A DNA stretch of 38,513 bases from Catajapyx aquilonaris (taxonomy: Eukaryota), in contig JYFJ02003774.1 in the NCBI GenBank assembly GCA_000934665.2, positions 1 through 38,513 of the forward strand, given 5' to 3'. The notes beneath the pieces were generated by a model that ran no database searches, was not told the origin of the DNA, and saw only the letters and a list, made by a program, of their open reading frames with translations. The translations under genes and the position numbers were made by a program. Position 1 is the stretch's first letter. Each line of letters starts with the position of its first letter. Positions 1-38,513 of the stretch are shown one piece after another.

Positions 1-129
1 CCGCAGTGGCGCTTTCCCATGTTAAACTCGCATAGACGGTGGCGCCACTGCGGAATTTTTCCATGTGTCGCCGTAATAAGCCGTGGACCACTACTGGTAT
101 TGATTTCGTGAAATATTCAGTCTCCCTAA

Positions 130-700
130 TGCAAGAGTTCTTCCAACAATGGGAGTGAAATGTATGTTGAGACCACTATTCATCTTTGGCATCCTTGTCA
201 AACTAGTAACAGTAAAGGGACGAGGAGAATGGAATGCGCAACGAGACTCAAGTGCCATTGTGCAATTTTGTGGTGGAAGGGAGATGGGGAGGGGGTGTAA
301 ATCCGCTAATGTGAAAATTAATACCTCGGCGTTGCATCACGTTGTCCTTACATGGTCCATTAATTGGTTCCAGGCATGCTACTCGGCAACATTGTCTTGC
401 AATTGACAACACTGTACCGAGGGTTGTATTGTTTGGAAAATGTAATGATCCGTATGAACCACGAACCATTCAACAATGAACCTCACTTGTTGTCATATTC
501 CATATTGTGTAAATATCCCATTACATCGCATGAACGATCCTTCCCAATTTTATTACCTGGGGTGTGGAAAATTGTTCACTTAGATCGTCTAATACGGGAT
601 CTATAACAGCGTATAACTTTGAGGGATTACTTGATGCAAGCTCTGGTTCTATGGTAGGTATCGTGTGTCCCATAACAGTATTGCAATAGTTACTAAGGAG
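130..700 (-). pseudogene. Possible highly decayed CR1/L2-type LINE reverse transcriptase fragment
   Basis: Minus-strand peptides GI*QQ..GSLL and LHFPNNTTL..CKDNVM loosely follow the GVPQGS / LFADDT / W..N.M order. Many stops; boundaries approximate. Confidence 0.25.
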
Positions 701-3700
701 GAATGAAAGTCGTACAAAACTGCTCCATTTACTAATGCGAATTATGCGCTAACATGAGTTATAATAGTCAATCCGGTCGTTGTACAAGCGAAATTAGGAA
801 CTATTTGGAGTTTAATTGCCATGCCATGCGGGCTATTTAGTTTAGCGTGTACCACGTACCGAATTTGCGTTAACCACTGCGAACATAAAGATACTGTTGC
901 GCAGTTTGTCAATCTTCTCCTGAAAACATAGTAGTACAAACCGAACGTTGTGTTGCTTTTTCCTGCATGATAAGAGACCGTAAATGTAAGGATACGAGGA
1001 ATAGTGCGAGCCTACGTCAATAACATCGAGTTACGTTGGAAAGTGGCCATACCGACACAGCTTGCTGGCACCGTGCCAGCATGTACGCAATCGTTGAGGG
1101 TTGACACCATGGCATAAAACCGGGAAAAAAAACTGTTTCCGAAAAAAAAGGTATGGGCGTCGATAACCGAGGAGCATCTATAGGCGAATGCGAGTCCCAT
1201 TACATCAGGACGAGTACGTGCACGTGGATTACGAAGTTCGTAACTCTGCATTGCGCATACTTTGTGTCCCGATCCTATTGACTAGGTGCACTGCACTGCC
1301 TGTAATCACGGCCAATTTTCTATTTGGATCCACAATGGAAGCTGATGCTATTTTCAACTTGTGATAGGTTCCGATTGAATTTGCCTTTTGCTGGCAAGGA
1401 TCTAGACTTAGCACGTAGTCTTTGGCCACACAAAGCCACACCAGTCAAGTCTTGTGGCGGGACAGGCCTGAAAATCCGTTTTGGGAGAAAACCTGTCCGT
1501 GTCATCTGTTGGCCTGAAGTAGAAAGTCATAATTGCTTTCATTGAGTGGCAATGGTTGGGACAGCTAAATGGAACTCCTTTGTCCCTCTCCTCCCAGTGC
1601 TAGCATCCCAGAATCCTCAAGCATTAAACTAATGAAGCCAGTCCTGGTGGGTTATACCTACCAAGTGTGAGAGAATTGTGAGAAGGGCAGAAGAAGAGGG
1701 TATTCTCCGGGTGCCAAGTCGTAATGGCGGCAGAAAACGAGCAAGGAGTAACTTGGGGGTACATTATTTGGGATATCAGCCTAAAATGGAGCACACACCG
1801 TGTAAATTCAATGGAATTGATTGGGACGAGTTCGATATTTTGTTATATAGCGAATTTTTCTTGAAAATTAGCCTGCCGATATGCAAGCGGTGGAACCAGG
1901 AAATAGTGAAAACTCGTCGTCTATTGAGGAACATTTACGTGGAACTGCTTGAATCAGCCCCCTGCAACTCCTACCCGAGTCTTGTGGAGACCCCCGTGAG
2001 CTTCCTTGCTGGCCCCGTTTTGAATTGGCTGTTTGAGAGGCTTCGTCCGCCGCCAGGATCGCCACACACTTGGCAACTACACCAGCGCTGAAGCTGCAAC
2101 CCCCCTCCCTACGGGTGAAAGCTGATACGGGCACGCGATAAGAGGGAGAGTTTCCAGACCCGTGTATTATAACTTTATAAGACAGTGGCCTGAATGAACC
2201 AATATTAGAAGCTAATACAGTATTTTAGTAACTACTGGTGCAAAAAAATCGGAACATATTCTGTATGTGCATATGGGCTGTACAGTGTTGGGCGAATATA
2301 ACGTAGGCTTTCAAATCTTTGTACAGTACACCCTTGTAGTGGATTTAGATGGTAAGGCTTGCCAATATACTTCGAATCCAAGTCCCCTTTGATGTGAACC
2401 TTCATTTTGAGCCGGCTCGTTGTGGCAAGGCAGCAAAGTTTGTAGGCTATCACAACACAAGTTCTTGGAGCGGTAGTTGAGGTATGCCCTTTGGGTTTTG
2501 TTAGCGACTCCTTCTTCCCAGCAACTTTTGCTCCGATGCCAGGCTCCTCAACACGTCCGTGTTGTCAGAAGAGGATTCAAATGATGTATGTACGCATAAC
2601 CCTCCGTCACATTAGGATCGGCCTCATTGTGCAGTTTTGGCACAGCCAATAGGAGTCGGCCCGCTAGCCTTCTGTGGATATATCGAGCGTGCCTCACGTG
2701 TTTTCTGTTTCCTGTCACATATCGCATCTGCAAAATGTTGTGCTGCGCCACTTTAGGTTGATTTGGGCTGGTTATTTTCTATTTTTCCGGCGAGAGTCTG
2801 ACCCTTGTATGAATTCAGCGAAGCATTTTATATCGGACTCTGGGGGCAGGCCCGACAAATCAAAGAGTATATGAATTCTCCTCCAGCAAACCCATTCCAC
2901 ATGACAAGAATTGCAGAATATAATCACTACAGCAAACCGCGAGGAAAAATCGATGCCTCAGGAGAGAAGAACTGGGGCCATTTTTACACGCTTTTTCCGC
3001 CTCTCTTTCTTATACGCTTTGCTGTATCGCTCGCTTGCGATTGCAGATTATTTGGGGAGCGTTACCGGCACATTGTGTTCTTTTCAACTATCGGGGGAAG
3101 AGGCATTAATTAGTCGGACGCTAATAAAATGTTTGTGCCACAATATGTGTAATTTGCGCTTTCACAAGTGCGCATTTTTATTTACTTTCCAGCGCAAACA
3201 CATTTTGTAGGCTACCACGATTAAGCCTGGGTTTAGTCGCCATATTTGTCCATATATTTTTAGTGATTTTGGACATTAGCCTAATTAGTTTGCGAGATTA
3301 TTTGATGTCATTTTGTGCTTTGATGTGGTTCAAATAATTGGGGCGGATATGGTATTATTGACTCGTGTGCGCCGTGTCAATTTTCGAATGAAAAGCGGGG
3401 GGAAATGGTGGGTGCTTGAGTCGACTCTAACTTTTTTTTTTGGATGTGTGACGGATGTTACCTCCATTTCTGCCACGTGTGTGAAATCCACTTTCGGCAG
3501 CCATGGGACTCCAGCCAACTGTTCTTAGAAACGGATAAAAAAAAACCAAGTGGTATATAGCATCTAGGTGAATTGAGCTGCAGATCATCTCTCAAATGGT
3601 TAAAGAATTCGATGAAAAAATAATGGTAACAACTTTGTATTCGTCAAAAAGCCAACTGTAATATATTTCATATTTACATATGGTGAATTTGATGGTATTA

Positions 3701-4185
3701 GACATTTATATGTATGCAGTCAGGATTTGAATATACATATATATACTGTATTGTAGTGGAGCCTGAGCCCACATGTGTGGCGCAAGTTCACAAATTTAAT
3801 AGGCTATCGGTTTCACTACAGCCTCGAATTACAGAGTGAGTCAACCCTAACTCACCACATGTATGCCTGATGGTGTTTTTTTTTTTAAGCGTCGCGTCGG
3901 TTACTGAGCATGCTGTCTTTTTGTGTGTGCCGTGTCCTGGACATGTGCGTGGGGCAACATATAGGGTCTCAATCATGTAGCTTGGTTTTGGAAAGAACGG
4001 CAACAATGGTAGCGTGTATTTTGGTCTTCTAAGTTTCCATCCCTGTCTGAAGGGTATGCACATTTGTAGCGGGGACAGTTATGTTTGGTGGTGTGCCAGT
4101 CAGGTGGGTTAATTGGGATAATAGATAGGCGGGGGCGCATGATGGATGTAGGGCCCTGTTAGGTAGAAGGCATCTTAGCCCAACA

Positions 4186-4493
4186 GCCACTGTAGTTTAG
4201 TGGCAGAACACATGCTCGATAGTGAGTGTGGACCTGGGTTCGATTCCCAGCAGTGGCACATGGGTTTGAGATACGTGCAGTCTTATTTTATGTTCTTGGG
4301 GATCTTGTTGCAGGTTCCGCTTACTCCAGGGACGCACTTAGCCATGGCAGTGTTTTAAAAGGGGCTTCCTTGCCAGCTACTTCGCTAATTAACACCATGT
4401 TTCATGGAAATGCGAGTCGCAGGCTCAGGCGTCTTCAAGTCGGCCTGGAGGTTTAGCTAGTGGATTAAGGAGATAAAACTAGATTACTTACTT
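4186..4493 (+). mobile_element. tRNA-derived SINE (tRNA-like head 4186-4258, short TTAC tail)
   Basis: Perfect acceptor stem GCCACTG/CAGTGGC, A box TAGTTTAGTGG, T arm CTGGG-TTCGATT-CCCAG. Irregular anticodon arm, no T-run terminator; body ends in attacttactt. No TSD found. Confidence 0.6.
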
Positions 4494-4599
4494 TCCTGCA
4501 GAGTTGCCCGAGCACTGCTAACTCTGGGATTTTTAAAGTTTGTCCTTGAATATGGCGTATTGATCAAACATAAGAGTAAATGAGTAGATGGTCACCGCT

Positions 4600-5040
4600 T
4601 CTCTTGCTTTCTTTACTGTAATAGTTCAGTTGAATAACGAGGCTGATAAACTGTCAACTAGAAGGTCAGTGCCTCGATGAAACCAAAACCAAGCTAATGA
4701 AGGAGGTATATATGAATTGCAGCTATCTGTATTAAAATCACTCTGATATTAAGCCGAGTGTGTCTTTATAGGCACTACATTCCTAGTTATAGTGCGGGCT
4801 AGAATATAATCACGTTGGATAGTATAACCTTGGTCCACCCTGTTGAAGGGAAAGTACGAGCACTTGATGGTACCTGTAGGCTCACAATGTTTGCTGGCTA
4901 ATTAATTAGGACTTGGCAGATGCCCCACTCTACTGAACGTACCGAGCAAGTACCACTGTGTACGATGTCACCAGCATGTCCAGGAAAGACACAAATTTGG
5001 ACCAATATGCAAATTCCTGCAGATTTCAATTACAAAACTT
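4600..5040 (+). pseudogene. Possible decayed CR1/L2 LINE ORF2 C-terminal fragment
   Basis: Reads ALHS*L*CGLEYNHVG, similar to the LY.SLVR..LEY...VW motif; approximate. Confidence 0.25.
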
Positions 5041-5325
5041 GATTGGAGTACGGTATTTCCCCCCCCCCCCNTTTCCCCCCCCCCCCCTCCAGCTATGGCA
5101 GTTTTGCTTTCAGCCTAGTCGCGATTATTGTTAATGTTCATAGAACTGCGTGCGTATAGTCTTCTAAACTTTGTAACTGTTGGTAAAGATGTGTAAGGTA
5201 AGAGAAGTAAATCGCCACCGTGAGAATTTTGTGTTATTAACCTGTATTTTGCCTCGTGAAATGACTATAGGTTGCCATTTGTTCCAGATGACACTCTTGA
5301 GGTTTCTCTAGATTCTGCCATGTGA

Positions 5326-5679
<354 letters not shown>

Positions 5680-6449
5680 TGATTTGTTTCCGGACAGTTG
5701 ACTGTCCTACGGCATCGGATAGCACTTAAAAGGGTTAAGACCCTGGCGTCGGGGGATGGAAGGTAGTTGAACAGCAAGCTATCCCACTGGCGGTCTAGAT
5801 GGGAAAGGGTGCGAGCATTTCCCACGGCCTTCCCCGATGCTGTTGGGCTCCAGCTAATGCTGATGAAACAATTTTGGAAAGAGCTCATTCCCATCCCGAG
5901 GAAGGAAAAGTAAAATGCAGCTTTGGGCAATCTCTCTCTCTCTCTAGCTCTCTCCACCTCCCTGGTTATTTCTTCTTTTCTTCTCCCACTTAGAATAGTA
6001 GGTGTCTTAATACGCAGGGGGTTAAAGGCATCGGATTTAAAATCGATTCTACGGGTTCATATATCAAGTTTTAGCATGACGGGATATTACAATGCAACCA
6101 GGTTGCTCGGATGTAAGCGAGAGCCGCTAATTTTGCACGATGGGGACATGTTACATTCAAACTCTGGCCTCTGCAGTAGGCTATCGTGATATACGTACCA
6201 GTACAGAGACCACTATTGAAACCGCCGAGTTTGGCCGCAGGCTTCGGTGTTTCGGAGTCTGATGTTACTGGCCTGCCCTGCGCGTTGCCATCATTAAGTG
6301 GACTCCAGTGCAGGTTACCGTTGGACACATTGTCAGTTTTACCATTTTTCTCGCCATACGCCTGGTGATACAGTCACCCCACTTACGGAGACAACGCCAG
6401 ACGATATTTGTGAAAATGACTTGCGTAGAGGATGTCACCATCGATATGG

Positions 6450-7260
6450 AAGTTAATTACTATAGCAGACCATGCCCGTGGATGTGGAGCGGGGCCGCCT
6501 ACAAAACCCAGGCCATACTTGAATGCCATTGTATCGACCAAAGATTGACTGGTTCAGCAGCGTTGGCGCACTCCACTGTTGACCAGCATGCTGGCCCGAC
6601 GCGACGTGCTGAGTAGACGTGTTCAGTTTTTAGAGCAGGTGACGCCAAATATTTCTGGAGCAATGCAGGGCCGGCTGCTTCCATTTTTGTTGCGAATATT
6701 TGCGTGGAAATGACCCATAAACCGTGGTTCGTTTGTAACGGATTCCACGTACATTTGTGCTCGCATAAGCAAAGGTCGGGTTTGGTAGCCCGCCGTGGTC
6801 TGACGACGAACTTTGAATCAATACACCAGCTCTTTGAAACAGATGGCTGCGGAGTTCGCACGTGCCTTCCGCCCTCTCGGAGTTATTTAATAAATGTGGT
6901 AAGGACCTCGGCAACAAACTGAACTGAAGGGAATAGGACGATCCAAAAAATGAGAGGTAGTCCTATATATCGGGAGTCCTGACAGAGTCCTTGGGAAGCC
7001 TTGATCGCCTGGCAATATCACACTTTACTGCAAACGATCGAAATAATGCACTTGGGTTATCACAGGAACAACTGAATAGAATCGCCAATCAGGTTAATTA
7101 AATTAGGGAATAAGAATTTCTGGAGAGGACACACCTACCTTGGGACATGCTGTATTCGCTAGGGGAACCTTGTACCGAGGATTGTAACACGTTCAATCTA
7201 GCCAGTAAAGAGGCTTGCAAATGCGAGTAATGCCAGGTTTTTCACAGTGGCTGGCAGTTC
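6450..7260 (+). pseudogene. Decayed non-LTR retrotransposon (RTE/CR1-like) reverse transcriptase relic
   Basis: Degenerate motifs in the right order across frames: HSTVDQ (RST.DQ), IFLEQCRA (F.D..KA), FETDGCGVRTCLPPS (GVRQGC.LSP), IEIMHLG..IKLGNKN..TYLG, GEPCTED..NLAS. Confidence 0.5.
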
Positions 7261-8649
7261 AGCAAGGAAGAATGCATTGATGTGGTCCAGCATGACTAGG
7301 AGAATTTGACGCCATTTGCAGACTTCATACGGTTTTTAGAATAATTGAGCTTGCATGGATGGAGCCAGAGCGAACTTTCCCATATTGGATCTTCAAGGCA
7401 CTTAATATCGCTCGAAATGGCACGTTTTTGTAAGAGCGCTGTTGCATAGTCGAATTAATCATGCTTGTATGGTTTGTATTGACCCGTTTTAATCTGTCGA
7501 TTTGCATGCAATTTACTCCATTTTGTCCGAGGTGATTCGGAACCAGTCGAGCTCCGATTGCGCAATTTTGAACCGGCTCTAATGCGAATATGAGTTAGGC
7601 AGTGATTCGGATGTTTCGTGGCAAACGGTTGAAATAACGGAGCGGCTATTTTGGACAAAAAAAATTGTCACCGCCGAAGATTTAACGCGGATTTTTGCAC
7701 TGCTGCGAGAATGAGATAACAGCAATTTTGTCGCTTGCCAGAAACTTGGCACTTTTTTCCTCTCCTCCCAGCCCATGAATGACCGAATGAGGCGATTGGG
7801 TATTATTGTCAAGATATCATATTTCCCGTAGTTTGTTCCGTGTCTGGCTCGAGTTGGAATTGTTGTAGGAGTTGATTACACATTCTCTGGCACAGCGTAA
7901 CAGTTTGGACCGCAGTCAATAGAAAGCGGCTCCCTCCCTCCCCGTCCTTCCCACCCCCGCCGTCCCCTGGATTCAATTAACGAGGGAAGGTCCGGTGACT
8001 GCGAAGAATGTCGGCGAACTCGCCAAACGAGCGAAAATGATGATGACGTGTAATTTTCCCGGAGGTTGCAGCCTCCCAGGGCCCCAGTTAGAATTCGCGT
8101 CGACTCATTGCACTTTCTGACCTTTTTTGCAGTATATTCGATTTTTTGTCACTCCAAGGGTCATACTTTGTTAGTGTTGGTACAGGCTCATCATTAAGCC
8201 TTTTTGACACATCCTAGAAACATTTGGAGGTACTCGAGAAATCCGACAATTTAAGCCTTATTGCACCAGCAGCCGGAAAAGGGATTGAATACTGGCAGTC
8301 AGTTTGTAATGTGGAAATCTTTCCCGGCAAGTATTTGCGGAAACTGTTTCACAACATGTCGGAGGAAGATAGGCTTCCCTTTTTTGCACTCTTTTCTTTT
8401 TAAACATGCAGCAGATTGTTGGAATGGTGAAAGGGAGTGGTGAACCAGATGCCACCAGGGGACACCCCCCCCCCCCCCCAAGGTTCTCTTTGATGCCATT
8501 CCACCGGAAGGGACCCAGGCACAATTTTGTCCAGACCTGGACCATTCATGTCCGAATGAGGTCCTTGACATTTTGATAGACTCAGCCTCATCAGAATGGA
8601 TCACACTGACTACTGGTACTTCAATGGAGGCCATTAAAACCAATTATTA

Positions 8650-9480
8650 TTATACTAATTGCTCCAGATGGTGTCGTCCCCTCAATAATTTCTTAAAACG
8701 TTAAAAGCCACGCGCGGCTTGTCTCCAGGTTTTATTCAGACTTGAGTTTTGTACGTGAAAATACGCCAAAAAGGTTATTTCTGGAATTCTTGGGTAACTC
8801 CTCCGAGACATGTTGGTGGAGTTGGTTTTGCAGTGAAAGTGATCTGCGAGAAGTAGCCAGAAAAGGGAGTTGGAAATTGCTGGAATATTCAGCCCCGTAC
8901 TTTGACAGGCCACGTTAATTATCGTACCGCCCCTGGGAGAACTCGTGTTTACGACTCCGTGTCTTTTCTAATGAGTAGTGACATAAACGTAGGGCCGTAT
9001 ACAGTATGCGGGATACTTTCGATCTGTTGCCTCATAACTGCCTGAATCCGACTGAATAGAAATAAGCAAGGGCCAGATTCGTCTGTGAAGATAACCAACA
9101 CGCATGACGCACTTCTAACAATGAGGCGGGTGTTGGTGTTTACAAGACTCGAGAGTTCATCAAAGGTCATCTAGGTTGGCCTGGTGACGCCGTTGACCCG
9201 CGACTTGAATCGGACCATTGTAAAGGGAGATCTGGATGCTGGTGTCTTAAACACGTTTCCAATGCGCTTGCAGGAAATTGCGGAGGAAGTTTGCATAAGT
9301 AGGCTTGAATGCTGCCGGCGCTTTGGGCGCTTTCTGACAACGACGTCGCCGTCGTCATGTATGTCGAGCTGCCTTATCAAAAGTCGGAAGCTAGAGGGTG
9401 TAATATGTATGGGAGAAGGCGGAGGGAGCTGTTCAAAGATGCCCCATTCAGGAGACATCTGCTCCGAAACCATTTGCCTT
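8650..9480 (-). pseudogene. Possible decayed Tc1-family transposase relic
   Basis: Minus strand gives in order DDGDVVVRKRPKR, SLVNTNTRL, VIFTDES (first catalytic D motif), then GGTIINVACQSTG (cf. GGGSVMVWGCFS). Stops and frameshifts present; no TIRs identified. Confidence 0.35.
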
Positions 9481-10363
9481 GGAGGATTAGAATGACGTGA
9501 AATGAAGCAAACAAATGCGCCATATTTGTCTGTGACGCTACAACTTCTTTTTCATTTTTTTTTTAAACTTTCCGTACGAACAGTATAATAAGCGGATAAG
9601 TGGGAAAGGAATTCAAAGAACAACTCTGAGGACGTGTTGTTTCAACCGTCTACTGGATTTTTGTGGGCTTCATTTTTGAGGAAATCAATAATTACAGTAT
9701 TTGCGAAGCTACGAGTTTCAGATAATAACCAAGCCTGGAATGCAACAATGTTTTCCAACTGGTGAAAAAAAAACCCTGCAGTGCTCGAGTGAGGTATCCT
9801 CTACTGCATTTTGTAAAGCGGTTGTTAGTCTGTGCGGTGGAATATAGGTTGTATTAATGGATACTCCGGCAAATGGTTTATGCGCCTTTAAAATTGCGCT
9901 TGTTGTGGACCAGAATTACTTAAAAACTGTGCTATAGGTGAGTCTCAATTATGGTTTATAAGCTACACAGAACAATATGACCAAACCGCGTCGGGTTGTA
10001 TAATATCCAGCCCCGAGTAATGATCTGATATGCAATAGCTAAAACATCCCCACCTCGGTGTTTTATAACTGGCATCACGTGAATGATAAAGTATCGCTAA
10101 GAAATCAATAGCCAGCATTTATGAAAGGAGGAAAACACACAAGTCGATTGTGACATATTTCAGGTGCTATGGGCTGAGTCATTATTTGAAGGCCTGTGCA
10201 ATGTAACGTCAAGTCCCTGGCAACGACAAAACATGGCGATTGCGCGACATGTGTAATTGGGCAGTAGGCGCGTAGGCCGTGATTGGGCATGGGTGGGGAA
10301 AAGGTTGTGATCTTGTGCATCCAAGCCCAACAAATCCCAATTCCCCCGCCCGGGTCCTTTTCA

Positions 10364-10413
10364 TCCTTCCTTCCTTCCTTCCTTCCTTCCTTCCGTCCTT
10401 CCTTCCTTCCTTC
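10364..10413. repeat. (TTCC)n microsatellite
   Basis: Direct reading. Confidence 0.95.
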
Positions 10414-11154
10414 ACTGCGGCGTTTCTGCGCAAGCGGCCAACGACTATGGGAAATGTAGGAAGCAGCATCCAGCTTGACGCAGTGCAGAGCATTGGCCGC
10501 AGTTTCATAAGTCCAGGGATCTCCTCTTGGCAGCCTTCCCGATCCGCCTTCCATTCTTCATCGCAGGGGGTTTATTTTCTTTTTTATGTATATATTTTAC
10601 TTAACTCTTAATCCCCGCCCCTTTCTCCGGACATATTATGAGACCACTTGTAGTAATAAATGCGGCCTGGAATGAAGGCCGTACTTGGGCGAGCAATAGG
10701 GTGTAACTATTTTCAATATTTGCACGACACGAGGTTATATATATAAAATAAATATTTTTGCCTCGGAAGCGCACGCGAGACTGGGTGGTATCGCGTCTTA
10801 CAAGACCTTCTGAGCAGCACGCGATTAAAACGCACAGCCGACTTTTATCCGGATAATCGATACTGGAGGGGAGCTTTTGTTATGCAAGTGTACCTTCCCA
10901 CAGCGGTTGTGCGGCCGACTGTTGATTTTTTAGCGCTTTTGGTTTGGACCGGTTTATTCCCCGGATGAACACAATTGTTGAACCACAGGGAACTGGCGCA
11001 TCCGTCATTCCAAATACATCAAATATAGCCCCCCTGGAAATTGGTGTTATGCATCCGGAAAGTGTAAGAGCATGGTCGGAAGAAATGACTTTTGATTCGT
11101 TTCTCCTGGAGGCAATATTGCATTTGAATTGGGTGGGTGGGTGGGCTGGCTGGC

Positions 11155-11157
<3 letters not shown>

Positions 11158-11193
<36 letters not shown>
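11158..11193. repeat. (GA)n microsatellite
   Basis: Direct reading. Confidence 0.95.
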
Positions 11194-11195
<2 letters not shown>

Positions 11196-11749
11196 TCGTG
11201 GACAAAACGCCGTATGTGGCAAGTACTAATGCCAATCGATATGCATGGCTTGCTGCCTCTAAACTAGCCCTATTAATTAAGTTGGTTATGCTCGACTAGG
11301 GTTATCTGTGTGTGCGAGCGGCCCTCTGTGTCGTGTAGGACAAAGGTTTTTAGTTTCTGTGTAGACAAGCGCGCCTTTTTTTGTGGCTGTAAACGGACTT
11401 ATGAGGCCGAACAAAAAGAACTGGAAAAAAGGGCTGACATTGGCATTTTCACACCATATGCATCCCCCCCTGTAGAGTACGGTACTAGGCACAGAGCGGC
11501 ACTATTGTGCTAGGATCATCAGGATTGTGTGATTAGTAAATGAGTAATACGCAGCTAATGAGAAAGACCCGCACTGGCTGACTCCCGGATAGGCCTGTCT
11601 ATTGCCCAAGTTGTTTGGCATCGGGGAAAAAAGAGGGCAAAAGTGACCTATACCTTATCCATGTTGCTGCTTGTTGCAAACACAATAGTCGTGGAAGGAT
11701 GACAGGCACGTGATAGGACGGATTGAATGTTTCAATCCGAAATCAGATT

Positions 11750-13800
11750 GCGGAGTTTCCGGCTTGGTAGTCCCTCGACAGGTATGGAATATCTGCAGGA
11801 TTGGAAGATGGGTGGGATGTGGGTGGCGGGTAGGAGAGTGACAGAGGAGGGTGTAGCTGGTTAATTTCCAGGGGACTCGTGAGTGGTGTCATATTGGACC
11901 GCAAATAAGCCCGATGAGCTAGACCTACCGCAGGATTACTAACCCTGACTACACGCAATTGCGGTGGTGTTGCAAACAGAACAGCTTGTAGGTGCGGACT
12001 AGTTACCACCCCAAAAATGGCGAGGGGGGGCCTTCCCCTTTTGGATGGCCAAACTACACCGCATTCCAAATAGAGTGTGTTGATCGACTAGCAAGTTGTA
12101 TGGCGTGGCAGCGATGCATTTCCTTCCTTGCCAGGTTACTGGCCACCCTATGTTTTTGCGGAATAGTTTCTGCTACTGAAGCCACATTTGGAAGGGGAGA
12201 AAAGCAGCATTCAGATCAATACCAGCCTCGTCCGGCTATAGCACTTGCTTGGGTTGACTAGCCCAGCTCCTATCGTATTAAAATAGCAAAAATAGCCGGC
12301 CTGGTTATCGCTGGGAAAGATTGGTATAAAGGCGCTTGCTGGAGATTGTCGCCATTCATGCTGCTCCCTGAGGCCATCTTCTTCTGCGCCAGCTGCTGTG
12401 TGTAACTTATCTCACTTCTATAGACACCTGTTCGGCCCTAACCCAATTGGCTGTCAAGGGGGGCATTGGGATTTCCGGCCAAGATTTTACACTCTTCCAT
12501 TTCTTGCTGTAAACCTCAAAGGAACGGTCGCCTTCACCCCATACCCGCAATACAGAAGAAATCCAAACAAGAAAATATGCTTCAGTCCGCACCCTCTTCG
12601 CAGGAATATTGCCGTTCCCCTTTGATATGACAATTGTTACTACAAGATTGCAAATGTTGTAACGGCAATATTGATTAGAGACTCGCGGCTTGCGCACGTA
12701 ATTTGCGTTATGGATGTTCATGTACTTCGCCAGAGAGCTAGCTCGACTGCAGTATCCATATATAATTTTAGTGCAAAGTGTCTGTAATAAGTAAATGGAT
12801 AGGAGTACAGTTTCTTGACACGCTATCCTGATTACGGTCCATAAAATATATAGGTACTTGAGAAACGACGACGACATTCCTCTTGGTTAAGGGTAGCGAT
12901 AAAAATCAGTCCTGGGAAACATTGGTGTTCGGTTAGATGAGTTATCCCTTTTGGTTCGTCAAGACTGGGCACCCTCCCCATCAAAGGGGGCATGTGGGTT
13001 CATTCCAAAAGATTGGAAGGCAGGCGGATGGAATGCGACCTATAGGAAGACTATTGATCAAATAGGATCGAAGCCTGCTCTATCAAGTACTAACGATACG
13101 AGAAAGGGATGGATTGGGATATGAACCTATCTTCAGAATGAAATGCTTCGGAAGCTACTAATAGAAGTCTCGGATAACACTCAAATATCCCGGAAGAGAA
13201 GTATCGGATGTCGACCGGGAATGTTTTTGAACTTGCGCTCAATAGAGTAACTAACTGATGACCCACACTAGGGAGGGGAGGGGGGGGGGAATCCGAGTTT
13301 ACCTGACTGCATGGCCTATCGCAAGGTAGAATCTCATTACTTGTAATCGTGGAACAAAATTGAACAGCACTGCATGATGATGGCTACTTTGCATACCATA
13401 TTAGAGTTTTGACACAAGTGTGGCATATCAGTAGCCCTCATTTCCTCCATTCCGAGCACGTGTCAACCTGTCCGTGTCCTGGAGGGCTGTAAGAACAATA
13501 TTAGCACTCGAGTCAAGTTTGAAATTGCCACATCTTTCCTATGCAGAAAGAGCTTCATTCCCCAGCCGATCCCTCTTGCTGTCATTATAAGTTGTGAAAC
13601 GGCCCCTTGGCTGTGAAAAGAAGGGAAGATTCGGGCGTATGGAACTGGCAGGTGTCCGGAATGATTGCCCAGGCCAGGATTGTCGATTAGGCCAGAGGTG
13701 GTGGGAGAAGGAACTCCTTAGGGCCCCGCTTAAGCTTTGTTCATAATGGGTCAATTGCACGGATTTGACCTTGGGTGGGATTCCCTAAGCCTCCCCATAG
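11750..13800 (-). pseudogene. Decayed I-group (I/Nimb-like) LINE ORF2: RT, thumb and RNase H
   Basis: Colinear degenerate motifs on the minus strand: PGQSFRTPASSIRPNL (PGKDP..PSSYRPISL, ~13650), EHQCFPGLIF (E.KFLGLIFD, ~12920), FLKYL..W..ACQETVLLSIY..CTKIIYG (thumb), IPMPP, LPNVASVAE (RNase H LP..ASIFTAE, ~12180), SNPAVGLAHRA (GNE.AD.LA..A, ~11920). Confidence 0.55.
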
Positions 13801-14651
13801 GGACTCTGCAATAATGATAATGAGCGCAACTTTCCCATTATAAACCAGCCACCTATAGCCTGCCATTATACCCACACTTCAGGTAATGAGTCTTACCAGC
13901 TTTACAGAATATTCTTCGGGATTTTCTGTGGTGTACTCTGCCAGCTGTCAAAATGATGAGAACATGCCTGTAGGTAATGTGCAGACTGCGAAGGTCCGCT
14001 GGAGGATATGTTGAGGTATTAAGAAGAGACCTTTCCGATCTGTCACGTTCGAAAGATATCTGAATGGAGGCCGTGGAAATTGGGCTCCGCTCTCACGTCT
14101 TCGGCGGCTATCCCCCACCCATCTTCTCTCTGCTCGTTCTTACGTGAAACGCCTGTAATAGGTGGGAGAGGTGAAGAGCAGAAACGCCTTCTTACATAAT
14201 TTAAGAGGCGCATTCCTGAGAGGGACTTTGAGGGAAGTAGGACCGGCCAACTCTTGTTCCTGCACCGCTCTCATTATCGCACTCCCTCAACACACTCCTG
14301 GTTATACATTATTTAACAGCTGTACTATGTTGTAGGTTATTGATTTATTTAATTTCCATTGGTCGTTTTACGGCGCAGGTGTCGTCCAAATTGTGATAAG
14401 CGCCCTATTCTGCCGATTGCTTTGCTTTTGCACTTGATGTGAATTTGCCTAACAATGTCAGCCACTCGATTATGAGTAGCAAAGTGAGAGCTCAGATAAC
14501 ACACCGATAAGATTGCCCTGATATTTACCTTCTACTTCACATTTTCGCCGATTGTCCGACCTGTACCAGGCAATGTAGCCTATTATTATATTAGTTGTGA
14601 CAAATGTACGTATACATAAACAACCTGGAGAAAGGAAAAGGTAGGCCTACG

Positions 14652-14678
14652 ATATATATATATATATATATATATATA
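14652..14678. repeat. (AT)n microsatellite
   Basis: Direct reading. Confidence 0.95.
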
Positions 14679-15410
14679 GGAAGTGACGGAAACTAATCGG
14701 TCATACTCGAGGGTATCTCGAGGTCTAAATGGCGTCAAGGGAACAGCTAGCAGCCGGTAAGACTCCCAGGTTTCTCTTTCCGTCCTCATCAATATATTGG
14801 TTCTATACGTCGATACCTCAACCAGAAATATCAGGCAGCGATGACCCGCCGCCTTACCTTAATCCCACTCCAACGCAGACGAGATAAGGCACTCGCAACG
14901 GTGCCTCGGGAATCCTATGCAAAACATGACAAGCCTGCGCATCCGTCACTAGTTACCACGGTTGGATGGCATAATGAGGCTGGTTGATCTGTACGTCTGG
15001 CCCAAACCACATGTTTTTCTGGCCTTCCCCGCACGGGGAAGTCGAGCATATCATATCACAGGTGCTCGTGCAGTCTAATTCAGGTGGCATTATGGGACTA
15101 CCTGGATGATACAAAAAAAAACTCAATTGTAAGTTGGAATGCGAACCTGAAGCTTTTGCTTCATTGATGCAACCGCTACTGAGTAAGGAGGGTAGTTATT
15201 ATTATTGTTGTTGTTATTTTGCCCATCATGTGAAACTCAAATCCCAAGCACATAAAGGAGAAACTTTTTGTCTGTGAATTAGAAGCTTGTGCACTTGGCT
15301 CTCTATGCCTCCCTCCCTCTTTCGGGGCTGGGGGAGAGAGGTTGTCACTTCAAAGAGCGCGCTTCCCGAGTTTCTAGACTTCACAAGCTGGAATATACAG
15401 TATAGATGTA

Positions 15411-16505
15411 CAGGGGTTGGACAAAATAACGGGGGGCCCTGCAAAAAGCGAGTGAATTTTCTCCTCCATAGTACTCGAAAACTTAATACGTTACAGAGAT
15501 GACTTTTACTGATTTTTGAAGCTCTATCGATATACATTTACAGACATGAAGCTGACACAAAAATCACAAGAGGAGGGGGAGAAACAAAAGACTAACGGCA
15601 CCCTCCCCCCCCCAGACCCCATTTTTGACCAGTGTCCCACCCTTTTCATTTGAAAAAGTTACAGATATGAATTTTACTGGATTTTGAAGCTCTATCGATG
15701 GCACTTTGTTTGGTATATAGATTGACCAAAAGTACCAACAGCGGGCGCGGGGGGGGNGGGGGGATAGAAATCTCACCCCCATTCCCCAGCAGCCAGCACT
15801 GCTTGAATGCAAACAATGGAAAATTTTCGTCCCACTGCCTTAGTTAATGCTAACTTAGCAGTACCAGTGCCAAGTATGGTACTGATAAGTTAGTAGTATC
15901 TAGCAGTGGGACGAAAATTCGACCCAAACTTACTATATACATTATTTTGTCCAACCTCTTCTCAGATTTAGTGCCGGGGAAGGGGGGTGAGGTTTCAATT
16001 TTTTTCTCCGCACCCTGACGGTAATTTAGGTCCATATCTCCACCAAACAAAGTGACATCGATAGAGCTTAAAATCCAGTAAAGTTCATATCTGTAACTAT
16101 TTTCATTTCCAAATGAAAAGGGTGGGACACACTGGTCAAAAATGGGTGGTGGGGGGTGGGGGGTCGTTAGTCTTTTGTTTCTCCCCCGCCTCCTGGGATT
16201 TTTGTGTCATCTTCGTCATGTCCGTAAATGTACATGGACAGAGCCCCAAGCAGTTTGGAGGAGGGGATATGGTGTCCGACTGCTAATCGGGAAGTCCTGG
16301 GATCAAATCCCGGGGCCGGCAACTCTGACCGTGGTTTTCTGTGGTTTCCCACGGTCCTTCCAGGAAAATTCCGGAGTTGCTTCCGTAATGCCGCTTCCTT
16401 CCGTCCCTATCCTATCCCAAAGAGCACAGTAAAATGAAAAGCAAAGAGTTCCAGGGAAAAACAAACTTCCCCCCTAAAGAGCCGATGGCTGATAACGGGG
16501 TATGA

Positions 16506-16573
<68 letters not shown>

Positions 16574-16741
16574 CATCATCATCATCATCATCATCATCAT
16601 TATTATCATTATTATTATTACATGGACAGAGCTTCAATAATCAGTAAAAGCCATCTCTGTAACTTATTAAGTTTTCCAGTACAATGGAGGAGAAAAGTCA
16701 CCTGCTTTTTGCAGGGGGCCCGTTATTTTGTCCAACCCCTG
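15411..16741. mobile_element. Non-autonomous Tc1/mariner-type foldback MITE with long inverted arms, interrupted by a SINE
   Basis: TA|CAGGGGTTGGACAAAATAACGGG ... CCCGTTATTTTGTCCAACCCCTG|TA. Left arm ~15411-15790 is complementary to ~15972-16244 plus 16633-16741. No transposase ORF. Confidence 0.85.
16245..16618 (+). mobile_element. tRNA-derived SINE with (ATT)n/(ATC)n tail, inserted in the MITE
   Basis: 14-bp TSD TACATGGACAGAGC at 16231-16244 and 16619-16632. B-box-like GGGATCAAATCCC; central GTGGTTTTCTGTGGTTTCCC..CCAGGAAAATTCCGG segment of the kind seen in arthropod SINEs; trinucleotide tail 16506-16618. Confidence 0.85.
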
Positions 16742-17455
16742 TATATTCAGACTTTTTTGCCAGACGCCAGCAACTTGCTGTGCGCGTTTGTGCATGTGTT
16801 GAGCATCAACTCACAGAGTTTCAAAATGTTAAAATTTTCTGCCCAATATACGAGCTATCATTCAGCGAATAGCTGAAAGAGTTTGACGTTTCTGCGTGCC
16901 TCAAGATGCACGAAATGTATGCATATTTACATGTAGTTCGTAGCGGGAAGTCTGCCGCGCCAATGGCGGGTTACCGTTGTTACTGCTGCATTGCTTTGAG
17001 ACAAAGTGGATTTGTCCGTGTCCAGCCGCTTTTAATGGCAACGTCCGATTTTTTTCCCCGCTCTCTCTATTTTCCGTGCAGGAAAACTCTGCTTCTATGT
17101 AATGTTCCTCCCATTTGCGTGCTCCAGAAGTCATTTCATGGCCCTCGAAAGTTCTTGGAACTGCCATCCGTGTTATATTCCTTTAAAGAGTAATAAAAAA
17201 AAGTCTTTTAATTGTACAAAGCGTGCAATTTTGGTAGATTGCGGGCAACGGCTCTATTTTGTGAGTTTGCATTATCTGACGCATTATTCCATTATCTGAC
17301 GCCTGGGTCGCAATGAGGCAGCCCGCTTGGTCGGCTTGTGCTCTAGCCGCCGCGCCGACTAAGATATTATATTTTTTCCCTCTTCAGGACGCATAATCCG
17401 CTTTTGTTCTCATGAAGCCTGTCACGTCGAAAGTAGTTTATTGCTGTAGTCGGTT

Positions 17456-17466
17456 TATTATCATCA

Positions 17467-17538
<72 letters not shown>
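17456..17538. repeat. (ATC)/(ATT)n microsatellite, possibly a retroposon tail
   Basis: Direct reading; same units as the SINE tail at 16506. Confidence 0.9.
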
Positions 17539-19143
17539 GTGTGCGTACATGTTTTGATACATAAGAGCATGTCTGGCGAGTTGAATCGGAAGCCAGGTTG
17601 ACAAGCCATTTCAGAATGGTGGCAGGAATGCAATTAATGAGTTATTGCGTCCTCCATGCAGTGAATAGCCAACCGCTTTTCAAAATTGTCGAACTTGAGC
17701 ATTTAAAAATCAGTACATTTAGCAGACCAAAAACCGCATGAATGAGGGGAGTGTTTTGCAAATAGGTGAAAGTGCATATAGTTGGACGCCTAGGGTGTCG
17801 GCGAGGGAAGGTTGGTGACGTCAAAGAGCAGGGGCTATGAAGCGGCTTGAATGGCTGTCGGCATTTAGGTTGGAAACATTCTGAAAGCGGAAGGAATGAA
17901 AAGTGTCGCATTTGCAGCAAATGGGTCCCAAGGTGGACATGTGTACCAAATATCCAGGAAATGATGCCCGCCGCTTATCGCTGGGATATGTATGCGATGG
18001 GTTTGCTGCGATTCAAGGCGGCTGTCACAGAGAACTAACCTGCAGTTAGGAAATATATATATATAAATAATAATAAAAATAGAGAGATCCCTTTGCAGGG
18101 ATTAGGTGAATATTGACTCGTGTGTCGAGCGGGTGCTGCCGCCAAATCATTTTGGGAACGGAGTTCAGGCTGGATAGTCAATATTTGCATTTCATTAGAA
18201 GCTTGATCAGCCAGTACTGAAGGTGGAAGTTCCGATGATAGACTGGAGTGTTCTTTTCCTCGGACCTCAGTGTCACATTGTGTTTATTTATTCGGCGCAC
18301 ATTTTGGGTGTAAAACGTCGTTGGTGCGGCGTTATTTTGAGCCTGTTACTGTATTGTTTTATGGAGCGTAAAAATAGCGTGATTTTGAATTTCATGAAAT
18401 CACGCATCAGATGCAGTGATAATGTCCGTTGTTTGGGGGGAGGGCAAGAGGAATGGGAGAATACGGCTCGATACTAAATCTTAAGCGTGTCCAGTTTAAT
18501 CAAGCCGTCAAGGGGGTGAAGTAAAATTTTATACAAGTACCTGCCGTTTATCAGTGTCGGGTCTGGCTAAAATTATCGCCGAGTTTGGGGAACTGTAACG
18601 TCCTTTTTATGATACTATTCCAAGGATGCTTGGAATTGTTTCCAGCTCCGCCCCGAACGTGCTTTCATCTTTCCAATAACTTCAAAGTCGGGGCTGGAAA
18701 GATTTAGAACATATTCATTACACCCGTTGAAATGTACGAGGGGTTATCTTTCACGAATTTGAATGGTGATCAAAACCAGGCTGTATTCAAAAGGCAGATG
18801 TATATAGGTTTGGACCTGGTTTTTTTGAGTGGCAGGATGTAGCTGAATCTGGATTTAGTGTGAAAATGCATGTTTCAGGTCGCACTGTATGGATGCTTTG
18901 AACAATTTTCTGAGCGGATAGCTATAGGATCAATCGCTGCTGCCAGCCATGAACTTGGATTTCGCAGACGTGGAAATATTATGCATTATACAAAAACTTG
19001 TTATGATAGGTATTTCTCATGCCAAGTCTTGTGTCAATGCATTTGAAGGGATAGGTGAGAGTGTGGAGATTAGTGTAGGCTATGTGCACATGCACTTGTG
19101 TGTTATGAATCTTACTCATTGGTTCCTTTCTCTCTTCTTTCAG

Positions 19144-19197
19144 CAATTTGGCCCTATTTTAGACGTCGAGATTATTTTCAACGAGCGCGGCTCTAAG
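19144..19197 (+). CDS. Rbfox1: RBFOX RRM exon, 54 nt, phase 0-0
   Basis: Strong acceptor (ttcctttctctcttctttcag) and donor gtaagt at 19198. Encodes QFGPILDVEIIFNERGSK, matching the 54-nt exon of RBFOX genes. Confidence 0.97.
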
Positions 19198-21979
19198 GTA
19201 AGTAATTTTCTCATTCGTTAATGATACAATTCATAATTAAATAAGTAAACGAGTCTGGGCTTTATCATAGAAGCAAAAGAACACATACTTTCTGTGTGTG
19301 AAAATTCTAGATGATTGTGTTTTCACGTCAGCAGGTAAATTCCTCCCACCCACTTAACTGTAACTGTATGTAACTTTGATTGTACAGAAGCATTTTGCTA
19401 CTGTGTTCTGAGACAAACAGAAGTAAACACGAGAGTTGAAAACCATAATTGTGCCAGTTGTGAACCTCTCTCCGGCGAGGAAAACATATAGTTAGTAGGC
19501 TGTCCTCGAGTGCACTAGATGTCAAAATATATCTGGATTAGTATATTGAACCAGCGATAAAGCAGCAGGTCCTGCGGGGGTTATCAAAAATGCTGGGAGT
19601 GTAAAGGGGATTTTGTTGACACAGAGCTAGAAACAGAAGGCCCCAGTCCGGATTTGAGGGTTAGGTATAGGAAGAGGAAAAGCTCCAGAGAAAAGGAGGA
19701 CACGTATATTATGCACCATCAGGCCTCTCCTTGGCTACTGCTATTTATTTATCTGATGCAGTAGAGAGGCTAGGGAAGTGCGCAAGCAGCCCTCTCCTGC
19801 ACCCTTGTCTGCACCCTCCCAACTTTGCAACGCTTTCCGCCGGGTCTATACTGTAGTTGAGTGGGTTGCTGTACATTATGGTGTAGAAAGCGGCTGGAGA
19901 TGGGCGAAAGGGACCTTGGAGGGTACTAGACTAATCTAGGCATGGCGAATGGGGGCTAACACTATTGGGATCATTGACTTGGTTGGTCAGGCTAGGTCCA
20001 AGTTGACTACAATCATTTTTTGTTCGAATGAATAAACGTAGAGGGAAATTGTGAAGGGTGGTTTGTGGCGGGGGGAATCTCTTGTTCTGTGGTAATGGAT
20101 GGGGCAATTGTGGCGCAGGAGCTGCAAGATGTATAAAAGAGCCCGGAAGAGTCCGGAGGGCAGGCATAAAAGAGGAGGGCTATACGGAAGCAATTTGGTG
20201 GAGGAGGCTCCTCCAGCGGATGCACGTTGTTGTTGTTGTTGTTTTGCCGGCTTGCTACCTTTCACCCCCTGCCACTCTCCCTATGAGCAATCATATTTTA
20301 AAAGGCCTTTCAAAATTGAATTAAAGCAATTTGGAACTTGACCCGCGCTTCAAAACCCATGGTTTTTCAAACAATCAGTCGGCGGGGTTGTGGATGTGAC
20401 ATGTTGGGAGACCGACCGTTTCACAAACATGTCAGACTATTCTGCTTTGGAAACCGTGTAATTAAATTATGATGCGTGTCCCCCTTTTGCCTTCATCTGA
20501 CCGGTGACTGAAACTATATTGCACTCGGCAGTGATTGCCGCAGTTCGGCAGTTGTCATGTCAAAATAATGTATTGTCTTGCAGATTTCATGCCTAGCACC
20601 ATTCTAGGAGGTCATCTACTTGCATGACGTGACCTCCGCATGATCCCTTCTTCCTTGACCACGTACCTCCTCAGTGTAGGGGTTATTCAGGAGTTGTTGT
20701 CGCGAGAGTGGTTCATATTGGCTGTTTCTCGCTGCTGACGTGTCAAGGCACAACTTTTGAGTTGAAGTGGAGAGAGAATAAAAAAGAACAATGTACTAGA
20801 ATATTAGAAACCCATATTATACTTGCTGTAAGAGCTTTTTTCTGTCAAGTAGAGGGAACTCATGGTAGTGAAAGTGGCTTTCAGTGTTTATTTGTTTTTC
20901 TTCTGAACACAGCACTGAAACAATGACAATGTTAGTTGTTCACTGTTATTTCTTTTCCCGACAGCATAATGGCAGTGTCCAGGGAATCCCACTAACTTGT
21001 GTGATCAGGCTGTAGAAAAGCATGGGACTTTGGTTTGAGCTAGTGAACAACTGTTATTTTGAAAATTTTGTCTCTCTGGCACAGTACTGAGTTTCCAAGC
21101 ATTTTGATATTGTGGCTTTTATCACAGCTTTAGCTTTAGAGCAACAAAGGTCACTTCTCACAACATTTAGGTCATGGTGCATATTTGTGTATGTTAATAT
21201 TTTGAAAGAAGTGGCTAAAAATTGGTTTTTGTGGATTGTAGACAGTCCAGCTTTCCTGTTTTTCAGTCATGGTGTCTCACTGAGAATGAAACTCATGAGA
21301 GTTTGACATGGTAGCCAAGGCATTTGATAGTGCTGGCATGTCACCAGTTTGGCTTGGTCTTTTCGATAAAACCTTCTATTCACTACCAGGATCGTTGTTT
21401 CTAATACATTTCTCCCTCGTGTCTGTCTCGAGCCGAGGACATGCTGTTTCCACCGAAGCTGGGCAAATGTATACACACATCATGTGCATAATATACGGCA
21501 TACAAACATGACACACTCGTTTTGATTTGTACATACATGTATACGTACGTAACATTCCACGTCTTTATTGTCCCTTTTTTGGCCCCTGTAAACTGCCCAC
21601 CAAGTTGAGAGTAGTGCTAGTCCCTTTGGTGCCGTTGCAGTGAACGCTATTCGCGATCAACACTTTTTATCCTGTTGCTTTTGAGCCCGGCCAGCAGTCC
21701 AAAGAGAACAGCTTGATACCCCCTCTCCCCCTGCTCCTCTTCTTCAAAAGGCTAAACTGGTGTTTGCCATGACTGTCAGCTACCAGTGATAGTTTTAAAT
21801 CAAAGTGTTTGTGCTTTGGTCATTCCCTTCTATGGTTTAGTTCATTTGCCCACCTTCGGACTTAAAAATTCTTACCTGTGTAAAAGCAAATGACCATTTA
21901 TGACAATGTAGTCTTTTGTATGTGAAAGTTTTTTGGAATTTCACTGTATATGAATTTTTTTTTCTTGGTCCAATATGTT

Positions 21980-22173
<194 letters not shown>

Positions 22174-22346
22174 TGACCTGGAACGGAGATGTTAGACTTC
22201 TCTTCCTCAACCCTGTCTACTTTCCTCCCGGAACAAAACCTCCCACCACATTTGTTCAGCAAAGTAATGTCAAGCTAGTACCTACAAGCCTTGGAAGCCT
22301 CTCGAAGCTGGCTTGACTTAACCATTGTGGCAAGGAGGGAAAAAAT

Positions 22347-22351
22347 AATCA

Positions 22352-22387
<36 letters not shown>
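22347..22387. repeat. (AATC)n microsatellite
   Basis: Direct reading. Confidence 0.95.
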
Positions 22388-22388
<1 letters not shown>

Positions 22389-25300
22389 AAATGTAATAAA
22401 AACCAAAATTTTGACGCCACTGAAAATGGCCGGAGTAGTCACATGGATTGAACCAGCTTTGCCTCTTCACGAGCTGTGGACCATAATATTAGTCACAGAT
22501 TGGGGGACGGTCACCGGTGCGACCAAACGCGTGGTTTTCCTTAATTTCGTTATTTATTTTATTATTTGAAAAAAAGTGACCCAGCCACTGATCTGGCAAA
22601 GCTGACCCGTATGTCGTGGGTTCGATCCTCAACTCCTTTTTCTAGCAAAAAACCAAACGCAAATGTTACCTACAACTTTTTTCCCCCCACCCCGCTGTGT
22701 TCATGACATAACCTGCTCGTATCGCTGAGGGGCTGGCTATGATAACCAGTAGCACCTTCATGTACACCTACCGTAGTAACCGAGGTGGTTGGGCTGACCT
22801 GAATGGGGAAAACAGACAGACAAATTTTTGAATGACCTGCATTTTGTCCTGACATGCCGCCTGATGTGTCAAGTCTGTACTGTTGATCCTCTTGTTTGCT
22901 GGGCAACCGGTATCCACGGCCACAGCTCGAAGCCTCGCTCCAGGATTTCTTGCTGCTGAAGGGATACGTATTTCTGGTGCATGTTGCCCGGTTCAAGCAT
23001 TCATACGCGCAAACACACGTTTTTAGTAGTTGTGCGTTCTGCTTGCCAAATCATTCGTATCAAGATCAGGAGGCGGACTCATTTTTGGATGGAAAATTGA
23101 GCCAGAGAAGCATCATTGAAGCACGGAAACCGTTCTGAAGATTTTCCATCACATCACCAACATGGGAATTAAAAAGCTTGACAATGATTGGCATCGCAAA
23201 TAGGAGCACAACTTTGTAATCCTTTTTCCAAAAGAAGTAAGAAAAATTGACTTAAGCGGTTTCCAGTGTTACGGCGTTTGCTGTCACTCCCAGCCTTTGA
23301 TTACTCATGCAGTTTGTGAGAGCCGATGAAGCAGTTCGTGGACCTCCCGTTTTTTGTGCCTTTGACAAGTACGAAGGATACAATGTTCACGTTGGCTTTC
23401 ACGTCGACGCAACTTGGACAAGCTTTGGTCACTGCAGTAATAGAGATTTTCACGGCTACTGCATGTTAAGTGACGATTGTATGTACACCCACCCACACAC
23501 ACCCGCCCATGACAGAATCGTGGATAGATCAGAATAAGCCTGAAACGTACCGGCACGTATTTATAAATGCACAATTTTGATAACCACAGAACCACTGCAC
23601 GACACACCATCCTGCCGATAATATCGGTCAGACCATATAGGATCGGAAAAAGGCCTTAAGATCGCTTTGTGTTTTTAGCATATCCCCGCACACCAGAGTA
23701 CCTCCGCAGCGCTTTGGCTCACGGAGTACTGTAGATCACATCGGGTGTGGCCACGTATATTGAGACTGGTCGCCAATTGATTACGTGAGTTAGAGCGCCA
23801 ATTCAATCGCCATTGGCTGGCGACTGGAACTGGCCACCAGCGGGATATTTCAAATACCTCTATGGTAATATTGAGTTCGGCGCGGAGAAATTTTCCCACT
23901 TGGGAGAGTGTTCCCGACCCACTCGATGTCATTCACTGATTGGTCAAGATTATCAGTGACCAGATTAGTGGAGGTCCTGCGAGGAGCTCCCATTCTTAGG
24001 AGGTTTCCATGCTTCAATAATAAGTAAGCAATTCCAGCAGCAGCAGCTGAAATCCAAAGCGAGGCTGGAAAATGAGCACCACCTGGAATGACTTGAATGA
24101 TTGAATGCAGGCTCGCAACCAACAAGAGTATCCCTATAATATTTGCTGTGGCCGCTACGTAGCTTGTCCCTGTAAGTCTGGAGCCAAGGAGGAGTATTTT
24201 TACCGGTCCAATGGTTGCCTCATAACGCTCCTCTTTCTTGCTTGCTTATTTGTATTGTATCGGCTTCGTACGTTTGACATTATTTTGCTGACTTTTCCTA
24301 CATTTCTCCATGTGTTTAGGTCACGTAAAACAACAAGAATGGCCGAGCAGGAAATATGACGCACTTTCTTTTTAGTTGCCGGCGCTTATTAGTTTCGCCA
24401 TTTACCTAATGAAAGAAAGGTCATGGGGCCTGGCCATTCTTCTTACCAGTGGTGTAACACATCATTCCAATATGTTATTCTACTTTACTCCTCTAGACGG
24501 CCAAGTGCCTATGAAAGTGCTCTCAAAATGTTAAACCCAGGGCGAGATAAGAGGTAAGATATGGTATGGACGTAAGTCGTTTCTAGCTGCACTAACCAAA
24601 AAAAGAAAAAAAAAATCGAAAAAAATGCATCTCATCAGGTATTTTTTTTCTATTCTAGACTATTCTTATAGGGTCTATGCTGAATGCACCTTTCTTGTAT
24701 GTTCAACGGGAGTGCCGAGATGATCTGTTGGTGTTGTGTAAGTGAAGGAACGAATAGTCAGTCATTGTTGCACTAAAGGCGAGCAGAGTCGAGTCAGCAT
24801 TTGACTCGACTCTGCGTGGGTAGGGAGCATTAAGCGTGTCAACTGTGGTCGTATGCTGAGAAATGGTAAGTCGTAGTTGGAGCGTCAAGTGTCGAATGCT
24901 TGAGTTGCCGCCAAGGTACGTTCTTGGTCTCGGGAGATGCTTCGAATTTGGTCAGGCACTGCGTTGACCGGTGAAAATAGCCGCCAGCAGCCATTTTGTC
25001 GCGGAGAATTCGCTGTCATGCAAAGTAGCTTCTTCATGTTTCCACTGGTATTGCTTGACCCACTCAATCTGCTGCAGAGGCAGTCCCCGCAGCTCGACTG
25101 CAGCTATCGTTTTCCAAATTTAAACCAGCAGACATGGCCCGTCTCCAACTGTTGCCGTTTTCCAAAATAGCTTCCGCATGGCTTCCCAGACAGCACAAGA
25201 GCCACCCTTAATAAACCGTGTCTCGTAGCCTTTTCACCCTCGTTTCAAAGTCTAGAAATGTTCGGCAGGCACGTACGCGCGGCGTTCCCTTCAACTAAAT

Positions 25301-26229
25301 GGATGTCATGCCGCGTAAAGATGGAAGTGAAACAATCAGTAGCATGCGTTTAACTAACCGGTTTTATTCCTACACATTTCAGGGCTACCAAGCCACAAAA
25401 GTCGCCACGATTTGAGTGTTTGTCTTTCCTCAGACTCGGGTTTATTTATTTATTTATTTATTTATAATGACCGTGCGTCGTCTTTCGAAATGTGGGTCCC
25501 TTCACGTACACGGACGGAAAAGCATTGTTGTTGGAAGTTCGATGTGAGTTTCATGGAACTATAGTTAGGCCAGCTGAAAGGAAACATTAAGGAGACAACT
25601 GGGGCGAACATGTACTCCCGGAGTTATGGGACGAAAGAAATATTAGGGCCTAGATTGCTTGTTGAAAAGTCGGTGCTTAAGGCGGTATAGCTGGTACTGT
25701 ACCTGCGTAGTTAAACATTGGGAAGTGGCTTTTGCAGCACCTCCCTAGGTTTTGCGGGCCCATATACTGTGTCTTTTGCTTCTGGCGGGTAGAAGTTTTG
25801 CAGGGCGCCTGAAGGCTTGTTCGATGGAGCTATAGGAAGTTGGGAACGAGGTTGGTGTGTATGAACGCCGCTGGACGTAGTCAGGGTTGGGTCTCTTTGG
25901 CCCAGATTGTTCGGAACTCGGCTCTTAAGTGCCTCGTCTTTGTTATTAGTGGGCCTTACTTTCGTGATAAATAAGTGACCTGACACAGGTCAATTGGTTA
26001 TTCCAGTGTCTGCTCAGACTGCAGCCTCCTCATTAAAACCACAACAAGAATGCAATCTGAAGCTTGGGAGTTGTCTGCATTGTTTTTGTCACAAATCTAA
26101 AACCTTGAAACAGTGCTGAGCTTAGAGCCAATGATGCTTGACGTAAGTTACACTCATTGAGCTCTGAAGCACTCGGAGAAGTGCATGGCAGTTTGGAAAT
26201 CATGAAATAGTTAAATTTGCTGTGTAAGG

Positions 26230-26840
26230 GGTACATCACAGCTGATGTTGAGTTGGAAGTTAGTGCACAAAGGAAGTGCCATTGCTGTCATCACAGTAAT
26301 GACACTTTCAAATGAATTTTAAATATCACATGAGATCAAATAATATGAATGTATTAGTGAGGCTGCTGGTGGCCAAAATTGCGTTATCGTATAGTTGTTG
26401 TTGCGGTGCCTGCTTTAGGAGTTCCATCTGAGCTTTGCCTTCATTAGTGACTGGAAGTTCATAGTTTCAGGTTAGTTTCCCTTAGGGGAGAGTAACTTAA
26501 AAGCTGCGCCTTTTGAGGTAGAGCTCAAGGGGTGAAGGCTGGTGTGCCTTGGTGCTCGGACAAATTCATGTAAGTACTCGGGAGACATGCCAAAGTCGAG
26601 ATGCCCCAGCGCAGTAAAAGCTGCTGATGTGTAAATTATTTCAAAAAGGCCTTGAGCCTTATCCTACATTAGGTAAAACTTCTGGATGGGGCATTCAGCT
26701 TCAGGTGTGTCTTCTTAAAAGTGCAACAATGTCGTGACGAAGTATACTATACCTAATGTTCCTTCTTTTCCGAGCTTGTAACCAAATGTTTGGAAGAAGA
26801 ACTTGCAACAGTAAGAAGCAATAACTTTTTGAGAGAGTGA
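26230..26840 (+). pseudogene. Decayed CR1/L2-like LINE RT and thumb relic
   Basis: In order: HKGSAIA (PQGSVLG), VRLLVAKIALSY (.RLFADD...Y), SCKYSGD (YKYLGV), ALSYIR*NF (LGFIRRNF), CLEEELA. Multiple stops. Confidence 0.35.
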
Positions 26841-26949
26841 ATATGGAACTTGTCCCATTTCACACTCTTAGTAGTGAAACTGCACAAGAGCAGTAACTGC
26901 ATATTTAAGAAATTACTTGAAACCAAATAAATCCAAGTATTTAACAGTA

Positions 26950-28247
26950 GGGGAGACCGGGGTACGATGGCTACAGGGGTACGATGGCAATTATGTGGCT
27001 ATTATGTTCACGGTCATGATGCTTTTGTGGTAGGTGCAGATAGACATGCTCCACATTACATCCTGTTTTCAATTCAATCACAGAAGACTGTTGGCGGTAG
27101 TACCGATTTTTTTTATATTTTTGACCATTTGAGTAAATTTCAATTTCTCAAATAGGTTCCTTTTTTCTTCCAACGGAAGTGCTAGATCACTGAGCCCAAT
27201 AACGCGTTTGCAGGGCATAAAGGCCCGTTTACACGACGACTTTCCTACGTTAAGTAGGGACGGAGACCCGTGCACTTGCGGAGTTTGCCAAACTCCTGTC
27301 CATTTGCGGATATATCGTGCACCGTCGTGCACCCTCCACCTCCGTGTTGCCTAGCACGACGACGACGACGACAGTGAAGGGGCAGGAGGTGTAAAATCCG
27401 GTGCCGATTCAGCTAGGCCGGAAGAAAGCCGCTTTGCTACTAAACACTGCTAACGGCCCAGCAGCTTGGCTACTACCGGCCCACTTCCATAAGTACGAAC
27501 CACGTACGAACGTTAGCAAAGTGGCCGTGTGGAGGGTAGGGACTTGCGTTAGGAAAGTTGCGTAAAGTACAAACGTTAGGAAAGTCATCGTGTAAACGGG
27601 CCTACACAATGACAGCATAAATGGCCATTTAATATTTGTCACTCAAGAGCAGGAGGACTAGAAAGGCAAAAAAAAAATGCCTCAGGGCACGATGGCGCAT
27701 TTTGTTTGGGGCATGTTGGCGCATGTCCCTACCAACCTTGGTGGACCAAGGCGACCGTGGCGATTATGGTAGACCATGACAGCCTCTAGTGCCTCTCCCC
27801 TGTCACTTATTAGGCCGTGCCATGCACTTTTCCCAGTTGCCCACTACTTACTCCTTAGGTGGAGGGCGCGCTATGTTATCCTGCAGGCAACAAGTTCTGA
27901 ATATCTTGTAACATCTTTCTAATCACTTGTAACTATATGGGTTAGAATCGATCATGTGTGTGGAAGTGATTTTCATATAAGCCCTACCTTAGCCTTATAT
28001 TACTGTGCCAACGTGCCCCATGCCTTGTGCCATTATGCCCCGGGCAAGGGGCACGATGGCACACATGCAGAGGCTTTTTAAATAATATATAGTGGATAGC
28101 ATATTTAAAATGCAAACATGTGAAAATATCACATCTATGCTCAAATGTCTAAAGTATTTATCGGTATAAAAATTACAGTGAATAAGTCTTAACTGGTCTC
28201 AGAAAAAAATGAGTGTAAAAAGTGTGCCATCTAGCCCCGGTCTCCCC
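26950..28247. mobile_element. Non-autonomous pogo/Tigger-like DNA transposon
   Basis: TA|GGGGAGACCGGGG ... CCCCGGTCTCCCC|TA. Repeated GGGG(T/C)ACGATGGC-type motifs at 26959-26988, 27685-27723 and 28005-28063 in both orientations. Confidence 0.75.
27221..27603. mobile_element. PIF/Harbinger-like MITE nested in the pogo-like element
   Basis: TIRs AGGCCCGTTTACACGACGACTTTCCTA / TAGGAAAGTCATCGTGTAAACGGGCCT (one mismatch in 27 nt). Subterminal CGTTAG(G/C)AAAGT repeats. TSD not clean, so the superfamily call is tentative. Confidence 0.7.
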
Positions 28248-28299
28248 TACTTGAGACTCCTGCGATATTGTTGGCCATCATGTGTTAGGCAGGAATGAA

Positions 28300-28371
28300 A
28301 GTCCCATGGTGTAATGGTGAGCACTCTGGACCAAGAATCCAGCAGTCCGAGTTCAAATCTCGGTGGGACCT
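28300..28371 (+). tRNA. tRNA-Gln-derived sequence with altered anticodon loop (AAG); probable pseudogene
   Basis: aGTCCCATGGTGTAATGGTGAGCACTCTGGAccaagaaTCCAGCAGTCCGAGTTCAAATCTCGGTGGGACCT closely matches metazoan tRNA-Gln. Differences: loop CCAAGAA instead of CT(C/T)TGAA, A1:C72 mismatch, no adjacent T-run terminator. Confidence 0.8.
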
Positions 28372-29146
28372 TCGCACTCGTGGCAACCTACCATACCTAG
28401 AAGTTCTTCTTCCAAAACAACACTGGCCGTCTCTTTGGGTTGGCTGTGAGTGGTGCGGTTGAACGCGGAGGCATGGCTAAAAGAACCTACTTGTTATGGC
28501 ATTGGTTCCCCCAAGCACCAGTGTTTTGCTTTTGGAGAGCACCGGACAGAGCTGTGCCGCCGCGTTCTCTTGCGACGTTGTATCTTTTAGTTTAGAATCC
28601 GTTGCTTGCTGCTGCGACTGCTGCTTCTGAGGCACATGGTCTCAGGAGACAGCTGACTAACCATCTTGTTTCTTTTGCCATGTTGGGTGCAGACTCGCGG
28701 CAGCAAGACTTGTGGTTATTTATGCTTTTCATCCAGCTTTACAGTTCACTTAGGCCTACTCCTGCATGCCTCACTGGCAGTTGGTAAATACTGTACTGCA
28801 GTGTTCTCTAGTGTTTGTTCCTGTCCCTTTTACGTTTGCGGGACGTGGGTCAAGCAACAAGAGATGTTTGATCCTAGACACAGAAGGGACCGAATTCTCT
28901 CGTTGCTCACCCACACTCCTTTCCTTTCTTTCCTGGTAGTTACCGTACTCTTTTTGTCCAAGTAACGTAACATCCAGGAGTGCCAAGTAATTTCAAAGTG
29001 TGAGTGCAAAGTAACTTTTGTGACAAAAAGTGCCTAGTTTTCTTGCAAATAAAGTAATATTAAAAAAGAAGTGGCACAGTAACTTTTGCATATGGAAATA
29101 CTCAATATCACCATGACCATGTTTAATGTTCCATTCCAATTCATAG

Positions 29147-29201
29147 GTAAACAATGCTACAGCCAGAGTTCAAACCAAGAAGCCACCAACTGTACCGAAT
29201 G
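29147..29201 (+). CDS. Rbfox1: RBFOX exon ending the RRM, 55 nt, phase 0-1
   Basis: Acceptor ccattccaattcatag ends at 29146; donor gtaagt at 29202. Encodes VNNATARVQTKKPPTVPN+G; VNNATARV follows GRKIE in Fox proteins, and VQTKK is the arthropod-type continuation as I recall it. Confidence 0.95.
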
Positions 29202-31668
29202 GTAAGTGACCAAAAGAGACCAAGGGGAAAGAAGAGAAAAAGTACCCTTCATGTGCCTCCTGGCCGTGTGTACTGGGTTCTTTCCACCACACGGAACAAA
29301 AAAAAAGAGCATGCACACACAACCACGTCCTCCAACTCCAAATCTTGTGGGTTGAATGGGACAGCAGTAATTTTGCAACAGTTTCTTTACAGTCTACACC
29401 AATGTGACTTTTGTGCAGGATGACTCTTGCTAATATTATTTTGATTGTAGATTAATTTTTCTCCACGTGTGATGTGAATTTACAGTTTAAATGCCTCCAA
29501 TGTTTCAAGAGACAACAATGACCCCCTTTTGAGAATCCTAAGAAAATATGGAAAGGTTGCTTGACTTGTGATTTTGTCTCAGGGCCTCGAATGGCTCATT
29601 TAGGTATATACCTCTAAAATACTGGCAGGAAAATTGTCATGTATTCCATGCCTTCCAGGGCAATGCCTTGTGGGGAAAACTTTTCACCCACGGCTTTTTA
29701 TTATTACATGTTTCAGAGTTGACAGAAGGTTACCAGAATGTTTAGAAATTTAATTCAGATGTGATGTAAAACACTAACCATGCAACAGAAGAAGCCTACA
29801 AGTGTGTTGAAAACCGCAAGTCAAAATTAGCGACTATTTTAATCGAGTAGTTTTATTAATTTTAATTGACAAATTTATTCATATCTATTATGATAATATA
29901 TTATGATAATATATGAGCTTCATAATGATTGCATTAATATGTATGAATAATTTTATGAATAGGTATAAATACTGTTTGGCTGATGATTCTGGCTCCCGGC
30001 GGAAGAGGATTGCCCTCACTGGAAACCTCACCTGAACCACTGTCAGATTGCACCACCTACTCCTGCCATCCCCAGAAGTACTGTACTTCATTGCCACATT
30101 TATGTCCCTATATGAATGTGCTTCCTTTCCCTCAAGTCTGAATTATAGTTGTCCAAGACTGAACTTCATTTACATTTAATTACATAACAGATTCTTTAAT
30201 TTGGGCCCAGAATCATTGGTCCTACAGAACCTGAAACTCATTTCATTAAGTGACTGAATTGATTTATCCATGTAAGCGGTATCATATTATAGTGGGAATA
30301 GGTGTGATAATAAGTAAGATTCAGACAGTTGAGGACAGGGTGGGAGATATATATTTTATTAAATGAAGAAAACAAAGAATAATCCTGGTTATGGCCTTGA
30401 TATACATAGACTACATGATTCGAATATGAAGGTTGCATAACTGAACATGTTGGGAACCACACTCTTCACTTAATAAAAAGGAGGGTTAGGTTGCACTGAT
30501 AGAAATCTCAACTTTGAATCCCAAACATATGGCCTCTGTCTATTTTGTGTGAAAATGTGATTACTGCATGCATGGTTAAGTTTGTGAGATTTTCACATTG
30601 TGAAGTTCTGGCAGGTCAAGGATATGCTATGAAATAGGAGCAGTTGTGTTGAATTCTTCTATGTAAAATTAACACTGATTTTTCAGCCTGAAGATCCAAA
30701 GATCTGATCTAGATTTTTACAGCCTGAATCCAATATTGGCAATTATACTGTATTTTTCTCCCCTTTTCCTTCCCAAACACTGCAATACTGGAAGCCAGCT
30801 TGCAAAATTACTGCTGGAAAGGGATTTTGAAATATATGCAAAAATATTTTAGCTGGGGGATGATGTTGTGTGTACTCCTTTAGCTCCCAAGTGTGTCCAA
30901 CCCAGCTTGTAGCCTAGTGAGTGACCTGTAAACCCGGGGCTCTGTACCCATCACACTACCTGCCCACAACCAGCATGGTGTAGCCAATAGTGGTTTAGCT
31001 GGAGAGCTTTGCTGGGATCAAGTTGGTAGAGTCCTGGAGCTTTTTGTATTGCCTGATTTCTTCGTTTTACGGCTCAAAATCCCAATTTGAACTGTGGGGT
31101 GCACACATTGTTATTTTTTTGTTCAGTACGTATTTTGGTATTAGTGCCTCTCTAGACTTGCCCTGCGAAGCACTCTGCAATTTTTTGGCTTCCATGTTTT
31201 TGAATGCAGTAGCCTACTGGAACTAATCTAAAATATTAGACTTAGGTCAACGGTTATCGTTTCATATTCCATTATAATGTTTTACTTTTTTGTAATTTTA
31301 GTTTTTCTAACTAGGAATGGAACGGTGCCTACATTGGGTGAGAGACTATTATCTTGGTGTGATTTGATGGTTGTGGGTTTTTTTTATATAGCTGTGCTCT
31401 TGTTTTCTCCTAGTTCGTGTCTATGCTCAGCAACCAGACTTTTCAACTCTTTGAAACCCTGTTCCTTCTGTACCTCATGACAGGTAGATTGGTTGTTACT
31501 TTTGACTCACCCACTTCCTTCATTGATGAATGCCCAGTATGCTTTTGAATGCTGGTGTCTCCAAACGTTTGATAACAACCGCCCAAGGCAACGTTCGAGT
31601 CAAAAGATTTGGTGATGTGTATTTTTTAGTTGGCCCATGCTGGGAGAGTCAGCCAGACAGCCAGCCTT

Positions 31669-31876
31669 CCTGCCTGCCAGCCTGCATGCTTGCCTGTCTG
31701 CCTACCTACCTGCCTACCTACCTGCCTACCTGCCTGCCTACCTACCTACCTACCTCCCTACCTACCTGCCTACCTACCTACCTACCTCCCTACCTACATA
31801 CCTACCTACCTATCTACCTATCTACCTATCTACCTATCTACCTGCCTACCTGCCTACCTGCCTACCTACCACCTAC
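31669..31876. repeat. Compound (CCTA/CCTG/TCTA)n tetranucleotide tract, ~200 bp
   Basis: Direct reading; explains the LPTY/PAY repeat ORFs. Confidence 0.95.
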
Positions 31877-32771
31877 CGGCCTCGACTTTCCAAACCGGCC
31901 TGTCAACAAGTCTTGCTATGAGGAAGGCTAAGGGGGAGATGTATTACTGGGCCAGGCTTCAACAAGGCTGAGGAAAAGATAATCCCTCAACTGCTTTAAT
32001 CCAATTGAATAACAGGATAGTGCACAAAAAGAAAGAAGGGAGGGGAGGAGATAAGGGCCTAGATTTGCTATGCTAAGTCCAGTGTTAGGATCTACATCAC
32101 TTTTCTAGCTCTATATCAATGAGACTTGCTGACATGGTTCAATCCAAGGTTGGTTGCACTGTCGCATTGCATGACGTGTGAAACCATAGTCTAGCTGAAA
32201 GAGCACAGCCTTCTTTTCCAGTGTCTCTTAGCCTCCTAATGCACTTGTCTACGTGTGACTGTCTCGTACTAGAGCTAATGAATGACAGAAACGTGCACCT
32301 TAATGCTTTGTAGCACAGTAGCCTTCCAGTTTTCTTCCAGTCCGACTACAACTGCAAGTCCAGCACAAGCTATAATCCACTTTATTTTCAGAGCAAGCCA
32401 AAGGTTTTTGTTTCTTGTTTCTAGCAAGTAGTTTTGTAAGATTGTGCTGAGGTCTTCCTCTGTTGACCTGACTTCTTGTGAGGTCATGACAGATACTTAC
32501 GTTGCTCCTGCTTTGCTTTTTGCAAACTGTCAACCTTAACAAGAGGCTGTGCACAAGGTTTATGTGATGTCAAGTTGTGCCCATCCACCACCCTTTGGTA
32601 TCCCTTATGTTGCACAGCCTGTAACGTTTGTTTTGTTGAAAGTTGTGGAAAGTAAGCATTGCTACCTTAGTTACCCTGTCGAGGTGAGAGGAATGGACGG
32701 TGCCAGAGAGCCATGCCGTCTGCTGCACAATGTTCAAAGTGTGAGGCTGGGCTAATGTTATGTCATGTCAG

Positions 32772-32874
32772 GGTGCCGTTTACCGCAAGTGCCATGGTCC
32801 TGGGTTGGGGGATCCGCCTGTTTAACCTCTCCCACTAACCCCCTGGTGCTGACATCGCGACCTCTTCGGCGTAG
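32772..32874 (+). CDS. Rbfox1: RBFOX alternative exon A (probably mutually exclusive with 34001-34145), 103 nt, phase 1-2
   Basis: Weak acceptor gctaatgttatgtcatgtcag ends at 32771; donor gtaggt at 32875. Open in the frame set by the 29201 donor: (G)CRLPQVPWSWVGGSACLTSPTNPLVLTSRPLRR. Resembles, from memory, the G(Y/C)RLP..W...L.L.PR..RRS isoform segment of insect Rbfox1. Confidence 0.75.
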
Positions 32875-32922
32875 GTAGGTGACCCCAGCCTGGGCTCTCT
32901 CCTTTCTTCTCTCTCCGGCGCG

Positions 32923-34135
32923 GCATGGGCTTGTCAGTTGTGTGCCCGTCACCCTACTACCTAAGCACGACCCGTCACTTGTTGTTCCACCAGTCATTAT
33001 TCTTAATTTTTAATTTATTAATTCAATTACTTGATCATTCATTTTTCATTCCTAAGTTCATTCATATATTAATTTCTGTTTGTGTTAATTTCCATACAAG
33101 ACAAAAACAGTGTGTTTGCTCGTGCATGGTGTGCCACCTTCACTTAGTCCTAACCAATTTGGTTTACCCTTCACCATTGTTTTCCCAAAGAGAGAGAGAG
33201 AAGCGGTCAGATGTCCACATTCAGGTGGACTTCAAAATTTATTGGCTCAACAGTAGACCCTTATAATTATATGGCACCGGTCAAAACTTAGCAAAGCCTT
33301 GTCAAGGTAAACAGAGGCGGGCTGTATTTTCAGTTGCGTCGAGAGAGGAAACGGCAGTTTCCAACCCAGTCAACCCATGGCGTGTTGCAGCGGGTAGGAA
33401 CACGCAAAGGCAGGTGCATTCGGAGACGCTCTTGATACATAACCAATGGTGAAGTGCAGCCAGCCTGTTCACTTGATTGGCTTGGTTGTTTTGGTGTGGA
33501 GTATTGTCAGGACTGCATCATGGAAGGAGTTTGGCAGAGGCTTGAGTAGTAGGAGCCACCTTCTTGTTGGTGTTGGACTTGTTAACATTTAGTAGGATGT
33601 GTTCTCTTGCACGATACACTGACTACCCGTACAGTGTACATAACATGCATGCCCTGGACCAAGAGAGAGGCTCCTGAGCTTTGGCCTGCTGTCTAACCCC
33701 TTCCAGGCCCCAGCCTAGCAAACCACAGGTTTCAGGGGCATCCTTGTAGTCCAGCCTGACACCATCCCTTCCCCCATCACCCACAATTGCTCCCTCTTTT
33801 GGTTGTTCCTGTGTGGTTATTTATTTACTTATTTATTTACTTACATAATGATTTATTTATTTATTTATTTACTTAATACTTAATTATTTGTCTGGACTGG
33901 AGTTGGACTTTTGGAAGCGGCGACTGTGCCTTGCAAGCCGGCCCGGACTGGATTGTACTGAATGTTTTCCTCCTTGCATGTGCCTGGTTTGGCCTTACAG
34001 CGGCGGCTCTCCGCGGTGTGGCGATACAGCGAGGGCGAGCAAGGGCCTATCCCACAGCCGCTGCTGCTGCTGCGGCAGCCGCCTTCGCTCGCCACCCCAC
34101 ACCACTAACTGCTGCTGCTGCCACAGCTCTGCATG
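32923..34135 (+). promoter_or_regulatory. RBFOX motifs around the alternative exon pair
   Basis: GCATG at 32923-32927; TGCATG at 33123-33128, 33646-33651, 33975-33980 (in the acceptor pyrimidine tract of exon B) and 34130-34135 (inside exon B). Confidence 0.6.
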
Positions 34136-34145
34136 GCTATACACC
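34001..34145 (+). CDS. Rbfox1: RBFOX alternative exon B, 145 nt, phase 1-2
   Basis: Acceptor ggtttggccttacag ends at 34000; donor gtaagt at 34146. Encodes [61 protein letters not shown] is typical of arthropod Rbfox1 and resembles vertebrate AAAYRGAHLRGRGR. Confidence 0.92.
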
Positions 34146-34847
34146 GTAAGTCTCTTCCTCACCCAGCACTACCTATGCTCCTCGTGTAACAACCAACCAA
34201 CCAAACAAACAAACAAAACAAAACAAAAAATTTCGATTTGTTTAGCCCACTACTTTTACCCCAAGGCACTGTTTTGTTATGTTCCTGAGGCAGGACTCCC
34301 ACAAGTGAGGGGTCTTAAATGTTCAAAGGTGCTTTCTATATGGTAAGGCAGTTTTGGCAGAATCACTGAAGTGGCCAACCTAACAGTGCAGCCATGGGTT
34401 CAAATTGATCTTGGATTCAAAAAATTAGTTCGAAGAGACTTGAAGCTTCCACTGGTGCGTGCCTCGACGTTACCCAGCCTAGCAATCCAAAACTCAAGCA
34501 TTGATGTATATATCTCGGTGCATTGTATATGTGAAATACTTGTGCTGAGTGCTGCTAGAAGAATGTTTTGTTATTTTGGACATGGGACTACCAGGAGAAT
34601 TTTTGATGGGACTATGAACACTGAGGGTGGGGATTGAATGTCCGGCATACTGACTACTGACAAACCACTTCAAGGGCATCGTGGGCTGTAAATTCAGAAG
34701 CAGGATGCTAATGTCATTATTTTGTTCACAACAAAACTACCACTTCATGTTTTCCATACATCCCACATAAAGACTAGCAAACATAAGGATCCACAGGTGT
34801 ATGAGTAAAGTAGGGTGAAGCAGGACATGCCTGTTTCCAAAGCAGCT

Positions 34848-36479
34848 GGGTCATTCCATGCCAAGACAGACAAGTTGGTGGCTCGACCATTTCAGAATTT
34901 GATATCTAAAATCATGTGCGTACACACACACGAGTTGTTGCTAAAAACAAAATTAGAGCCTCTCAGTTGAAAATCCCGCGGAGATATGGCAATGTCTTTC
35001 GGCAACAATGGAACCGGAAGAACAATTTATTTCAAGTGGAGTTATTGTTGTGACCCCTTGATGATATATATCAAATGAACGGGCGTGAGATGGGGAACCT
35101 TTTGGTGGCAACGGTTTTAACCTAGATCGTAAAATAAAATGCTAAAAAATTTGCATTTATGTGCAAAAAGGGCATATGTCAGGTGGTCCAATGTCATTGT
35201 TAAACACATGCCGAGAGTGTGAAATTAATATGGTAGGTACCTAGTCAGCTGGCCATTCTTACTGTAGAAGGACAACACCACAGATCAAGCAGTCTCGGAA
35301 ATAATAAATCCTGAAATGTCCATTGTCCCCTAATTTGGCCACCATTGTGGATCATTCTTCTCAATGTGGGGCTGGGTATATTTTAAGGTTACTTATGCTA
35401 AAAGAAGCATCTTTTCATTCTTGACCTAGCGATGTAAGAATGATTGGCCTACCCTGAGCGGATCACCCCCAACACGCCAAATAACGCGGAGTGGGGCTGG
35501 AGGGGATCTTCTGTGCATTTAAAAATGCACCGTGGGTGATCCGCTCAGGGAAGGTCAACCATTCTTACATCGCTCGGTCAAGAATGAAGAGACGCTTCTT
35601 TTAGCATAAGTAACCTTAAAATAGACCCAGCCCTACATTGGGAAAAATGACCCCAAAGATGACCATTAGGGTAAATTTGACGTTTCAGGATTTATTGTTT
35701 CCAACCCTGCTTGAATTGTTGAGTCTTTCAACAGCAGCAATTACCATATGGCCATGTTCCCCAAGGCAGGAATGTCAGGTGCATAGAAAATCTACAGAAA
35801 TTCCCATATACTCCGCATTATTTGGCACTGTATTGAAAAATTTTCTACGGGTGAGCTGCTTACGGAAGGTGATTTACTCTTATACCACTTTGTTAAACAT
35901 GAACAGGCGCTTCGACGTATGTAACTTTAAAAGCGACCCAGTCCCTCATTGAGAAAAATGACCCCAAAGGTGGCCAAATTAGGGGACAATGGACATTTCA
36001 GGATTTATTATTTCTGAGACTGCTTGATCTGTGGTATTGTCCTTCTACAGTAGCCTAATAATGGCCAGCTGACTAGGTACCTACCATATTAATTTCACAC
36101 TCTCAGCATGTGTTTAACAATGACATTGGACCACCTGAAACGTGCCATTTTTGCACATAAATGCGAATTTTTTTGCAATTTTATTTTATGCTCTAGGTTA
36201 AAACCTTTGCCACCAAAAGGTTCCTCATCTCACGCCCGTTCATTTGATATATAACATCAAGGGATCACAATAAGAACTCCACTTGAAATAAATTGTTCTT
36301 CCGGCTCCATTGTTGCCGAAAGACGTTGCCATATCTCCGTGGGATTTTCACCTGGGAGGCTCTAATTTTGTATTTAGCAACAACTCGTGTGTGTGTGTGT
36401 GTGTACAAGCATGATTTTTGAATATCAAATTCTGAGATGGTCGAGCCACCAACTTGTCTGTCTTGGCATGGAATGACCC
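34848..36479. mobile_element. Non-autonomous long-TIR foldback DNA transposon (Sola2-like)
   Basis: AGCT|GGGTCATTCCATGCCAAGACAGAC ... GTCTGTCTTGGCATGGAATGACCC|AGCT. Arms ~34848-35392 and ~35921-36479 are highly complementary. GRG..CYC ends, a 4-bp TSD and >500-bp TIRs fit Sola2; no transposase. Confidence 0.8.
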
Positions 36480-37441
36480 AGCTGGTAAAATACAAAAATG
36501 GGCTGAGCCAGAAGTCTTTCACTGAATCTGGTCAACTTTGAATGTCCTTGTCCAGCAGGTAAAACAGCCTGGACAATAAGCATATTTAGTGCATGAAAGA
36601 CGTTATAAAATGGTTTTCACTCAAACATAAGTCAAAAAACAAAAAAATGCAAATAAATGCAGGCCAGTGATACACATTACCTCTACCTAATGTATATCAA
36701 AGTCATAATCCAGATACTAGTTCTTAATAAAAATGATATGGTCACTGTAAATGCCAAATGGCTACTGGAAACCAAGTGGCAACTTTGGGAAAGCCATCAT
36801 CTGAGATAGCTGGGACATCATGAGTGATTGGCTAACTCTGTTTTTGTATTTACCAGGTACTTTGGGAGCAAACGGGCAGGCTAAATTAGTTAATATTTGG
36901 GCGTCAGGTTCCAGTGTTTTATGGTAGTAGTATGTTCTTTTGTTTTGGCTGCCTCTGTTGAACTGTAAAAATTTTAATGTACTGTACATGCGAAATATGT
37001 TTGATCTATTGGACATATTAACCCACAAACACTTGTACACTTACAAGTTAGCCCATTGTTGCAACAATTGAACATGGGTCCATATTCCTAGAAAGTGACT
37101 TAAATGTAGATCCACCAGATACATCACAGTATTTTGTCTACAATTCCTATTTCATTGGGTCCAAAAAGTGAGAGTTGCTTGATGCTAGGTGGCACAGGTT
37201 ACACGTGATATTCCTCAAAATCTGTAGGCAATATGTCATCCTTTGCAGGGAATAGGATGACAACTTTTTACCAATTACATTTAAGTTTTCTTCGCATCAT
37301 GGCAGAGGAATGCACCTGTCGCTCATTATACACTTGCCATGGTATATGATCTCTCTCATGCATGCTAATGCAGGTTGAGAAATTTGAACAATGAATGGTT
37401 TGTTTGATTGTTGGAGAACGCCCTCATTTTAAATATTAGTA

Positions 37442-37584
37442 CAGTTGAATCCGGATATAACAGACTTCAAGGGACCGCAGAAATCAGTCTGTTATAACCA
37501 AATACACAAGCCATATATAGAAGTATGCCGGGACCACCCTTTCGAGTCTGTTATACCCGATGCTGTTGTATCCTGATTCAACTG
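37442..37584. mobile_element. 143-bp Tc1/mariner (Tigger-like) MITE
   Basis: TA|CAGTTGAATCCGGATATAACAG ... CTGTTGTATCCTGATTCAACTG|TA, with internal GTCTGTTATA repeats. Confidence 0.85.
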
Positions 37585-38351
37585 TATATCCACTCAAAGG
37601 ACTCGATGGTGGGAAATCAGCAGAGGTATGTGTATCATGATGGAGGTGGTGAATTGTGCCAATTGCTTTTTTAAACAAATGCATACATTGCATGGTGATT
37701 CAAGGTCTTTGAAAATTCACCTGCATATTACGACGTGTGTTAAAATTTTATTTAGTGCATACATGTTATTTGGAAAATGTGATACCACAGGTAGGACAAC
37801 ACTTTGAATTGATGGTATATTGCATTAGGATCATATTTTTCAAATACCCTGCAATGGGCTGTAGCCAGATCATCTAACTGTGGCTGCTGGTGATTGTAAC
37901 ATTGTCAATTCTAGTTAGTTGAAGAGGAGAGGAAGGGTTCTGCATAACTATTTTTAAAATCTTCACTATTCAATAACAATATATTATCTTATGAAAAATG
38001 GGTATCAATTATCCTCCTGCAGAGAGTGGCGTAACTAAATTATTATAGTTATAATCTTTTGCTTAGCAGTTTTTATTGCTAAATTGTCTGGGTTGTGCAA
38101 AGACTGAAGTAAACTTCTGAATTGTTTGACATTGCAATTTTTGTGTTTTTATGTTCAGGAAAGTATCAAACCTGAGAACAAACACACAAAATGCAACGGT
38201 CCAGTCCTCAACATTTTCTTTGCTGTGTCTTGGATAGATAACGTAGGATAGATGAGAGAAGTCTCTAAGATTATGTGACTTTATTTTTATTTGCACAAGT
38301 CTAGCCAAAATTGAGAGTAAGAAATAAACCCTGACTTTCAGGCCATCTTAA

Positions 38352-38513
38352 AGGGACACTCCACTCAAAATACAAGTTGAATTCTAAAAATCGGGCAAAA
38401 AATCCTGATTCCGAGAGTATAAGCAGTTTTCCTGAGAGACGAACGGTAAGGCCACGGCGAGCCGTCAAAGTTCGGAAATTCGAATCTGGCGCAAAAGAGC
38501 TGCCCGCCCGGGC
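38352..38513. mobile_element. Probable left end of a Kolobok-like element, truncated by the window edge
   Basis: TTAA followed by AGGGACACT, a typical Kolobok target and terminus; the partner end is not in the window. Confidence 0.35.

What the first reader, a model, noticed from the sequence alone, without database searches (positions are those of the whole stretch)
32772..34145. Probable mutually exclusive exon pair wired as a second RBFOX-controlled switch
Seen: both exons are phase 1-2 (103 and 145 nt), so including both or neither shifts the frame. (T)GCATG lies downstream of weak exon A (32923, 33123, 33646), in the acceptor tract of exon B (33975) and inside exon B next to its donor (34130). 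Established: RBFOX enhances exons from downstream and represses from upstream or exonic positions. Inference: high RBFOX shifts its own mRNA from the Arg/Gly/Ala-rich B segment to the Trp/Pro-rich A segment, a second feedback layer acting on the C-terminal domain.
Basis: partly seen in the sequence, partly recalled or inferred. Interest (0 to 1): 0.7.

Follow-up and report, generated by a model that had tools for sequence, protein, structure and literature searches.

The report
Three-way alternative exon in insect Rbfox1
An insect-type gene for the splicing regulator Rbfox1 has three swappable exons in one slot rather than the two first proposed; the overlooked middle exon is the one seen spliced as the alternative, and self-regulation of the choice is plausible but untested.

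Summary
The window is an arthropod (hexapod-like) Rbfox1 gene. Exons A (32772-32874, 103 nt) and B (34001-34145, 145 nt), their phase 1-2 boundaries and all five (T)GCATG sites are as described. A matches an annotated insect isoform segment; of 293 homologous sequences 166 carry B alone, 107 A alone, 19 A plus frameshifted B, 1 both with filler. But RNA contigs show a third phase 1-2 exon, C (33334-33409, 76 nt, GC donor), between them. C joins the next exon in 3 of 3 runs, at contig depth similar to B. A appears only in unspliced contigs. No joint links cluster members. Each single exon keeps the frame; the five other combinations translated stop early. TGCATG is enriched here (4 vs 0.63 in shuffles); two sites sit where RBFOX represses B, but the upstream sites could favour C as well as A. 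So this is a three-member mutually exclusive cluster; RBFOX control is unshown, and the proposed B-to-A direction is doubtful. No relative of C was found. The scan noted a similar Rbfox exon pair in another genome (e1-7497069).

The parts
29147..29201 (+). Upstream common exon (55 nt, ends in phase 1)
   Evidence: Translation matches homologs; its letters form the loose ends before C and B in RNA contigs
31302..31337 (+). Optional 36-nt microexon (VFLTRNGTVPTL), frame-neutral
   Evidence: Identical peptide in cockroach and locust isoforms; joined to B in run X2
32772..32874 (+). Exon A, 103 nt, phase 1-2, CRLPQVPWSWVGGSACLTSPTNPLVLTSRPLRR; near-consensus branch point CTAAT at -20, weak pyrimidine tract
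   Evidence: 21/42 identical to a stick-insect segment, E 1e-8; 107 A-only homologs; no listed difference inside it in two relatives' contigs, but no junction seen
32923..32927 (+). GCATG, +49 from A's donor (would favour A)
33123..33128 (+). TGCATG, +249 from A, -211 from C (ambiguous: for A or against C)
   Evidence: a conserved intronic piece in run X1 begins at this motif
33334..33409 (+).
   Evidence: Joined to the downstream exon in X1, X2, X3 and to the 55-nt exon in X2, X3; open frame to the normal C-terminus; 2 of 3 listed differences in X2 are synonymous
33646..33651 (+). TGCATG, +237 from C, -355 from B (would favour C and/or repress B); secondary motif GCACG at 33609
   Evidence: not covered by any contig, conservation unknown
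33975..33980 (+). TGCATG in B's acceptor tract (-26), repressive position
   Evidence: kept in X2, whose piece 33918-34029 has no substituted letter
34001..34145 (+). Exon B, 145 nt, phase 1-2, Arg/Gly/Ala-rich; found across arthropods
   Evidence: Junctions on one or both sides in 3 of 3 runs; 166 B-only homologs; the form fixed in the processed retrocopy G000:C482
34130..34135 (+). Exonic TGCATG in B (Leu-His-Gly codons), -15 from the donor
   Evidence: Kept in X1, X2, X3 and at the same place in 2 of 2 distant metagenome loci L009, L010; not kept in the retrocopy, in Leu-Gln-Gly stick insects, or in the hymenopteran sequences examined

Best explanation
This is a cluster of three mutually exclusive exons (A, C, B) filling one slot between the RRM and the Tyr/Ala-rich C-terminal domain of Rbfox1. 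SHOWN: each exon alone gives a full protein with the normal PY end; none, any two or all three give an early stop; C and B are both spliced in as alternatives. INFERRED: exclusivity is kept by the reading frame plus decay of mis-spliced RNA, with weak splice sites on A and C letting regulators set the ratio; A is a rare or tissue-restricted third option. INFERRED, about even odds: RBFOX binds the sites in B's acceptor and next to B's donor and represses B, moving the choice to an upstream exon, in these samples more likely C than A. That would swap an Arg/Gly/Ala-rich segment for a short polar one without touching RNA binding or the nuclear signal. Odds by step: three-exon architecture 0.9; A used in some tissue 0.75; RBFOX represses B 0.5.
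For: Junction contigs for C and B and none between members. Translation of all 8 combinations: 3 full-length, 5 truncated. Homolog tally 166 B-only, 107 A-only of 293, both forms in the same species for cockroach, locusts, a stick insect and two crickets. Motif enrichment matched in this window only by the RRM exon, whose equivalent is autoregulated in mammals (PMC2777236 passages). Sites 33975 and 34130 kept in relatives, 34130 also in two distant loci. Position rule and FGFR2/egl-15 precedents.
Against: No RBFOX perturbation or binding data. Not all GCAUG sites are bound (PMC11874969 passages). Site 34130 is partly forced by Leu-His-Gly coding and is lost in some insect lineages that keep the exons. 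Site 33123 lies upstream of C and could repress it. The evidence is three contig sets of unknown tissue; contig depth is a poor measure of isoform level. The enrichment test region was chosen after the fact.
Confidence: 0.6

Rival explanations
1. One reading: RBFOX shifts its own mRNA from B to A (with C a separate, RBFOX-repressed or independent option), A appearing in RBFOX-high tissue such as neurons or muscle that bulk samples dilute.
For: GCATG at +49 and TGCATG at +249 of A; 33123 is also upstream of C. A is old and unchanged in relatives.
Against: No A junction in 3 of 3 runs while C has junctions in all; the closest site to A is only the pentamer; 33646 follows C.
Confidence: 0.2
2. 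The three-exon cluster is real but its choice is set by other tissue regulators (CELF/Bruno, PTB-type, muscleblind); the RBFOX motifs are incidental or minor.
For: A CU-rich run follows A's donor (32893-32915) and a UG-rich run flanks 33123. Bruno1 and Rbfox1 cross-regulate in fly muscle and Rbfox1 exon use differs by fibre type (PMC8742874). Exonic motif lost in some lineages.
Against: Motif density is above shuffles and equals that at the RRM exon; two sites lie inside B's splice signals and are kept in relatives.
Confidence: 0.3
3. A is being replaced: C arose in this lineage (perhaps as a tandem copy of A) and took over, leaving A as a conserved but nearly silent relic.
For: A has drifted from the insect consensus (50% identity) and is not seen spliced; no relative of C found; faint A-C DNA likeness (score 38 vs 27 +/- 4, 1.2% of shuffles).
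Against: A keeps an open frame, a strong donor and a branch point, with no listed change or indel in two relatives; the A-C likeness is one of six comparisons, A-B scored alike (1.0%), and the peptides do not align significantly (7%).
Confidence: 0.15
4. Exclusivity is enforced by competing RNA pairings (docking site and selectors) as in Dscam-type clusters.
For: Such pairings are common in insect clusters (recalled); conserved intronic blocks flank the exons.
Against: Best duplex in 31900-34500 was -30.2 kcal/mol, inside the range of best values in 20 simulated sequences (-23.4 to -33.6); the region round A folds worse than all 100 shuffles.
Confidence: 0.1

Closest known systems
RefSeq Rbfox1 isoform sets of Periplaneta americana, Schistocerca spp., Bacillus rossius, Anabrus simplex, Gryllus longicercus (GenBank) and Hymenoptera
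   Same: Same slot, same A-type and B-type segments used one at a time, same upstream 36-nt microexon in several.
   Different: None of the 309 homologous proteins examined holds a C-like segment (they were retrieved by likeness to A or B); the 21-nt microexon those insects carry before A/B was not found here; wasps and bees have annotated A-plus-shifted-B forms with a long open tail, whereas here that combination stops 12 nt into the next exon.
Mammalian RBFOX1/2 mutually exclusive exons B40/M43 and frame-shifting exon A53 (PMC2777236, passages)
   Same: Tissue-chosen mutually exclusive exons that alter the C-terminal region and, for B40/M43, splicing potency.
   Different: B40/M43 is a pair; by recall it lies one exon further downstream than the slot here (not tested). 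A53 removes the PY end; A, C and B all keep it.
RBFOX autoregulation by skipping of the 93-nt RRM exon (PMC2777236, PMC11874969, passages)
   Same: Clustered UGCAUG in the gene's own splice signals; that exon is in this window at 22033-22125 with sites at 22007, 22024, 22129.
   Different: That switch removes RNA binding; this one would swap a C-terminal segment, and is not shown experimentally.
RBFOX-regulated mutually exclusive exons of FGFR2 (IIIb/IIIc) and C. elegans egl-15 (5A/5B) (PMC2777236, passages)
   Same: FGFR2 has the same geometry: sites upstream of and inside the downstream exon repress it and modestly activate the upstream one.
   Different: Those are other genes' pairs with demonstrated regulation; here the target is RBFOX's own transcript and there are three options.

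Membership tests
RBFOX (Fox-1) family gene | Fox-type RRM and C-terminal PY nuclear signal | tested here: met
   RRM exons translate to the Fox RRM; exon B hits are named RNA binding protein fox-1 homologs with PF00076; downstream exons on G000:C5906 end in the PY signal
Mutually exclusive exon cluster | Members share flanking phases so that one, and only one, keeps the frame | tested here: met
   103, 76, 145 nt, all 1 mod 3; 3 of 8 combinations full-length
Mutually exclusive exon cluster | Each member is seen spliced between the same flanking exons | tested here: inconclusive
   Met for C and B; A not seen spliced in 3 runs but annotated so in 107 homologous sequences
Mutually exclusive exon cluster | Members are not routinely co-included | tested here: inconclusive
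   No joints in 3 runs, but contigs drop rare forms; 19 of 293 homologous sequences are A plus shifted B
Mutually exclusive exon cluster of duplicated exons (Dscam type) | Members are homologous copies | tested here: not met
   Peptides of A, C, B do not align above shuffles; DNA likeness marginal
Mutually exclusive exon cluster of duplicated exons (Dscam type) | Docking-site/selector RNA pairing | tested here: inconclusive
   No duplex above simulated background; covariation could not be tested for lack of relatives' introns
RBFOX-regulated exon | (U)GCAUG enriched near the exons, in positions fitting the rule | tested here: met
   4 vs 0.63 expected; two sites in B's splice signals
RBFOX-regulated exon | Motifs conserved in relatives | tested here: inconclusive
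   33975 kept in 1 relative, 34130 in 2 relatives and 2 distant loci but lost in some insects; 32923 and 33123 lie in aligned pieces with unlocated differences; 33646 not covered
RBFOX-regulated exon | Direct binding and response to RBFOX level | not testable with these tools
   Needs CLIP, knock-down or minigenes

The most novel reading that the evidence does not exclude
On top of an old insect A/B switch this lineage has recruited a new third exon with a GC donor, unrelated to any protein found, that has become the main alternative to B, and RBFOX itself drives the choice in a dose-graded way (B at low level, C and then A at higher level), so the protein tunes its own C-terminal assembly domain separately from the RRM-skipping feedback.
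Probability: 0.2. Interest if true: 0.65.

Novelty: new variant of a known kind. Interest (0 to 1): 0.4.

Why it matters
RBFOX autoregulation is known for the RRM exon; the C-terminal domain is what lets it oligomerise and activate splicing in mammals (PMC11874969, passages). A self-controlled swap at the start of that domain would be a second feedback acting on potency rather than on RNA binding, testable in any insect that has the A/B pair. Exon C is also a clean case of a mutually exclusive cluster growing by a non-homologous, GC-donor exon that GT-AG scans miss (my own scan missed it too). The A/B pair itself is already in public annotations, which limits surprise.

Tried and rejected
Search for relatives of exon C: none among 11 word-sharing candidates; 1 hit in 1.84 billion representatives, P0311, a 685-aa protein with 7 matched stretches at 38% identity, set aside as a repeat match without further study; single copy in G000. 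The 25-residue exon is short, so these blanks are weak. RNA pairing: nothing above background; the best local stem at A's donor (32799-32810 with 32883-32894) overlaps insertions seen in relatives. Steric exclusion: introns are 459 and 591 nt and A's and B's acceptor signals lie close to their exons; a distant branch point for C was not excluded. Alternative A donor at 32871 (99 nt, would allow A+B in frame): weak score 2.2 vs 8.9 and homologs end like the 103-nt form. A 16-of-17 match between the 36-nt microexon and 32690-32706: not above shuffles (14%). DNA of other insects: metagenome scan gave 2 loci, AT-rich and chelicerate-like by sequence, neither showing exon A or C (L010 read to base 1500 by eye, whole by script for motifs); prokaryote and viral scans gave one weak, irrelevant match each. 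Mapping A/B to Drosophila exon numbers failed: the figure is not held and supplements gave no usable match (two files of PMC8742874 were not searched). Lack of contig cover at 33646 and lack of A junctions are not taken as absence. Depth figures (C 20.7/138.4/16.5; B 19/116.7/8.5; unspliced A 6.2/39.3/5.8) are contig means and are not used to rank expression beyond 'C is not marginal'.

Full report
Gene. The window is one whole contig (G000:C1997) of a 286-Mb eukaryotic assembly. On the + strand it carries Rbfox1 exons: RRM exons near 5398-5607, 19144-19197 and 22033-22125, a 55-nt exon at 29147-29201 ending in phase 1, and the region in question. The remaining exons lie on G000:C5906. The best hits to exon B are fox-1 homologs of mayflies, locusts, cockroaches and crickets. 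The 36-nt microexon at 31302-31337 encodes the same peptide as in cockroach and locust, while the 21-nt microexon those insects carry was not found between 29202 and 34000. I infer a hexapod, possibly wingless; this was not established.

Observation. Coordinates, lengths, phases and the five motifs are correct. TGCATG occurs 4 times in 32875-34145 against 0.63 in 2000 dinucleotide shuffles (0.35% reach 4); GCATG 5 against 1.77 (2.7%). Of 745 sliding windows of that size, 11 hold four TGCATG, all at this cluster or at the 93-nt RRM exon. The region was picked after seeing the motifs, so these figures are optimistic.

Exon A is a real, old exon. It aligns with a stick-insect Rbfox1 segment at 21/42 identity, E 1e-8, and that segment retrieves 66 proteins from Polyneoptera and Hymenoptera. 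Of 309 homologous proteins gathered, 16 lacked the upstream anchor and were dropped; of 293, 166 have B alone, 107 A alone, 1 has both with filler (an unnamed Timema prediction) and 19 have A followed by a different-looking tail. For 5 of those 19 that I tested, the tail is compatible with exon B and the next exon read in a shifted frame; they come from Vespula, Polistes, Bombus and Tetragonisca. So A and B are alternatives across insects, but double inclusion is annotated in wasps and bees. These are counts of sequences, many per species, retrieved by likeness to A or B; they cannot reveal forms with neither.

The missed exon. Three public contig sets were laid on 31900-34800: X2 is on record as RNA; X1 and X3 are not, but all three hold exon-exon junctions. 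X3 matches at 99% or more; X1 and X2 differ in introns and look like relatives. All three have a contig aligned to 33333-33409 that continues into the same downstream exon as B does; in X2 and X3 it is preceded by the 55-nt exon. This defines exon C, 33334-33409, 76 nt, phase 1-2, with an open frame and a GC donor. The junction letters match the parent gene's exons, not the retrocopy. B is joined to the 55-nt exon (X3), to the 36-nt microexon (X2), to the next exon (X1, X3) or to a 15-nt microexon on C5906 (X2). Contig depths for C are similar to or above those for B. Exon A is covered in all three runs, with no listed substitution or indel inside it, but only by contigs that run through both splice sites into intron, at depths like other intronic pieces. 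No joint between A, C and B was listed; five loose ends were not displayed. Contigs drop rare forms, so A may be rare or tissue-restricted rather than unused. In X2 two of three listed changes in C and both in B are synonymous. No relative of C was found, which is weak evidence for so short a peptide.

Frame logic. Translating all eight combinations with the downstream exons, A, C or B alone give full proteins ending in the PY signal; none, any pair, or all three stop inside C or within 23 nt of the next exon, three introns before the end. Decay of such RNAs is inferred, not shown. A processed retrocopy on G000:C482 with an intact frame joins the 55-nt exon directly to B, independent evidence that B alone is a germ-line-expressed form. 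No RNA pairing exceeded background, and the three peptides are not detectably homologous.

Regulation. The position rule (repression from upstream or exonic sites, activation from downstream) is set out in PMC2777236 (passages) and PMC11874969 (passages), the latter noting that many GCAUG are not bound. Sites 33975 and 34130 lie in B's acceptor tract and beside its donor, the geometry described for FGFR2 exon IIIc. 33975 is kept in X2; 34130 in X1, X2, X3 and in both distant loci L009 and L010, but it depends on Leu-His-Gly coding (155 of 178 B-type sequences) and is absent where that changes. With C in place, 32923 favours A, 33646 favours C, and 33123 could favour A or oppose C. The firm prediction is therefore 'RBFOX lowers B'; which exon gains is open, and C is the one seen in use. 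I put direct RBFOX repression of B at about 0.5.

Literature. Five searches on this question (listings and abstract starts only) showed no paper on this slot or its autoregulation; the library lacks most subscription papers. PMC8742874 (section 6, passages, part of the supplements) reports fibre-type-preferential use of fly Rbfox1 exons 7, 12, 14/15 and 17/18, which I could not map to A/B; its figure may bear on this. PMC5778076 (passages) reports that fly Rbfox1 low-complexity domains are differentially included by splicing. That the fly gene has both A and B segments, and that mammalian B40/M43 lies further downstream, is recalled and untested. An earlier scan note on another genome (e1-7497069) reached a like view of an Rbfox exon pair; it is a lead, not support.

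Verdict. New variant of a known kind, interest 0.4.

Noticed in passing
L002 (G000:C482, about 32270-33320, minus strand): Intronless Rbfox1 retrocopy with an intact frame of about 320 codons, the B-only form, and 3' UTR resembling the parent's; possibly a functional retrogene. It has lost the exonic TGCATG.
   Followed up: partly
P0138, P0151, P0153, P0159, P0174, P0297-P0310: Wasp and bee annotations with A plus frameshifted B give long Arg/Ser/Cys-rich tails without the PY signal, possibly a route to cytoplasmic isoforms; the same combination stops early in this species.
   Followed up: partly
window 21980-22134: 93-nt RRM exon with TGCATG at 22007, 22024 and 22129, in its acceptor and donor; the known autoregulated exon.
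   Followed up: partly
L008 1151-1165: 15-nt frame-neutral microexon between the cluster and the next common exon, spliced after B in run X2.
   Followed up: partly
L008 4159-4164: TGCATG about 40 nt before the acceptor of the 200-nt exon (4201-4400), with two more at 3772 and 3806; homologs vary in this region.
   Followed up: no
window 31414-31483 and 31315-31337: A 70-nt candidate exon with good splice sites and an in-frame stop (possible poison exon), and a second acceptor inside the 36-nt microexon giving 23 nt; together they would keep the frame. Outside the stretch on which runs were laid.
   Followed up: no
window 29202-32771: The 21-nt microexon present before A/B in the winged insects retrieved was not found here.
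   Followed up: partly
window 34843-36484: Large inverted repeat (arms of several hundred bases, 91-96% complementary), probably a foldback or MITE-type element, 700 nt after exon B.
   Followed up: no
window 31632-31894: CCTA/CCTG simple repeat of about 260 nt.
   Followed up: no
window 28299-28373 and 4186-4259: Intronic tRNA-like sequences: one called tRNA-Leu(AAG), Rfam 55 bits, whose body looks to me like another tRNA type (recalled); one with an unreadable anticodon. Possibly pseudogenes or SINE heads.
   Followed up: partly
window 32585-32991: All three runs have unspliced contigs over exon A that end near the AT-rich stretch at about 32990-33035, while most neighbouring intron is uncovered in X3; may be a retained or stalled intermediate.
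   Followed up: no
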